From Planctomycetota bacterium (GTDB lineage Bacteria; Planctomycetota; UBA1135; UBA2386), in the NCBI GenBank assembly GCA_046290465.1, contig JBKAGP010000001.1, positions 1,184,001-1,248,000 on the forward strand: DNA of 64,000 nucleotides. The letters run 5' to 3'. Under the pieces are notes generated by a model. It ran no database searches and was not told the origin of the DNA. It saw only the letters and a program-made list of their open reading frames with translations. Made by a program: the position numbers and the translations under genes. Shown here piece after piece: positions 1-64,000 of the stretch; position 1 is the first letter of the stretch; each line of letters opens with the position of its first letter.

Positions 1-947
1 ACCTCGGTGCCGACGAACGGGTGCAGGTTGCGCTCGATGAACTCCCCCGCCGCGTCGAGCCAGTCGGCGACCTCGGGCTGCGGCCAGCGCTTGACGAAGT
101 CCTTCTGGTGGTTCTGCAGCACCTTCCAGGCCAGCTGGCGATCCATCGCGCGGACCTCCTGCTCGGCGCGGATGAACTCCTCGCGGATCCGTTCGCTGAC
201 CTCGTCGAGACGTTCGAGCAGCTGGTCGCGCTGGCGCAGCAGCCGGTTGCGGTCGTCGTCGGCGACCTTGCCGTCGAGCACCAGCGCCGACAGCGCATCG
301 AGCGTGATCGGCTCGCCCTCGACGACCGGATAGATGTCCGCCGTCGACGTGCCGTTCTGCGCCTGGAACGTCACCAGCGCACAGCCCTGCTTCTGCGCCT
401 GCCGCTGCAGCGCGTCCATGATGCGGCGTTCGCGCGCGGCGCTGGCGCGCTTGACGACCCGGCGCGACATCCGGTGCGGCCGCGAGCGCAGCGCGCTGAG
501 CAGCGCGCCGTGCATGACCCGGCCGAGCTCGAGCAGGTCGTCGCGGAACTGCGGCCCCTTGCCGGTCGGCAGCGAGATCAACAGCGGCCGGTTGGGTTCG
601 CGGAAGTTGTGCACGAACACGCGATCGGGCACCAGCCGGCAGGTCGGCTGGATGTCGCGCAGCAGCATCTCGACCACCGCCGTGCGACCCGAGCCGATCA
701 GCCCGGACACGAACAGGTTGTAGCCCTGTGCCTGGATCGACAGGCCGGTGCGCAGCGCCGCCATCGGCCGGTCCTGGCCGATCAGGAACGCCGCGGTCGG
801 GGTCTTGCCCGACGGCTCCAGCGGCTTGCAGGTCCAGCGCAGCTTGTCGACCGGCACCGGCCCCGACCGGCCGCCCCGCGCCGAGCGGCCGTTGCGGGCC
901 TTGACGACGCGACGACTGGTGTCGGCGCCCTGCTTGCGGGCGCTCAC
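1..947 (-). CDS. Lon-like (LonC/YcbZ-type, AAA_32) protease, N-terminal part; truncated at the window edge
   Basis: Not in the ORF track (no stop codon in the window). Translated by hand from GTG at 947: ...LIGQDRPMAALRTGLSIQAQGYNLFVSGLIGSGRT...PDRVFVHNFREPNRPLLISLPTGKG. The GTG overlaps the USP stop (GTGA). Confidence 0.8.
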   Translation of the reverse strand, partial: MSARKQGADTSRRVVKARNGRSARGGRSGPVPVDKLRWTCKPLEPSGKTPTAAFLIGQDRPMAALRTGLSIQAQGYNLFVSGLIGSGRTAVVEMLLRDIQPTCRLVPDRVFVHNFREPNRPLLISLPTGKGPQFRDDLLELGRVMHGALLSALRSRPHRMSRRVVKRASAARERRIMDALQRQAQKQGCALVTFQAQNGTSTADIYPVVEGEPITLDALSALVLDGKVADDDRNRLLRQRDQLLERLDEVSERIREEFIRAEQEVRAMDRQLAWKVLQNHQKDFVKRWPQPEVADWLDAAGEFIERNLHPFVGTE

Positions 948-1396
948 GCGCGCGCCACCAGCACCGGGCACGGCGCGGCCTTCAGGATCTCGCCGGCGGT
1001 GCTGCCGAGCAGCGCCTTCATGATGCCGCTGCGGCCCTGCGAACGGACCAGGATCAGGTCGACGCGTTCGACCAGCGCCTCCTTGAGGATCTGCTCTTCG
1101 ACGTCCTCGGAGAACGTCAGGTGGCCGAGCGCGCGCACGCCCGCCTCGGCGGCCTGGTCGACGGCCTTCTGCAGCTTGTCCTGCACCTCGTCCTGCAGTT
1201 CGGACTCGAAGTTGCCGCCGCGGCCGGTCGAGCCGTGGTGGCCGATCAGGTTGAGCGTCGCCGGCGTGTCGATCACCGCCAGCAGCAACAGCTCGGCGCG
1301 CAGCTGCGCCGCCAGTCCGATCGCGTAGCCGAGCTCCGGCTCTTTGGACTCCGCGAGGTCCACGGGCGCGAGGATGCGTTGCACGACCGGCGTCAT
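944..1396 (-). CDS. Universal stress protein (UspA family)
   Basis: 150 aa; RILAPVD N-terminus; DLILVRSQGRSGIMKALLGSTAGEILKAAPCPVLV C-terminal USP motif. Confidence 0.93.
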   Translation of the reverse strand: MTPVVQRILAPVDLAESKEPELGYAIGLAAQLRAELLLLAVIDTPATLNLIGHHGSTGRGGNFESELQDEVQDKLQKAVDQAAEAGVRALGHLTFSEDVEEQILKEALVERVDLILVRSQGRSGIMKALLGSTAGEILKAAPCPVLVARA

Positions 1397-1474
1397 GGCG
1401 GGATGGTACGGTCCCGCGCCAGCAATTCGAGAGGGCGTCCGCTATGTTGCCCGGCCCCGATCGCCCCGAGTACC

Positions 1475-2893
1475 GTGGACCTACAAGACCTCAAGATCGA
1501 CCGCAAGCCGACGCACAAGCGGCAGCGCCGCGGCCGCAACCCGTGGCCGGCGCGGCTGATCGTCGCGGCGATCGTCGCCGTCGTCGGCTGGCTCACCTGG
1601 CCGATGCTCGGCCGCCTCTACGACCGCCTCAACCTGCCCGCGGTGCGCACCTACGTCGTCACCGAGAGCAACCCCGCGGCGGCCGCGGCCGTGCGCGGCA
1701 CCGCGGCCAACGGCTACGTGGTCGCGGCGCGACGCGCCGCGCTGTCCTCGGACGTGCCGGGCCGCATCGTCGAGATGAACGTGCAGGAAGGCTCGGTCGT
1801 CAAGAAGGACGACATCGTCGCCAGGCTGTTCGCCGACGACTTCCGCGCCGCCTACGAGCAGACCGAGGCGTCGCTGCTGGCGGCGGCGACGGCGGTCAAG
1901 CGCGCCGAGGCCAGCGAGAAGGTCGCGCAGGCGGAGATCGTCGAGGCCAACAGTTCGCTGCAGACCGCCGAGGCGCTGCGCGACGAGGGCGACAAGCAGC
2001 TGCAGTTCGCCGAGGCGGAGCTGCGCCGCATGCACGAGCTGGCGCAGACCGGCATCGAGGGCGAACGTGCCCTCCAGCTGGCCGAGCGCGATCGCGACAC
2101 CGCCAAGGCGCGGCTGGCCTCGCTGCGCGCCGGCGTCGCCGCCGCTGCCGCCAGGGCGCGCACCAGCGAGGAGCGCGCGGCCGTCGCGACCGTCGACGTC
2201 GAGTCCCGCCGCAACCAGCTCGAGGCGGCGCGGTTCGCCCGCGACCAGGCCAAGGCGACACTCGACAAGACCGACGTGCGCGCGCCGTTCGACGGCATCG
2301 TCGTGCTCAAGGACGCCGAGATCGGCGAGGTCGTTTCCCCCAACGCCCAGGGCGGCAGCAACGCGCGCGGCGCGGTCTGCACGATGGTCGACTTCGACTC
2401 GCTCGAGGTGCAGGCCAACGTGCCCGAGAATACCCTCAAGTCGGTCGAGGTCGGCGCCCCCGCCGACGTGTTCCTCGACGCGTTCCCCGACGACCGCTAC
2501 GCCGGCACCGTCGATCGCATCTGGCCGACCGCCGACCGCCAGAAGGCGACCGTCGAGGTGCGCATCAAGTTCGCGCGCCGCGACGAGCGGCTGCGCCCGG
2601 AGATGGGCGTGCGCATCGTGTTCCGCAAGGACCGCGATCCGGAGGCCGGGCAGCCGCCCGCGACGGCCGAACGCCGCATCGTCGTGCCGCAGGAGGCGCT
2701 GGTGCAGATCGGCGGACGGACCGGCGCGTTCGTGGTCGAACAGGACGCCGTGCGGTTCGCCGAGGTCACCGCCGGCGAGGCCAAGGGCGGCCGCGTCGCG
2801 ATCGACGCCGGCCTGACCGCCAACCAGCGCATCGTGCTCGATCCCCCCGCGTCGCTGCAGGACGGCGACCGCATCCGCGTAGAGCAGAACTGA
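1475..2893 (+). CDS. Efflux periplasmic adaptor subunit (HlyD/MacA family)
   Basis: GTG start at 1475 (MDLQDLKIDR); one TM helix, lipoyl-like halves (GRIVEMNVQEGSVVKKDD, VRAPFDGIV), coiled coil, LRPEMG motif; upstream of the ABC genes. Confidence 0.9.
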   Translation: MDLQDLKIDRKPTHKRQRRGRNPWPARLIVAAIVAVVGWLTWPMLGRLYDRLNLPAVRTYVVTESNPAAAAAVRGTAANGYVVAARRAALSSDVPGRIVEMNVQEGSVVKKDDIVARLFADDFRAAYEQTEASLLAAATAVKRAEASEKVAQAEIVEANSSLQTAEALRDEGDKQLQFAEAELRRMHELAQTGIEGERALQLAERDRDTAKARLASLRAGVAAAAARARTSEERAAVATVDVESRRNQLEAARFARDQAKATLDKTDVRAPFDGIVVLKDAEIGEVVSPNAQGGSNARGAVCTMVDFDSLEVQANVPENTLKSVEVGAPADVFLDAFPDDRYAGTVDRIWPTADRQKATVEVRIKFARRDERLRPEMGVRIVFRKDRDPEAGQPPATAERRIVVPQEALVQIGGRTGAFVVEQDAVRFAEVTAGEAKGGRVAIDAGLTANQRIVLDPPASLQDGDRIRVEQN

Positions 2894-2895
2894 AC

Positions 2896-3603
2896 ATGCC
2901 CGCAGCCATCCAACTCCGTTCCGTCACCAAGTCCTACTCCCGCGGCGGCGAGACGCTGCGTGTGCTCGACGAGCTCGACCTCGACATGGACGACGCGACG
3001 TTCTACGCGTTGATGGGTCCGTCGGGCTCCGGCAAGACCACGCTGCTCAATCTGGTCGGCGGCCTCGACCAGGCCGATTCCGGCGTCGTGCAGGTCGGCG
3101 ACGAGGACCTCGCCGTGATGGACGGCAGCGAACTGGCGCAGTGGCGGTCGGAGCATGTCGGCTTCGTCTTCCAGGGCTTCAACCTGCTGCCGGTGCTGAG
3201 CGCCCGCGAGAACGTCGAGCTGCCGCTGCTGCTGGCGCCGCTGTCCAAGCGCCAGCGCAGGGAGCAGGCCGAGCGCGCGCTCGAGCTGGTCGGGCTGCAG
3301 GACCGCATGGACCACAAGCCGCGCGAGCTGTCCGGTGGCCAGGAGCAGCGCGTCGCGATCGCCCGCGCGATCGCCACCGACCCCGCGGTGATCCTCGCCG
3401 ACGAACCGACCGGCGACCTCGACCGCAACACCGCCGACGCGGTGCTCGAGATGATGCAGCGGCTCAACAAGGAGCTCGGCAAGACCATCCTGATGGTCAC
3501 GCACGACCCGCAGGCGGCGACCTACGCCGACAAGACGATCCACCTCGACAAGGGCCGGCTCGGCCGCATCGAGGACAACCGCACCGCGACGCAGGGGAGC
3601 TAG
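2896..3603 (+). CDS. ABC transporter ATP-binding protein (LolD/MacB-type)
   Basis: Walker [10 protein letters not shown], signature LSGGQEQR, Walker [10 protein letters not shown]-loop MVTHD; ATG at 2896. Confidence 0.96.
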
Positions 3604-3605
3604 CG

Positions 3606-4775
3606 ATGCCCTGGAAGCTGCTGATCCGCAACGTGCTCGGGCACAAGATGCGGTCCTTGCTGACGATCGGCGCGGTCACGGTCGCCGTGTTCCTGATCTG
3701 CGTGCTGCAGGCCGTAACCAGCGGCCTGTCGCGCACCCTCGACGCCTCTGCCGCCAATCGGCTGCTGGTCCAATCGGCGGTCAGCCTGTTCGTCGACCTG
3801 CCGCTGAGCTACCAGCAGAAGATGTCGTCGGTCGAGGGCGTCGAAGCCATCTGTAAGTGGCAGTGGTTCGGTGGTCGCTACGAGCAGGACAAGGGCGGCT
3901 TCTTCGCGCAGTTCGCCATCGACCCTGACACGTTCGCCCCGAGCTACCCCGAGATGAGCATCGCCGAGGGCAGCTACGAGGACTTCGCAAGCACCCGCAC
4001 GGCGTGCATCGTCGGCCGGCAGCTGGCGGACAAGTACGACTGGAAGGTCGGACAGACCGTGCCGATCCTTGGCACGATCTTCACCCGCGTCGACGGCAAG
4101 CCCTGGGACTTCACCGTCAAGGGCATCTACGAGAGCAACTCGCCGGCCTTCGACGAGCAGACGATGTTCTTCCAGTACGAGTATCTGCGCGAATCGCTCG
4201 AACAAGGCGGCGCGACCGGCCCCGACGGGGTCGGCGTCTACATGCTCAAGGTCCAGCAGGGCACGGACCCCCTGGTCGTCCAGCGCGCGGTCGACGGCAT
4301 GTTCGAGAACGGTCCGCAGCGGGTGCAGACCACGACCGAAGCCGAGTTCAACCGCCAGTTCATCTCGATGCTGGGCGACGTGCCGCAGCTGCTCCGCTTG
4401 ATCGGCGGCGCCGTGTTGTTCGCGATCTTCTTCGCGGTGCTCAACACGATGCTGCTCACCGGCCGCGAACGCACCCGGGACCTGGGCGTGATGAAGGCCC
4501 TCGGATTCCGCGACGGGGTCGCCGCCGGACTGCTGATCGGAGAATCCCTGCTGCTGTGCCTCACCGGCGCCGGGCTCGCCATCGGCCTCGCCCTGCTGAT
4601 CGAAGCGCCGGTGGCAGCGGTCACGGCTTCGTTCATCCCCGGGTTCGCACTCGATCGGAACACGCTGCTGCTTGGCGCTGGCATCGCCGCTGCCGTCGGC
4701 CTCGTCTCCGGCATCCTGCCGGGCATCCGCGCGGCCCGCATGAACACGACCCAGGCCCTGAAGGAGATCGCCTGA
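3606..4775 (+). CDS. ABC transporter permease (FtsX/MacB family)
   Basis: N-terminal TM helix, periplasmic domain, ERTRDLGVMKALGF motif, C-terminal PGIRAARMN. Confidence 0.93.
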   Translation: MPWKLLIRNVLGHKMRSLLTIGAVTVAVFLICVLQAVTSGLSRTLDASAANRLLVQSAVSLFVDLPLSYQQKMSSVEGVEAICKWQWFGGRYEQDKGGFFAQFAIDPDTFAPSYPEMSIAEGSYEDFASTRTACIVGRQLADKYDWKVGQTVPILGTIFTRVDGKPWDFTVKGIYESNSPAFDEQTMFFQYEYLRESLEQGGATGPDGVGVYMLKVQQGTDPLVVQRAVDGMFENGPQRVQTTTEAEFNRQFISMLGDVPQLLRLIGGAVLFAIFFAVLNTMLLTGRERTRDLGVMKALGFRDGVAAGLLIGESLLLCLTGAGLAIGLALLIEAPVAAVTASFIPGFALDRNTLLLGAGIAAAVGLVSGILPGIRAARMNTTQALKEIA

Positions 4776-5941
4776 TGGCCCTCGTCCCGTTCCGCTACAA
4801 CCTTCGCAGCCTGTTCGTCCGGTTGTCCTCGACGCTGCTCACCGTGTGCGCCGTCGGCGCGACGATCGCCGTGCTGGCCGGGATGCTGTCCCTGCAGCAG
4901 GGGTTCGCCACCATCTTCCAGGAGCGCGGCCGGACCGACCTCGCAATCTTCCTGCGCAAGGGGGCGACGTCCGAAGGCGAATCCGGCGTCACGCTCGAGC
5001 AGTGCTCCATCCTGAAGAAGGAGGTGCCCGAGGTGCAGCGCAACGCGGCCGGCCAGCCGCTCGCGAGCGCCGAGATGTTCCTCGCGGTTCGCCTGCGCAA
5101 GTTCGACGGCGGCGAGACCAACGTCGCGATTCGCGGCGTCGAACCGATGACGTTCGACATCCACGGTGACGACATCCGGATCACCGACGGCAAGGCCTTC
5201 ACGCCGGGGTCGGACGAGTTGATCGTGGGCGAGGGCCTGCTCGGCCGGATCGCCAACTGCAACGTCGGCGACACCCTGCGCATCAACACCGGCACCTTCC
5301 GTATCGTCGGATCGTTCTCGGGCAAGGGTGGCTACCAGAGCGAGATCTGGGGCGACCTCGACCGCCTGTCCGACGCCCTGCAGCGCCCGGTGCGCAGCCG
5401 CGTGATCGCCAAGGTGTCGCCCGAGACGGACCTCCAGGCGATCGAGGATCGCTACACCGACGACAAGCGGCTGCAGCCGAAGGTGCTCAACGAACGGGAC
5501 TACCTCGCCAGCCAGACCAGCGACCTGTCGGCGCGCTTCCTGTTCGTCGGCGGGTTCCTGGCTCTGATCATGGGCATCGGCGCGATCTTCACCGGCACCA
5601 ATTCGATGCTGGCCGCGATCGGAGCGCGCACGCACGAGATCGGCATCCTCAAGGCGGTCGGCTACAAGCCGTTCGCGATCTTCGTGTCGTTCCTCGGCGA
5701 GTCGCTGCTGCTCGGCGTGCTGGGCGGCATCGTCGGCTGCCTGATGGTGCTGCCGTTCCAGGGAGCCGAGACCGGCACCATGAACAGCACCTTCTCCGAG
5801 GTGACCTTCGCGTTCCGGACCACACCCTCCGCCATGCTGTGGTCGATCGTGTTCGCCGCGGGACTCGGGGTGATCGGCGGCTTGTTCCCCGCCTGGCGCG
5901 CCTCCCGCATGACGCCGACCGAAGCTCTGCGTCGCGGCTGA
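4775..5941 (+). CDS. ABC transporter permease (FtsX/MacB family)
   Basis: ATG overlaps the upstream TGA; ARTHEIGILKAVGY and PAWRASRMTPTEALR motifs. Confidence 0.93.
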   Translation: MALVPFRYNLRSLFVRLSSTLLTVCAVGATIAVLAGMLSLQQGFATIFQERGRTDLAIFLRKGATSEGESGVTLEQCSILKKEVPEVQRNAAGQPLASAEMFLAVRLRKFDGGETNVAIRGVEPMTFDIHGDDIRITDGKAFTPGSDELIVGEGLLGRIANCNVGDTLRINTGTFRIVGSFSGKGGYQSEIWGDLDRLSDALQRPVRSRVIAKVSPETDLQAIEDRYTDDKRLQPKVLNERDYLASQTSDLSARFLFVGGFLALIMGIGAIFTGTNSMLAAIGARTHEIGILKAVGYKPFAIFVSFLGESLLLGVLGGIVGCLMVLPFQGAETGTMNSTFSEVTFAFRTTPSAMLWSIVFAAGLGVIGGLFPAWRASRMTPTEALRRG

Positions 5942-5951
5942 ACCCGCGAGC

Positions 5952-7160
5952 ATGCCGCGCCCCTCCACCATCGTCGCGCTCTACCGCGACGCGTTCGGCG
6001 GCCTGCCGCGGCTGACGTGGCTCTTGTGCCTCGCGGCGTTCCTCAACCGCTGCGGCGCGATGGTCGTGCCGTTCCTCGGCCTCTACGCCAAGGAACGGTT
6101 CGACTGCTCGCCCGAGCAGGCGGGCATCGTGCTCAGCATCTACGGCGTCGGCGCGGTCACCGGCAGCTGGCTCGGCGGCTTCCTGACCGACCGCCTGGGC
6201 TCGGTGCGCCTGCAGCGCTGGGCCCTGATGACCAGCGGCCTGTGGATGTTCGCGATGGTGCGCGTGCTCGAGCCGGGCTGGCTCGAGGCCGCCACCTTCG
6301 GACTCGCCGTGCTCAACGAAGCCTTCCGCCCCGGCAGCATCACGGCCGTCGCCAGCAGCACGACGCCCGAACTGCGCCGCAAGGCGCTGTCGCTCAACCG
6401 CCTGATGCTCAACCTCGGCTGGGCCGTCGGCCCGACCATCGGCGGCTACCTGGTGCAGCGCGACTTCGCCGTGATGTTCTACGTCGACGGCGCGACCTGC
6501 GTGGTCGCCGCCGCGTTCCTGATGTTCGGCCTCGGCGGCTTCGACCCGCGCCCCGAGCCCGCGACCGAACAGGACACGACCCGCCCGTCGCGGCCGTTCC
6601 GTGACGGCCACTTCCTGTGGCTGATGCTCGCCAACCTGATCGTCTTGATGGCGTTCATGCAGTACTTCACGACCGGCTCGCGGGTGTTCGAGGACGACGG
6701 CTACACGCGCCCGCAGATCGGCTGGTTCCTGGCCGTCAACCCGATCCTGATCGTGCTGTTCGAGATGCTGACCGTGCACGCGCTGCGTCGCCGCCGCGCG
6801 CTGCCGATCGTCGCGCTCGGTTCGCTGGTCGTCGGCCTCGGCTACGTGGTGCTGCTCGCCCCGCTCGGCGCCACCGGCATCGTGATCGCGATGGCGATCG
6901 TCGCCGGCGGCGAACTGCTGCAGATGCCGCTGCTCAGCGCCTACATCAACGACCACGCCCCCGCCCACGCGCGCGGCGCCTACAACGGTGCCTACGGCAT
7001 GGTCTTCAGCATCGGCCAGATCACCGCACCGCTGCTCGGCGGCTTCCTCTACGCACGCCTGGGCCAACAGGCGCTGTGGATCGCGTGCGGCGTGCTCGCC
7101 GCGGTCGGCGCGCTGATGTTCCTGCTGTCTTCGCGCCGCGAGCCGGCCGTGCCCGCCTGA
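5952..7160 (+). CDS. MFS transporter
   Basis: 402 aa, ~12 hydrophobic segments, motif A GGFLTDRLG. Confidence 0.92.
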   Translation: MPRPSTIVALYRDAFGGLPRLTWLLCLAAFLNRCGAMVVPFLGLYAKERFDCSPEQAGIVLSIYGVGAVTGSWLGGFLTDRLGSVRLQRWALMTSGLWMFAMVRVLEPGWLEAATFGLAVLNEAFRPGSITAVASSTTPELRRKALSLNRLMLNLGWAVGPTIGGYLVQRDFAVMFYVDGATCVVAAAFLMFGLGGFDPRPEPATEQDTTRPSRPFRDGHFLWLMLANLIVLMAFMQYFTTGSRVFEDDGYTRPQIGWFLAVNPILIVLFEMLTVHALRRRRALPIVALGSLVVGLGYVVLLAPLGATGIVIAMAIVAGGELLQMPLLSAYINDHAPAHARGAYNGAYGMVFSIGQITAPLLGGFLYARLGQQALWIACGVLAAVGALMFLLSSRREPAVPA

Positions 7161-7172
7161 GCCCCGGCCCGT

Positions 7173-7661
7173 TCACAGATCCGACACCGACACGCGCACC
7201 GCGCCGCCGTCGCGAAACCAGGTCGCCTCGTCGTGCACGCGCAGGTCGTCGCGCTTGAGGACGAACTGCAGCGTGATGCAGCCGTCGCGCAGGTCCTCGT
7301 GGTCCCAGAAGCGATCGTTGGACAGCACCAGGCCGTCGTGCTCGCGCGCATGCTGCAGCAGGTAGGCGTCGGCCGACTCACGGTGCGGCGTGACGACGTA
7401 GCGCGGCCGCCCCTCGGTCACGTCCTGGCAGCGGGCCCGCAGCACCTGCTGCGCGTCGCGCGGGCAGGCCATCGCCGTGGAGTAGTCGACGAACACCCAG
7501 ATCGGCAGGTCGCCGAAGCGGTCCTGGCACCAGCGTTCGGCGAGTTCGAGGCGCTGCAGCGGCCGCCGTCGGCTCGACGCGATCACGTTGGCCCCGTCGA
7601 TCACGACGCAGCGGCGCGACGGCGGCACGGGGCCGGGCGGGCGTCGCTTCGGGCCCGCCAT
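7173..7661 (-). CDS. NYN/PIN-domain ribonuclease (Zc3h12a/Regnase-like)
   Basis: VVIDGANV, ADAYLLQHA and GLVLSNDRFWD acidic motifs; ATG at 7661 overlaps the peptidase stop. Confidence 0.75.
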   Translation of the reverse strand: MAGPKRRPPGPVPPSRRCVVIDGANVIASSRRRPLQRLELAERWCQDRFGDLPIWVFVDYSTAMACPRDAQQVLRARCQDVTEGRPRYVVTPHRESADAYLLQHAREHDGLVLSNDRFWDHEDLRDGCITLQFVLKRDDLRVHDEATWFRDGGAVRVSVSDL

Positions 7662-8764
7662 CAGCGCGCGGCCTCGGGAGCGGCGCCGAAGTGGCGGCGC
7701 AAGGGCTGCAGCGGCAGCGCGCGCACCGTGCGGCCCATTCCGGCCGTGGTCTCGGCCGCACACAGCGAGTCGAGGATCGCCTGCTCGGTGGCGTCGGCGA
7801 CCGCGACGAACAGCGGGGAGAGCTGGCTGCCGCGCAGCGGCCCCGCGTCGAAGCCGGCGGTCGAGAACGCAACCGCATAGTCGCCGCTACCGTTGCTGAA
7901 CGACGCGCCGGTGCGCGCCATGCCGGCGAACGCGCGGCGCGCCAGCCGTTCGAGGCCGCGCTGGTCGAGCGGTGCGTCGGTGGCGATCACGACCATGCAG
8001 GAGCCGTCGTGGTCCTCGCCCACCAGGTTGGCGAACGGCTGGCCGTCGACGACCAGGCGACCGCCGAAGTTGCTCTGCACCAGCACGCCGACGGTGAAGT
8101 CACCTACGACGCGCGAAGCGCTGCCGACGCCGCCCTTGAAGCCGAAGCAGACCGTGCCGGCGCCGGCGCCCACCGCACCGACCTCGAACGCGCCGTCGCT
8201 GGCAGCGGCGATCGCCGCCGCCACGTGCGCGCTCCCGACGGGCCGCGCGCGGATGTCCGACAGCCGACCGTCGTTGGTCTCGCCGACGACCACGTTGGCC
8301 GAACGCACGCGCTCGTTGCCGGGCTGCGCCAGCAGCCAGTCGAGCAGGCCGTCGGCGACGCGGTGCACGTTGAGCGTTCCGCACAGCGCGATCGGGCTCT
8401 CGAGCTCGCCGAGCTCCATCAGCTGGGTGGCGCCGACCATCTTGCCGAAGCCGTTCTGCACGCACAGCGCGGCCGGCAGCTTGCTCTGGAACGGGTTGCC
8501 GCGCTGCGGCAGCACCACGGTCACGCCGGTGTGCAGGCGTTCGCCTTCGTGCAGCGTCGCGTGGCCGACGGCGACGCCGTCGACGTCGGTGATCGCGTCC
8601 AGCGGCCCGGCCGCGAGCGCGCCGACGTGGATGCCGACGTCGCGCGCGCGCATGCGCTGGCCCGCGGCCGTGACGACGAGCTGCGCCTGCGGTTCGGTCG
8701 GCACAGCACACGACGCCAGCGCCAGCACGACCCCGCAGCACCACCAGCAACGCTTCATCGCCAC
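7661..8764 (-). CDS. DmpA/P1-family aminopeptidase (peptidase S58), probable lipoprotein
   Basis: DAITDVDGVAVGH, HTGVT, NGFGK, VVGETNDG, GAVGAGAG, GFKGGVGSASR, VLVQSNFG and G/S autocleavage DGSC; LASC lipobox-like N-terminus. Confidence 0.9.
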   Translation of the reverse strand: MAMKRCWWCCGVVLALASCAVPTEPQAQLVVTAAGQRMRARDVGIHVGALAAGPLDAITDVDGVAVGHATLHEGERLHTGVTVVLPQRGNPFQSKLPAALCVQNGFGKMVGATQLMELGELESPIALCGTLNVHRVADGLLDWLLAQPGNERVRSANVVVGETNDGRLSDIRARPVGSAHVAAAIAAASDGAFEVGAVGAGAGTVCFGFKGGVGSASRVVGDFTVGVLVQSNFGGRLVVDGQPFANLVGEDHDGSCMVVIATDAPLDQRGLERLARRAFAGMARTGASFSNGSGDYAVAFSTAGFDAGPLRGSQLSPLFVAVADATEQAILDSLCAAETTAGMGRTVRALPLQPLRRHFGAAPEAAR

Positions 8765-8805
8765 AGGATGCCGGATCGACGTGCGGACCGCTATCGTGCG
8801 GGCCG

Positions 8806-9819
8806 ATGCAGATCCCGCAGTTCTGGGCCGAGCACCGCCTCGAAGGCAAGATCGAACCGACGCGCTCCGGCGGACGGAAGCGCGTGCGCGTCGTGCGCCG
8901 CTTCGGCTGGTCCGACGAGAGCCAGGCGCAGGCCGAGGTGCACGCGCGCGAGCGCGCCGAGGCCGCGTTCGCCGAACTGCGTGCTGGCCGCTCCGTGAGC
9001 CAGCGCGAGCGCAAGCTCGCCTACGGCGACGAAGGCCTGCCGATCCGCGAGGAGGTGCTGGCGCGCAACGGCGACGACGTGATCACGCGCAACTCCTACG
9101 GCGCCCGCTGCCTCAACGAGCCCGACGTGCTGTTCGCCGACCTCGACATCCAACCGCAGCTGCCGTTCGGCATCGGCAGCACGCTCGGCGCGGTCGGCTG
9201 CTTCCTGCCGGTCGTCGGCCTGCTCGCGGGCGTCTCGCTGATGTGGAACGGCGAGCTGCGGATCGGCCTCGCCGCGCTCGCCGGCGGCTTCGTGGTCGGC
9301 ATCGTCCTGCTGGCGGCGCTGGGCCGCCTCAACCGCTCGACGCCGGTGATCGCCGCGACCCAGGTCCGCGTCCGCCGCCGCGTCGCGCAGGTGCTCGAAC
9401 GGCGCCGCGACTGGCGCTTCGCCCTCTACGAGACCCCGGCCGGCTTCCGCCTGCTGGCGCTGCACGCGACCTTCGATCCGCGCAGCGAAGAGGTGCAGGC
9501 GCTGTTCCGCGAGCTCGGCACCGACCCCGCCTATGCCCAGATGTGCGCGCTGCAGGCCTGCTTTCGCGCCCGCGTCAGCGCCAAGCCCTGGCGCATCGAC
9601 CTCGACCGCCTGCCCACCCGCGCCGTCTGGCCGGTCCCCGCAGACCGCCTCCCCGAACGCACTGCCTGGATCGCCCGCTATGAGCTCCTGGCCCAGAACC
9701 ACGCCGCCTGCCGCTACCTCGAAGACCTCGGCACCGCCCCGGTCGCAGCGCGCTGCGCCCACGTCCAGCAGATGCACGACGAGCTGTGCAAGGCGCGAAC
9801 GGAGCTGCCGCTGGCGTAG
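8806..9819 (+). CDS. Conserved hypothetical membrane protein with 2 central TM helices (possible primase-like motifs)
   Basis: 337 aa with typical codon usage; VLFADLD, YETPAGFRL, GTDPAY and FRARVSAKPWR segments. Confidence 0.75.
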   Translation: MQIPQFWAEHRLEGKIEPTRSGGRKRVRVVRRFGWSDESQAQAEVHARERAEAAFAELRAGRSVSQRERKLAYGDEGLPIREEVLARNGDDVITRNSYGARCLNEPDVLFADLDIQPQLPFGIGSTLGAVGCFLPVVGLLAGVSLMWNGELRIGLAALAGGFVVGIVLLAALGRLNRSTPVIAATQVRVRRRVAQVLERRRDWRFALYETPAGFRLLALHATFDPRSEEVQALFRELGTDPAYAQMCALQACFRARVSAKPWRIDLDRLPTRAVWPVPADRLPERTAWIARYELLAQNHAACRYLEDLGTAPVAARCAHVQQMHDELCKARTELPLA

Positions 9820-9906
9820 CCTTGTCTGGCAAGAGGACACAGAGAGGGCGAAGCAAGGAGAGCCGGATGAAGCCGGCCGCCCGCCAGACCGGCCACAGCG
9901 GAAGAG

Positions 9907-12900
9907 CTAAGGCATCTCGACCTCGCTCACCCGCAGCCCGAGGCCGCCGCCGACGCGTTCTTCGACCTGGCCGGTGAAGACGAACGGGCCGCGGCCCTGG
10001 AGGAGGCCGCCGACGCGCTGGTAGACCTTGGGGAACAGCGTCGACTCGACGATGCCGGTGCCGTCCTCGATGGTCACGAAGCACATGCCGCCGTTCTTGC
10101 TGTTGGCGACGCCGCGGCGGATCGCGTGGCCGCGGAAGGCGACCGCGAAGCCGCAGACCCGCACGGTGCGGCCGACATGCTCGCCGACTTTGCCGCACGG
10201 CACGCAGCGCGACAGCACCGGCAGCTCGCCGCGGCGCCACAGCACGTCGACCGGGTGGCTGCCGAGCGTGAAGCCGAGCAGCGTCAGCTCGTGGTCGGCG
10301 CGCTGCTTGTCGTCGTAGTCGGGCAGCTGCGGGTAGCTGGCCTCGCGCGGCGTGACGGCGTCGACGAACAGCGCGCCGCGCGAGGCGGCCGCCGAACGCT
10401 CGATCGCCTTCTGCGCGCGCGGCGTCATCGCGACCTGCAGCCGCCACAACAGCTCGGGCCGGCTGGTGCCCAGGCCGTCGAGCGCGCCCACCTGGATCAG
10501 GTTCTCCACCTCGTTGCGCATCGGCCGCACCCGCTGCAGGAAGTCGACCAGATCGCCGAACGGTCCCCCCGCGCGGCGCGCGGTCAGGATCCTGTCGACG
10601 GTGCGTTCGCCGAGGCCGTGCACGGTGCCGAGGCCGATGCGGATGACCTTCTCGCCGATCAGCTCGTGCTCGGCTGCGCCCTGCTGCACGCACGGCGCGC
10701 GCAGCTCGGCGCCGAGCCGCTTGGCCTCCTCGGCGTAGACGCCCGACGCGAAGTAGCCGGCGTCGTTGCGCAACATCGCGCACAGGAACGCGGCCGGCCA
10801 GCGCGCCTTCAGGAACACGCAGCGGTAGGCGAGCCGGCCGTAGGTCACCGAGTGTGCCTTGCAGAACGAGTAGGCCGCGAACCGCGCCATCTCGGCCCAG
10901 ATCTGCTCGATCGCCTGCCGCGGCAGGCCGCGCCGCAGCCCCGCGACGACGAACGCGTCGGCCTCGTCCTGCATCGCGTGGGTGCGGCCGCGCTTGCCGA
11001 GGTCGCGGCGCAGCACGTCACCGGCGGTCGCGTCGAGCCCGGCGACCGCCATCGCCGCGCGGATCACGTCCTCCTGGTAGAGCATGATGCCGAACGTGTC
11101 GGCGAACACCTCGAGCAGCAGCGGGTGCGCCGCGGTCGCCTCCTCCATGCCGCGCGCCCGCCGGATGAACGCCTCCTTCATGCCCGACGACGCCGGCCCC
11201 GGCCGCACCAGCGCGACCGCCTGGATGACGCGGTCCATGGTCGCCGCGCCGACCTGCTGCAGCAGCGTGCGCATCGCCGGCGACTCGACCTGGAAGCAGC
11301 CGAGCGTGCCGCCGTTCTGCAGCAGGTGCGCGGTGCGCTCGTCGTCCTCGGGGATCGCGTGCAGGTCCGGCACGCGCACGCCGTGGCCGCCCAGCATCGT
11401 CACGCAGTCGTGCACGATCGACAGCGCGCGGTTGCCGAGCAGGTCGATCTTGACCATGCCGAGCCCCTCGACGAAGTGCATGTCGTACTGCGTGACGACC
11501 ACGCCCTTGGCGGCGCGCTCGAGCGGCGCGTGGGTCGCGATCGGCTGCGGCGTGATCACCACGCCGCCGGGGTGCACGCCGAGGTGGCGCGGCGCCGCCA
11601 GCAGCTGCTGCGCCAGCCGCAGCAGCATGCGTTCGGCCGCGGCCGGCAGCGACGAACTGTCGTGCACGGAAGCCCGTTCGCCGCCCCGTCCGGGGGACCT
11701 GCCGGCGCGGAAGAAGCCGGGCGTCTCGGCGATCGTCTCGGCCAGGTCGATGCCGCCGCCGGCGTGCCACGGCAGCCGCTTGCTGCGCCGCGCCGCCTCC
11801 TGCGGCGGCAGCCCCATCACCTTGGCCGCCTCCTGGTAGGCCGAGCGCGGCCCGCAGGTGTTGTAGGTCGCGATCATCGCGACGTGGTCGCGACCGAAGT
11901 GCTCGTAGACCGCGTCGATCAGCTCGTCGCGGCGCCGCCAGCAGAAGTCGAGGTCGATGTCCGGCAGGTCGCTGCGGCCGGGATTGAGGAAGCGCTCGAA
12001 CAGCAGCCCGTAGCGGATCGGATCGGCGTCGGTCAGCCCGAGGCAGTGCGCCACCAGGCTGTCGGCCGCCGAGCCGCGACCGACGAACGGGATGTCGCGC
12101 GCACGCGCCAGGTCGACGATCTGGTGCACGGCCAGGAAGTACGGCGCGAACCCCATGCGCTCGATCACCTGCAGTTCGCGCTCGCAGCGCTGCTGCGCGT
12201 CGGCGAACGCATCGCGGCCGCCGTAGCGCTGCTTCATGCCGCGCAGCACCAGCTCGCGCAGGCAGCCCTCGGCGGTCTCTCCGCGCGCCAGCTCGATCGG
12301 CGGAAAGATCGGCGCGGCGCGTTCGGCGAACTCGAGCGAACAGCTCTGCAGCACCTGCTCGGCCATCGCCACCGCCTCGGGCGCGTCGTCGTGGCCGTCG
12401 CGCAGCTGCTGCGGCGTCGGCAGGTGCATGTCGGGCGCGGCGACCCCGATGCCGCGCAGGTCACGCATCGCATCGCCGCCGCCGGCGACCAGGCTGCGCA
12501 GCGAACGGTTCCACTTGACCGCCAGGAACAGCTGGTGCAGCACGTGGTCGTCCGGCGTCGGGAACCAGACGTCGCGCACGGCGCACAGCTGCAGTTCGAG
12601 GTCGCGCGCCAGGTCGCGCAGCATGCGGCGCGGCCACGCCACCCCGGGGTCTGGCAGCTTGCGCCCGGCGACCGCCGGGTTGCCGGCGCCGTGGTCCGGC
12701 CGCTCCGGCCCGCGCGGCGGCAGCGCCACCAGCAGCCGTTCGCGCGGCACGCGCACCGACAGCTCGGGCAACAGGCGCGGATCGCCGCAGACGAACCACA
12801 GGCCGTCGGCGAAGCGCTCGCACGCGCGCGGCAGGTCGAAGGCGCCGCCGGCCGCCCCCACCCCGCTCCCGACCCCGTGGTACCTGCTCAACAACGCGCA

Positions 12901-13155
12901 CAGCGACGCGTAGCCGCGCCGATCCTGCGCGATCAGCGACAACCGCCGGCCGCGGTGCACCAGCTCGGTCCCGAACACCGCCTCGAGCCCGACCCGCCGC
13001 GCCGCCTGCGCAAACGGATAGAGCCCGTAGAGCCCGTTGGTGTCGTGCAGGACCAGGTGCGACAGCCCGAGCCGCACCGCCTCCTCACACATCGCCTGCG
13101 GCGACGCCGGCGCCGTCAGCAGCGAGAAGTGGGTCCGGGACAGCAGCAGGGCCAT
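9907..13155 (-). CDS. dnaE2: DNA polymerase III alpha subunit, DnaE2-like (error-prone type)
   Basis: 1082 aa; degenerate PHP domain, GRGSAADSLV, LLFERFL, catalytic PDIDLDF, HPGGVVI, KIDLLG, FQVES, YSFCKAH, C-terminal OB fold (FVTIEDGTG). Confidence 0.88.
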   Translation of the reverse strand: MALLLSRTHFSLLTAPASPQAMCEEAVRLGLSHLVLHDTNGLYGLYPFAQAARRVGLEAVFGTELVHRGRRLSLIAQDRRGYASLCALLSRYHGVGSGVGAAGGAFDLPRACERFADGLWFVCGDPRLLPELSVRVPRERLLVALPPRGPERPDHGAGNPAVAGRKLPDPGVAWPRRMLRDLARDLELQLCAVRDVWFPTPDDHVLHQLFLAVKWNRSLRSLVAGGGDAMRDLRGIGVAAPDMHLPTPQQLRDGHDDAPEAVAMAEQVLQSCSLEFAERAAPIFPPIELARGETAEGCLRELVLRGMKQRYGGRDAFADAQQRCERELQVIERMGFAPYFLAVHQIVDLARARDIPFVGRGSAADSLVAHCLGLTDADPIRYGLLFERFLNPGRSDLPDIDLDFCWRRRDELIDAVYEHFGRDHVAMIATYNTCGPRSAYQEAAKVMGLPPQEAARRSKRLPWHAGGGIDLAETIAETPGFFRAGRSPGRGGERASVHDSSSLPAAAERMLLRLAQQLLAAPRHLGVHPGGVVITPQPIATHAPLERAAKGVVVTQYDMHFVEGLGMVKIDLLGNRALSIVHDCVTMLGGHGVRVPDLHAIPEDDERTAHLLQNGGTLGCFQVESPAMRTLLQQVGAATMDRVIQAVALVRPGPASSGMKEAFIRRARGMEEATAAHPLLLEVFADTFGIMLYQEDVIRAAMAVAGLDATAGDVLRRDLGKRGRTHAMQDEADAFVVAGLRRGLPRQAIEQIWAEMARFAAYSFCKAHSVTYGRLAYRCVFLKARWPAAFLCAMLRNDAGYFASGVYAEEAKRLGAELRAPCVQQGAAEHELIGEKVIRIGLGTVHGLGERTVDRILTARRAGGPFGDLVDFLQRVRPMRNEVENLIQVGALDGLGTSRPELLWRLQVAMTPRAQKAIERSAAASRGALFVDAVTPREASYPQLPDYDDKQRADHELTLLGFTLGSHPVDVLWRRGELPVLSRCVPCGKVGEHVGRTVRVCGFAVAFRGHAIRRGVANSKNGGMCFVTIEDGTGIVESTLFPKVYQRVGGLLQGRGPFVFTGQVEERVGGGLGLRVSEVEMP

Positions 13156-13161
13156 CCTCTC

Positions 13162-13184
13162 GGTATACCTAACAAACCACGAAC
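13162..13184 (-). promoter_or_regulatory. AT-rich candidate operator upstream of dnaE2 (GTTC-N7-GTTA plus GGTATACC palindrome)
   Basis: Lies directly upstream of the GAGAGG RBS; resembles the GTTC-N7-GTTC LexA box of Alphaproteobacteria with one mismatch. Confidence 0.25.
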
Positions 13185-13302
13185 ATCAAGCCCACGGAGC
13201 AGGCCGGAGACCGATCCAACGGGGCCCGGCGACGGCGCGCCTGGAGGTGAGGCAAACGCAGCAGGCAGGGCGCAGCATGCCCCGCCCATCGCACGCCCCA
13301 CG

Positions 13303-13908
13303 CTAGTCGTCGTAGTCGTCGAAGCGGCTGCCGCCGCGCCGGCCGCGGTCGTCGCCGCCGTCCTCGTGGCGCCGGCGCCCGTGGCCGCCGCGCCCCTTGC
13401 GGCCGCGGTCGCGCTCGCGACTCGGCCGCGCATCGGGCCCGAAACGCCGCTCCCGGTTCTCGCGGGCGCGCTCGGCCGGATCGCGGTTGTCGTCGTCGCC
13501 GCCACCACCGCCGCCGAACGACTGGTCGCGGTCGGGCCGGTCCAGACCGTCGCCGCCGCGGTGGTCATGGCCGCGGTTGCCGTAGCCGCCGCGACCGCCG
13601 CCGGGGCCACCGCGCGGGCCGCCCGACCCTCCGCCTCCCGGTCCGCCACCCCCTGGCCGACGATCTTCGGCCTCCGAGACGCGCAGCGTGCGCGTTCCGA
13701 AGGCGGCGCCGTTCATCGTGGCGATCGCCTGCCGTGCTTCTTCGTCGTTCCCCATCTCGACGAATGCGAAGCCGCGAGGGCGCTGCGTTTCGCGGTCGAG
13801 GGGGATGTGCACGCGTTCGACGGATCCACCGCTCTCGGTGAAGGCAGCGCGGATGGCGTCTTCGTCGGCGTCGTACGGGAGGTTTCCGACGTACAGTCTC
13901 TTGCCCAT
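13303..13908 (-). CDS. RRM RNA-binding protein with Gly/Arg/Asp-rich disordered tail
   Basis: MGKRLYVGNL (RNP2), RPRGFAFVEM (RNP1); ATG at 13908; ~120-aa low-complexity C-terminus. Confidence 0.93.
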   Translation of the reverse strand: MGKRLYVGNLPYDADEDAIRAAFTESGGSVERVHIPLDRETQRPRGFAFVEMGNDEEARQAIATMNGAAFGTRTLRVSEAEDRRPGGGGPGGGGSGGPRGGPGGGRGGYGNRGHDHRGGDGLDRPDRDQSFGGGGGGDDDNRDPAERARENRERRFGPDARPSRERDRGRKGRGGHGRRRHEDGGDDRGRRGGSRFDDYDD

Positions 13909-14067
13909 GCGGGGGAGTGGCAGTCTCGAGTGGCAACGTGGCCGGGATCGACTCCGACCACGCGCCGTATGATACGCGCCGAATCCAGCCCGAAAAGCGC
14001 CTCCGGCCCAGTTTCCGCCGCGAAGCCCCGCTGGCACGCCGGCCACCGACCCCCTATCCCTGCAGCC

Positions 14068-14826
14068 ATGACCGTCCGCAAGCTCCTGCTCACCGTCACC
14101 CTGCCGCTGGTCGCGTTTGCGTGCAGCGGCCCCGAGAACGAGACCAAACCGTCGCAGGCGCCGATCGTGCAGGCGCCCGAAGCGCCCCCCGAGGAGCCCG
14201 TTGCAACCACGCCCGACGAGACCATGCCCGACGACAACGAAGCCCCGCAGTCCCCGGCCGCGAAGACCGACGAGCCCGCCGCCAACGCAGGGCAAAAGGA
14301 GGTCGCGACCTTCGGTGGCGGCTGCTTCTGGTGCACCGAGGCGGTGCTCGAGCAGCTCGACGGCGTGCTCGACGTGATGTCGGGCTACATGGGCGGCGAG
14401 GTCGACGACCCGACCTACAAGCAGGTCTGCGAAGGCACGACCGGCCACGCCGAGGTCGTGCAGGTGACGTTCGACCCCGCGGTGATCAGCTACGAGAAGC
14501 TGCTCGAGTGGTTCTTCCGCTCGCACGACCCGACGACGCTCAACCGCCAGGGCTACGACGTCGGCACGCAGTACCGTTCGGCGATCTTCTTCCACAGCGA
14601 AGCGCAGCAGCGCACCGCCAACCAGCTGATCCAGCAGATCGCCGGCAACTGGGAGGATCCGATCGTGACCGAGGTGAGCAAGGCGGTGACGTTCTGGCCG
14701 GCCGAGGGCTACCACCAGGACTACTACCGGGGGAACACGGGGCAGCGGTACTGCCGGGCGGTGATCCTGCCGAAGCTGGAGAAGCTGGGGTTGGACGTGA
14801 ACGGGAAGGAAGCGGCGAAGAAGTAG
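14068..14826 (+). CDS. msrA: Peptide-methionine (S)-S-oxide reductase MsrA, lipoprotein
   Basis: GGGCFWCTEA, GTTGHAEVV, HDPTTLNRQG, AEGYHQDYY; N-terminal lipobox LVAFAC and Pro/acidic linker. Confidence 0.95.
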   Translation: MTVRKLLLTVTLPLVAFACSGPENETKPSQAPIVQAPEAPPEEPVATTPDETMPDDNEAPQSPAAKTDEPAANAGQKEVATFGGGCFWCTEAVLEQLDGVLDVMSGYMGGEVDDPTYKQVCEGTTGHAEVVQVTFDPAVISYEKLLEWFFRSHDPTTLNRQGYDVGTQYRSAIFFHSEAQQRTANQLIQQIAGNWEDPIVTEVSKAVTFWPAEGYHQDYYRGNTGQRYCRAVILPKLEKLGLDVNGKEAAKK

Positions 14827-15005
14827 GCGGCGTCGACGGCGTGATCAGGCGCGCAAACGACGCCGACCACCCCGACACGAAATCCCGGACATTCCATGTC
14901 GCCCCCTCCCGCCGGATCTCGTTCCCGCGGGTGATGGCACCCCAACTCCAGGCCTGCCGGTCGGCGATTGCGCACAAGAGCCGACCCTCTATGCTCCGAA
15001 CCGTC

Positions 15006-15602
15006 ATGAAGGACGAGGACGGAGTCGGCAACGACACCGCGGCGATCGATGTCGCCCTGAAGCGACTGCAGGCAGGCGACAAGACCGCCTGGCAGGAGCT
15101 GATGCCGCTCGTCTACGGCGAACTGCACTCGATCGCGCGCCGCGAGATGTCGAAGCAGGCCGCCACCCATACGCTGCAGGCGACCGCGCTCGTCAACGAG
15201 GCGTTCGTCAAGCTCTGCCGCGGCAGCAGCATGCCGTCGTCGCAGCACAACGAGTTCCTCGGCCTTGCGGCGACCGCGATGCGCAGCATCCTGACCGACC
15301 ACGCACGCGCCAAGAACTGCGCCAAGCGCAGTGCGCCAGGCGGGCACGTGGTGCTCAGCGATGCACTGGAGCTCGTGATCGACGAGCAGTGGAGCCGTTC
15401 GCCGATGACCGTACTCGAACTCAACGACCTGCTCGACAAGCTCGCCGAGATGGACCCGCAGGGCGCCAAGATGGTCGAGCTGCGGTACTTCGCGGGCCGC
15501 ACCGTCGAGGAAGCCGCCGCCGCCGTCGGCATCAGCGTCCGCACGTCGCAACGACACTGGCGAGCGGTCGCCGCCTGGATGAAGCGCGAACTCGAGAAGT
15601 GA
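15006..15602 (+). CDS. ECF sigma factor (TIGR02999-like, kinase-associated)
   Basis: LVYGELHSIA, HTLQATALVNEAF, MRSILTDHAR, VELRYFAG; stop overlaps the kinase start. Confidence 0.92.
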   Translation: MKDEDGVGNDTAAIDVALKRLQAGDKTAWQELMPLVYGELHSIARREMSKQAATHTLQATALVNEAFVKLCRGSSMPSSQHNEFLGLAATAMRSILTDHARAKNCAKRSAPGGHVVLSDALELVIDEQWSRSPMTVLELNDLLDKLAEMDPQGAKMVELRYFAGRTVEEAAAAVGISVRTSQRHWRAVAAWMKRELEK

Positions 15603-18124
15603 CTCCCGATAGCTGGAAGCGCGTGCTGGCCATCCATGCGGATGCGCTCGATCTGCCGGAGGCAGACCGGGAGGCGTTCGTGCGCAACGCGGCCAAAGGC
15701 GACGACGAGATCTTCGCCGAGGTGATGTCGCTGCTCGCGGTCGATCTCGGCGAGCACGACATGGAACCGCCCGGGGCGTCGGCGACCGCCGAGGCCGCGC
15801 CCGACGGCACACCCGGCGAACGGCGCCTCGGCCCCTACCTGCTCGGCGGTACGCTGGGACACGGCGCGACCGGCACGGTCTTCCGCGCGCTCGACACGCA
15901 GCTGCAGCGGGACGTCGCGGTCAAGGTGCTGGAGACCGGCCTGACGACGACACCGAGCCAGGTCGCGCGGTTCCGTTCGGAGCCGCGCAGGATCGCGAGG
16001 CTGCGACACAAGAACATCGTCAAGATCCACGCCAGCGGCCACGAAGGCACGACCAGCTGGTTTGCGATGGAGCTGATCGACGGGCACGACTTGTCGAAGG
16101 AGCTCGACCTGCAGCGCAACCGTTCGCACGCGGCGCTCCTGCCGGCGCCAGGTGAGTCGGGGCACGTGCGCAGAGCCGCGCAGCTGTGCGCCGAGGTAGC
16201 CGACGCGCTGCAGGCCGCCCACGATGCCGGGATCGTGCACCGCGACGTCAAGCCGCAGAACCTGCTGCTCGACGCAGGAGGAGAGGTTCACCTCGTCGAC
16301 TTCGGCCTGGCACGGGACGAACGCTACGGCGGAGCATCGCTGACGCAGAGCGGCGCGGTGCTCGGCACCGTGCACTACATGAGCCCGGAGCAGACCCAGG
16401 CAGCGCGGGCCAAGGTCGACGCGCGCACCGATGTGTATTCGCTCGGGGTCGTGCTCTACGAGATGCTGACCTTGACCAAGCCGTTCGATGGCGGGTCCAT
16501 GGAAGAGGTCTGGCAGTGCATCCGCACGGCAGAACCGAAGGCCGTGCGCAAGCTGCGGGCATCGGTGCCGAGGGACCTGGAACTGATCGTCAACCAGGCG
16601 ATGGCGCGTGATCCGCAGGATCGCTACGCGACGGCAAAGGCGTTGGCGGAGGACCTGCGACGGTTTCTGGCGTTCGAGAGCATCGAGGCGAAGGCCCCGA
16701 CGATCGGGCAGCGTGTGCGGCGGTTCGTGGTTCGGAACCGTCGCTTGTTGGCGGCCGCGCTGGGTGCGGTCTTGTTTGCAACGATTGGGTGGTCGTGGTC
16801 GTCTCTGCAGGCGCGCGAGGCGCGCCTCGGCGGCGTTGCGAACGAGACGCAGGGGCTGCTCGAGGCCCTCGCCGACGCATCCGACGCCGAGCTGCTGCGG
16901 CTGCAGCAGCACGTGAAGACGCTCAGGAACTCGAGCGAGCAACCCCACTTGCTGCTCGCCAAGAGCGCGGCGACCCAGCTCGCGACGCTCGAGGCCAGGT
17001 GGACTAGGACGGCCGACGAATGGACTCGGGCGGGGCGCGAAGCGGGAGACGACTCCCTCCTCTCGCAAGCCAAGATCCTGCGCTATCGCCTCGCGCTGAT
17101 CTTCGAGGGCAATCCGGAACACCTCGCCGCGCTGTCGGAGAACGACTTCGCACCGAGGCTCACGGTGGACCTGCGCGATCGTGAGGACGGCCCCCTACGA
17201 GGCGCCGTCAGCCTCCGCGAGATCGACCCGGTCACGGGACAACCGACATCGAGCATCCCGATCGGCGACCTGCCGATTCGAAACCACGAGGCGCCGATAG
17301 GCCTGTACCGCATCTCCGTACAAACCGGCCCCTACGGTCTGCGCGAGTTCACCAGACGCCTGCGGCGGGGCGAGAGCACCGTCATCAACTATCGACTGTC
17401 CCGGACCCCCGAAGAAGTCGCCGACCAACTCGTGCCGATTGCGAGGGGAACGCTCGAGCTCCGTGACGCCAACGCAGGACTGTCCGGCATCAACAACCGG
17501 AGCGTGGATGTGGAGGCCTTCGAGATCCTGCGGACCGAAGTGTCGAATGCGATGTATCGCGAGTTCCTCGAGCTACACCCCAAACACAAGAAGCCCTATC
17601 ACTGGGATCAGGTCCCGGCGGGCTCGGCACGCGACCAGCTCCCGGTTGTGTTCGTCAGCTGGTACGACGCTCGGGACTACGCCGAGTGGTCGGGCCTTCG
17701 TCTGCTGACCCACGCAGAATGGATGCTCGCGGCCCGCACGACCAAAGGCCATCGCTTCCCATGGGGCGACAAAGAACCGTGGCGAGGCAACGTGAACGTC
17801 GAGTTCTCGTTCGCCCCCAGCCCAGCCAAACAGGCCGAGCTCTACTTCCGCCATGCGAGGCCGGTGACAAGCGATCCAGACGCGAACACGCGCAACGGAC
17901 TGTTCCACATGCTCGGCAACGTGTGGGAGTGGAGCGAGAGCGCGCAGCCCGCGATCCGTTCGGGCACCCTGGTACCGGCTCTGCACGACCGCGTCATCCT
18001 GGGTGGCGGCTGGCATTCCCAGCGCGAACCGCGCGACCTGCGCACGGCGCTGATGAAGGCGCTGCCCGACCAGAGCAGCGCCATCTACAACCGCGGCTTC
18101 CGATGCGGAAGAAGCACCCCGTAA
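15599..18124 (+). CDS. Ser/Thr protein kinase with TM helix and C-terminal FGE-sulfatase (SUMF1)-like domain
   Basis: GTG at 15599; LGHGATGTV, VAVKVL, HRDVKPQN, DFGLA, GTVHYMSPEQ, DVYSLG; TEVSNAMY, PVVFVSWYDA, NGLFHMLGNVWEW, GFRC. Confidence 0.92.
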   Translation: MTPDSWKRVLAIHADALDLPEADREAFVRNAAKGDDEIFAEVMSLLAVDLGEHDMEPPGASATAEAAPDGTPGERRLGPYLLGGTLGHGATGTVFRALDTQLQRDVAVKVLETGLTTTPSQVARFRSEPRRIARLRHKNIVKIHASGHEGTTSWFAMELIDGHDLSKELDLQRNRSHAALLPAPGESGHVRRAAQLCAEVADALQAAHDAGIVHRDVKPQNLLLDAGGEVHLVDFGLARDERYGGASLTQSGAVLGTVHYMSPEQTQAARAKVDARTDVYSLGVVLYEMLTLTKPFDGGSMEEVWQCIRTAEPKAVRKLRASVPRDLELIVNQAMARDPQDRYATAKALAEDLRRFLAFESIEAKAPTIGQRVRRFVVRNRRLLAAALGAVLFATIGWSWSSLQAREARLGGVANETQGLLEALADASDAELLRLQQHVKTLRNSSEQPHLLLAKSAATQLATLEARWTRTADEWTRAGREAGDDSLLSQAKILRYRLALIFEGNPEHLAALSENDFAPRLTVDLRDREDGPLRGAVSLREIDPVTGQPTSSIPIGDLPIRNHEAPIGLYRISVQTGPYGLREFTRRLRRGESTVINYRLSRTPEEVADQLVPIARGTLELRDANAGLSGINNRSVDVEAFEILRTEVSNAMYREFLELHPKHKKPYHWDQVPAGSARDQLPVVFVSWYDARDYAEWSGLRLLTHAEWMLAARTTKGHRFPWGDKEPWRGNVNVEFSFAPSPAKQAELYFRHARPVTSDPDANTRNGLFHMLGNVWEWSESAQPAIRSGTLVPALHDRVILGGGWHSQREPRDLRTALMKALPDQSSAIYNRGFRCGRSTP

Positions 18125-18138
18125 TCCTCTCTCGCCTC

Positions 18139-19323
18139 ATGACAACTACCGACCCCCGCTGCCTCAAGGCCGCGTGCGACCGCGCCAACGCCTACTGGCT
18201 CGACCGCCGCCGCCCCCCCAACACCTACGGCGTTCGCATCGAGTTCGCCGCAACGGCCACGCGGATCATCTGGATCAAGCTGGCGACCGCTCCGTTCGAG
18301 CTAGGCAAGGAGAGCTCCTCAATCGGTAAGATCCATGAAGTCGCCCCCACGGAAGAGGGCTCCTATACGCGACTCGAGTTCGTCACGTGGGAGCAGGGTT
18401 CCGTCGGAGAGTCGGAGGACCCCACCGCGTTGACGATCGAATGGGACGGCGAACCACCGCACATCGTAAGCTTCGAGTGGATCGTCGACCCGCCCGATGG
18501 TGAGCCGATGCTGCCCACGCCCGTGACCGGCAAGCAGGTCTATGCGTGGCGACGACAGGTCATCGAGACCGTCAGCCGCAGCTGCGCCTCGAACTACCAC
18601 CCCGCCCAAACCGGGTTGAGGAAGCGGATGCTCTTCTTCCTCGAGTTCGACATGCGCACGCAGCCGGCTCTGCTCGACGACGACGCCGACAAGGAGGCGA
18701 TCACAGCGTTCAGAGATCGCCTCACGGGCCGAATGCGACACCGCCTGCGGCATGCGAGCAAGGGGCAGGACTTCGACACATACGGTTCGCGCGACCATGC
18801 CTGCTGGCCGCACGCGAAGCGGGTCAGCCGCATCATCTACGATCACTGGAAGGAGACCTTCCCAGACGATGGGCGCCTCCTAGCCCTGGACGACTGCTTC
18901 GAGTCCTTCGTATGCGGAGACCTCAGCATTGGGAAACACCCGTCCCGGCACAACATCCTCGACACCCACGGGGCACCCAACTCCTTCTTCTACCTGCACC
19001 TTGCTGAAGCCGCCCTCTTCCTGGCCCACTTCGAGTCCGAGCAAGAGGACGGAAGCAGCGAGCGAGCCGACTTCTGGACGAAGGCGTTGTCGACCTTCGT
19101 TCGTACGGCCGAAGTCTATGTGCAGCTGTACTGGAACGGAGGATGCCGGCGCACCAATGCGTATGGCTACCGCTGGCTCGGCAAGTCGGCCTTTACCCCC
19201 GATCAGCGGCGACGCCTACGTGAAGCGTACGGCCCCCGGACGGATCTTCAGCAACTGCGCCAGCACTTCAACACCATCCTGCTGACAGCACGCCGCGACG
19301 ACGTGCGCATCCTCTTCCCCTAA
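18139..19323 (+). CDS. Hypothetical protein (394 aa, atypical composition)
   Basis: Long ORF starting 14 bp after the kinase stop; lower GC than flanks; no recognisable motif. Confidence 0.6.
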   Translation: MTTTDPRCLKAACDRANAYWLDRRRPPNTYGVRIEFAATATRIIWIKLATAPFELGKESSSIGKIHEVAPTEEGSYTRLEFVTWEQGSVGESEDPTALTIEWDGEPPHIVSFEWIVDPPDGEPMLPTPVTGKQVYAWRRQVIETVSRSCASNYHPAQTGLRKRMLFFLEFDMRTQPALLDDDADKEAITAFRDRLTGRMRHRLRHASKGQDFDTYGSRDHACWPHAKRVSRIIYDHWKETFPDDGRLLALDDCFESFVCGDLSIGKHPSRHNILDTHGAPNSFFYLHLAEAALFLAHFESEQEDGSSERADFWTKALSTFVRTAEVYVQLYWNGGCRRTNAYGYRWLGKSAFTPDQRRRLREAYGPRTDLQQLRQHFNTILLTARRDDVRILFP

Positions 19324-19338
19324 CCCCAACCCAAGAAC

Positions 19339-19659
19339 ATGGACCAGAATCTGACTCTCTACACCTACTGCACAGACGACCACGGCAAGAGGCAGCCTCC
19401 TGGCGACCTAGCTACGGCCTTCGGCGAATGGGAAAAGCACATGACCGAGATCCCTGACGTCGACACCTGGCAGCTGCGCAACAAGGAGATCTGGAAGCTG
19501 ATCAACACGTTCACTACTTCCAATGCAACGATGGACAAGACGAAGTACGAGGAGTCGCGCCAAAGCGGCGACACGTGGGTCTACGGCAAGGACGGCGTCT
19601 ACGTGGAGTTCAAGAAGGGCGACACCGTCCGCTACTTCGGCGCACAAACAGCCGTCTGA
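19339..19659 (+). CDS. Hypothetical protein (106 aa)
   Basis: Protein-like composition; 15 bp after the previous stop; lower GC (30/60 G+C at 19501-19560). Confidence 0.65.
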   Translation: MDQNLTLYTYCTDDHGKRQPPGDLATAFGEWEKHMTEIPDVDTWQLRNKEIWKLINTFTTSNATMDKTKYEESRQSGDTWVYGKDGVYVEFKKGDTVRYFGAQTAV

Positions 19660-20250
19660 TCACCTAACCCACCGCTGCTCCTGCAGCAGCACCTCCTTCC
19701 CGGCCATCCCCTCCCAGATCCGCACCAGCACTTCGCCGCGCTCTCGCACGTCGAACTGCAACCGGAATGGCCGCCCGTTCGGCGTGAACGCGTCCACCAT
19801 GCTCCCCCGCATGGTGATCACGTTCACGTCGTCCCCGGGCTCCCCGCGGCACTCGACCCCCCAGGTCGAACCGGTGTCCCGCCACGACGCCGTGTACAAC
19901 CCCTTCAACGTGTCGAACCCGACGATCTGCAGCGCCTGCAGTTCGTTGCCCTGCAGGTCGAGTTCGAAGTTGAGCGCCACGTAGCGGCCGCCGAGCATGC
20001 CGACGCCGGCCACCTTGCCGGTGTCCTCGTGCACCTTGCCGTCGGGCGCCGTGGTCTTGACCGTGACGTTCCACTTGCCGCCGAGGCGCCGCAGCACGTC
20101 GTGCTGCGCGACGGTCTTGGACAGCTCGCGGGCGCGGCGCAGCGACTCGGCGTCGGGTTGGCGCACGTTGGGCTTGGGGTCCTGCACGACGACGGCGCCG
20201 AGGCAGACCAGCGCGATGGCGAGAACGAGCGACCAGCTGCGGAACGTCAT
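19660..20250 (-). CDS. DUF1579-family exported protein
   Basis: Signal/TM N-terminus; LGGKW, MLGGRYV and VGFDTLKGLYTASWRD pattern typical of DUF1579. Confidence 0.7.
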   Translation of the reverse strand: MTFRSWSLVLAIALVCLGAVVVQDPKPNVRQPDAESLRRARELSKTVAQHDVLRRLGGKWNVTVKTTAPDGKVHEDTGKVAGVGMLGGRYVALNFELDLQGNELQALQIVGFDTLKGLYTASWRDTGSTWGVECRGEPGDDVNVITMRGSMVDAFTPNGRPFRLQFDVRERGEVLVRIWEGMAGKEVLLQEQRWVR

Positions 20251-20304
20251 GGCCACCAGCGTGGCATTGCCTGGCGCCGGGGTCCAGCGGAGGATGGCCG
20301 CCAG

Positions 20305-21198
20305 ATGTCGCAGCTCGTCGCGCCCGCCCGCTCCGCCTCGATGACCAACGCCCTGCTGGTCGCCGTTCTGTGCCTGGTCTGGAGCAGCACCTGGTGGGCG
20401 ATCCGGATCTGCCTCGAGGAGCAGCCGCCGATCTCGTCGTGCGCCGTGCGGTTCTCGATCGCGGGCGTCGCGATGGCGCTGGTGGCGCCGCGGCTGCGCG
20501 CGCGCGAACAGGCCCCGTCACCGCCGGCCTGGCTGTGGATCGTCAGCGGGCTGACCACCTTCGGCACCGGCTACGGCGTGCTCTACATCGCGGAGACGGT
20601 CGTGCCGTCGGGCATCGCCGCGGTGCTGTGGGCGATCTTTCCGCTGCTGATGGCCGCCAGCGCGACCTGCTTCCTCGGCGAACGGCTGCGGCTGGCGCAG
20701 TGGCTCGGCTTCGCGGTGTCGTTCGCCGGCATCGTGGTCGTGTTCTCCGGCGACCTCGGCGGCGTCGACGACGAGCACGTCGGCTACGCGTGGCTGCTGC
20801 TGCTGAGTCCGCTGATCGCGACCTTCAGCACGACGCTGATCAAGAAGCACGGCAGCCGCACCAGCTCGGTCGTCCTCAACCGCAACGCCATGCTGGTCGG
20901 CGCGGCGCTGCTGACCGCATGGGCGTTCGTGCGGGAAGATCCCCTGAGCATGACGTGGTCGTGGCGCGCTACCATGGCCACGCTCTACCTGGCGGTGCTG
21001 GGCACGACGATGACCTTTGGCATCTACTTCTGGCTGCTGCGCACCGCCCCCGCCTCGATGCTCGCCCTGATCAACTATGTGACCCCGGTGCTGGCGATGG
21101 TGCTCGCCGCGCTGGTCGGCGACGGCCAGCACGGCCCGCTGGCGTGGACCGGGGCCGGACTGGTGGTGATCGGCATCGCGCTGGTGGTGCGCCGATGA
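20305..21198 (+). CDS. EamA/DMT family transporter
   Basis: LVWSSTWWAIR, VPSGIAAVL, FLGERL, YLAVLGT and NYVTPVLA; ~10 TM helices. Start may be 20341. Confidence 0.9.
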   Translation: MSQLVAPARSASMTNALLVAVLCLVWSSTWWAIRICLEEQPPISSCAVRFSIAGVAMALVAPRLRAREQAPSPPAWLWIVSGLTTFGTGYGVLYIAETVVPSGIAAVLWAIFPLLMAASATCFLGERLRLAQWLGFAVSFAGIVVVFSGDLGGVDDEHVGYAWLLLLSPLIATFSTTLIKKHGSRTSSVVLNRNAMLVGAALLTAWAFVREDPLSMTWSWRATMATLYLAVLGTTMTFGIYFWLLRTAPASMLALINYVTPVLAMVLAALVGDGQHGPLAWTGAGLVVIGIALVVRR

Positions 21199-21725
21199 GC
21201 CGCCGCCGCCGCTCCTCGCCGCTGCTCGCCCTCCGCAGGATCCCGTGGCGGCGCATCCCGCTGCGGCCGCACACGAGGCGCGGTGCCGGCGCGCTCGCGG
21301 TCGTGCTGCTGGCCGCGCTGTGGTGGGCGTCGACCGGCGATGCGCACGCCGGCGCCGAGACCTGGTCGCGCCGCCAGTTGCTCGACGCGATCCGCTGGGT
21401 CGAGTCGCGCGACGTCGACGACGAGGACGTTCGCGACGGCGACGGCGGCCTCGCGATCGGCCCCTACCAGATCCACTTCGTCTACTGGGCGGACGCGGTC
21501 GGCTTCGACGAGTCGATCGGCGGGGACTACCAGGACTGTCGCCGACGCGGCTACGCCGAGCGGATCCTCGACGCCTACATGCGCCGCTACGCGCCCGAGG
21601 CGTGGCTGGCCGGCGACGCCGAACGGGTCGCGCGCGTGCACAACGGCGGCCCGACCGGTCCGCTGAAGCAGGCGACCGAACGGTACTGGCGCAAGGTCCA
21701 CGCGCGGCTGACGGCGTCGCAGTAG
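21195..21725 (+). CDS. Invertebrate-type (i-type/destabilase-like) lysozyme homologue with N-terminal membrane anchor or signal
   Basis: AIRWVES, GDGGLAIGPYQIHFVYWADA, YQDC, YMRRY, ARVHNGGP and TERYWRKV; ATG overlaps the EamA stop (ATGA). Confidence 0.75.
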   Translation: MSRRRRSSPLLALRRIPWRRIPLRPHTRRGAGALAVVLLAALWWASTGDAHAGAETWSRRQLLDAIRWVESRDVDDEDVRDGDGGLAIGPYQIHFVYWADAVGFDESIGGDYQDCRRRGYAERILDAYMRRYAPEAWLAGDAERVARVHNGGPTGPLKQATERYWRKVHARLTASQ

Positions 21726-21807
21726 CGGCGTCGCCATGGCGGCGTCGCGGCTGATGGCGTCACGATCGCGGCGCCCCCGCCCTCACCGCATACGCCGCCA
21801 GCGTGGC

Positions 21808-22626
21808 TCAGTCGACCGCTCCGACGAACACCTCGTCGACCGAAGGCACGACCCCGGCGTCGCCGACCACCCGGACGTGCGGACCGACCGGCGCCCACAC
21901 CGACGGCGCGGTCGCGACGAACACCGCGGTGGTCGCGACGCCGAGCGCCGCCGCGAGGTGCGTGACGCCGCTGTCGTTGCCGTAGAGGCGGCCGGCCGAC
22001 TCGAGCCGGTGTGCGAGCCGACGCGGCTCCGGTTCGACGACGAACGTCACCTCGCCGGGCCAGGCCCAGGCGTGCGGGTCGTCGCGTTCGCGCTCGACCG
22101 GGCCGACGACCACCTGGACGGTGTGGCCGGCGCGCTGCAGGCGTCCGGCGAGCTGCAGCCATCGTTCGCGCGGCCAGCACTTGTGCGCGCCGCCGCTGCC
22201 GGGCGCGAGTACGCGGGCGCCGATCGCGTCGGCGCGCGGCGGCAGCAGCTGCGCGTCGTCGGGCCAGCGCGGCTCGAGGCCGGCCTGGTGCACGAGCTGC
22301 AGCCCAAACGGCACCCCCGGCTCGACCCGGGAGACGTGCAGCGCACGCTGCACCAGATCGACCTCGTCGCCGACCACCAGGTCGAACGACGCCAACAGGC
22401 CGCGGGCGCGCTCCGGCTGCCACAACCACAGGTCCTCGGCCGACAGCGCGACGTCGGTCGCGCCGTAGGCGCACAGCACGTCGCAGGATTCCCGCGTGCC
22501 TGCGAGGTGCAGGTGGGCGTCCGGGTGCGCGCGCCGCAGCGCGCGCAGCAGCGGCACGGTGAGCAGGGTGTCCCCCAACCCGCCGCGGCGGATCACCAGC
22601 ACACGTTCCGCACAGCGGAGCGTCAC
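21808..22626 (-). CDS. Glycosyltransferase family 9 (heptosyltransferase-like)
   Basis: VLVIRRGGLGDTLL, APGSGGAHKCWP, GNDSGVTHLAAALGV. Confidence 0.9.
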   Translation of the reverse strand: MTLRCAERVLVIRRGGLGDTLLTVPLLRALRRAHPDAHLHLAGTRESCDVLCAYGATDVALSAEDLWLWQPERARGLLASFDLVVGDEVDLVQRALHVSRVEPGVPFGLQLVHQAGLEPRWPDDAQLLPPRADAIGARVLAPGSGGAHKCWPRERWLQLAGRLQRAGHTVQVVVGPVERERDDPHAWAWPGEVTFVVEPEPRRLAHRLESAGRLYGNDSGVTHLAAALGVATTAVFVATAPSVWAPVGPHVRVVGDAGVVPSVDEVFVGAVD

Positions 22627-22705
22627 GGGCGCAGCCCGCTCGGGGACTGCGCCGGTGCCGCGCGCCGCGGAGACGGGCTACGTGCCCACGGCATGCACAC
22701 GCTGG

Positions 22706-23686
22706 CTACCGACCCAGCTGCTTTTGTGCCTCGGCCGCGGCGTAGGTGCCTTCGTACTTGTCGGCGAACTTGCGCAGGCCTGCCATCAGCTTGCGACGCT
22801 GCGCGATCGAGCTCGGGTCGTACTTGGCCTGCAGCTTCTGCAGCGCCTTGCACGCGGCGATCTCCTTCTTGATGTTCGCGTCCTTGCTGAAGCGCTTGAG
22901 CTCGGCTTCGGCATCGTCGGCGGCGGGGAAGCCCTTCCACTCCTTCTTGATGCGATCGAGGGTCTCGCGCGCACGCAGGTAGTCGGGACCGTCGGCGAGC
23001 TTCTTGACGCGCGCGCGCTGCTTCTCGGCCCGCTTCTGCAGCTCCTGCTGCTGGGCCGCGAACACGTCGCGCATCTCCGCGTCGAGCTTCTCCGCCTGCA
23101 GCATCTTGGCCAGGTAGGCCTCGAGCCGGCGGTAGTCGCCCTTCTCCCACATCTTGCGGATGGGGTCGTAGCGCGAGTCCTCGGGCATCTTCGGCGCCAG
23201 CGACACGTTCTCGAGCAGCTGCTCGATGGTCGCCTCGCTCGGCATGCGGTCGTCGGGCACCGAGTGCACGGTGCCGTCGGGCGCGATGCAGTAGACGCTC
23301 GGGTAGAACTTGATGCCGTACTTCTGGGTGTCGGACGCCTTGATCTTGGCCATCGGGTACTTCGCCCCGAGACCGTCGATGAAGGTCTTCTCGATCTTGT
23401 CCTCTTGCTCATCGGACACGCCGATGACCAGCAGCCCCCGCTCCGCGAACTTCTCGTGCAGTTCGTTGAGGTGCGGGACGGCCGCCTTGCAGGGGCCTCA
23501 CCAGGTGGCGCCGAAGTCCAGGATGACGACCTTGCCCTCGAGTTCGTCGAAGGACTCGGGGCCGTCGTTCCAGACCTTGACGAACTCGATCGGCGGCGGC
23601 GTCGAGCCCTTCTGCTGCGCGGCGAGGGTGCCGGCGGAGAGGAGCGCGAGCCCCGCCACGAATGCGCGTGACGTGCTGCGGTTCAT
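22706..23686 (-). CDS. Exported TlpA/redoxin-like selenoprotein candidate (UxxC; Sec63) with C-terminal helical domain
   Basis: ORFs 23498..23953 and 22706..23419 are in one frame, joined through TGA at 23500-23498: GKVVILDFGATW-U-GPCKAAVPHLNELHEKFAERGLLVIGVS; cis-Pro-like FYPS; signal peptide; 326 aa. Confidence 0.88.
23467..23500 (-). promoter_or_regulatory. Candidate bacterial SECIS (TlpA-like gene)
   Basis: UGAGG pairs with CCUCA; apical GCGG/CCGC stem with a G-containing loop. Short and GC-rich, so the support is weak. Confidence 0.4.
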
Positions 23687-23748
23687 GGCGAGCATGCTAG
23701 CAGAGCGGGCCGGCGGCGCTGCATGCAAGCGCGATCGGTACAGGCAAA

Positions 23749-23787
23749 CGACCACCGCCGACGCTGGACGAGCGTCGACGGTGGTCG
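23749..23787 (-). terminator. 17-bp hairpin followed by UUU, downstream of the peroxiredoxin gene
   Basis: CGACCACCGTCGACGCT-cgtcc-AGCGTCGGCGGTGGTCG-ttt on the minus strand (one G-U pair). Confidence 0.55.
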
Positions 23788-23874
23788 CCATGGCAACGGG
23801 CCGGTGCCGATGCCCGCCGGGGCCGATGCACCTGCGGGTGCACCTGGGCGGGCCGGGCCGCGCTCGTGCCGGCG

Positions 23875-24480
23875 CTACTTGTTGTGCGCCTGGTGCACGC
23901 GGCCGACCATCTCCGGTCCGGGGGTCAGCGTGGTGTCGCCGTCGTCCTTCCACTTGGAGGGACAGCCTTCGGCCGGCTTCTTGCCGAGGTAGATGTTCGC
24001 CTTGAACTTGCGCATCGTCTCATCGATGTTGCGGCCGAGGTTCAGGAAGTTGACCTCGCTGTTCATCAGCTTTCCTTCCGGAGAGATCAGGTAGGTTCCG
24101 CGCAGGCAGAAGCCGCCGTTCCAGACACCGAACTGCTTGGCGAGATCACCGTTGCGGTCCGAGCCCATGTGGAACTTGACGGCTTCGAGATCCTTCTCCT
24201 CACGCTGCCAGGCCAGGTGCACGAAGTGCGTGTCGGCGCTGACGGTGACGATCTCACAGCCCATCTTCGCGAAGCGTTCTTGCTGCTCTGCCAGAGCAGC
24301 GAATTCAGTGCTTCAAACGAAGGTGTAGTCGGCCGGGTAGAAGAACAGCATCGTCCACTTGCCGTTCTTCATCGCTTCGCTGAGCTTGTACTCGCCGAAG
24401 CCGAGCTCGGTGGGTTCGTAGGTGGTGAGGGTGAAATCGGGGACCGTATCCCCGACCTGAAGAATGGAGTTCTCGGTCAT
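23875..24480 (-). CDS. ahpC: AhpC/Prx1-type peroxiredoxin, selenocysteine-containing candidate (Sec56)
   Basis: ORFs 24313..24867 and 23875..24264 are in one frame, joined through TGA at 24315-24313: FFYPADYTFV-U-STEFAALAE; VSADTHFVHLAW, RGTYLISPEG, GRNIDE, resolving EGCPSKW; AAGGA RBS; 201 aa. Confidence 0.92.
24277..24303 (-). promoter_or_regulatory. Bacterial SECIS-like hairpin in the peroxiredoxin mRNA
   Basis: 12 nt after UGA: GCUGCUCU-ggc-AGAGCAGC (8-bp perfect stem), extendable by UUC/GAA; built from A/U-ending codons unusual for this genome. Confidence 0.75.
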
Positions 24481-24620
24481 GTTGGTTCCTTGGGACGGAA
24501 GGTAGGGGCCATCGGCCCCCATCTCCAGTCGTATTGGTCGCAGGGATTCGGGATTCCAGACCCGGAAGCAGTGGCCTGGCCACGGGCTTCCGGGCACCAT
24601 GTTCGCCCTCGAATCCGAAC

Positions 24621-26696
24621 GTGAGCACGACCACCCCCGACAACCCTTCTCCACAACCCTCCTCCACCGCCGCGCAGGCGCTGGCCGCTGCCGGTGACGC
24701 CCAGAGCGCCGCCGACGTCGGCGCGCTCGACGACGCCGCCAAGCAGGCGGCGCTGCGCCTCGGCGCCAGCAAGAAGGGCCTCGTCGAACGGCTGATCTAC
24801 GGTCCGTTGCCGGAGACCGACGAACTGCAGAGCGGCGCGGCCGGTGCGGCCCGGGTCGACACCGCACCCGGCGACGAGGTGATCGCCGCGGCCCTCGGGG
24901 CGCTCGAGCGCGGCGAGGCGTTCACCGCCGACGGCAAGCTGTCCACGACGCTGCGCAAGGAGGTCGCCGCGGCCGGCGGCTACGGCTTCACCGTCCCCAA
25001 CGAGTTCGGCGGCAAGGAGTGCGAGTACACCCAGCTCGCGCTGGTCGAGGAGGAGATGGCCGCCAACGGCCTCGGCCCGCTGGCGGTCGAAATCTCGGGC
25101 GAACTGACCATCGGCGCCGGCTCGCTGCTCGCCTACGGCACCGACGAGCAGAAGCGCACGTTCCTGCCGCTGGTCAGCGACGGCGAGCTGATGGCGTTCG
25201 GGCTGACCGAGGTCGGCATCGGCGTCAACGCCAAGAAGGTGCGGGCCTACGTCGAGCCCGATCCGTCGGGAACGGGCTACCGCCTGTTCGCGCAGGGCGA
25301 CCGCAACAAGCTGTGGATCACCAACGCGACCCACGGCGGCCTGGTCGGGATCGTCGCGCGCGTCGGCGAGACCGGCAAGAAGGTCGGCTTGTTCGTGATG
25401 CGCCTGCCCGAGCAGGACGTGCAGCGCGGGGGCGACCGGGACTACGAGTTCTGGTGCCAGTCGTCGAACACCGGTGCGTTCACGGCCAACTACAACTCGC
25501 GGCTCCACTTCGACAACTTCCCGATCCAGGCCGACCAGGAGATCCAGGCCGACGGCGTCGAGGTGTTGTTCTACTGCCTGCGCATGGGCCGCTGCATGCT
25601 GGCGGCGATGGCCGCCGGCTACCAGCGCATGTTCGCGGCCGATGCCGCGGCCTACGCGATCGGCCGGGAAGGTGTCGGCGGCCAGGTCATCAAGCACGAA
25701 CTGCCGCGCCAGCACCTCGGCAAGATGCTCGGCGGTGCGCTGATGTCGCGCGCGCTCAGCCACCTGTCCCTGCGCCAGGACAAGGCGGGAGTCGACCTCG
25801 CCGGCCTGCGCGACCTGACCAAGTCGGCCGCGGCGACCAGCGCGCTCGACTCGCAGATCGCGTGCGAACGAGTGCTCGGCGGCCGGTCGTTCGACCAGAC
25901 GTCGCGGGTGCACGACGCGCGCCACAACATGCACGTGTTCGGCGTGGTCGAGGGCGAGGACGACCTGATCCTGATGGGCATGGTCAAGGACGTCACCGAC
26001 ACGTTCACGACCAGATACATGGCCGGCATGCTCGGCGTGCTGCAGTCGCTCAACGTCGGCGCGGACGGCAAGCCGCTGCCGCGCGACCAGCGCATCCTGC
26101 GGATCACGCCGGCGACGGTGTTCGACAAGCCGGGCAAGGTGCTGACCGCGACCTGGCGCCTGCTGGGCAACGGCTCGTTCTACAAGCTCGCCGGCTGGAT
26201 CGCCGGCAACGCGATCCAGGAGGTCGTGCGGCTGCCGTTCCGGCTGTGGCCGACGGCGTGGTCGCCGCGCCACCAGCTGGTCGCGAGCGAGCTGGCCGGC
26301 TACGCCCGCTTCGCCGAGCGCCGCCTGCGCTGGCTGCGCTGGGCCTACCTCGGCATCAACCTGCACTTCCAGCTCGAGCTGACGCGCGCGCAGATCCCGC
26401 TGCAGCGGCTCGGCAAGGCGATCGAGCTGCTGGTGTCGATGCTCGCCGTCGCGCACCACGCGACCAGCACGCGTGACCCGAGCCAGATCCGGCTGGCGGC
26501 GCTGCAGTGCGAACAGCTCAAGACGCGCGTGCAGGGCCTGCGCCTGCTGACCGGCCTGTTGCAGATGGACCGGCTGCGTCGGCACGTCGCCAACGTCGGC
26601 GACGACGTCGAGAAGGGCCACAGCACGCTGCTGAAGGACGTCGAGCCGCAGGCGTTCGCGCACCCGTTCGAGCCCCAGCAGAAGCGCAGCAAGTGA
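24621..26696 (+). CDS. Acyl-CoA dehydrogenase family protein
   Basis: AYGTDEQKRTFLP, MAFGLTE, KLWITNAT, VLGGRSF and VVEGEDDL; long C-terminal extension; GTG start at 24621. Confidence 0.88.
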   Translation: MSTTTPDNPSPQPSSTAAQALAAAGDAQSAADVGALDDAAKQAALRLGASKKGLVERLIYGPLPETDELQSGAAGAARVDTAPGDEVIAAALGALERGEAFTADGKLSTTLRKEVAAAGGYGFTVPNEFGGKECEYTQLALVEEEMAANGLGPLAVEISGELTIGAGSLLAYGTDEQKRTFLPLVSDGELMAFGLTEVGIGVNAKKVRAYVEPDPSGTGYRLFAQGDRNKLWITNATHGGLVGIVARVGETGKKVGLFVMRLPEQDVQRGGDRDYEFWCQSSNTGAFTANYNSRLHFDNFPIQADQEIQADGVEVLFYCLRMGRCMLAAMAAGYQRMFAADAAAYAIGREGVGGQVIKHELPRQHLGKMLGGALMSRALSHLSLRQDKAGVDLAGLRDLTKSAAATSALDSQIACERVLGGRSFDQTSRVHDARHNMHVFGVVEGEDDLILMGMVKDVTDTFTTRYMAGMLGVLQSLNVGADGKPLPRDQRILRITPATVFDKPGKVLTATWRLLGNGSFYKLAGWIAGNAIQEVVRLPFRLWPTAWSPRHQLVASELAGYARFAERRLRWLRWAYLGINLHFQLELTRAQIPLQRLGKAIELLVSMLAVAHHATSTRDPSQIRLAALQCEQLKTRVQGLRLLTGLLQMDRLRRHVANVGDDVEKGHSTLLKDVEPQAFAHPFEPQQKRSK

Positions 26697-26761
26697 CGCC
26701 GATGCGTTGCAGGTGAAGCCGATGCAGGGCAAGGGCAAGCAGGCCGACGGGAAGCCGGCGG

Positions 26762-26927
26762 CGCGGCAGCAACGCGGCTAGCCGCGCATTGCCCGCTCGT
26801 CGCGGCAGCAACGCGGCTAGCGGGCAAAGCCCCGTCCGAGGCGTACACGCCGCTTCCGCGATCCCGGTTGGCAGCGCGTCCACTACATGGACGCGCTCCT
26901 AGCCGCGCATTGCCCGCTCGTCGCGGC
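26762..26927. repeat. Composite repeat: 21-bp unit at 39-bp period plus a 29-bp direct repeat duplicating the GT gene 3' end
   Basis: CGCGGCAGCAACGCGGCTAGC at 26762 and 26801; CTAGCCGCGCATTGCCCGCTCGTCGCGGC identical at 26778-26806 and 26899-26927. Confidence 0.9.
26818..26899 (+). repeat. ~82-bp dispersed palindromic element, copy 1 (REP/REPIN-like)
   Basis: Matches the reverse complement of 35262-35344 with 4 substitutions and 1 indel; hairpins GGGC-aaa-GCCC and AGCGCGTCCA-ctaca-TGGACGCGCT. Confidence 0.85.
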
Positions 26928-29073
26928 GACGGTGCGAACGCATCAGCCGCCGCATCAGCCCGCGCGCCAACCGGTGCAGCGGCGGCGCCTTCTCGAGCAG
27001 GCCGGCGAGCCGCTCGGCAAACACGTAGCGCGTGACGCCGGGCCGGGCCCGCTGCGCGATCCGCGCCGGCCGCTCGGGCGGCAGCTCGATGCCGCGGATC
27101 GCGGCGACGTGCGCCCCGATGCCGCCGGACTGCAGCAGGTCGCGCAAGGCGTCCCGTTCGTCGTCGTCGTCGGCCCGGGACAGCTCCCGCTCGACCAGCA
27201 GGCCGACCTCGCCGAGGTGGCTCGCCCACCGCTCCGCGTCGAACGCCTCCACGCGCGCAAACGTGCGCGCACCGAGCGCCTCGGTGACGCGCTCGATCGG
27301 CAGGCCGCGCCGGGCCATGCACAACCAGAAGCTCCATTCCGGGTAGCGAACGATCTCGGGGTCGAACCGCACCCCGTGCCGGGCAAACACCTCGCGGCGG
27401 AACCACACGCCGGCGTCCTCGCGCGCGTGACGCAGCAGTTGCACCGGCCGGTCGAAGCACAGCGGCGTGACCCGGGCGATCGGCTCACCGTCGGGCGTGA
27501 CCGCGTCGAACCCGGTCTGCACCGCCATCGCCGCGGGCGCACTGCCGAACGCCCGGACCACCGCGCCGACGTGTGCTGGCGCGAGCCGCGTGTCGGCGCC
27601 GACGCAGAGCACGAGCGCTCCCGAGCAGGCCGCGACGGCGCCGTTGCGGGCGGCGGCCGGGCCACCCGGGATCGCGAGCGCGCGCACGCGCGCGTCGGCA
27701 CCCGCGGACGCGACCTGATCCGCATCCCGCGGATCGTGCGCGAGCACGACCTCGAGATCGCGGTAGTCCTGCTCGAGGACCGAGGCCAGCGACGCCCGCA
27801 CCGCCTGCCACCCACCGGGGCGGTCGCGTTCGGCGACCACGACCACCGAGACGAGCGGCGCGGGCGCGGCCGCCGGCGGCGGTGCCTGGCGCGCCGCCAC
27901 CAGCCCGGCGATCGCGTCGACGTAGCGGCGCGGCTCGCACAGTTCGCGGATCCGGGTCGCGGCGCTGCGGCCGATCTCGTCGAGCCGCGGCAGCGCCGCC
28001 GCGAGGTCGTCCTGCACCACCCGCACCAGATCCGCCGCGTCGCCGCCGTCGACGACGAAGCCGCTGACGCCGTGCTCGATCATCTCGCCCATGCCGCCGT
28101 TCTGGCCGCCGATCACGACGCGGCCGGCCGCCATCGCCTCGATGCACGTGTTGGGCCAGTTCTCCCACGGCGACGGCAGGATCACGACGTCCGCCTGCTG
28201 CAGCCGCTGCAGCATCTGCTCGCGCGGCAGGCGCCCGAGGAAGCGCACGTTGCCGGCGCCGCGCGCCTGCAGGTAGGCGACCTCGCTGGTCTGCAGCGGC
28301 GACGTCTCCCCGTCGCCGCCGATGCAGTCGATCGACAGCCCGGGCATCGCGGCAAACGCGTCGACCAGCTGGCGCACGCCCTTGCGCGGCTCGATCCGGC
28401 CGAAGTAGAGGAAGCGCAGCTCGTCGAGGCGGCGGCCCGGTCGCGGCAGCGCGGCCGTGAGCCCCGGCAGCTCCATCGGGTAGCGGATGATCTGCGCGAA
28501 GTCCCCGGGCAGGCCCAGCCGCTGCGCGACCATCTCGCGCAGGCGCTGCGACGGCGACCAGACCACCGGCGCCCGGCGGATGGTCGCGTCCTCGATCGCC
28601 ACCAGGTCGCGCTCGGCGGCGACCATCAGCCGCAGCGTCAAGTTGTACTCGCTGCATTCGTGCGTCGGCGAATGCAGCACGACCGCCACGACCGCGTCGC
28701 CGAACGCCCGCGTGCGCCGCTGCTGCTCGACGACGCACGCGCCCCAGCCGCCGAAGTCGGCGAACTCAATGTAGTCGAACGGCTGGCCGGCCTGCACCAG
28801 GGACCGTTCGGCCAGCGCAGCGAACCGCAGCGCTGCGCCGCCGAACGCGAACGGCGGCATGCCAGCGGCGCCGCCGGTGTCCTGCACGAACACCACCCGG
28901 TGGAAGTCGCGGTGCGCCCGCAGCCGTTCTTGCGCCGCGCCATCGGGCGCCTCGGTAACCAGCCAGACCTCGTGCCCGGCCGCGGTCAGCGCCTTGGCCG
29001 CCTCGGCCACGTAGGTGCCGATGCCCCCGCCGCGCACGCCGGCGAGTTCGTAGCTGCACAGCGCGATCCTCAT
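26899..29073 (-). CDS. Bifunctional glycosyltransferase (GT4 N-terminal + GT2-like C-terminal)
   Basis: MRIALCSYEL..GGIGTY, YFGRIEPRKG, PSPWENWPNTCIEAMAAG; then PLVSVVV, LASVLEQDYRDLEVV, GPAAARN. Confidence 0.9.
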   Translation of the reverse strand: MRIALCSYELAGVRGGGIGTYVAEAAKALTAAGHEVWLVTEAPDGAAQERLRAHRDFHRVVFVQDTGGAAGMPPFAFGGAALRFAALAERSLVQAGQPFDYIEFADFGGWGACVVEQQRRTRAFGDAVVAVVLHSPTHECSEYNLTLRLMVAAERDLVAIEDATIRRAPVVWSPSQRLREMVAQRLGLPGDFAQIIRYPMELPGLTAALPRPGRRLDELRFLYFGRIEPRKGVRQLVDAFAAMPGLSIDCIGGDGETSPLQTSEVAYLQARGAGNVRFLGRLPREQMLQRLQQADVVILPSPWENWPNTCIEAMAAGRVVIGGQNGGMGEMIEHGVSGFVVDGGDAADLVRVVQDDLAAALPRLDEIGRSAATRIRELCEPRRYVDAIAGLVAARQAPPPAAAPAPLVSVVVVAERDRPGGWQAVRASLASVLEQDYRDLEVVLAHDPRDADQVASAGADARVRALAIPGGPAAARNGAVAACSGALVLCVGADTRLAPAHVGAVVRAFGSAPAAMAVQTGFDAVTPDGEPIARVTPLCFDRPVQLLRHAREDAGVWFRREVFARHGVRFDPEIVRYPEWSFWLCMARRGLPIERVTEALGARTFARVEAFDAERWASHLGEVGLLVERELSRADDDDERDALRDLLQSGGIGAHVAAIRGIELPPERPARIAQRARPGVTRYVFAERLAGLLEKAPPLHRLARGLMRRLMRSHRRRDERAMRG

Positions 29074-29147
29074 GCGTGCCCCCCTTCTAGCGGAAAGGCC
29101 GCGCGGTTTGCATGCAGAGGGGCAACCGCTACTGTTCGCGACGTCCC

Positions 29148-30029
29148 ATGCGCATCTCGGTGATCCTGCCCACGAAGGACCGCGGTCCCGAGATCGACCG
29201 GACGTTCGACGCGCTGCTGGCGCAGCAGCTGCCGCGCGCCGACTACGAGGTCGTGGTCGTCGACAACGCATCGTCGCCCGCCAACGCCAGAGCACTGGTC
29301 GCGTGGTGCGAGCGACACCCGGACGTGCTGCGCTACGTGTGCGAGCCCGAGCCGGGCCTCAACCTGGCGCGCAACGCGGGCATCGCCAACGCCCGTGGCG
29401 AGCTGCTCGCGTTCCTCGACGACGATGCGATCGCCGCGCCGCACTGGCTGGCCGAGCTGGTGCGCGCGTTCGACCAGCACCCGGCGGCGTGGGCCGTCGG
29501 CGGCCGGATCGTGTCGGAGTTCACGTCGACGCCGCCCGACTGGCTCGACGAACGGTTCGCCAACTACCTGAGCGACTTCGACCGCGGCGACGCGATCCGC
29601 GAGCTGCACTACGACGACTACCCGCGCGGCGCCAACATGGCGTTCCGACGGCACGCGTTCGAACGGTGCGGACCATTCGCGCCGGGCCTCGACCGCAAGG
29701 GCGACCTGCTGCTCAGCAACGGCGACATCGAGATGTGCTACCGCGTCGAGCAGGCCGGCCACGACGTGCTCTACGTGCCGGCCGCCGACGTGCGGCACCT
29801 GATCCGCGGCGACCGGCTCGACTTCGGCTGGTTCGCGCGCCGCGCCTACTGGCAGGGCCGTTCGCAGGCGCTGTTCGAGCGCATGCACTTCGGCCGCCTG
29901 CACCTGCTGCGCAAGCTGCCCTACCGGCTGCTGCGCACGCTCGTCAGCGCCGACCGCTACCGGCGGGCGCTGCATCGCGGGCTGTGCGGCGGAACCTGGC
30001 GACACCTGCTGCAATCCCGGTTCGACTAG
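29148..30029 (+). CDS. Glycosyltransferase family 2
   Basis: ISVILPTKDR, YEVVVVDN, GLNLARNAG, FLDDD, GANMAFRR. Confidence 0.92.
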   Translation: MRISVILPTKDRGPEIDRTFDALLAQQLPRADYEVVVVDNASSPANARALVAWCERHPDVLRYVCEPEPGLNLARNAGIANARGELLAFLDDDAIAAPHWLAELVRAFDQHPAAWAVGGRIVSEFTSTPPDWLDERFANYLSDFDRGDAIRELHYDDYPRGANMAFRRHAFERCGPFAPGLDRKGDLLLSNGDIEMCYRVEQAGHDVLYVPAADVRHLIRGDRLDFGWFARRAYWQGRSQALFERMHFGRLHLLRKLPYRLLRTLVSADRYRRALHRGLCGGTWRHLLQSRFD

Positions 30030-30874
30030 GTGTCGCGCTCGCCGGCGCTCATGCGCATCTCGCGGTCCATGCCGACCACTCCCATGGTCGCGATCGACAG
30101 CAGCAGGCCGTAGAGCATGAACGGGTTGCTCAACAGGTTGCGACCTTCGATCAGGCCGAACCCGAGCATGCCCATCACCATGAAGTGGAAGCGCGTGCCG
30201 CCGGCCAGTTGCGCGACCGCGCCGACGACGGCACCCACCGGCACGTAGATCAAGAAGCGCAGCGGGTCCCCGGTCAGGAAGATCAGCAGAATCGAGTTCA
30301 CGAAGAACATCCCGGCCCCGTAGCCGGCCGCCCGCCGGATGCGCGCGCGCGCCTCCTTGCCGCTGGTGTCGTAGCGGTGCCGTTCCTCCGACCAGCTCGC
30401 GCGCAGCCGCTCCTGCTCCTGTTCGGGCAGTTCGCGGAACCAGGGTTCGAACTCGCGTGGGTCGCGGTCCGAGGCGCGCGCGACCTCGAACTCGGGTTCC
30501 GGCGGCGGCGGCGGCGGCGGAGCCGGCAGGTCGCCGGCGACGAACTGGCCGTGCAGCTGGTCGTTGGCGATCTGCGCCTGCCGCCCCTTGCGGCGCGTCC
30601 GGTCTTCGCGCCGCTGCAGCTCGGCGACCAGGCTGGTGCCGGTCCCCGACCTGGCACAGCGCTCGGCCAGCTCGCGCAGCATGCGCTCGCCGCGCTCGTT
30701 GCGCGGCGGCGGCTCCGGCTTCGGCGGCGCGGGCGGCGCCAGCAGCTCTTCGGGCACGAGGCCGTCGGGCGCCACCGGCTCACCGGGTGCGTCGAGTTCG
30801 CCGGGCCCGAGCGCCTGCTGCTCCGGCGTCAGCGGTGCCCAGTCATCGTCCGCGTCCTGGTCGTGGCCGGTCAT
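30026..30874 (-). CDS. Hypothetical membrane protein (Pro-rich N-terminus, ~4 C-terminal TM helices)
   Basis: Typical codon usage; hydrophobic C-terminal segments; start uncertain. Confidence 0.7.
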   Translation of the reverse strand: MTGHDQDADDDWAPLTPEQQALGPGELDAPGEPVAPDGLVPEELLAPPAPPKPEPPPRNERGERMLRELAERCARSGTGTSLVAELQRREDRTRRKGRQAQIANDQLHGQFVAGDLPAPPPPPPPEPEFEVARASDRDPREFEPWFRELPEQEQERLRASWSEERHRYDTSGKEARARIRRAAGYGAGMFFVNSILLIFLTGDPLRFLIYVPVGAVVGAVAQLAGGTRFHFMVMGMLGFGLIEGRNLLSNPFMLYGLLLSIATMGVVGMDREMRMSAGERDT

Positions 30875-30976
30875 CCCGACCTTTTCGACCGTTCGCACGG
30901 CACCGCTGCTCGACGGGCCGACCCGCCGATGCCATCGCGGCTTGAACCGCATCGCGTCACTCGCGATCCTGCGCAC

Positions 30977-31507
30977 ATGAACTCGCCTATGCGCTGGGCC
31001 ACGCTGGCCCTATTCCTGGCCACGACGGCCTGCTCGTTCCACAGCACCGCCACCCACTGGAACGGCATGTACGATGCCGACGGCAAGCCGGTGTTCGTCA
31101 AGACCACCACCAACGTCGGCTTCAACCTGCTGATCCTGCTGCCGATCGCCGGCAACACGACCATCGACTCGATGATCGACGAGACCACCGCCGAGATCGC
31201 CCGCGAAGGCGGCAGCCGCGTGCGCCTGGTGCAGAGCGGCTCGGAGAACTACTGGTACGGCTGGTCGCCGTTCACCTGGGTGCTGACGCCCGTCGTCACC
31301 GACGTCGTGATCGAATACGAACCGAGCAAGGTCGCGCTCGATGCGGCGATGGCCGACAACCGCGCCGCCGCGCAGCGCCATCGGCAGCGCGCGCAGGGCG
31401 ACAACACGCACATCGTGCCCGGCCCGCGGGACCAGCAGCCGCAGCCGCAGGCCGACGCGCCGCTGTCCGGCGCCGAGCCGACCGTGACCGGCCGCCACGG
31501 CGGCTGA
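30977..31507 (+). CDS. Hypothetical lipoprotein
   Basis: MRWATLALFLATTAC lipobox-like signal; typical codon usage. Confidence 0.7.
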   Translation: MNSPMRWATLALFLATTACSFHSTATHWNGMYDADGKPVFVKTTTNVGFNLLILLPIAGNTTIDSMIDETTAEIAREGGSRVRLVQSGSENYWYGWSPFTWVLTPVVTDVVIEYEPSKVALDAAMADNRAAAQRHRQRAQGDNTHIVPGPRDQQPQPQADAPLSGAEPTVTGRHGG

Positions 31508-31554
31508 ACCTGCGAGGGGCTTGGCGACCCCGGCTTGCGGCCTACATTGGGCCG

Positions 31555-32070
31555 ATGATGCAGTTCGCCGAGCCCGGATCGCGGCACTACCGCAGCCCGC
31601 GCGAACGCCCGGTCTGGCGCGTCGTGCTGTTCGTCGCCGCGGCCGCCGGGGTCGCCGCCGCGACGCGGCCGTGGCTCCGCGTGCGCTTCGAACGACTGTT
31701 CGGCGAGCACTTCGGTCCACCCGGGTGGCAGACGTCGGCCGGCTTCACGTGCCTGTGCACGTGCGCGCTGGTCGCCGTGATGGCGCTGGCCGAGACCCAG
31801 ACCCGCACCACGCAGCGTGCGGTGCGTCCCGCCAGCCTGCTGCTCGCCGGCGTGATGACGCTCGCCGTGCTGCTGCACGTCGCGCGCGGGCCCGGCATGC
31901 TGCGCGGCGTGTCGGCGGCCTGGACCGTCAGCGTCTACGTCGGCTGCGTCGCGAGCGTCGCGCTGCTGGCGGCGTGCGCGATGCGCTTCGCGCAGCAGCG
32001 TCCCCGCCGCCGCGCGCCGGGCGCGGAGCGACCGGAGCCGCGCCGGACCGACCAATCGCGGCCCCAATAA
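31555..32070 (+). CDS. Hypothetical membrane protein (~4 TM helices)
   Basis: 171 aa, four hydrophobic segments. Confidence 0.55.
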   Translation: MMQFAEPGSRHYRSPRERPVWRVVLFVAAAAGVAAATRPWLRVRFERLFGEHFGPPGWQTSAGFTCLCTCALVAVMALAETQTRTTQRAVRPASLLLAGVMTLAVLLHVARGPGMLRGVSAAWTVSVYVGCVASVALLAACAMRFAQQRPRRRAPGAERPEPRRTDQSRPQ

Positions 32071-32152
32071 GAACGGCAGCAGTCGCGGGGAAACCGGTAG
32101 CGCGATTGGGCGGTCGTGCCGTTGCGACCACGTCGCTAGAGTCTGCAGGTCC

Positions 32153-32717
32153 ATGCAAGGCCTGCTGAGCATCGCCGCGCGCATCGACGCGTGGAACCGC
32201 CGGGTCAGCGTCGTCGTCGGCTGGCTGCTGCTGCTGATGGTGCTGGTCGGCGCCTACAACGCGATCGCGCGCTACCTCGAACGCGACGCCGGCCTGCAGT
32301 TGTCGTCCAACGCGCTGCTCGAGCTGCAGTGGTACCTGTTCGGCACCGCGTTCCTGTTCGGCGCGCCCCATGCCCTCAAGAAGGGCGCGCACGTGCGCGT
32401 CGACGTGCTCTACGGCGGCCTCGCCGAACGCACGCGGCACTGGATCGACCTGTGCGGCGCCGTGCTGTTCCTGATCCCGGCGTGCGCCTGCGCGGTCTGG
32501 CTGAGCGTCGACTTCGTGGTCGACTCGTGGCGCGGCGACGAGTGGTCCAACGATCCCGGCGGCCTGCCGCGCTGGCCGATCAAGCCGGCGATCCCGCTGG
32601 CGTTCGCGCTGCTGCTGCTGCAGGGCGTCTCCGAAGCGATCAAGCGGTGGGCCGTGCTGCGCGGGGTCGCGACCGCGGCGCAGCTCGAGCTGCACGCGCA
32701 CGTGGAGGGCGGCGACG

Positions 32718-32728
<11 letters not shown>
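32153..32728 (+). CDS. dctQ: TRAP transporter small permease
   Basis: ELQWYLF, HVRVDVLY, DPGGLPRWPIK; 4 TM helices. Confidence 0.92.
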
Positions 32729-34055
<1,327 letters not shown>

Positions 34056-34058
34056 CCG

Positions 34059-35192
34059 CTACGCCCACGCAAACGCGGCGTAGGCGAGCTCGTTGGTGCC
34101 GAGCCACCTGGTCGACTCCTTCGCGAACGCGCGCCAGTGGTCGCGGATCCTGCGGTAGGTCGCATCCTTGCTGGCTTCGTCGTCGACCAGCGAACGGCTG
34201 GCTTCGCGCGCCGCGGTCAGGATCTCCCGGCCGAACGGCCGCAGCTGCACGCCCTTGTCGAGCAGCCGCTGCAGCGCGCGCGGGTTCTCACGGTCGTAGC
34301 GCTGCATCATCGTCTGCGCGGCCTGCTCGATCGCGCCTTCGAGGATCGCCTGGTAGTCGGACGGCAGCGCGTCGAACGCCTGCTGCGAGACCATGAACGA
34401 CAGGCTCGGCCCCGGCTCCCACCAGCCGGGGTAGTAGTAGTTCTTGGCGATCTCGTAGAAGCCGAGCTTCTCATCGTCGTACGGACCGACCCACTCGGTC
34501 GCATCGATCGCGCCCCGCTCCAGCGCCGGATAGATGTCGCCGGGCGCGAGCATCTGCACGCTGACGCCGAGTCGATCCATCGCCTTGCCGCCGAGGCCGG
34601 GGATCCGCATGCGCAGCCCCTTGAGGTCCGCAGGCGTGTGGATCTGCTCGCGGAACCAGCCACCCATCTGCGCACCGGTGTTGCCGCACGAGTAGTTGCG
34701 GATGCCGAAGTCGGCGTAGACCGCGCGCAGCAGTTCGCGGCCGCCGGCCTGCTCGAGCCAGGCGGTCTGCTGCCGCGCCGTCAGCCCGAACGGCACGCAG
34801 GTGTCGAACGCCAGCGCCGGGTTCTTGCCGGTGTAGTAGTAGCCGGCCGACTGGCCGATCTCGGCCGAGCCCTTCTGCACCGCGTCCATCACCTGCGGCG
34901 CCGGCACCAGCTCGCCGGCCTGGTGGCAGCGGATCACGAACGCGCCGTCGGTCATCGCGGCGACCCGCTGCGCCAGCACCTCGGCGACGCCGTAGATGCC
35001 GTCGAGCGTGCGCGGGAACCCCGACGCGAGCCGCCACTCGACCCGCGCGCGACCCTTGCCGTCGGTCGGTGTCGCGGCCTTGCGCTCGCGCGAGAACACC
35101 CCTGCCGCGGACGCGGCGACGATGCCGCCGGCGGCACCGACGAGGCCACCGGTGACGAAGGCGCGGCGCGAATCCGAGGGCTGCTCGCTCAT
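34059..35192 (-). CDS. dctP: TRAP substrate-binding protein DctP (TakP/keto-acid type) with Tat signal
   Basis: SRRAFV Tat motif; GNTGAQMGGWF, KGLRMRIPG, IDATEWVGPYDDEKLG, YYYPGWWEPG; ATG at 35192. Confidence 0.93.
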   Translation of the reverse strand: MSEQPSDSRRAFVTGGLVGAAGGIVAASAAGVFSRERKAATPTDGKGRARVEWRLASGFPRTLDGIYGVAEVLAQRVAAMTDGAFVIRCHQAGELVPAPQVMDAVQKGSAEIGQSAGYYYTGKNPALAFDTCVPFGLTARQQTAWLEQAGGRELLRAVYADFGIRNYSCGNTGAQMGGWFREQIHTPADLKGLRMRIPGLGGKAMDRLGVSVQMLAPGDIYPALERGAIDATEWVGPYDDEKLGFYEIAKNYYYPGWWEPGPSLSFMVSQQAFDALPSDYQAILEGAIEQAAQTMMQRYDRENPRALQRLLDKGVQLRPFGREILTAAREASRSLVDDEASKDATYRRIRDHWRAFAKESTRWLGTNELAYAAFAWA

Positions 35193-35261
35193 TCGTGCAG
35201 CGTAGCGCCGCAGCAGGTTCGTTCCCGCCACGACGGCAAAACCCGGCCGCCCGCGGCGCTC

Positions 35262-35344
35262 GGAGCGCGTCCATGTAGTGGACGCGCTGCCGACCGTGAT
35301 CGCGGAAGCGGCGTGTACGCGTGCGGACGGGGCTTTGCCCACTA
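35262..35344 (-). repeat. ~83-bp dispersed palindromic element, copy 2 (REP/REPIN-like)
   Basis: Near-identical inverted copy of 26818-26899; GTAGTGGAC...GCCCACTAC inverted ends at 35275-35345. Confidence 0.85.
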
Positions 35345-36216
35345 CCGGTAGCCGAGTTCGTCGAGCATCGCGCGCTGCGTGCGTTCGACGATGGCCAGCT
35401 GCTGCTCGTCGAGCGCGTCGCGCCAGCGGCCGATCGACGACTTCGGGTCCTTGCTGGTGCCGTGCGCGGCGAACACCTCGCCGCTCTTGCGCGTCAGGAA
35501 CTCGTGCACCGCCGGGTCGTCCGACAGCTCGCAGAAGCGCAGCAGTTCGGCGACCGTGCGCGGCTCGTGCAGCACCAGGTCCTCGTAGCGGACCCGCAGC
35601 ACCTGCCGCGCCGGCTTCAGGAAGTCGATCAGCTGCCGGTTGAGCCGCGCCCAGTAGACGCAGTGGTCCTCGAAGTCCATGTCGGGCGCGTCGGCCTCGC
35701 GGCGGTCGCGCATCTTGTCGTGGTGCTTCTCGCCGGACAGCGCGCTGTCGCGGCCGTCGCGCACGATCAGCACCCAGTGCGCCCGCGGGAACATCTGCAC
35801 CAGGTCCGGCACCACTTCCGGGAACTGGAACTTGTCGGCCCAGCGCCGGAACGGCCGACCGGCGAAGCGGCGGCGGTAGAAGTCGCGCCACGCGAACATC
35901 AGGCCGTCGCGCGCCGCCTCGGCGAAGTCCTTGGTGTAGACCTCGGGGATCAGCCCCGTCAGCCGGAACTCGCCGTGCTGCATCGTGCGCAGCTGCGGCA
36001 GGTACGACAGCCGGTGCGTCAGCAGCAGGTAGTGCGCGACGTTCGACTCGTGCGTCAGCGCGACGTCGGGGTGGCTGTCGAGGATGTTGGCCGGTGGGTC
36101 GAACCCGAGCGCCCCGAGCTGACGACGAAGATCGGCGCGTCCCAGCGCACCGATTCGCCCCGGATCCGATCGAGGTCCGGGGCGGTCTGCAGCAGCGGAT
36201 CGTCGGGCTCGGCCAT
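35342..36216 (-). pseudogene. Sulfotransferase (Sulfotransfer_3 type), frameshifted by a 1-bp deletion at ~36093 (pseudogene or assembly error)
   Basis: From ATG 36216: PIFVVSSGRSGSTH, continuing in another frame as ANILDSHPDVALTHE...RWADK, LIVRDGRD, VRYEDLV, SSIGRWR; the 875-nt span is not a multiple of 3. Confidence 0.85.
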
Positions 36217-36223
36217 CGCTCCG

Positions 36224-38191
36224 CTACAGCTCGTCGGGGCCGCCGACGTAGCCGAGGTAGGCGCTGGCGACGACCACGTAGGGGCTCGCCAGGTAGACCT
36301 GCCCCGGGCCCGAACGGCCGGGGAAGTTGCGGTTGATGGCCGACACCGTGACCTCCTCGGGCGTGAACGACACGCCCGGGCCCGCCTTGATGCAGGCGCC
36401 GCAGCTCGGATCGATCAGCTCGACGCCGGCATTCTCGAACAGCTGCACGTAGCCCATCTTCTCGGCGTAGTCGCGGATCTTCTGGCTGCCGAACTGGATG
36501 TAGGTCTTCGCCTTGAGGCTCAGGCCCTTGTCGGTCGCCTTGCGCACGACCTCGGCATACATGTCCATGTCCGCCTTCTTGCCGCCCGTGCACGAACCGC
36601 CGTAGGCGATCTGGCACGCGACCTCGCCGTGCTCCTTGCGGAACGCGGCGAGCGCGATGCCGTTGCGCGGGTCGCCCGGCGTCGCCACCGTCGGCGCCAC
36701 GTCGCCGAGGTCGATGTCGAAGGTCTTGCAGTAGCTCGCACCTTCGTCGGCCGTGACGATCTGCTGCCGCAGGTGGTCCTTGTCGGTGCCGCGCAGCGCG
36801 TGGATCTGCTCGACGACGACCTCGTCGGCCTCGATGATGCCGGTGAAGCCGCCGGCCTCGACCGCCATGTTGGTCAGGGTCGCGCGCTCGTCGAGCGACA
36901 GCGCCATGGTCCCCGTGCCAGCGAACTCGAGCACCTTGCCGATGCCGTCGCCGCTCTTGAAGAACGGGTCGCTGAGCAGGTGCAGCATGACGTCCTTGGC
37001 GCAGACGCCGTCCTTGAGCTGGCCCGTCAGGTTGACCCGCACCGACTCCGGCACCTTGACGCGCACGTCCTTGGTGAACCAGCTGTTGGCCATGTCGGTC
37101 GAGCCGACGCCGAACGCAAAGCAGCCGATCGCGCCGGCCATGCAGGTGTGGCTGTCGGTGCCGATCACCAGCTGGCCCGGCTCGGCCAGGTCCTCGATGA
37201 CGATGTTGTGGCAGATGCCCTCCGAGCCGACGGTCTTGCCGTCCCGCTCGACCTCGCCGTAGAGCCGCACGTCCTGCGCCTTGGTGAACGACTCCTGCAC
37301 CGTCGCGAGCGACGCCGCCTGGTCCTTCAGGCCCATGTCGATGTGCTTCTGCGGCATCACCCGATCGAGGAACGTCAGGTGGTCGCGGAACGCGAACACC
37401 GAGCCCGGATCGTGCACCTTGGCGTCCTCGCCGAGGCCCATCTTGAACAGCGCCTCGGCCATCGGCGTGACGTACTCGTGGCTGAACCGCACGTCGGTGC
37501 GCACGAACAGCGCGTCGCCCGGCTGCACCGCCTCGATGCCGAGCTGGCCGGTCTTGGCGTCGGCGATCGCGCGCTGGCTGATGATCTTCTCGCACAGCGT
37601 CATCGCGCGCTTCTGCGTCGCGACCTTCGGCGGCGCGGTCGCGCCGGCCAGGCGCGCCTTGTTGTAGGCGAACAGGCCGCCGTGGCGCACGATCTCGGTG
37701 GCGATCGGATCGAGGCCCTTGGTGAACTCGTCGATCGAGATCTGCTCACCCGCCTGGATGCGGTCGATCAGCGAGAAGTCCGTCGACGTCAACAGGCCGA
37801 TGTTCTGGCAGTTCTGGCCGTAGATCTTCTCGATGTTCTTGGCGATGACGAGCTGCACGCCCGCCTTCAGCTCGCTGAACGGCGCCGTCTCGCGCGAGCT
37901 GCCACAGCCCTTGCTGACGCCGCTGACGATCACCGAGAACTTGCCGTTCTTGATCGCGTCCTTCTCGACGTTGCCGCCGCGCAGGCCCACCAGGCAGTAC
38001 CGCGCGAGCGTCTCGTCGTAGTAGTAGCAGACCCAGCCCGGCGTCAGTTCGTCGGTCGAGATGTTGTCGATCAGCTTCTGGTCCTTGCCGTCGGGCAGGT
38101 CCACGCCGTCGTAGAGCTGCGCCTTCAGCAGCGTCTCGTCTTCGGTCAGATACAGGATCCGGCCGTCGAAGGTCATGTTGGAGTCACGCAT
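36224..38191 (-). CDS. Aconitase-family hydro-lyase; fused swivel (LeuD-like) N-terminus + [4Fe-4S] (LeuC-like) C-terminus
   Basis: DNISTDE and GCGSSRE (small subunit) precede MTLCEKI, FRDH, EGICH, GTDSHT, GSCTGG, PSCGAC and NRNFPGR. Confidence 0.9.
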   Translation of the reverse strand: MRDSNMTFDGRILYLTEDETLLKAQLYDGVDLPDGKDQKLIDNISTDELTPGWVCYYYDETLARYCLVGLRGGNVEKDAIKNGKFSVIVSGVSKGCGSSRETAPFSELKAGVQLVIAKNIEKIYGQNCQNIGLLTSTDFSLIDRIQAGEQISIDEFTKGLDPIATEIVRHGGLFAYNKARLAGATAPPKVATQKRAMTLCEKIISQRAIADAKTGQLGIEAVQPGDALFVRTDVRFSHEYVTPMAEALFKMGLGEDAKVHDPGSVFAFRDHLTFLDRVMPQKHIDMGLKDQAASLATVQESFTKAQDVRLYGEVERDGKTVGSEGICHNIVIEDLAEPGQLVIGTDSHTCMAGAIGCFAFGVGSTDMANSWFTKDVRVKVPESVRVNLTGQLKDGVCAKDVMLHLLSDPFFKSGDGIGKVLEFAGTGTMALSLDERATLTNMAVEAGGFTGIIEADEVVVEQIHALRGTDKDHLRQQIVTADEGASYCKTFDIDLGDVAPTVATPGDPRNGIALAAFRKEHGEVACQIAYGGSCTGGKKADMDMYAEVVRKATDKGLSLKAKTYIQFGSQKIRDYAEKMGYVQLFENAGVELIDPSCGACIKAGPGVSFTPEEVTVSAINRNFPGRSGPGQVYLASPYVVVASAYLGYVGGPDEL

Positions 38192-38195
38192 CGGC

Positions 38196-39395
38196 TCAGG
38201 ACCTCTCGAGGATCATCGCGATGCCCTGGCCGCCGCCGATGCACGCCGACGCGCAGCCGAGCGCCTTGCCCGTCTCCTCCATCTCGCGGACCAGCGTCAG
38301 CAGCAGACGCGTGCCGGTCGCACCGAGCGGGTGGCCGAGCGCGATCGCGCCGCCGTTGACGTTGCACTTGTCGCGGTCGAGGCCGAGTTCCTTCTCGCAG
38401 CCGAGGTACTGGCCGCTGAACGCCTCGTTGATCTCGATCAGGTCGAGGTCCGAGACCTGGATGTCGGCCTTCTGGCAGGCCTGCTGGATCGACGGGACCG
38501 GACCGAGGCCCATGACCTCCGGCTCGACGCCGGCGATGCCCCACGACTTGATCTTGGCCTTGACGTCGAGGCCGAGCTCCTTGGCGTGCTCGGCGGTGGT
38601 CACGACCAGCATGGCCGCGCCGTCGACGATGCCCGACGCGTTGCCGGCGGTCACCGTGCCGTCCTTGCCGAACGCCGGGCGCAGCTTCTGCAGGCCCTCG
38701 AGCGTCGTCTCCGGCTTGATGTGGTCGTCGCTGTCGACGACGAACTCCTTGCGACCCTTCTGCACGGTCAGCGGCGCGATCTCGGCGGCGAACTTGCCGG
38801 CCTTGACCGCGGCGGCGCCGAGCTGGTGGCTGCGCAGCGCGTATTCATCCTGCTCCTCGCGCGAGATGCCGACCTTCTTGGCGACGTTCTCGGCGGTCTG
38901 CGCCATGAAGAACTTGCAGAACGGGTCGTAGAGCGCCGCGAACAGCAGGTCCTCGATCTTCTGTTCCTGGCCGAAGCGGAAGCCCTCGCGCGCGCCGCGG
39001 ATCACGTGCGGCACCTGGCTCATGTTCTCCATGCCGCCGGCGAGGCACATCTTGGACTCGCCGAGCAGCATCGAGTGCGCGGCCGAGACCACCGACTGGA
39101 TGCCGGAGCCACAGAGACGGTTGACGGTCAGGGCGGGCTTGGTGTGCGGGACGCCGGCCTTCAGCGCCACGTGGCGCGCGCCGTAGATCGCGTCGCTCGA
39201 CGACTGGGCCGCGTTGCCGACGAACGTCTCGTCGACCTGCTCGGGCTTGACGCCGGCGCGTTCGAGGGCGGCCTTGGCCGCGTGCGCGCCGAGATCGATG
39301 GCGCTGACATCCTTGAACTTGCCGAAACCGGGGGTGCCGGAATACTCCGCCATGGCGGTGCGGGCACCGCCGACAATGACCAGATCAGATTGCAT
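38196..39395 (-). CDS. Acetyl-CoA C-acyltransferase (thiolase)
   Basis: NRLCGSG, GGMENMS, VTAGNASG, EINEAF, NGGAIALGHPLGATG, CIGGGQG; alternative start 39413. Confidence 0.96.
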   Translation of the reverse strand: MQSDLVIVGGARTAMAEYSGTPGFGKFKDVSAIDLGAHAAKAALERAGVKPEQVDETFVGNAAQSSSDAIYGARHVALKAGVPHTKPALTVNRLCGSGIQSVVSAAHSMLLGESKMCLAGGMENMSQVPHVIRGAREGFRFGQEQKIEDLLFAALYDPFCKFFMAQTAENVAKKVGISREEQDEYALRSHQLGAAAVKAGKFAAEIAPLTVQKGRKEFVVDSDDHIKPETTLEGLQKLRPAFGKDGTVTAGNASGIVDGAAMLVVTTAEHAKELGLDVKAKIKSWGIAGVEPEVMGLGPVPSIQQACQKADIQVSDLDLIEINEAFSGQYLGCEKELGLDRDKCNVNGGAIALGHPLGATGTRLLLTLVREMEETGKALGCASACIGGGQGIAMILERS

Positions 39396-39620
39396 CCGGA
39401 GAGCATCGGACATGGTCTTTGTGGACGCAAGTTTCGCGGTCGGCCGCACCACGGCCGTCGGGGGCCATGGTGCGAGCGCGGCGAGGGTCGGCAAGCCGCG
39501 ACGCCGACGGCGGTTCCGCTCGGCGCCCCAGAAAAATCGACGCGTGGCTGAGCCGCTGCGCGCCGGTCCTGCGCAGGTCGGGGCGGACGCGCCAGCGAGC
39601 GCCTCCGCCACCAAACCGTC

Positions 39621-41771
39621 ATGAACACCACATCCTTCCGTCCCGCCCACGCCGGGCGCCACCTGACCCTTCTCTGCCTGCTGGCGGCGCCGTGCGCGGC
39701 GCAGCAGGCCCTGCAGCCGAGCAGCGCCAGCACGACGTTGCCCGGCTCGTCGTCGATCCTCGGCCTGATCAGCCAGGGCGGCCTGACCGCGACCTACGAG
39801 GACGCGGTGACCGACTTCGCGACCTTCGTGGCCCGAGCCAGCCACCAGAACAGCAGCGCCCTGTCGCTCGACCGGCCGTTCGCGGTCGGCGGGATCGTCA
39901 CGTTCGATCTGGGCACGAGCCGCGAGGTCGACGCGATCGCGCTGTGGGGCCAGCAGACGCTGGCGAACACGCTGACCGCGTTCACCCTGTTCGCCGACGG
40001 CGACGACAACTTCGGCAACGGCACCACCGCGACGCTCGGCTCGTTCGCCAGCCCGATCGGCCAGGCCGGCGAGGCGTTCGCGTTCGCACCCGTCGCGACC
40101 CGCTTCGTGCACCTGCGCGTCGACGGCAACGGCGGCGGCACGCGCGTCAAGATCGGCGAAGCGGTGTTCCGCCGCGCCGCCTCGGTCGACGACGCCGACC
40201 GCACGATGGTCGCACCGACCGCGGTGACGACCTCCCTGATCCCGCTGTTCGGGCTGTTCCCCGAGGGCAACCTGATCGACCAGTCGGGCCTGACCGCGCC
40301 CTACGTCGACGGCGTGACCGACTTCGCGACCTACGTGCCGTCGACCAACCACCCCAGCAACAACGCGACGTCACTGCTCGCCAACAGCAACGGCCAGAAC
40401 CAGGCGACGGGCGTCGTCGACCTCGGCGAGACGATCACGCTCGACTTCGGCCAGCAGCGGGCCGTCGATGCGATCGCGATCTGGAACTCGCTGCCCGCCC
40501 AGGAGTCCCTGCTCGGCTTCGAGCTGTTCGTCGACGACGACAGCGACTTCGGCAACGGCACCACCGCGACGCTCGGCTCGTTCGCCTGCGCGCCGGTCCT
40601 GACCGGCCAGGCGTTCGCGTTCCGGCCGGTCCGGACCCGCTTCGTGCACCTGCAGATGACCGCGCACGGCGGCGGACCGTTCCTGCGGCTGGGTGAGATC
40701 GCGTTCCGCAACGCGGTCGGCGTCACCGCGACGCTCGCGCACACCGGCAGCTTCGTCGGCGGCGTCGCCTACGACCGCGTCAGCGACGAGCTGGTCGTCG
40801 TCGACGACACCGACCTGACCGTCACGTTCTACGACCGCGCGACCGGGGCGCAGACGGCGCAGTTCGCCGCGCCCGGCAACAACGCGCTGATCGGGGCGCA
40901 GGTCGACATCACCACCGGCAACCTCTGGGTCGTCGGCGAGGACGAGGTCGTGCGCCAGTTCGACCGCACCGGCGTGATCGTGTCGTCGTTCTCGGTGCAG
41001 CCGGCCGTCAACGATGCCTCGGCGCTCGCCATCGACCCGGTGTCCGATACGATCTGGATCTCCAACGACGGCAACAACACGGTCACCGAGTTCGACAAGA
41101 GCGGCAACCCGACCGGCGCCTCGTTCACCCCGGCCGGCAGCACCGACGGCGACGGCCTCGCCTACGACCCGACGACGCGCACGTTCCTGCTCGGAGAGGA
41201 CGGCCAGAACGCGATCCTCGTCGTCGACCGGACCGGCGCGCTGGTCGACCGTTTCGACCTCGGCAGCCTCGGCCTGAGCCCTGAGGGCCTCGCCGTCGAC
41301 ACTACCACCGGCAAGGTCTTCTGCGGCAACGGCACGGTCGCGTCGACGGTGTCCGAACTGAGCGGCATCGTCGCGGCACCGCCGGCCGGTGCGCTGACCC
41401 GCTACGGGACGCCGTGCGGCGGCCGGATCGCGGCCAGCGATGTCGTCGCCGACGACGGCGCGACCGACGCCGGCGTGTGGTTCGGCTACCAGGGAACGCT
41501 GCCGCCGGGCAACGCGTTCCTGCTGCTGTTCGGCACCTCCCGCCAGAACATCCCGCTGGCGCCGATCGTGCCGTCGACGTGCACCGCGTTCGCGACCGGG
41601 GACCTGCTGTCGGTGTTCGACCTGACCAGCGGTGCCGGCCGCGGCGGCTTCCGGCTGGCGCTGCCGCCCGGGTTCCGCGGCTTCCGGTTCACGGCCTGGG
41701 CCGCGGACGTCGACCTCGGCACGTTCGGCATCCCGAGCGCTTCGGGTGGCCTCGAGATCGTGCTGCAGTAG
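39621..41771 (+). CDS. Secreted multidomain protein: two tandem discoidin/galactose-binding-like modules, beta-propeller and C-terminal module
   Basis: Signal peptide; internal duplication (GLTATYEDAVTDFAT/GLTAPYVDGVTDFAT; FGNGTTATLGSFA twice); GVAYD/ALAID/GLAYD/GLAVD propeller blades. Confidence 0.8.
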   Translation: MNTTSFRPAHAGRHLTLLCLLAAPCAAQQALQPSSASTTLPGSSSILGLISQGGLTATYEDAVTDFATFVARASHQNSSALSLDRPFAVGGIVTFDLGTSREVDAIALWGQQTLANTLTAFTLFADGDDNFGNGTTATLGSFASPIGQAGEAFAFAPVATRFVHLRVDGNGGGTRVKIGEAVFRRAASVDDADRTMVAPTAVTTSLIPLFGLFPEGNLIDQSGLTAPYVDGVTDFATYVPSTNHPSNNATSLLANSNGQNQATGVVDLGETITLDFGQQRAVDAIAIWNSLPAQESLLGFELFVDDDSDFGNGTTATLGSFACAPVLTGQAFAFRPVRTRFVHLQMTAHGGGPFLRLGEIAFRNAVGVTATLAHTGSFVGGVAYDRVSDELVVVDDTDLTVTFYDRATGAQTAQFAAPGNNALIGAQVDITTGNLWVVGEDEVVRQFDRTGVIVSSFSVQPAVNDASALAIDPVSDTIWISNDGNNTVTEFDKSGNPTGASFTPAGSTDGDGLAYDPTTRTFLLGEDGQNAILVVDRTGALVDRFDLGSLGLSPEGLAVDTTTGKVFCGNGTVASTVSELSGIVAAPPAGALTRYGTPCGGRIAASDVVADDGATDAGVWFGYQGTLPPGNAFLLLFGTSRQNIPLAPIVPSTCTAFATGDLLSVFDLTSGAGRGGFRLALPPGFRGFRFTAWAADVDLGTFGIPSASGGLEIVLQ

Positions 41772-41931
41772 CGCTTGCGACGTGGGCGCAGCTACCGCCG
41801 ACGCCGCCCCGGCCACGGGTCCGGTGCGGCCCGACATCGCGAGGCGATGCGGGCGGCTCCGTGCCGCTCGCAACTCGCGGCTGGCATCTCGCCGCGGTCG
41901 GCGCGACGATCCTCGTCCGCCCCCGAGCGCG

Positions 41932-42489
41932 ATGCCCCGCAACGACGTCACCGAGATCCTCGCCGCCGTGCAGCGGGGCGCGCCCGCCGCGACCGAACGC
42001 CTGTTCGACGTCGTGCACGGCGAACTGCAGCGCATGGCCGCCGACAAGATGCAGGGCGAACGAGCCGGCCACACGCTGCAGCCGACGGCTTTGGTGCACG
42101 AAGCCTACCTGCGGCTGCTCGGCAACCAGGACCGCCTCGAGGATCGCGCCCACTTCTTCGGCGCGGCGGCGCGCGCGATGGAGCGCGTGCTCGTCGACCA
42201 CGCGCGCAGGCGGCAGGCCGACAAGCGCGGCGGCGCCGACGCGCAGCGCGTCTCGCTGCACGAACTCGACCTGGCGGTGGCCAACCGCGACCTCGACGTG
42301 TTCGCCGTGCACGAGGCGATCGACGCCCTCGAGGCCGAGGACACCGAGCTGGCGGCGCTGGTGCGCTACCGCTACTTCGTCGGGATGACGCTCGAACAGA
42401 TCGCCGCCGTCTGCGACACGTCGTTGGCGACCATCAAGCGACGCTGGGCGTTCGCCCGCGCGTGGCTCTACGATCGGCTGCAGGCGTGA
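41932..42489 (+). CDS. ECF sigma factor (TIGR02999-like, kinase-associated)
   Basis: DVTEIL, HTLQPTALVHEAYLRL, RAHFFGAAARAMERVLVDHAR, WAFARAWL. Confidence 0.94.
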   Translation: MPRNDVTEILAAVQRGAPAATERLFDVVHGELQRMAADKMQGERAGHTLQPTALVHEAYLRLLGNQDRLEDRAHFFGAAARAMERVLVDHARRRQADKRGGADAQRVSLHELDLAVANRDLDVFAVHEAIDALEAEDTELAALVRYRYFVGMTLEQIAAVCDTSLATIKRRWAFARAWLYDRLQA

Positions 42490-44987
42490 GCGGGACCCGC
42501 GACGCGCGGGCCGGCGACACAGGCGACATGCAACGGGACATCGACGACTTCCACGAAGCGCTGGCGCGACCTGCCGACGAGCGCACGGCGTTCGTCGAGC
42601 AACGGCACCACGAGCAACCGGAACGGGCGCGCCGCCTGCTGCGCCTGCTCGAGGCCCACGCGCGCGCCGAGCGAGCCGAAGGCGACGACGAGCCGGGCCT
42701 GCCGAGCACCATGCCGGCGTTGCTGCACCGCGTGCAGGCCCCCGAACAGATCGGTGCCTACCGCGTGCTCGAGCGGCTGGGCGAGGGCGGCATCGGCGTG
42801 GTCTACGCCGCCGAGCAACACGAACCGCTGCGGCGCCGGGTCGCGATCAAGGTCGTCAAACTCGGCATGGACACACACGAGGTGCTGGCCCGCTTCGAGG
42901 CCGAGCGGCAGGCGCTCGCGATGATGGACCATCCGGGCGTCGCCAAGGCGCTCGACGCCGGCATCACCGCGGAAGGCCGCCCGTACTTCGTGATGGAGCT
43001 GGTCAAGGGTGTGCCGCTGACGACCTACGCCCAGAGCCAGGCCCTGCCGCTGCGCGCGCGGCTCGAGCTGTTCGTCGAGATCTGCGCCGCGGTGCAGCAC
43101 GCGCACCAGAAGGGCATCATCCATCGCGACCTCAAGCCGTCGAACATCCTGGTGACGACCTTCGACGGCCGGCCGGTGCCGAAGATCATCGACTTCGGCG
43201 TGGCCAAGGCGACGGCGAGCCGACTGACCGAACGCACGGTGTTCACCGAGCAGGGCCGGCTGATCGGCACGCCCGAGTACATGTCCCCCGAGCAGGCCGA
43301 GATGTCCGGCCTCGACGTCGACACCCGCACCGACGTCTATTCGCTCGGCGTCGTGCTCTACGAGTTGCTGACGGGTGAGCTGCCGTTCGAGGGCCGCGGC
43401 GAAGGCCCTGCCGGTTACTCCGAGCTGCTGCGCAAGATCCGCGAGGTGCCGCCGAAGCGGCCGAGCATGCGCATCGCCGACGGCCGCAGCGGCTCCACGG
43501 TGGTCTCGGTGCGCGCGGCCACCGTGCGCCGCGAGCTCGACTGGATCGTGCTGCAGGCGCTCGAGAAGGACCGGACGCGTCGCTACGGCTCGGCCAGCGC
43601 ACTCGGCGACGACATCGAACGCTACCTCCGCGACCTGCCGGTGCACGCGCGTCCGCCGAGCACCGTCTACGTGCTGCGCAAGTTCGTGCAGCGACACCGC
43701 CTGGCGACCGGCCTGATGCTGCTGGTCGTGGTGACGACGGTGATCGGCATCACCGGCCTGACCCTCGGCCTCGTGCGCGCGCGCAGCGCCGAGCGCCTCG
43801 CGACCGAGCGCGCCGACCACGCGCAGGCCATGGCCGGCTTCCTCGAGCAGGTGCTGTTCGGCGCCGACCCGGAGGAGGGCGGCGGCCAGCCGACGCTGGC
43901 GCAGGCGATCGACCGTGCCGGCATGCAGGTCGACGCCGAACTCGGCGAGCACCCCGAGGTCGAAGCGTCGGTGCGCGAATCGCTCGGCGTCGCCTACCGA
44001 CGGCGCTCCTTGTTCGGGCGGGCCCGCCCCCACCTGGAGCGCTCGCTACTGCTTCGCGAACAGGTGCTCGGCGAGGCGCACATGGACACTGCCAGGTCGC
44101 GGACGGCGCTCGGCGCGCTGCGCTTCGAGCACGACGGCGACTTCGACGGTGCCGCAGCACTGTTCGAACAGGTCGGTGCCGCCCTGCAACAGAACGGACT
44201 GGCCGGAACCGTGCACGAAGCATGGCTGCTGCTCGACGTCGGTCTGGTCGCGCTCGCCAGCGATCGACTGGCGGACGCCGAGCGGGCGCTGCACACGTGT
44301 CGGGACCTGCTGGCAACGGACCGCGGCGACACCCATGCCGACGTCAGCCGGCCGCTGCGCGGACTGGCGCGGTGCGCGCTCGCGCGCGACGACGTCGACG
44401 CCGCCGAACGGCTCGCCCGCCGCGCCGTGTCGCTCTGCGCCGGCACGCGCGACGAGTACCTCGGCGCACGCGCCCAGCTCGCGCTCGTCGACGTGCTGCG
44501 CAGGCGGGGTCAGGTCGACGAAGCGGCCGAGGTGCTGGCGACGGCGGAGATGCGGTTGACGCGCATGGTCGGCGCGCAGCACATCCGCAAGGCGGAATGC
44601 ACGATCCGTTCGGCGCACCTGCTGCTGCAGCGCGGCGACTTCGCGGCGGCCGAACGGTCCGCGCGGCGCTGCCTCGAGCTGCGGCGCGCGCTGCTCGCCG
44701 CCGACCATCCGGACATCCTGGCGTCGCGGCTGCTGCTCGCCGAGATCCAGCTCGCAGAGCGGGCCGCCGGGTCGGGCTCCGGCACGCGCACGCTCACCGA
44801 GCTCGACGACGACCTGCGCGACCTCGCCGACCGCTGCTCGCGTCGCCTCGCGCCGGACCATCCGCTCGCGCTCCGCATCGCCGAGGCCCGCATCGCGAGC
44901 GCCGGCGACGATGCCGGCCGCCGCGCGCTGCGCACCGCGCGGCACGCCGAGCTGGTCGAAAGCCGCGCGCGGCGTCTGGCTCGCTGA
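42486..44987 (+). CDS. Ser/Thr protein kinase with TM helix and TPR-like extracytoplasmic region
   Basis: GTG overlapping the ECF stop; LGEGGIGVV, VAIKVVK, HRDLKPSN, DFGVAK, GTPEYMSPEQ; LGEAHMDT/HADV/DHPD TPR_10-like repeats. Confidence 0.93.
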   Translation: MSGTRDARAGDTGDMQRDIDDFHEALARPADERTAFVEQRHHEQPERARRLLRLLEAHARAERAEGDDEPGLPSTMPALLHRVQAPEQIGAYRVLERLGEGGIGVVYAAEQHEPLRRRVAIKVVKLGMDTHEVLARFEAERQALAMMDHPGVAKALDAGITAEGRPYFVMELVKGVPLTTYAQSQALPLRARLELFVEICAAVQHAHQKGIIHRDLKPSNILVTTFDGRPVPKIIDFGVAKATASRLTERTVFTEQGRLIGTPEYMSPEQAEMSGLDVDTRTDVYSLGVVLYELLTGELPFEGRGEGPAGYSELLRKIREVPPKRPSMRIADGRSGSTVVSVRAATVRRELDWIVLQALEKDRTRRYGSASALGDDIERYLRDLPVHARPPSTVYVLRKFVQRHRLATGLMLLVVVTTVIGITGLTLGLVRARSAERLATERADHAQAMAGFLEQVLFGADPEEGGGQPTLAQAIDRAGMQVDAELGEHPEVEASVRESLGVAYRRRSLFGRARPHLERSLLLREQVLGEAHMDTARSRTALGALRFEHDGDFDGAAALFEQVGAALQQNGLAGTVHEAWLLLDVGLVALASDRLADAERALHTCRDLLATDRGDTHADVSRPLRGLARCALARDDVDAAERLARRAVSLCAGTRDEYLGARAQLALVDVLRRRGQVDEAAEVLATAEMRLTRMVGAQHIRKAECTIRSAHLLLQRGDFAAAERSARRCLELRRALLAADHPDILASRLLLAEIQLAERAAGSGSGTRTLTELDDDLRDLADRCSRRLAPDHPLALRIAEARIASAGDDAGRRALRTARHAELVESRARRLAR

Positions 44988-45023
44988 TCTACGGCGATCC
45001 GGCAGGGCGCCGCGGTCGGCCCC

Positions 45024-47573
45024 TCACCAGGTGCCGACGGTCCACAGCAGCGCGTCCGTCACGGTGGTCTGCACGATCGTTCCGCCGGCGCCGGTCTCGA
45101 TCGCGAGCACCTGATCCTGAACCTGGATACCGAGCAGTGCCTGGTCGCCGGGGATCTGGAGCGAGGTCTCGTACGTCGTCGAGGCCACGGCAAAGTCGAC
45201 CGCCTCGGGCGCCACCGAGAGGACGCACGACGTCGACGCCGGCAGCAGCAGCGGCGGCAGCGGCACCGGGGCGCTCGCCCCCAGGCCGAGCACGTGCACG
45301 ACGAGCCCGTTGGCCGGCAGGTTGCTGGCTCGCGCGCGCATGGAAGCCCCGAGCCAGGGCAGGGCGAGCGGCGTGTAACCGGGCACCCCCTGGCTGCCGG
45401 CGCAGCCGGGCGCGAACGTCTGCACACCGGCCGGACACAGCGACTGCCAGCGCGACAGCGACGGCCTCTGCCCATCGGGCTGCGTCGGTGCGCCACCGAG
45501 CAGCAGGCCGTAGGACGTCGCAACCGCAAACAGGCCCTCGTGGCCGAACGTCTGGCCGGCCGGCAACATCGACTGCCACACCCCGCCGCTCCAGCGCAGC
45601 ACGTCGAACGTCGTCGGAGACGGCCAGCCAGGGGACCGCTGCGCGCCAGCGATCAGGTCGCCGTCCGGCGACGCGTGCAGCCAAGTGAGCGCCGTCGCCA
45701 GTGTGCTCGGCGGCGAGATCACGACCCAGCTGCTGCCGTTCCACATGCGCGTGGTGTAGGAACTGTCGCGCACGACCGGCTGACCGTTCGCCAGCACGGC
45801 CACCTCGGTGGCATTGGCGATGCCGCTGCCGACCGGCGACCAGACCGCGCCGTCCCAGCGGGCGACGGTGTGGGTCGTGCCCGCGAAGTCCCCGACCGCG
45901 TAGACGCTGCCGTCAGGCGCGAGCTCCAGGTCGAGGATCGATTGCACGCCGCCGGCGCCGACCGCCTGCCAGCTGGTGCCGTCCCAGCGAACCACGCCCT
46001 CAGCGAGGATGCCGCCGATCGGCAGCGTGAAGGTGCCGCCCATCAGGATGCTGCCGTCCGGCAGCTCGAGCAGTTCGCGCACCGAACCCTGCATGGCCGG
46101 GTTGAGCGGGGACCAGGTTGCGCCGTCCCACCGCCAGACGGGATCACCAGGCTGCGTCGAGCCATTGACCACGACGGAGACCCTGCCGGCGACGATCAGG
46201 TCGCCGTTGTCGCGCTCGGCGAATGCCCACACTCCGTCGGAACTGCTGAGCCCTCCGAGCCCGCCGCCGACGTCGCTCCAGCTAGCGCCGTTCCAGCGCG
46301 CGATGCCATGCGACTGCAAGCCACCGATCGTGCCGAACTGGCCGCCGACCAGGAGGCTGCCGTCGCGCAGCTGCCGCGCCGTGTAGAGGTAGCCGTCGAC
46401 ACCGTCATTGGTCCGCAGCCACTGCGCGCCGTCCCAGATCGCGGCGTCGGTGACGTCGAGGCCGCCCGCGCGTGCGAACTGCCCGGCGACGAAGACGTCC
46501 CCGCTCGGCAGCGTGCACAGGGACGACACCAGCGGGCCGTAGGTGAACGGCTCGCGTGCCACCCCGCTGCCGAGGGCGGTCCAGGCGTTGCCGTTCCACC
46601 GCGCGATTCGGCTGGCCGCCGTGCTGCCGGCAACGTCGAACGATCCGCCTGCGATCAGCCTGCCGAAGGCGTCCTCGGCCAGCGCTTCGACGCGGCTGAC
46701 CCCGACGGACAAATGGACGCCGCCGCCGAGGTCGTGCCAGCCGGCGCCGTCCCAGCGCGCCAAGCCCGACACCTGCACCCCGCCCGCCGCCTGGAACCCG
46801 CCACCGACGACCAGATCGCCGTTCGACATCGACAGCGCGCAGTAGGCGTCCGACGACAGCCCAGCGCCGAGCGGCTGCCATGCGGCGCCGTCCCAGCGCG
46901 CCGCGCGCGACGTCGCCGTCGAACCCGACATGGTGAAGCCGCCGACCGCGAACAGGTTGCCCTGGTCATCGACCGTCAACGCCTCGACGGTGCCGTTGAA
47001 GCCAGCGCCCATCGGCGCCCAGCTGCTGCCGTTCCAACGCGCGACGCGGGGCATCGGTGCGCCCCCGGACGTCGCGAAGTAGCCACCTGCGACCACGTCG
47101 CCGTTGGGCAGGTGGGCCAGCGCCTGCACCCGGTTGTCCAGCCCGCCGCCGAGCGGGCTCCAGCTGGCGCCGTCCCAGCGCGCGATCGAGGTCGCAAAGA
47201 CCCCGTCCAGCACGAAGAAATCCCCGCCGACGATCAGGTCGCCGTTGGGCAACGGCAGCACCGCGTAGACCGGTGCGTTGACGTCCAGCGTCAGCGCCTG
47301 CCAGCTACGGGCCAACGGATCGTAGACCGCCAGCCGGCTCGCATCGGCGGAGCCTGCGCGGCCGAACGCCCCACCGACCACGACCTTGGCCGACGCTGGC
47401 CCGGAGCCGTCGGGGTCCCAGGCGGCGGCGGCGAAGGCCTCCGACACGCCCGGACGGCCACCCGGGTCGGCGGGCTCGGGCCGCCAGTCCGCGCACTGGG
47501 CGAGTAGGTCGGCGGCGCTGCCGAAGGCGAGCGCGAACATGGCTGCGAGCCGCAGCGGGCACAGGTGCTTCAT
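45024..47573 (-). CDS. Secreted beta-propeller repeat protein (ARWDG..W..LG.G repeats) with C-terminal module
   Basis: Signal peptide; about a dozen ~50-aa repeats of the form GDL(I/V)xGGxF...ARW(D/N)GxxWxxLGxG. Confidence 0.85.
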   Translation of the reverse strand: MKHLCPLRLAAMFALAFGSAADLLAQCADWRPEPADPGGRPGVSEAFAAAAWDPDGSGPASAKVVVGGAFGRAGSADASRLAVYDPLARSWQALTLDVNAPVYAVLPLPNGDLIVGGDFFVLDGVFATSIARWDGASWSPLGGGLDNRVQALAHLPNGDVVAGGYFATSGGAPMPRVARWNGSSWAPMGAGFNGTVEALTVDDQGNLFAVGGFTMSGSTATSRAARWDGAAWQPLGAGLSSDAYCALSMSNGDLVVGGGFQAAGGVQVSGLARWDGAGWHDLGGGVHLSVGVSRVEALAEDAFGRLIAGGSFDVAGSTAASRIARWNGNAWTALGSGVAREPFTYGPLVSSLCTLPSGDVFVAGQFARAGGLDVTDAAIWDGAQWLRTNDGVDGYLYTARQLRDGSLLVGGQFGTIGGLQSHGIARWNGASWSDVGGGLGGLSSSDGVWAFAERDNGDLIVAGRVSVVVNGSTQPGDPVWRWDGATWSPLNPAMQGSVRELLELPDGSILMGGTFTLPIGGILAEGVVRWDGTSWQAVGAGGVQSILDLELAPDGSVYAVGDFAGTTHTVARWDGAVWSPVGSGIANATEVAVLANGQPVVRDSSYTTRMWNGSSWVVISPPSTLATALTWLHASPDGDLIAGAQRSPGWPSPTTFDVLRWSGGVWQSMLPAGQTFGHEGLFAVATSYGLLLGGAPTQPDGQRPSLSRWQSLCPAGVQTFAPGCAGSQGVPGYTPLALPWLGASMRARASNLPANGLVVHVLGLGASAPVPLPPLLLPASTSCVLSVAPEAVDFAVASTTYETSLQIPGDQALLGIQVQDQVLAIETGAGGTIVQTTVTDALLWTVGTW

Positions 47574-47669
47574 GTGGTTCTTCCCGTCCCGTTCGTCGCA
47601 CGGGACCGCGACAGCTTAGCAGGCTTCGCATGCTCGCGGGACTGCCCCCCAACTCGTAGCATGGCGCCC

Positions 47670-48455
47670 ATGCGCAGACTCGCGACCGCCCTGCTCTCCA
47701 CCGCTCTGCTCACGAGCTGCGGCAACCTCAACTTCTACTCGGACGAAGAACTCGAGCCGTTGAGCGTGCAGGCATATGCCGAGGCGCAGAAGGAGAACCC
47801 GCCGGTCACGTCCGGCGCCGACTACGAGATGGTGCAGCGGGTCGCTTCGCGCATCACCCGCGCGGCCGACGAGAACTTCCCGTGGGAGGCCAAGCTGCTG
47901 CGCGCCGACAACGTGCCGAACGCCTTCTGCCTGCCGAACGGCCGCATCGCGATCTTCACCGGCATCCTGCCGATCACGCAGAACGAGGCCGGCCTGGCCG
48001 CGGTCATGGGCCACGAGGTCGCGCACGCGACGCTGCGCCACGGCGGCAAGCGCATGACCCAGGGCATGATGACGCAGGCGGCGATGACCGCGGTCGACAC
48101 CGGCATGAAGATGGCCGAGATGGAGGCCGGTTCGCACGACGTGGTCATGGGCGTGCTCGGCGCCGGCGCGCAGTACGGCGTGCTGCTGCCCTACAGCCGC
48201 GAGCACGAATCCGAGGCCGACATCCTCGGCATCCGCTACGCGATCCGCGCCGGCTACGATCCCTACGAGGCACCCAAGCTGTGGGAGCGCATGGCGCAGC
48301 TCGGCGACAGCGGACCGGAGTGGATGAGCACGCACCCCAACCCGCTCAATCGCGCCGAGAAGCTGCGGGAGATGATTCCGCAGATCATCGAGGAAGAGAA
48401 GAACTGGCAGCCGAAGGCGACCAAGCAGGTCACCCCCGGCGCCGTCGGCCGGTAG
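47670..48455 (+). CDS. M48 family metallopeptidase lipoprotein (Oma1/LoiP-like)
   Basis: LLTSC lipobox; PNAFCLPNG, GHEVAH, YSREHESEAD, MSTHP. Confidence 0.93.
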   Translation: MRRLATALLSTALLTSCGNLNFYSDEELEPLSVQAYAEAQKENPPVTSGADYEMVQRVASRITRAADENFPWEAKLLRADNVPNAFCLPNGRIAIFTGILPITQNEAGLAAVMGHEVAHATLRHGGKRMTQGMMTQAAMTAVDTGMKMAEMEAGSHDVVMGVLGAGAQYGVLLPYSREHESEADILGIRYAIRAGYDPYEAPKLWERMAQLGDSGPEWMSTHPNPLNRAEKLREMIPQIIEEEKNWQPKATKQVTPGAVGR

Positions 48456-48499
48456 TCGGTAGTCGGTAGTCGGTAATCGGGGCACCGGTAGTCGGGGCG
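48450..48499. repeat. Heptamer tandem repeat (CGGTAGT)n
   Basis: CGGTAGT x3, CGGTAAT, CGGGGCA, c, CGGTAGT, CGGGGCG; begins at the M48 stop codon. Confidence 0.85.
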
Positions 48500-48560
48500 C
48501 CGGCCACAAAAAACCTGCAGGCCGGTGTCGCACGCGCGGCCGCCCGGGATCATCGGCATC

Positions 48561-51500
48561 GTGTGGCGCGCATCGGAAGAACGGCTGTTCGAACGGTTCC
48601 AGCAGCGGCGGGACGCCGCCTCGCTGGCCCGGGTGTTCGACCGCACGGCGCCAGCGCTGCTGCGGGTCGCGACCCACCTGGTGCGCGACCGGCACGTCGC
48701 CGAGGACCTGGTGCAGCAGACGTTCGTCGCCGCGATCGAGCAGGCCGAGCGCTGGGACCGCGAGCGCGGCCTGTTCCCGTGGCTGGTCGGCATCCTGACC
48801 AACCGCGCGCGGCTGCACCGGCGCGCCGAGCGCCGCGCGGCCGATCCGGAGCGGCTCGAGGAGCGCGTCGTCGCCGAGCCGGGCGATCGCGCCGCCGACC
48901 GCGAACTGCAGGCTGCGGTAGCCTCTGCGATCGACCAACTCGGCGAGACCTACCGTCCGGTGCTGACGCTGCACCTGTTCCACGGCCTCAACGCCAAGGA
49001 GATCGCCGCCGCGCTCGGTCGCCCGGCGGGCTCGGTGCGCACGCAGCTGGTGCGCGGGCTCGAACGGCTGCGACGCTCGCTGCCGATCGGCCTCGGCCTC
49101 GCGCTGACCGCCACGGCGCCGGCAGTCGCCGCGATCCGCCAGCGCGTGCTGGCGTCGGCCGCCCCCCACCTCGACGCGGCCGCCACCGGAGCGGCTGCCG
49201 CGACCCTGTTGCTCGGAGGCCCCCTGATGAAGAAGTGGCTGCTGCTCGTGCCGATCGCGCTGATCGGCGTGCTGGTCTACTGGCAATCTGCCGCGACGCC
49301 CGCCGGCGTCGTGCCCGAAGCCGCTGCGCGCACGCCGACCGCCGCGACCGCGGCGCTGCCGGACGGCGATCCGGATCCGGCGGAGGATCCGGCTGCGGCC
49401 GCGCCGATCGAGCGCTCGGAGGCCGACCTGGTCGCCGCCGGCGATGTCGGCACCGGCAGCCTGGTCGTGCACGTCGCGTTCGAACACCAGGGCCTCGACG
49501 CGGCCGGGGTCTGGGTGCGCATGCGCCCCGAACCCTGGACGCGCGAAGGCCCGCGGTTCGGCGAGCGCGTCGACCAGGCCGGCCAGGTCCGCTTCGACGG
49601 CATCCCGCCGGGGCGTTGGCTGGTCGAGGCCGAGACCGTGTCGCTCGATGCCAAGGCGACCCTCGACGTCGCGGCGGGCGACGAACTCGAGCAGCACCTG
49701 ACGCTCGATGCGGCGCTGGCCGTGCCGGTGCGCGTGGTCGACGACATGCAGCGTCCGGTCGCCGACGCCGAGGTCTGGGTGTCGATGCACTACGGCGGTC
49801 GGGTCTGGCCGATGGAGGTGACCGCTCGCCTCGCCGGCCGCACCGACGTGAACGGACGCACGACGGTCGCCGCCGGCTCAGATGCGGTGGTCGGCGCGCG
49901 CAAGGCGGGCCACGCGGCATCCCCGGCGAGCCTGGTCGAGGCCACGCTCGGCGGCGAGGTGCTGCTGATGCTGACGCCGGGCCCCGGCGCGATCCGCGGC
50001 TTCGCGCTCGACGACGACGGCCAGCCGGTGCCGCACGCCACGCTGTACCTGACCACGCGCGGCTTCGACGAGCCCACGACGTCGCGGTCGGCGGACGGCC
50101 GCGAGGCCCGCTCGATCGCGACCGTCTACACCCACGCCGCCGCCGACGGCTCGTTCGCGCTCGAAGGTCTGCTGCCCGGCAGCTACCGCCTGTGGGGCAT
50201 CGCGCGGGGCGTGCTCGACGCGCGCCTCGACGTCGACGTGCACGCGTTCGAAGCGACCTCCCTGCGCGTCGTGATGCGGCGCTCGGTGCCGGTCAAGGTC
50301 CGCACCGTGCGGCCCGACGGGACCCCGATCGGCGGGCTGATGGTGTTCGGCCGTGACCCGCAGGGCCAGGTCGTCGGCGGCGGCAGCATCACCGACCCCA
50401 ACGGCGTGTTCTCGTTCGCGGCGCCACGCGACGGCTACCACGTCGAGATCAAGCGCGACCAGACGCTGCTGGCCGAACGGCGCAGCGAAGCGCCGCTGAC
50501 CGGACCGGTCGCGTTCGACGTCGTCATCGACGAACACCTGCTGGTGCGCGGCCGGCTGCTCGACGAGCAGGGCCGCGGCATCGCCGGCTGGCGCATCGTC
50601 GCGGTGGCCGACGGCGCGCCCGACAGCGACGCGCAGCGCGCGCTGGCGCTGGCGTTCGACCAGCGCACCGACGAGCACGGCAACTTCGAGCTGTGGGGCC
50701 AGCTGCAGCAACCGCTCCAGCTCGCGACGTCCGGCACCCGCTACGGCAGCCGCGGCATGGTGCGACGCCGCGCGATCGCGGTCGGCAGCGACGACCTCGA
50801 GATCGTCGTGCCGACCGGCAAGCTGCCGCGATCGACGCTGCGAGGGCGCGTCGTCGACGCGGCCGGCAAGCCGTTGGTCGACGCAACCGTGCAGCGGCTC
50901 GCCGGCAACCAGCCCGAGCTGCCCTGCGAACAGGGCGTGTTCGTCGTCGAGGGCCTGACCCACGGCGACCAGTCGCTGCACGTCACAGCCCCCGGCTACG
51001 GCAGCCGCCGGCTCAAGTTCGACCTGCAGCAGCTCGACCAGGACGTCGGCGACGTGGTGCTGCAGCGCGCGGTCGAGCTGCGGGTGCGGCCAGACTTCGG
51101 CGGCACCGAGTGGCTCGGACCGCTGCCGCGCGCGTCGTTCCGCACCGCCGACGGCACCTCCTTGTGGCCGCAGCCGACTGCGACCGCCGACGGGGACGAG
51201 CTGGTGTTCCGCAGCCTGCCGCCGGGTTCCTACGTGCTGCACCCCCACCGCGACGAGCAGATCGCGACCGAACCGCTGGCCTTCGAACTGGTGGCCGGCG
51301 CCGCCAAGAAGCTGACGTGGCCGGTGCGCGTCGGCCGCAAGCGCATGCTGCGATTCCGGCCGCCCGCCGACCAGCCGGTGCTGCCCGACACCATGCTGAC
51401 GGTCCGCATCGTCGCCGCCGACGACCGCGTCGTGCGCGACCAGCAGGTCAAGCCGTGGCGCGGCGCATGGGTGCTGCGCGACGCGCTGGAGCCGGGCAGC

Positions 51501-51617
51501 TACCGGGTGACCGCGACCAGCGCGGCCGGCCACTCGTTCGCCGGCACGTTCGACGTGCGGCTGGACCAGGGCACCAGCGAGCAGGACATGACCGTCGACG
51601 TGCCGCCGAAGCGCTGA
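48561..51617 (+). CDS. Membrane-anchored ECF sigma factor fused to a large extracytoplasmic domain with carboxypeptidase-regulatory-like (Ig-like) repeats
   Basis: Sigma regions (VAEDLVQQTF, LFPWLVGI, EIAAALGRPAGSVRTQLVRG), Ala-rich linker, TM KKWLLLVPIALIGVLVYW, repeated G.V.D..G.P..A.V modules; start 48525 or 48561. Confidence 0.88.
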   Translation: MWRASEERLFERFQQRRDAASLARVFDRTAPALLRVATHLVRDRHVAEDLVQQTFVAAIEQAERWDRERGLFPWLVGILTNRARLHRRAERRAADPERLEERVVAEPGDRAADRELQAAVASAIDQLGETYRPVLTLHLFHGLNAKEIAAALGRPAGSVRTQLVRGLERLRRSLPIGLGLALTATAPAVAAIRQRVLASAAPHLDAAATGAAAATLLLGGPLMKKWLLLVPIALIGVLVYWQSAATPAGVVPEAAARTPTAATAALPDGDPDPAEDPAAAAPIERSEADLVAAGDVGTGSLVVHVAFEHQGLDAAGVWVRMRPEPWTREGPRFGERVDQAGQVRFDGIPPGRWLVEAETVSLDAKATLDVAAGDELEQHLTLDAALAVPVRVVDDMQRPVADAEVWVSMHYGGRVWPMEVTARLAGRTDVNGRTTVAAGSDAVVGARKAGHAASPASLVEATLGGEVLLMLTPGPGAIRGFALDDDGQPVPHATLYLTTRGFDEPTTSRSADGREARSIATVYTHAAADGSFALEGLLPGSYRLWGIARGVLDARLDVDVHAFEATSLRVVMRRSVPVKVRTVRPDGTPIGGLMVFGRDPQGQVVGGGSITDPNGVFSFAAPRDGYHVEIKRDQTLLAERRSEAPLTGPVAFDVVIDEHLLVRGRLLDEQGRGIAGWRIVAVADGAPDSDAQRALALAFDQRTDEHGNFELWGQLQQPLQLATSGTRYGSRGMVRRRAIAVGSDDLEIVVPTGKLPRSTLRGRVVDAAGKPLVDATVQRLAGNQPELPCEQGVFVVEGLTHGDQSLHVTAPGYGSRRLKFDLQQLDQDVGDVVLQRAVELRVRPDFGGTEWLGPLPRASFRTADGTSLWPQPTATADGDELVFRSLPPGSYVLHPHRDEQIATEPLAFELVAGAAKKLTWPVRVGRKRMLRFRPPADQPVLPDTMLTVRIVAADDRVVRDQQVKPWRGAWVLRDALEPGSYRVTATSAAGHSFAGTFDVRLDQGTSEQDMTVDVPPKR

Positions 51618-51620
51618 CGT

Positions 51621-54600
51621 TCAGCGGTTCGGCGTCCACGGAACGCGGCCGTCCTTCTCGCGCAGGAACTTGGCGTCGACGTCGCGGTACCACGCGTGCA
51701 GCAGTTCGCGCATGCGGCCGACGCGCTCGGGCTGCTGCGCGGCGAGGTCGTTGCGCTCGCCGAGGTCCTTCGACAGGTCGAACAGGTGCACGCGGCCGTC
51801 CTCGAGCCGTTCGATCAGCTTGTAGTCACCGAGGCGCACCGCCGACGACGGGAAGCCGCCCTGGTTGCCGTAGTGCGGGTAGTGCCAGAACAGCGGCCGC
51901 TCGCCCAGCTCCCCGCCGCGCAGCGCCGCCGCGACGCTGATCCCGTCGATCGCGTGCGCGACCGGCGCGCCCCCGGTCAGCTCCTGGATCGTCGGCAGCA
52001 GGTCGATACTCGAGATCGGCACGCTGCTGGTGCTGCCGGCCTTGGTGACGCCGGGAACGCGCCAGATCCACGGTTCGCGGATGCCGCCCTCGTACATCCA
52101 GCCCTTGCCGCCGCGCAGCGGCAGGTTGCTGGTCGGCGAGCCCTCGCTGGTCGACAGACCGCCGTTGTCGGACGTGAACACGACGATGGTGTCGTCCGCG
52201 AGGCCCAGCTCGTCGAGCTTGTCGAGCACCTTGCCGACCGCCTGGTCCATCGCCTCGACCATCGCGGCGTAGGTCGCGTGCCGCTGCAGCAGCCGCACCT
52301 TGCGCTTGCGCTCGGTGCGGAACACCTGCTCCTCCTCGCCGAACTCCGGGCCGTCGGGCTCGATCGCCGCGAGGCGCTTCTGGTACTTCTCGATCAGGTC
52401 CTTGCGACCGACCAGCGGCGTGTGCACCGAGTAGAACGACAGGTACGCCAGGAACGGTCCGTCCCGGTTCTGCTCGACGAACCGGCAGGCCTCGTCGGCC
52501 AGCCGCGCCGGCAGGTGCTCGCCCTCGGGGCCGTCCTCGAGGCGCGGGTTGCCGTAGGGCACGAAGTACTTGCCGGGCCCGTAGGGCCCGCCGCGCTTCC
52601 AGCCGCCCTTGTTGACGTCGAAGCCCTGGTGCTCGGGCCAGAACTCCTCGCTCGGACCGAGGTGCCACTTGCCGGCGAAGAACGTCGCGAAGCCGCGTTC
52701 GCGCAGCACCTCGGCGATGGTCGTCTCGGTCAGCTCCATGCGGTCCTTGGCGACCGCCGGCCGGAACGTCTCGGCGCGCCTGCCCATGAAGTAGTTGGTC
52801 GCGTCGGCGCGCGACGGGTAGCGACCGGTCATCAGCGCGAACCGCGTCGGCGAGCACACCGGACAGGCCGCGTAGCCGTCGGTCATGCGCAGGCCGCTGC
52901 GGGCCAGCCGGTCGATGTTGGGCGTGTCGTAGAGGCAGTCGGGGTTGTTGGCGCCGATGTCCATGAAGCCGAGGTCGTCGACCAGGAACACGACGACGTT
53001 GTCGGGCTTCGTGTATTGCCCGACCTCGAGCTCGACGGTGCGCGGCTGCCAGCCGATGCGGTGCGTGCGCACCTCGAACCGCTGGTTGTCGACGACCCCG
53101 ATCGGCTCGTGGTAGACGCGCCAGCGCCGGTCCTTGCCGAGCGGCAGCGAGCGGTAGCCGATCGACGCGCCGGGCTCGTCGCAGACGAACGATACCAGCG
53201 TCAGCATGCTGCCGTGGTGCTGTTCGGCCTTGGCTGGCGGCGTCGTCGGCTGCTTGCCGTCGGGCGGCCAGATGTGCTCCTTGACCAGTCTGGTCTCCGG
53301 CAGCACGAAGCCGAGGTCCCCGGTCGACGCGATCCAGCGGTCGAGCTGGCTACGCAGGTCGATCGCGCGCTGCGCGTGCTCCGGCCGGTCGATCAGGTTG
53401 CGGGTCTCCCACGGATCGCTCTGCGAGTCGTAGAGTTCCTGCTGCGGCCGCTCGGTCGCCGCGAACTGCCACTGCGCCGGCGCGACGTCGTCCCGGCCGC
53501 GCAACGCGTAGAGGTCCGCGGTCATCGGGATCCGTTCGCGGTAGGCGTTGGCGATCAGGTAGGGCTGGTCGGTGACGTAGTTGCGCACGTAGCGGTAGCG
53601 GCCGTCGGTGACGCTGCGCTGCCGGTCGTAGACCGAGTCGAAGCGGTCGGCGTGGCTGTAGGCGAAGCCGTGGCCGGTCCGCGCGAACGGGCCGAGGAAC
53701 GGCACACCGTCGAGACGGCGGTCCGGCTCGACGCCGCACAGCGACAGCACCGTCGGTCCGAAGTCGACGAACTGCACGACGCGATCTTCGACGGTGCCCT
53801 GCCGCTTGCCGTCCGGGAAGCGCACCAGCAGCGGCACCCGCGTGCCGGTGTCGTAGCACGAGCGCTTGCCGCGCGGCAGGCCGACGCCGTGGTCGCTGTA
53901 GAACATCACGATGGTCGTCGCCAGCAGGCCAGCGTCGTCGAGTTCTTGCAGCTTGCGGCCGACCCAGCGGTCCATCGCCGCGATGTTGTCGTAGGTGCGC
54001 TTGATCGCCTTGCGCACGTTTTCGGTGTCGGGGTAGATCGGCGGCACCGGCACGTCCTCGAGCGCGACCGCCGACGGGCTCGGCTTGCGGCCCGGGAACG
54101 CGCCGCTCTCGTGCGTGCCGTTGTGGTTGAACACCGCGAAGAACGGCTGGCCGGGCGCGCGGTTCTGCCAGTGGGCCTTGCCGGACGACTGGTCCCAGAC
54201 CGTCACCGGCTCCTTGAACTGGTAGTCCTTCTTGGCGTTGTTGGTGCAGTAGTAGCCGTGCTTGCGCAGCAGCTCGGGGAAGCACCGGAGCCAGGCCGGG
54301 GGAAGACCCTGGTAGCCGGGGATGTGCTCGTAGGCATCCGGGTCCTTGGCCAGCGCCGACTTGCTCGGGCTGTTGTTGCGCATCTGCATCGTGCCGATGC
54401 GGGTCGCATACATGCCGGTGATCAGCGACGACCGCGCCGGCGCGCACACCGGCGAGGTCGCGAACGCGTTGGTGTAGCGCACGCCCTCGCGGGCCAACCG
54501 GTCGCAGTTGGGCGTCTGCACGGTGTCGTCGCCGTAGCAGCCGAGCCAGGGACTCATGTCCTCGACCACCAGCCAGACGACGTTGGGGCGGTCCTGTGCG

Positions 54601-54662
54601 GTCGCGGCCGCGGCCAGCAGCGCAGCCAGGATCGAGATCAAGAAGCGACGAAGGGTGAGCAT
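51621..54662 (-). CDS. Exported double sulfatase (two complete sulfatase domains)
   Basis: Signal peptide; RPNVVWLVVEDM/CAPARSSLITG/SDHG and PDNVVVFLVDDLG/CSPTRFALMTG/GKWHLG/SDNGG. Confidence 0.93.
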   Translation of the reverse strand: MLTLRRFLISILAALLAAAATAQDRPNVVWLVVEDMSPWLGCYGDDTVQTPNCDRLAREGVRYTNAFATSPVCAPARSSLITGMYATRIGTMQMRNNSPSKSALAKDPDAYEHIPGYQGLPPAWLRCFPELLRKHGYYCTNNAKKDYQFKEPVTVWDQSSGKAHWQNRAPGQPFFAVFNHNGTHESGAFPGRKPSPSAVALEDVPVPPIYPDTENVRKAIKRTYDNIAAMDRWVGRKLQELDDAGLLATTIVMFYSDHGVGLPRGKRSCYDTGTRVPLLVRFPDGKRQGTVEDRVVQFVDFGPTVLSLCGVEPDRRLDGVPFLGPFARTGHGFAYSHADRFDSVYDRQRSVTDGRYRYVRNYVTDQPYLIANAYRERIPMTADLYALRGRDDVAPAQWQFAATERPQQELYDSQSDPWETRNLIDRPEHAQRAIDLRSQLDRWIASTGDLGFVLPETRLVKEHIWPPDGKQPTTPPAKAEQHHGSMLTLVSFVCDEPGASIGYRSLPLGKDRRWRVYHEPIGVVDNQRFEVRTHRIGWQPRTVELEVGQYTKPDNVVVFLVDDLGFMDIGANNPDCLYDTPNIDRLARSGLRMTDGYAACPVCSPTRFALMTGRYPSRADATNYFMGRRAETFRPAVAKDRMELTETTIAEVLRERGFATFFAGKWHLGPSEEFWPEHQGFDVNKGGWKRGGPYGPGKYFVPYGNPRLEDGPEGEHLPARLADEACRFVEQNRDGPFLAYLSFYSVHTPLVGRKDLIEKYQKRLAAIEPDGPEFGEEEQVFRTERKRKVRLLQRHATYAAMVEAMDQAVGKVLDKLDELGLADDTIVVFTSDNGGLSTSEGSPTSNLPLRGGKGWMYEGGIREPWIWRVPGVTKAGSTSSVPISSIDLLPTIQELTGGAPVAHAIDGISVAAALRGGELGERPLFWHYPHYGNQGGFPSSAVRLGDYKLIERLEDGRVHLFDLSKDLGERNDLAAQQPERVGRMRELLHAWYRDVDAKFLREKDGRVPWTPNR

Positions 54663-54696
54663 GGGCGGCCGTCAAGGCTATCGTGCGGACCTCGTC

Positions 54697-56019
54697 ATGA
54701 CGAAGCAGCCCGAACGAACCGGCCGTCGCAACCGCTCGCAGCGCACCATGGTGTGGGTGTGGGTCGGAGTCGGCGCCCTGACCCTCGCCTTCTTCTTGCT
54801 GCTCGGGTCGCTGGTCGGCCCGTCGCCGCCCAAGCGCATCACGCTGGCCGGCGGCCTGCCCGGCGGCGCCTACCACGCGTTCGCCGATCGCTACCGCGAG
54901 GTGCTGGCGGAGCAGGGGCTCGAGGTCGAAGTCCGCCAGACCGCCGGCTCGATCGAGAACCTCGAACTGCTCGAGCGCGGTGACGTCGACGTCGCGTTCG
55001 TGCAGAGCGGCACGCGCGACCGCGCCGCCGACCCCGATCGCCTGCGCGGCATCGCCAGCCTCTACTACGAGCCGCTGTGGATCTTCCATCGCGGGGAGGA
55101 GACCGTCGACGACCTCGGCCAGCTGCGCGGCAAGCGGCTCGCGATCGGCGGCCCGCGCAGCGGCACGTTCGCGGTCTGCGATCAGCTGCTGGCCCTCAAC
55201 GGCATCGACGCCAGCAACACCCGGCTCGAACAGATCGGGCTGAAGGCGGCGCGCGAAGCGCTGAAGGGCGGCGAGATCGACTACGCGTTCTTCACCGCGT
55301 CGCCGGACGCCGAGGTCGTGCGCGAGCTGATGGTCGATCCGGAGACGCGCCTGGTCGGCATCCGCCGCCACAAGGCCTACGTGCGCAACGTGCTGTTCGT
55401 GACCGACGTCGAGATCGCCGAGGGCACGTTCGACATCCGCCAGAACTTCCCGCGTGACGACATCACGGTGCTGTCGACGGTCGCGCAACTGCTGACCACC
55501 GAGGACCTGCACCCGGCGATCGCCGAGCTGCTGGCGCGCACCGCCGAGGAACTGCACTCGGGCCGCACGCTGCTGGCGCGCGGCGGCACGTTCCCGACCG
55601 CGAGCAACCTCGAGTTCGCCGTGCACGAAGCGGCGGCCGACTACTTCCGCTCGGGTCCGTCCCTGCTGGCGCGCTACCTGCCGTTCTGGCTGGCCAACCT
55701 GCTGAAGAAGCTGCTGGTGCTGCTGATCCCGCTGCTGACCCTGATGATCCCGCTGCTCAAGATCGCACCGGGCCTCTACAAGGCCGTCATGCGCAAGCGC
55801 ATCCACCGTTGGTACGACGACCTCGACGAGGTCGAGGAGCAGATCGCCGCGGCCAGCACCGAAGAGCAGTTCGGCGCCTGCGCCGAACGGCTGCAGAACC
55901 TCGAGCACCTGGTCGAGACCGGCATCCAGGTCCCCACCACCTTCCGTCACGAAGAGTACGACCTACGCGTGCACCTGGCGCACGTTCGCGCCCAGCTCGA
56001 CCGCAAGCGCACGACCTGA
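54697..56019 (+). CDS. TAXI-family solute-binding protein with N- and C-terminal TM helices
   Basis: LAGGLPGGAYH, TAGSIENL, DVAFVQSG, SLYYEPLWIF, LRGKRLAIG..SGT, HEAAADY; hydrophobic LLVLLIPLLTLMIPLL. Confidence 0.88.
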   Translation: MTKQPERTGRRNRSQRTMVWVWVGVGALTLAFFLLLGSLVGPSPPKRITLAGGLPGGAYHAFADRYREVLAEQGLEVEVRQTAGSIENLELLERGDVDVAFVQSGTRDRAADPDRLRGIASLYYEPLWIFHRGEETVDDLGQLRGKRLAIGGPRSGTFAVCDQLLALNGIDASNTRLEQIGLKAAREALKGGEIDYAFFTASPDAEVVRELMVDPETRLVGIRRHKAYVRNVLFVTDVEIAEGTFDIRQNFPRDDITVLSTVAQLLTTEDLHPAIAELLARTAEELHSGRTLLARGGTFPTASNLEFAVHEAAADYFRSGPSLLARYLPFWLANLLKKLLVLLIPLLTLMIPLLKIAPGLYKAVMRKRIHRWYDDLDEVEEQIAAASTEEQFGACAERLQNLEHLVETGIQVPTTFRHEEYDLRVHLAHVRAQLDRKRTT

Positions 56020-56022
56020 GTC

Positions 56023-56067
56023 TCTCCCCCCAACTCGTCGGTGCTCGGCGAGCAGGTTGGCAGGGAG
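56023..56067. terminator. Long imperfect hairpin between convergent TAXI and gltA genes
   Basis: CTCCC/GGGAG, CCAAC/GTTGG and TCGTCG/CGGCGA nested stems. Confidence 0.35.
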
Positions 56068-56130
56068 CATGCCACCGGCCGCTGGTCCGCAAGCTCTGCT
56101 CCCGGAACCAAACTCACCGGGGCCGGGCGA

Positions 56131-57429
<1,299 letters not shown>

Positions 57430-57557
57430 CGCAGCGGGGTCGCGAGGCAGGTCATGGGGACGGATTCGAGGCGACCATGCTAGGGCTCGCCCGCCGCTCC
57501 CACCACAGGAAAAGCCGACACCTCCTCGGCTGCCGGCAGGTTGCCGACCGTCCGGGA

Positions 57558-59459
57558 TCAGCCCCGCGTCAGCACCAGCGTGTTGCTGGCCGTGACCAGC
57601 TTGCCGGCGGCGTCGACGACGTAGGCGCGTACGAACAGCGGCTGCCCACCCGCAGGCACCTCCGCCGGTACCTCGGCCGAACCGGCGGCCCCCTGCCCGG
57701 GCAGCAGCGTCGACGCGACCCCGAACGCCTCCTGCCCCGGCCGGATCGCGTCCGGAAGCGGCTTCAGCGAAGCGGCCAACAGCCGGAACACGCCCGCCGG
57801 CAGCCCCTGGACCTGCAGCTGCGGCCGCGCGCCGACCTGCTCGCCCACCATGCGCAGCGCCGGCGCGGCCTCGGCCGCATCGGCCATCACCACCACGTCC
57901 GGCCAGTGCGCCTCGACCGGCACCTCGCAGCGCGCGCCGCCCGCCACCGTCACCTCGAGCCGGAACGAGCCGCGCCGCAGCGCCCGCACCGCGCCGCCCT
58001 CGCCGACCAGCAGCGCCCCGTCGGGCACCGAACGGTAGCGCGTGCCGAGTCCGGTCGCGGCGACGTCGAGCGCACGGCCATCGCCGTCGCGCGCCGCCAC
58101 CGACAGCTGCACGACCTGCGCCGGCGCCGCCAGTTCGAGCTTGGTCGGCGCGACCTCGACCGACGTCGCCGCGAAGCCCTCGAGGTCGAGTCGCCGCCGG
58201 ATCGTCGACACCACGCGCTCGGCGAGCAGTTCGTTGCCGCGTCGGCCCAGGTGGCAGCAGGTGTCGACGTAGAGCGGCTCCGGGTGGTCCGAGAACATCT
58301 CGGTCAGGTCGGCGAACGCGACGCCTTCGGCGAGCAGCCGCTGCCCCGCCGCGCGCAGCAGCGGGTAGCCGTGCACCACCGACGGCTGCAGCGAACGGTC
58401 GCCCGTGTAGATCGCGACCCGCGCCTCCTCGTCGCCGATCGGCTTGGCGCCCGGCACGTACTGGTTGGGCTGCAGGAAGTGGAAGTAGCGGGTGCCGTGT
58501 GCCGCACAGAGGCGCTGCAGGTGCAGCGACGCGCGCCGCCAGACCTCGACCATCTCGGCGCGCGACGCGTCGACGTCGCGGCCCTCGTGGCCGGGCCCGG
58601 TGGCCGCGAAGCCCCGCGCCGTGGTCGCCCGTTCGATCTCGCGCGCGAGCTCGCCCTCGGCCGCGACGCCGCGCCGGTCGCCGACCAGCCACAGGCTCTG
58701 CAGCGTCGGCGACCACCACAGCGCGCCCGCCGAGCGCGCCGCCGCGGCCCGCTGGTCGCGCAGCACCGCCAGCCGTCCGATGCGCCGCAGCTGCTCGGTC
58801 GTCGGCACCCGGTCCATCAGGCCCGCCCAGCGCCGCGGGAACCAGCCCGGCACCCCGGCCTCGTGGTTGGCCGGCACCATCGCGACCTCGTTGAAGCCAT
58901 CGAGGTTGACCAGCAGGTCGAAGCCGCCGCCGCGCAGCAGCGCCAGCTCGGTCGCGAACACCTGCTGCGGCTGCTTGTAGCCGCCGAGCGCCATGCAGAC
59001 GATCTCGAGCTGCTTGCCCTGCACCGACGGGCTGCGCAGCAGCTCTCGGCGCAGCACGTCCTCGGCGTAGAGCACCAGCTGCAGCGCCACCGAGCCGCCG
59101 ACGATGCCGACCACGAAGCGGTCGTGCGAACGTTCGCGGATCGGTGAGCCCTCCCCCATGAAGCCGTACGGCGACACCGGGAACCCGTTGACGTCGTGGA
59201 TCTCGTGGTTGGTCACGTAGCCGAGGAACGGATGGATCGTCAGGCCCGGGTTGGCCACCGCCTGCACGCGGTCCTGTTCGTCCTGTGCATCGGCCCCCGC
59301 CGCGACCGCGCGCAATTCCTGCGCCCCCGACCACGAGAACGGCGACCCGGTCAAAGCCCACCAGGTGACGAAGCCGCCGACCTCGATCAGGCCGACGACG
59401 AACAGCAGCAGCAGCGCGACGAACAGCAGCCGGCGACGGCGCGACGTTCTCCGGCTCAC
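57558..59459 (-). CDS. Membrane-anchored SGNH/GDSL-like protein with C-terminal Ig-like modules
   Basis: GTG at 59459 overlaps the S8 stop; N-terminal TM helix; VGIVGGSVA (block I), ALGGY (II), NLDGFNE (III), YVDTCCH (V). Confidence 0.65.
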   Translation of the reverse strand: MSRRTSRRRRLLFVALLLLFVVGLIEVGGFVTWWALTGSPFSWSGAQELRAVAAGADAQDEQDRVQAVANPGLTIHPFLGYVTNHEIHDVNGFPVSPYGFMGEGSPIRERSHDRFVVGIVGGSVALQLVLYAEDVLRRELLRSPSVQGKQLEIVCMALGGYKQPQQVFATELALLRGGGFDLLVNLDGFNEVAMVPANHEAGVPGWFPRRWAGLMDRVPTTEQLRRIGRLAVLRDQRAAAARSAGALWWSPTLQSLWLVGDRRGVAAEGELAREIERATTARGFAATGPGHEGRDVDASRAEMVEVWRRASLHLQRLCAAHGTRYFHFLQPNQYVPGAKPIGDEEARVAIYTGDRSLQPSVVHGYPLLRAAGQRLLAEGVAFADLTEMFSDHPEPLYVDTCCHLGRRGNELLAERVVSTIRRRLDLEGFAATSVEVAPTKLELAAPAQVVQLSVAARDGDGRALDVAATGLGTRYRSVPDGALLVGEGGAVRALRRGSFRLEVTVAGGARCEVPVEAHWPDVVVMADAAEAAPALRMVGEQVGARPQLQVQGLPAGVFRLLAASLKPLPDAIRPGQEAFGVASTLLPGQGAAGSAEVPAEVPAGGQPLFVRAYVVDAAGKLVTASNTLVLTRG

Positions 59460-61348
59460 AGGATCGTGACCTGGCAGCTGTTGGTCACGTGCAGCGAGCC
59501 GGTCGGCTCGAGCCGCACGGCCTGCAGGTAGATATCGACGTCGTGCAGCGCGGCGTTGTTGGGGACCGGCAGCGTGTACTGCGCGCTGCCGGTCGCGAGC
59601 ACGTAGGCGCCGAGCGGGCTGTAGGCCAGCAGGTCGAGGTGGATGTTGCGGTTGAACCCGAGCGGGATGTCGGCGGTCGCGAAGCTGCCGAACAGCGCCG
59701 CGATCGAGCCGGCCGGCCCGTCGAGGTCGGCGACGATCGTGTCGCCGAGCGACACGTCCGGCTCTTGCATCATCAGTCCGTCGACGATGCCGAGCTGCTG
59801 CATCATCGCCAGCAGGTCGGGGCGCCGGCCGATGACGTCCGGCGTCAGCGGGCCGACCGTGTGCAGCAGGTCGAGCACCTGTTGGTTGCTCAGCGGCTGG
59901 CCGAGCTGGCGCCGCGCCGCGCCCTGCAGCGAGGCGACCACGCCGGCGATGTGCGGCGTCGCCGACGACGTGCCGGTGCCGGCCGCCGTGTACGACTGCC
60001 GCAGGTCGTTGTTGCCGAAGAACAGCGTGCCGTAGCCGCACGCCAGCACCTGGTCGCCCCAGCTGTGCGCGTCGACCCGCGAGCCGAAGTTGCTGAACGA
60101 CGCCTTCTGCAGCAGGCCGGCCTCCGACGCGCCGCAGATGATCGCGCCCGAGTCGCGGAAGTTGCGGTCGAAGCGGCCGAGCAGCGCCGGGTCGTCGAGG
60201 CTGCGGTTGCCGTTGCCGGCCGGCACGCAGACGTGCAGGCCGTTGGCGGTGGCGGTCAGCGTCGCGTCGAACGACGACTGCAAGAACTCGAACGGCAGCC
60301 ACGTGCCCGGTCCGAGCGCCGGCACCAGGATCATGATGACCACCATCGAGACGTCACCGGGCTGGCTGTTGGCCAGCGCCAGCGATATCGCGTTGGCGAA
60401 GCCGCCGTTGATGTTGATGCCGACCAGCAGCGCCGAGACCTCGTCGGCGACGCCGGTCAGTCCGTAGGCGTTGCGGTCGGCGAACGCGATCGACGCGCCG
60501 GCGATGCCGTGGTTGGCGTCCGGCTGGGTCACCGGCGGCATCGCCCCGACGACGCGGCTCTGCACGACCTGGCACAGGTCCTCGTGGTCCCAGACCCAGC
60601 CGTTCTCGATCATGCGCATGCCGACCCCCTGGCCGCGCGCGCCGAGCACGCCAGCGACCAACCGCGCGCCGTGGCCGAGCGGCGACGGCGCGTGCGACAG
60701 CTGCTGCGCCATGAACGCCGGCGTGGTCGGCGGCAGGTCGCCACCCGAGCACCACGGCGCGCTCGCCGGGTGCAGCACCGGCTCGCAGTAGACGTGCTCG
60801 ACCAGCGGCTCGGCGGCGAGCGCGACGCGCAGCCGTTCGGCGGTGGCGGCGTCGCTGGCGACCAGCTTGAACCACAGGCCGAGATGGCCCGGCCGGTTGT
60901 GTTCGGGCAGCACGGCGCAGGCGTGGGCGTGCCAGGCATCGAGCTGCGCGCGCGGCACCGCGGTGACCAGCGGCCGGGCGTCGGCCTGCGCGAACCAGCG
61001 CTGCACCGACGACAGGTCGACGCCACTACGCGAGACCAGCCGCCCCTGGCGCAGCACCGCGTCGCTGCCCTCGGCGAGCTTGACCTCGAGGCGCTCGAGA
61101 TGGACCGCGCGCAGCACCTGCGGGGTCGCTTCCGGAAGGTGGAACCCGCCCTCCCCGATCTGCTGCGAGTGGGCCTGCTGCCGCTGGATCTGCTGCCGCT
61201 GGATCTGCTGCCGCTGGATCTGCTGCCGCTGGATCTGCTGCGGCTGGATCTTCTGCGGCTGGATCTTCTGCGGCTGGCTCACCTGGGCGGCCAGGCCGGC
61301 GGCGCACAGGCCGACGACGAGCAGGCGGAGCAACGTGGTCGATGGCAT
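59456..61348 (-). CDS. Secreted S8 (subtilisin-like) serine peptidase
   Basis: Signal peptide; MIENGW (Glu at the Asp site), NHGIAG, PAGNG, FSNFGSRVD, GTSSATP. Confidence 0.85.
   Translation of the reverse strand: MPSTTLLRLLVVGLCAAGLAAQVSQPQKIQPQKIQPQQIQRQQIQRQQIQRQQIQRQQAHSQQIGEGGFHLPEATPQVLRAVHLERLEVKLAEGSDAVLRQGRLVSRSGVDLSSVQRWFAQADARPLVTAVPRAQLDAWHAHACAVLPEHNRPGHLGLWFKLVASDAATAERLRVALAAEPLVEHVYCEPVLHPASAPWCSGGDLPPTTPAFMAQQLSHAPSPLGHGARLVAGVLGARGQGVGMRMIENGWVWDHEDLCQVVQSRVVGAMPPVTQPDANHGIAGASIAFADRNAYGLTGVADEVSALLVGININGGFANAISLALANSQPGDVSMVVIMILVPALGPGTWLPFEFLQSSFDATLTATANGLHVCVPAGNGNRSLDDPALLGRFDRNFRDSGAIICGASEAGLLQKASFSNFGSRVDAHSWGDQVLACGYGTLFFGNNDLRQSYTAAGTGTSSATPHIAGVVASLQGAARRQLGQPLSNQQVLDLLHTVGPLTPDVIGRRPDLLAMMQQLGIVDGLMMQEPDVSLGDTIVADLDGPAGSIAALFGSFATADIPLGFNRNIHLDLLAYSPLGAYVLATGSAQYTLPVPNNAALHDVDIYLQAVRLEPTGSLHVTNSCQVTIL
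61175..61276. repeat. 15-bp coding tandem repeat (~7 copies) encoding (QKIQP/QQIQR)n
   Basis: CTGCTGCCGCTGGAT x4, CTGCTGCGGCTGGAT, CTTCTGCGGCTGGAT and a partial copy. Confidence 0.92.
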
Positions 61349-61452
61349 GGGGCGCCCACTCTACCACGCCATCCGGGCAGCGGACCGGCATCCCCTGCGG
61401 CCGCCGCCGCATTTCGCGGAACCGTCGCGCCCCCGCCGGCACCAGGGGGTCG

Positions 61453-61926
61453 ATGCCTGCCCACTCGATGTCCGAAGCCCTCGACCGCACCGGTGTGATC
61501 GCGTCGATCGGCTGCGCCGTGCACTGCATGGTCGCGCCCCTGGTGCTGCTGCTGGCGCCGGCACTCGGCGGCATCTGGGTGCACCCCGGCACCCACCTGG
61601 CGATCGCCGCGCTGGTGCTGCCGGTCGCCGCGTTCGCGCTGCGCCGCGGCCTGCGCGCGCACGGCCGCCGCTGGATCGCGATCGCCGGCGTGCTCGGCAT
61701 GGCGCTGGTCGCGGTCGGCACGCTGCTGCCGTTCGTCGGCCACACCGCGCACGCGGCCGGCGAGACCTGCCAGGACTGCTGTCCGACGCTGGTCGTCGAC
61801 GAGCACTCCGGCGACTACCGGCTGCACCTGCCGCCGGCCAGCATCGTGACGTTCCTCGGCGGCGCGCTGCTGGTGACCGCGCACTTCGCCAACCTGCGCT
61901 GCTGCGCCGGTTGCCGGACGGCCTGA
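61453..61926 (+). CDS. MerC-domain membrane protein
   Basis: LDRTGVIASIGCAVHC motif; 4 TM helices; AHFANLR end; extra CQDCC and CCAGC clusters. Confidence 0.8.
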   Translation: MPAHSMSEALDRTGVIASIGCAVHCMVAPLVLLLAPALGGIWVHPGTHLAIAALVLPVAAFALRRGLRAHGRRWIAIAGVLGMALVAVGTLLPFVGHTAHAAGETCQDCCPTLVVDEHSGDYRLHLPPASIVTFLGGALLVTAHFANLRCCAGCRTA

Positions 61927-62011
61927 CGCGACGCTCGCACCCGCTGCGGCCTTTCTTCTCCGCCGCTCGATCGGCTGCACCGGGCCCGTAGCATGGCGGC
62001 ACCTGCCGCCC

Positions 62012-63772
62012 ATGCCCTACGCCCGCCGCTCGCCGTCCAGCTTTCGCATGCTCCCCGTCCGCGCAGCGCTCGCGGCCGGCCTCGCGCTCACCGGAGGCCT
62101 CGCGGCGCAGGGACCTGCCGGCGAAGGCGCCGCGACCGACGACGCGACGCGCTGGTTCGGGGTGCCGGCCCTGCAGCCGGCGCAGACCAGGCTCGAACCG
62201 CACCAACTGGCGACCCCGCAGGCGACGCTCGAGCTGTTCCTCGACCGCGCCCAGGAGCGCGACTGGCAGCGCGCCGCCGCCGCGCTCGACGTGCGCTACA
62301 TGGGCGACGCGGCCAACCCGGCGGTGCTGGCCGAACAGTTCTACTTCGTGCTCCAGCAACAGCTCTGGATCGACTGGGGCACGGTGCCCGATCGCCCCGA
62401 CGGCCTGATCGAGCCCGGCCTGCTCGAGAACAACAGCCCGGTCGTCGGTCGGCCGCGGCGCGGCATCCGGCTCGGGAACATCGAGATCCGCGATCGACTG
62501 ATGCCGATCCAACTGCACCGGATCAAGGCGCCCGGCCACGAGCCGATCTGGGTGTTCGCGGCGCAGACCGTCAAGAACGTGCCGGCGCTCTACGAGGAGC
62601 ACGGACCGAGCGGGCTGGCGCAGATGATGCCCTCCTGGGCGCGCGAGCGAGGCCCGCTGCGTCTGCCCATCTGGCAGTGGATCGGGCTGGCGCTGGCGCT
62701 GGTCGTCGCCCCGGCGATCGGCATCGTCAGCAGCAGCTGGCTGGCACGACTCGCCGCCCGCAACACCCCCGAGAACTGGCGCGAGGTCACGCTGAAGATC
62801 CGCTGGCCGATCTGCCTGCTGGTCGCAACGGTGCTGGTCTGGGTGCTCGTCAACGATGTGCTCGGCCTGCCCAGCAGCCTGGCGTCGTTCCTGCGCCCCG
62901 CCACGATGATCGCGACCGTGGCGGCGTTCGTGTGGCTGCTGATGCGCATCATCAGCATCGTCATCGACAGCATCATGACCCGGTCGCTCGGGGACGACGA
63001 CGCCGAGCAGGACGCACGGCGACGGGCGTTGACGCAGGTCAAGGTCGCCCGCCACGTGATCGTGTTCGGGCTCGCGATCTTCGGCATCGCGATCGTGCTG
63101 CTGCAGCTCAACTCGCTGCGCTCGGTCGGCGTCATGCTGCTGTCGTCGGCCGGCGCAATGGCCGTGATCCTCGGCATCGCCGGCCACGCCGTGCTCGGCA
63201 ACCTGGTCGCCGGCCTGCACATCGCGTTCACCCAGCCGTTCCGGATCGGCGACATCGTCGTCGTCGAGGGCCACTGGGGCCGCATCGAGGACATCAGCTA
63301 CGTCAACGTGGTCGTGCGCACGTGGGACGAACGGCGGCTGGTGTTCCCGATCCGCCACTTCGTCGAGCACTGGTTCGAGAACTGGTCGAAGACCGACGAG
63401 TTCACGCTGCAGACCATGAAGCTGAAGGTCGACTACCGCGCGCGCGTCGAGGACATCCGCAGCAAGTTCGAGGAGATCGTCACGGCGGACGAGGACTTCG
63501 ACACCCGCAAGGACCCCGAGGTGCTGGTCACCGAGTGTGGCGACGAGACCGTGACGCTGCGGATGAGCGCCGGCGGCAAGGACGCCAGCGCGGCCTGGCG
63601 GATGATCAACCGGGTTCGGGAGAGCACCATCCGCTGGCTGCAGGACGTCGAAGGCGGCGCGTGGCTGCCCCGCCGTCGCCTGACCGTGCACGATGCGGCG
63701 GCGGGTCGCGAAGCGGGCCCAAGCAAGGGCACCGGCAAGGGCGACGGCAAGGACACCGGCGACGACGACTGA
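62012..63772 (+). CDS. MscS-family mechanosensitive channel with periplasmic N-terminal domain
   Basis: LGNLVAGLHIAFTQPFRIGDIVVVEGHWGRIEDI, RTWDERRLVFP, FENWS; start may be 62048. Confidence 0.9.
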   Translation: MPYARRSPSSFRMLPVRAALAAGLALTGGLAAQGPAGEGAATDDATRWFGVPALQPAQTRLEPHQLATPQATLELFLDRAQERDWQRAAAALDVRYMGDAANPAVLAEQFYFVLQQQLWIDWGTVPDRPDGLIEPGLLENNSPVVGRPRRGIRLGNIEIRDRLMPIQLHRIKAPGHEPIWVFAAQTVKNVPALYEEHGPSGLAQMMPSWARERGPLRLPIWQWIGLALALVVAPAIGIVSSSWLARLAARNTPENWREVTLKIRWPICLLVATVLVWVLVNDVLGLPSSLASFLRPATMIATVAAFVWLLMRIISIVIDSIMTRSLGDDDAEQDARRRALTQVKVARHVIVFGLAIFGIAIVLLQLNSLRSVGVMLLSSAGAMAVILGIAGHAVLGNLVAGLHIAFTQPFRIGDIVVVEGHWGRIEDISYVNVVVRTWDERRLVFPIRHFVEHWFENWSKTDEFTLQTMKLKVDYRARVEDIRSKFEEIVTADEDFDTRKDPEVLVTECGDETVTLRMSAGGKDASAAWRMINRVRESTIRWLQDVEGGAWLPRRRLTVHDAAAGREAGPSKGTGKGDGKDTGDDD

Positions 63773-63793
63773 CCGGCCGACGGATCCGAACCG

Positions 63794-64000
63794 CTACAGC
63801 GGCTCATTGCCGATCGCATACTCGCGCCACTCCTCGAAGTCGAAGTGCCACCACTCGTGCTCGTAGACGGCGAAGCCCTGCTCCTCCATCGCGCGGCGCA
63901 GCAGTTCGCGGTAGTGGCGCTGCCGTGACGTGCCGCCCGGGTAGTCCGGGTAGGCGCGCTCGGTGAACTCGTCGTAGCCGGACGGCATCTCGATCTGCTC
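63794..64000 (-). CDS. ddpX: D-Ala-D-Ala dipeptidase (VanX/DdpX, M15D), C-terminal fragment
   Basis: MPSGYDEFTERA, RELLRRAMEEQGF, EWWHFD; 5' end lies outside the window. Confidence 0.85.
   Translation of the reverse strand, partial: EQIEMPSGYDEFTERAYPDYPGGTSRQRHYRELLRRAMEEQGFAVYEHEWWHFDFEEWREYAIGNEPL

Follow-up and report, generated by a model that had tools for sequence, protein, structure and literature searches.

Two neighbouring minus-strand genes of a planctomycete genome, encoding an AhpC-type peroxiredoxin (gene A) and a TlpA/ResA-type protein with a predicted export signal (gene B), are, in our judgement, likely to be real selenoprotein genes served by the standard SelA/B/C/D system, and to be independently controlled neighbours that form no dedicated redox couple. 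Both lie within the window, the whole stretch of 64,000 nucleotides that was analysed (contig JBKAGP010000001.1, positions 1,184,001 to 1,248,000). A preliminary description of this DNA had placed a TGA on the redox-active Cys of each gene, and re-reading of the frames agrees: four minus-strand ORF fragments become two intact genes once TGA is read through, and the Pfam AhpC-TSA match extends across the TGA on both sides in gene A and gene B alike. The two genes are on the same strand with 188 nt between them. The features of the locus, in window coordinates, are as follows.

23875..24480, minus strand: gene A, an AhpC/Prx1-type typical 2-Cys peroxiredoxin of 201 aa with predicted peroxidatic Sec56 and a resolving Cys in G-C-P-S-K-W (ATG at 24480; TAG stop at 23877-23875).
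24313..24315, minus strand: predicted Sec codon (TGA) of gene A, codon 56, in YPADYTFV-U-STEF; kept in 17 relatives.
24282..24300, minus strand: bSECIS of gene A, with an 8-bp stem and a 3-nt loop with G first, the loop beginning 20 nt after the UGA.
23744..23787, minus strand: terminator-like hairpin of 17 bp, followed by a short run of T, in the spacer between genes A and B.
23694..23702, minus strand: extended -10-like box, the putative leaderless promoter of gene B, 7 nt before the ATG at 23686.
22706..23686, minus strand: gene B, a TlpA/ResA-fold thiol-disulfide oxidoreductase of 326 aa, predicted to be exported, with W-U63-G-P-C66 (best start ATG at 23686; TAG stop at 22708-22706).
23498..23500, minus strand: predicted Sec codon (TGA) of gene B, codon 63, in DFGATW-U-GPC; TGA in 26 of the 28 matches covering the site.
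23473..23485, minus strand: weak, non-canonical SECIS candidate of gene B, with a 4-bp stem and a 5-nt loop.

A start of gene B at 23695 was set aside in favour of the ATG at 23686. Contigs from three other runs (X2, X6 and X15) span both TGA codons and show them unchanged, neither being read as TGC or TGT, and so the TGAs are not sequencing errors; a fourth run (X16) covers only parts of the locus. Misannotation by standard gene callers had been anticipated, and the database entries for both genes are indeed fragments. The closest database relatives of gene A (87-94% identity, 10 among the 120 matches listed) are pieces of 128-129 aa without the active site, and 116 of the 120 matches listed for gene B are pieces of 208-267 aa, of which the three inspected begin after the TGA.

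Gene A aligns with the E. coli and Salmonella AhpC chains (PDB 1yep, 4o5r) across both catalytic motifs (E about 1e-37), and combines PxxxTxx[C/U] with a C-terminal xCPxxW resolving motif, as typical 2-Cys peroxiredoxins do. It departs from these enzymes in that Sec would replace the peroxidatic Cys and in that its host genome has no AhpF partner, no gene scoring over the AhpF cut-off. In solved structures of AhpC and of ResA-type proteins, the catalytic Cys occupies the position that corresponds to the TGA of gene A and of gene B, respectively. For gene A, 13 of 14 genomes of the same genus retain the codon, as do G015, G017, G036 and G060; the other relatives have Cys. Both genes are of catalogued selenoprotein kinds. 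The counterpart of gene A is the Sec-peroxiredoxin (Prx, PF00578, TxxU; PrxU, NF040737), which likewise has Sec at the peroxidatic position of PxxxTxxU, a Prx1/AhpC fold and a SECIS within the ORF, and which Table 1 of a 2026 catalogue (PMC13188914) lists as experimentally verified through the Eubacterium acidaminophilum enzyme. Gene A nevertheless scores below the equivalog models for PrxU (NF040737; 158.6 bits, cut-off 270) and AhpC (TIGR03137; 161.8 bits, cut-off 272), and represents a separate subfamily, with U-[SA]-T-E-F in place of C-P-T-E-L, with Cys and Sec forms interleaved on the tree and, in distinction to PrxU, with a host that encodes heme-copper oxidases.

The SECIS of gene A falls within the canonical bSECIS range (16-37 nt after the UGA) and covaries with the TGA. 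After removal of duplicates, 33 of 34 distinct TGA-containing ahpC genes pass our hairpin test, against 0 of 66 Cys-ahpC genes, although the rows are kin and the counts are not independent trials. The one TGA-ahpC that fails has a single stem mismatch, and G003, which the search pattern missed, visibly has the same hairpin. The loop is only ever GGC, GUC or GGU, even where this costs a change of amino acid, and agrees with the G[G/U] consensus quoted in PMC13188914, while the stem is built from GCT, GCA and CAA codons, each of which makes up 2-5% of the codons for its own amino acid genome-wide. Gene A offers an unusually clean natural test of SECIS function: within one family, an 8-bp hairpin is found in the Sec forms and is absent in the Cys forms.

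The product of gene A has no signal peptide and would be cytoplasmic. Following the catalytic mechanism of 2-Cys peroxiredoxins, its Sec56 would attack H2O2 or ROOH and then form a selenenylsulfide with the resolving Cys of the partner subunit. Since no AhpF is encoded, thioredoxin and thioredoxin reductase are the likeliest recyclers; the genome encodes a TrxR-like protein and three thioredoxins of the Cys type.

Gene B yields an AlphaFold model (pLDDT 88, alignment of 27 sequences) with a disordered stretch of 24 residues at the N-terminus, a thioredoxin domain and an all-helical C-terminal domain of ~160 aa. The thioredoxin domain matches the ResA, DsbE and DipZ folds in a structure search and, with W-[C/U]-x-x-C on a TlpA-type fold, groups the protein with the TlpA/ResA/DsbE-like oxidoreductases. 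Inspection and low pLDDT suggest a signal peptide at residues ~1-23, cleavable by appearance. The TlpA/ResA UxxC selenoproteins share this fold, the U-x-x-C motif and the export signal; gene B differs from them in its additional ~160-aa helical domain, weakly similar to the C-terminus of NF041382. That model (VPGUxxT type 1) matches only the tail, at 37.6 bits for a cut-off of 350, and no NCBIfam model reaches its cut-off on gene B. The tail has no Pfam match; its structure search returned generic helical matches alone (best Z 8.1 over 63 residues), so that no fold was assigned, and its Atlas neighbours are TPR/YfiO-like, mostly under 0.9. By analogy with the DsbD/TlpA electron relays, Sec63 would be the nucleophile of the U-x-x-C motif, the protein would probably be re-reduced by a DsbD-type membrane protein, and the helical tail would probably serve as a partner-binding arm. 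A DsbD-like gene with a TGA of its own is located elsewhere in the genome.

Among 29 matches to gene B, its own genome included, 26 have TGA at the site, one does not cover it and the remaining two lack both Cys and Sec there. P0138 is a full-length version with Cys. Paralogues that keep the helical tail and lack the Cys/Sec nucleophile were also observed (L061 in G009, L064 in G055, P0204 and P0238). The candidate hairpin after the UGA (-6.6 kcal/mol) has G at loop position 3 and the usual distance from the UGA, but satisfies neither our own hairpin test nor the canonical bSECIS model as given in PMC13188914. The codons of the SECIS region are well conserved, but no more so than codons further downstream. 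According to BSepDB, 87.4% of entries have a canonical SECIS and 12.6% have none (PMC13326102).

The genome, a single contig of 6.59 Mb (70% GC, 94% complete) whose relatives are Planctomycetota, as the preliminary description had thought probable, encodes the complete set of genes that had been proposed as a check on site-specific Sec recoding. SelA (453 bits; its gene adjoins selD), SelB (354 bits, model positions 1-578 of 581 covered) and SelD (352 bits, with an in-frame TGA of its own) all score above their cut-offs, and there is one tRNA-Sec (Rfam match, 72.8 bits), with the anticodon UCA, a long variable arm and 8 bp in its acceptor stem. These genes are widespread among its relatives: selA occurs in 60 and tRNA-Sec in 58 of 61 genomes sampled from the order, and selA is over its cut-off in 151 of 201 sampled Planctomycetota genomes (about three quarters). 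In both genes the in-frame UGA lines up with a catalytic Cys in homologues and is retained by relatives. On these grounds Sec is almost certainly inserted at the TGA of gene A and very probably at that of gene B.

Two other fates of the UGA codons were weighed. Insertion of Cys (or Trp) through a suppressor-type tRNA would be compatible with the Cys found at both sites in homologues and with the want of a canonical SECIS in gene B, but we consider it barely credible. A tRNA-Cys with a UCA anticodon had been named as the finding that would turn the case into Cys recoding; the tRNA-Cys has the anticodon GCA and the tRNA-Trp CCA, and the sole UCA tRNA at the default ARAGORN threshold is the tRNA-Sec (a lowered threshold gave 1613 mostly spurious matches, which were set aside). 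The covariation of the gene A SECIS with TGA speaks against such decoding too, as does general usage, 2676 of 4344 genes predicted with a dicodon model terminating at TGA. Both flanking genes, for a GT9 glycosyltransferase and an acyl-CoA dehydrogenase, also end in TGA, which is therefore an ordinary stop here, as had been claimed. For gene B it might alternatively be proposed that the TGA mostly terminates, the downstream part being made from an internal GTG, or that the protein level is very low. The weak hairpin, the invariance in 18 of 18 close orthologues of the GTG used by gene callers, and the two distant paralogues without Cys or Sec at the site lend this some colour. Yet in the structural model that GTG would fall in the middle of the thioredoxin fold, and upstream of it the signal peptide, the promoter box and U-x-x-C all persist even at about 30% identity. 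With a full-length Cys version known, and with more than a tenth of BSepDB entries sharing the absence of a canonical SECIS, this proposal for gene B is very improbable, and we retain Sec insertion in both genes.

The same preliminary description had seen in the pair a selenium-based peroxide defence cluster, a reading that the gene neighbourhood does not favour. Accepting both genes as selenoprotein genes, one may ask whether they constitute a co-regulated module in which gene B is a reductant or periplasmic arm for AhpC. Their common strand and short spacing, the thioredoxin folds of both products and the lack of AhpF all point that way, and the pair is adjacent in 12 of 23 informative family relatives, representing six genera (36 relatives were surveyed, 25 with an ahpC match: gene B beside ahpC in 12, apart in 11, at a contig edge in 2). 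But the genes belong to a larger synteny block, in the order acyl-CoA dehydrogenase (divergent), ahpC, gene B, GT9 and a small convergent ORF (lysozyme-like, labelled by eye), in which the unrelated acyl-CoA dehydrogenase and GT9 genes are at least as constant neighbours as gene B. Ten relatives keep ahpC at the locus without gene B, usually directly against GT9, and in G010 ahpC has been relocated beyond the acyl-CoA dehydrogenase gene. Nor is adjacency tied to the Sec state of ahpC, as pair-specific linkage in a two-gene redox operon would be: gene B is next to 7 of 14 Sec-ahpC and 5 of 9 Cys-ahpC genes, the 2 relatives at contig edges aside.

Regulation and location also separate the two genes. 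A TAnnnT box stands 5-8 nt ahead of the gene B ATG in 14 of 19 orthologues, and the same signature is found at 225 of 3063 gene-start ATGs but at only 12 of 24792 internal ATGs; from this we infer that the box is gene B's own leaderless promoter. It lies behind the 17-bp hairpin, and long spacer hairpins of differing sequence occur in 10 of 11 relatives, so that the two genes are probably transcribed separately. A scan for sigma-70 and terminator consensus sequences found no promoter and no terminator on the minus strand. Genome-wide, the presence of TAnnnT 6-7 nt upstream of ~7% of gene-start ATGs, 150-fold over internal ATGs, constitutes a leaderless-mRNA signature in this planctomycete. The predicted compartments differ as well, AhpC being cytoplasmic and the gene B product exported. 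Finally, in a genome with 36 or more Sec genes it is unremarkable to find two of them next to each other: when 35 were placed by chance among ~5000 genes, 21% of simulations produced one or more adjacent pairs. Sec genes do show mild clustering in this genome (8 intervals shorter than 12 kb, against 2.1 expected), which, together with adjacency over six genera, makes some selection for proximity possible. A co-regulated peroxide-defence module is on balance unlikely, and we regard genes A and B as neighbours in an old conserved gene block.

The Sec genes of this genome were sought by coding-potential, paralogue and motif scans, which gave 33 genes with 36 in-frame TGAs; three further genes with confirmed TGAs (genome position 148912 and two more) bring the minimum total to 36 genes and 40 codons, part of which was checked in relatives. 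The hairpin test is passed by 25 of the first 35 candidate sites; its pass rate was 10% among TGAs at the ends of genes and 11% among Cys codons. AhpC-TSA matches carry a TGA in 12 of 23 cases, one of these being a rejected site, while none of four molybdopterin-enzyme matches has an internal stop and no Sec formate dehydrogenase was found. There are two strong heme-copper oxidase subunit I genes. The top ten genomes in BSepDB hold 46-63 selenoprotein genes each, with no planctomycete among them (PMC13326102).

Several individual loci merit description. A candidate for an uncatalogued selenoprotein family (G000:C1:147922-149034, plus strand; L109, L244-L255) is an exported protein of ~370 aa with F-P-G-S-C-U-G near the C-terminus and no Pfam or NCBIfam match; its TGA (genome 148912) is present in 18 of 18 matches from four families, down to 33% identity, and the downstream stretch is conserved. 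A small lipoprotein-like protein (G000:C1:5453183-5453593, minus strand; L139) contains Y-N-I-E-G-U-F-L-C (UxxC) and has no family match. A VPGUxxT type 2 protein (NF041383, over cut-off; G000:C1:4806935-4808008, minus strand; L136) has a second in-frame TGA in an MsrA-like motif, and hence two Sec codons where the catalogued type lists one. A second FG-GAP repeat protein with W-U-C (G000:C1:5535454-5536632, minus strand; L140) has TGA in 15 of 15 matches. Two sites were rejected: genome 3688428 appears to be a pair of neighbouring genes, with a HAD hydrolase as the second, and at genome 4533750 the TGA is outside the active-site motif of a 5'-truncated Prx-like ORF, with no hairpin and no match in 40 relatives. 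In-frame TAGs were seen in otherwise intact genes at G000:C1 positions 691258, 1039314, 1654948, 2646048, 4771896 and 5433776, which include uvrA-like, cheA-like, response regulator and AhpD-like selenoprotein genes. None of 12 same-genus matches shares the TAG of uvrA, which only this assembly has, and the in-frame TAGs are therefore probably base errors of the assembly, or else private mutations; the AhpD-like frame is open in most relatives. Elsewhere in the window, at 15389-19659, there is a Ser/Thr-kinase-like protein that is much extended at its C-terminus; two hypothetical ORFs come after it.

The history of Sec in ahpC was approached with quick trees. In the first, the Sec ahpC cluster together (support 97), three Cys proteins from databases being nested among them, and a distinct group (support 99) is made up of nine Cys ahpC from the family itself. 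The second, run after the first had been seen, masked the active site and the ten SECIS-coded residues and added metagenomic Sec sequences; on it the Sec/Cys label needs 5 changes, 3 of them forced by strong branches, and a Sec-only clade was rejected in this post hoc analysis (AU p = 0.005). Since the same hairpin is common to all Sec forms of ahpC, one gain of Sec followed by reversions is the simplest reading, the alternative being transfer of a short segment carrying Sec and SECIS together. The nested proteins P0001, P0002 and P0003 are full-length Cys peroxiredoxins and, on their protein sequences, probable Sec-to-Cys reversions; in P0001 and P0003 the residues encoding the 3' arm of the hairpin are altered. 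Searching metagenomes with P0002 recovered no DNA for these nested proteins. In G015 (G015:C5:157553-158833; L025, L051) a Cys-ahpC and a Sec-ahpC of different clades stand in tandem directly upstream of gene B, possibly as a selenium-dependent isoform pair.

Sec machinery and a few selenoproteins have been described in other planctomycetes (PMC4807772). Our literature search found no paper on this locus or lineage, though the BSepDB family table and entries may include these genes, and the string 'planctomyc' is absent from the main text of two 2026 overviews (PMC13188914, PMC13326102). For peroxiredoxins, Table 1 of Zhang et al. 2006 (PMC1794560) gives five Cys-to-Sec and no Sec-to-Cys events, and a 2026 review describes Sec-to-Cys reversions as rare and mostly confined to FdhA and SelD, and selenoproteins as rarely kept by aerobes.

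The value of the locus lies in its corrected annotation, both proteins being stored at present without their active sites. The wider point reaches outside the window: selA is frequent in the phylum, and the Sec genes hidden in this genome number at least 36. We consider it an evenly balanced proposition that this AhpC lineage made a single gain of Sec with one fixed SECIS, underwent several reversions to Cys and now shares its locus with an older Cys paralogue, perhaps as a switch that follows the supply of selenium, all in an oxygen-respiring lineage whose selenoproteome would approach the largest recorded and would include several families absent from the 2026 catalogue. If true, this would contradict the 2026 review on two counts: its confinement of most reversion to FdhA and SelD, and its statement that selenoproteins are seldom retained in aerobes.
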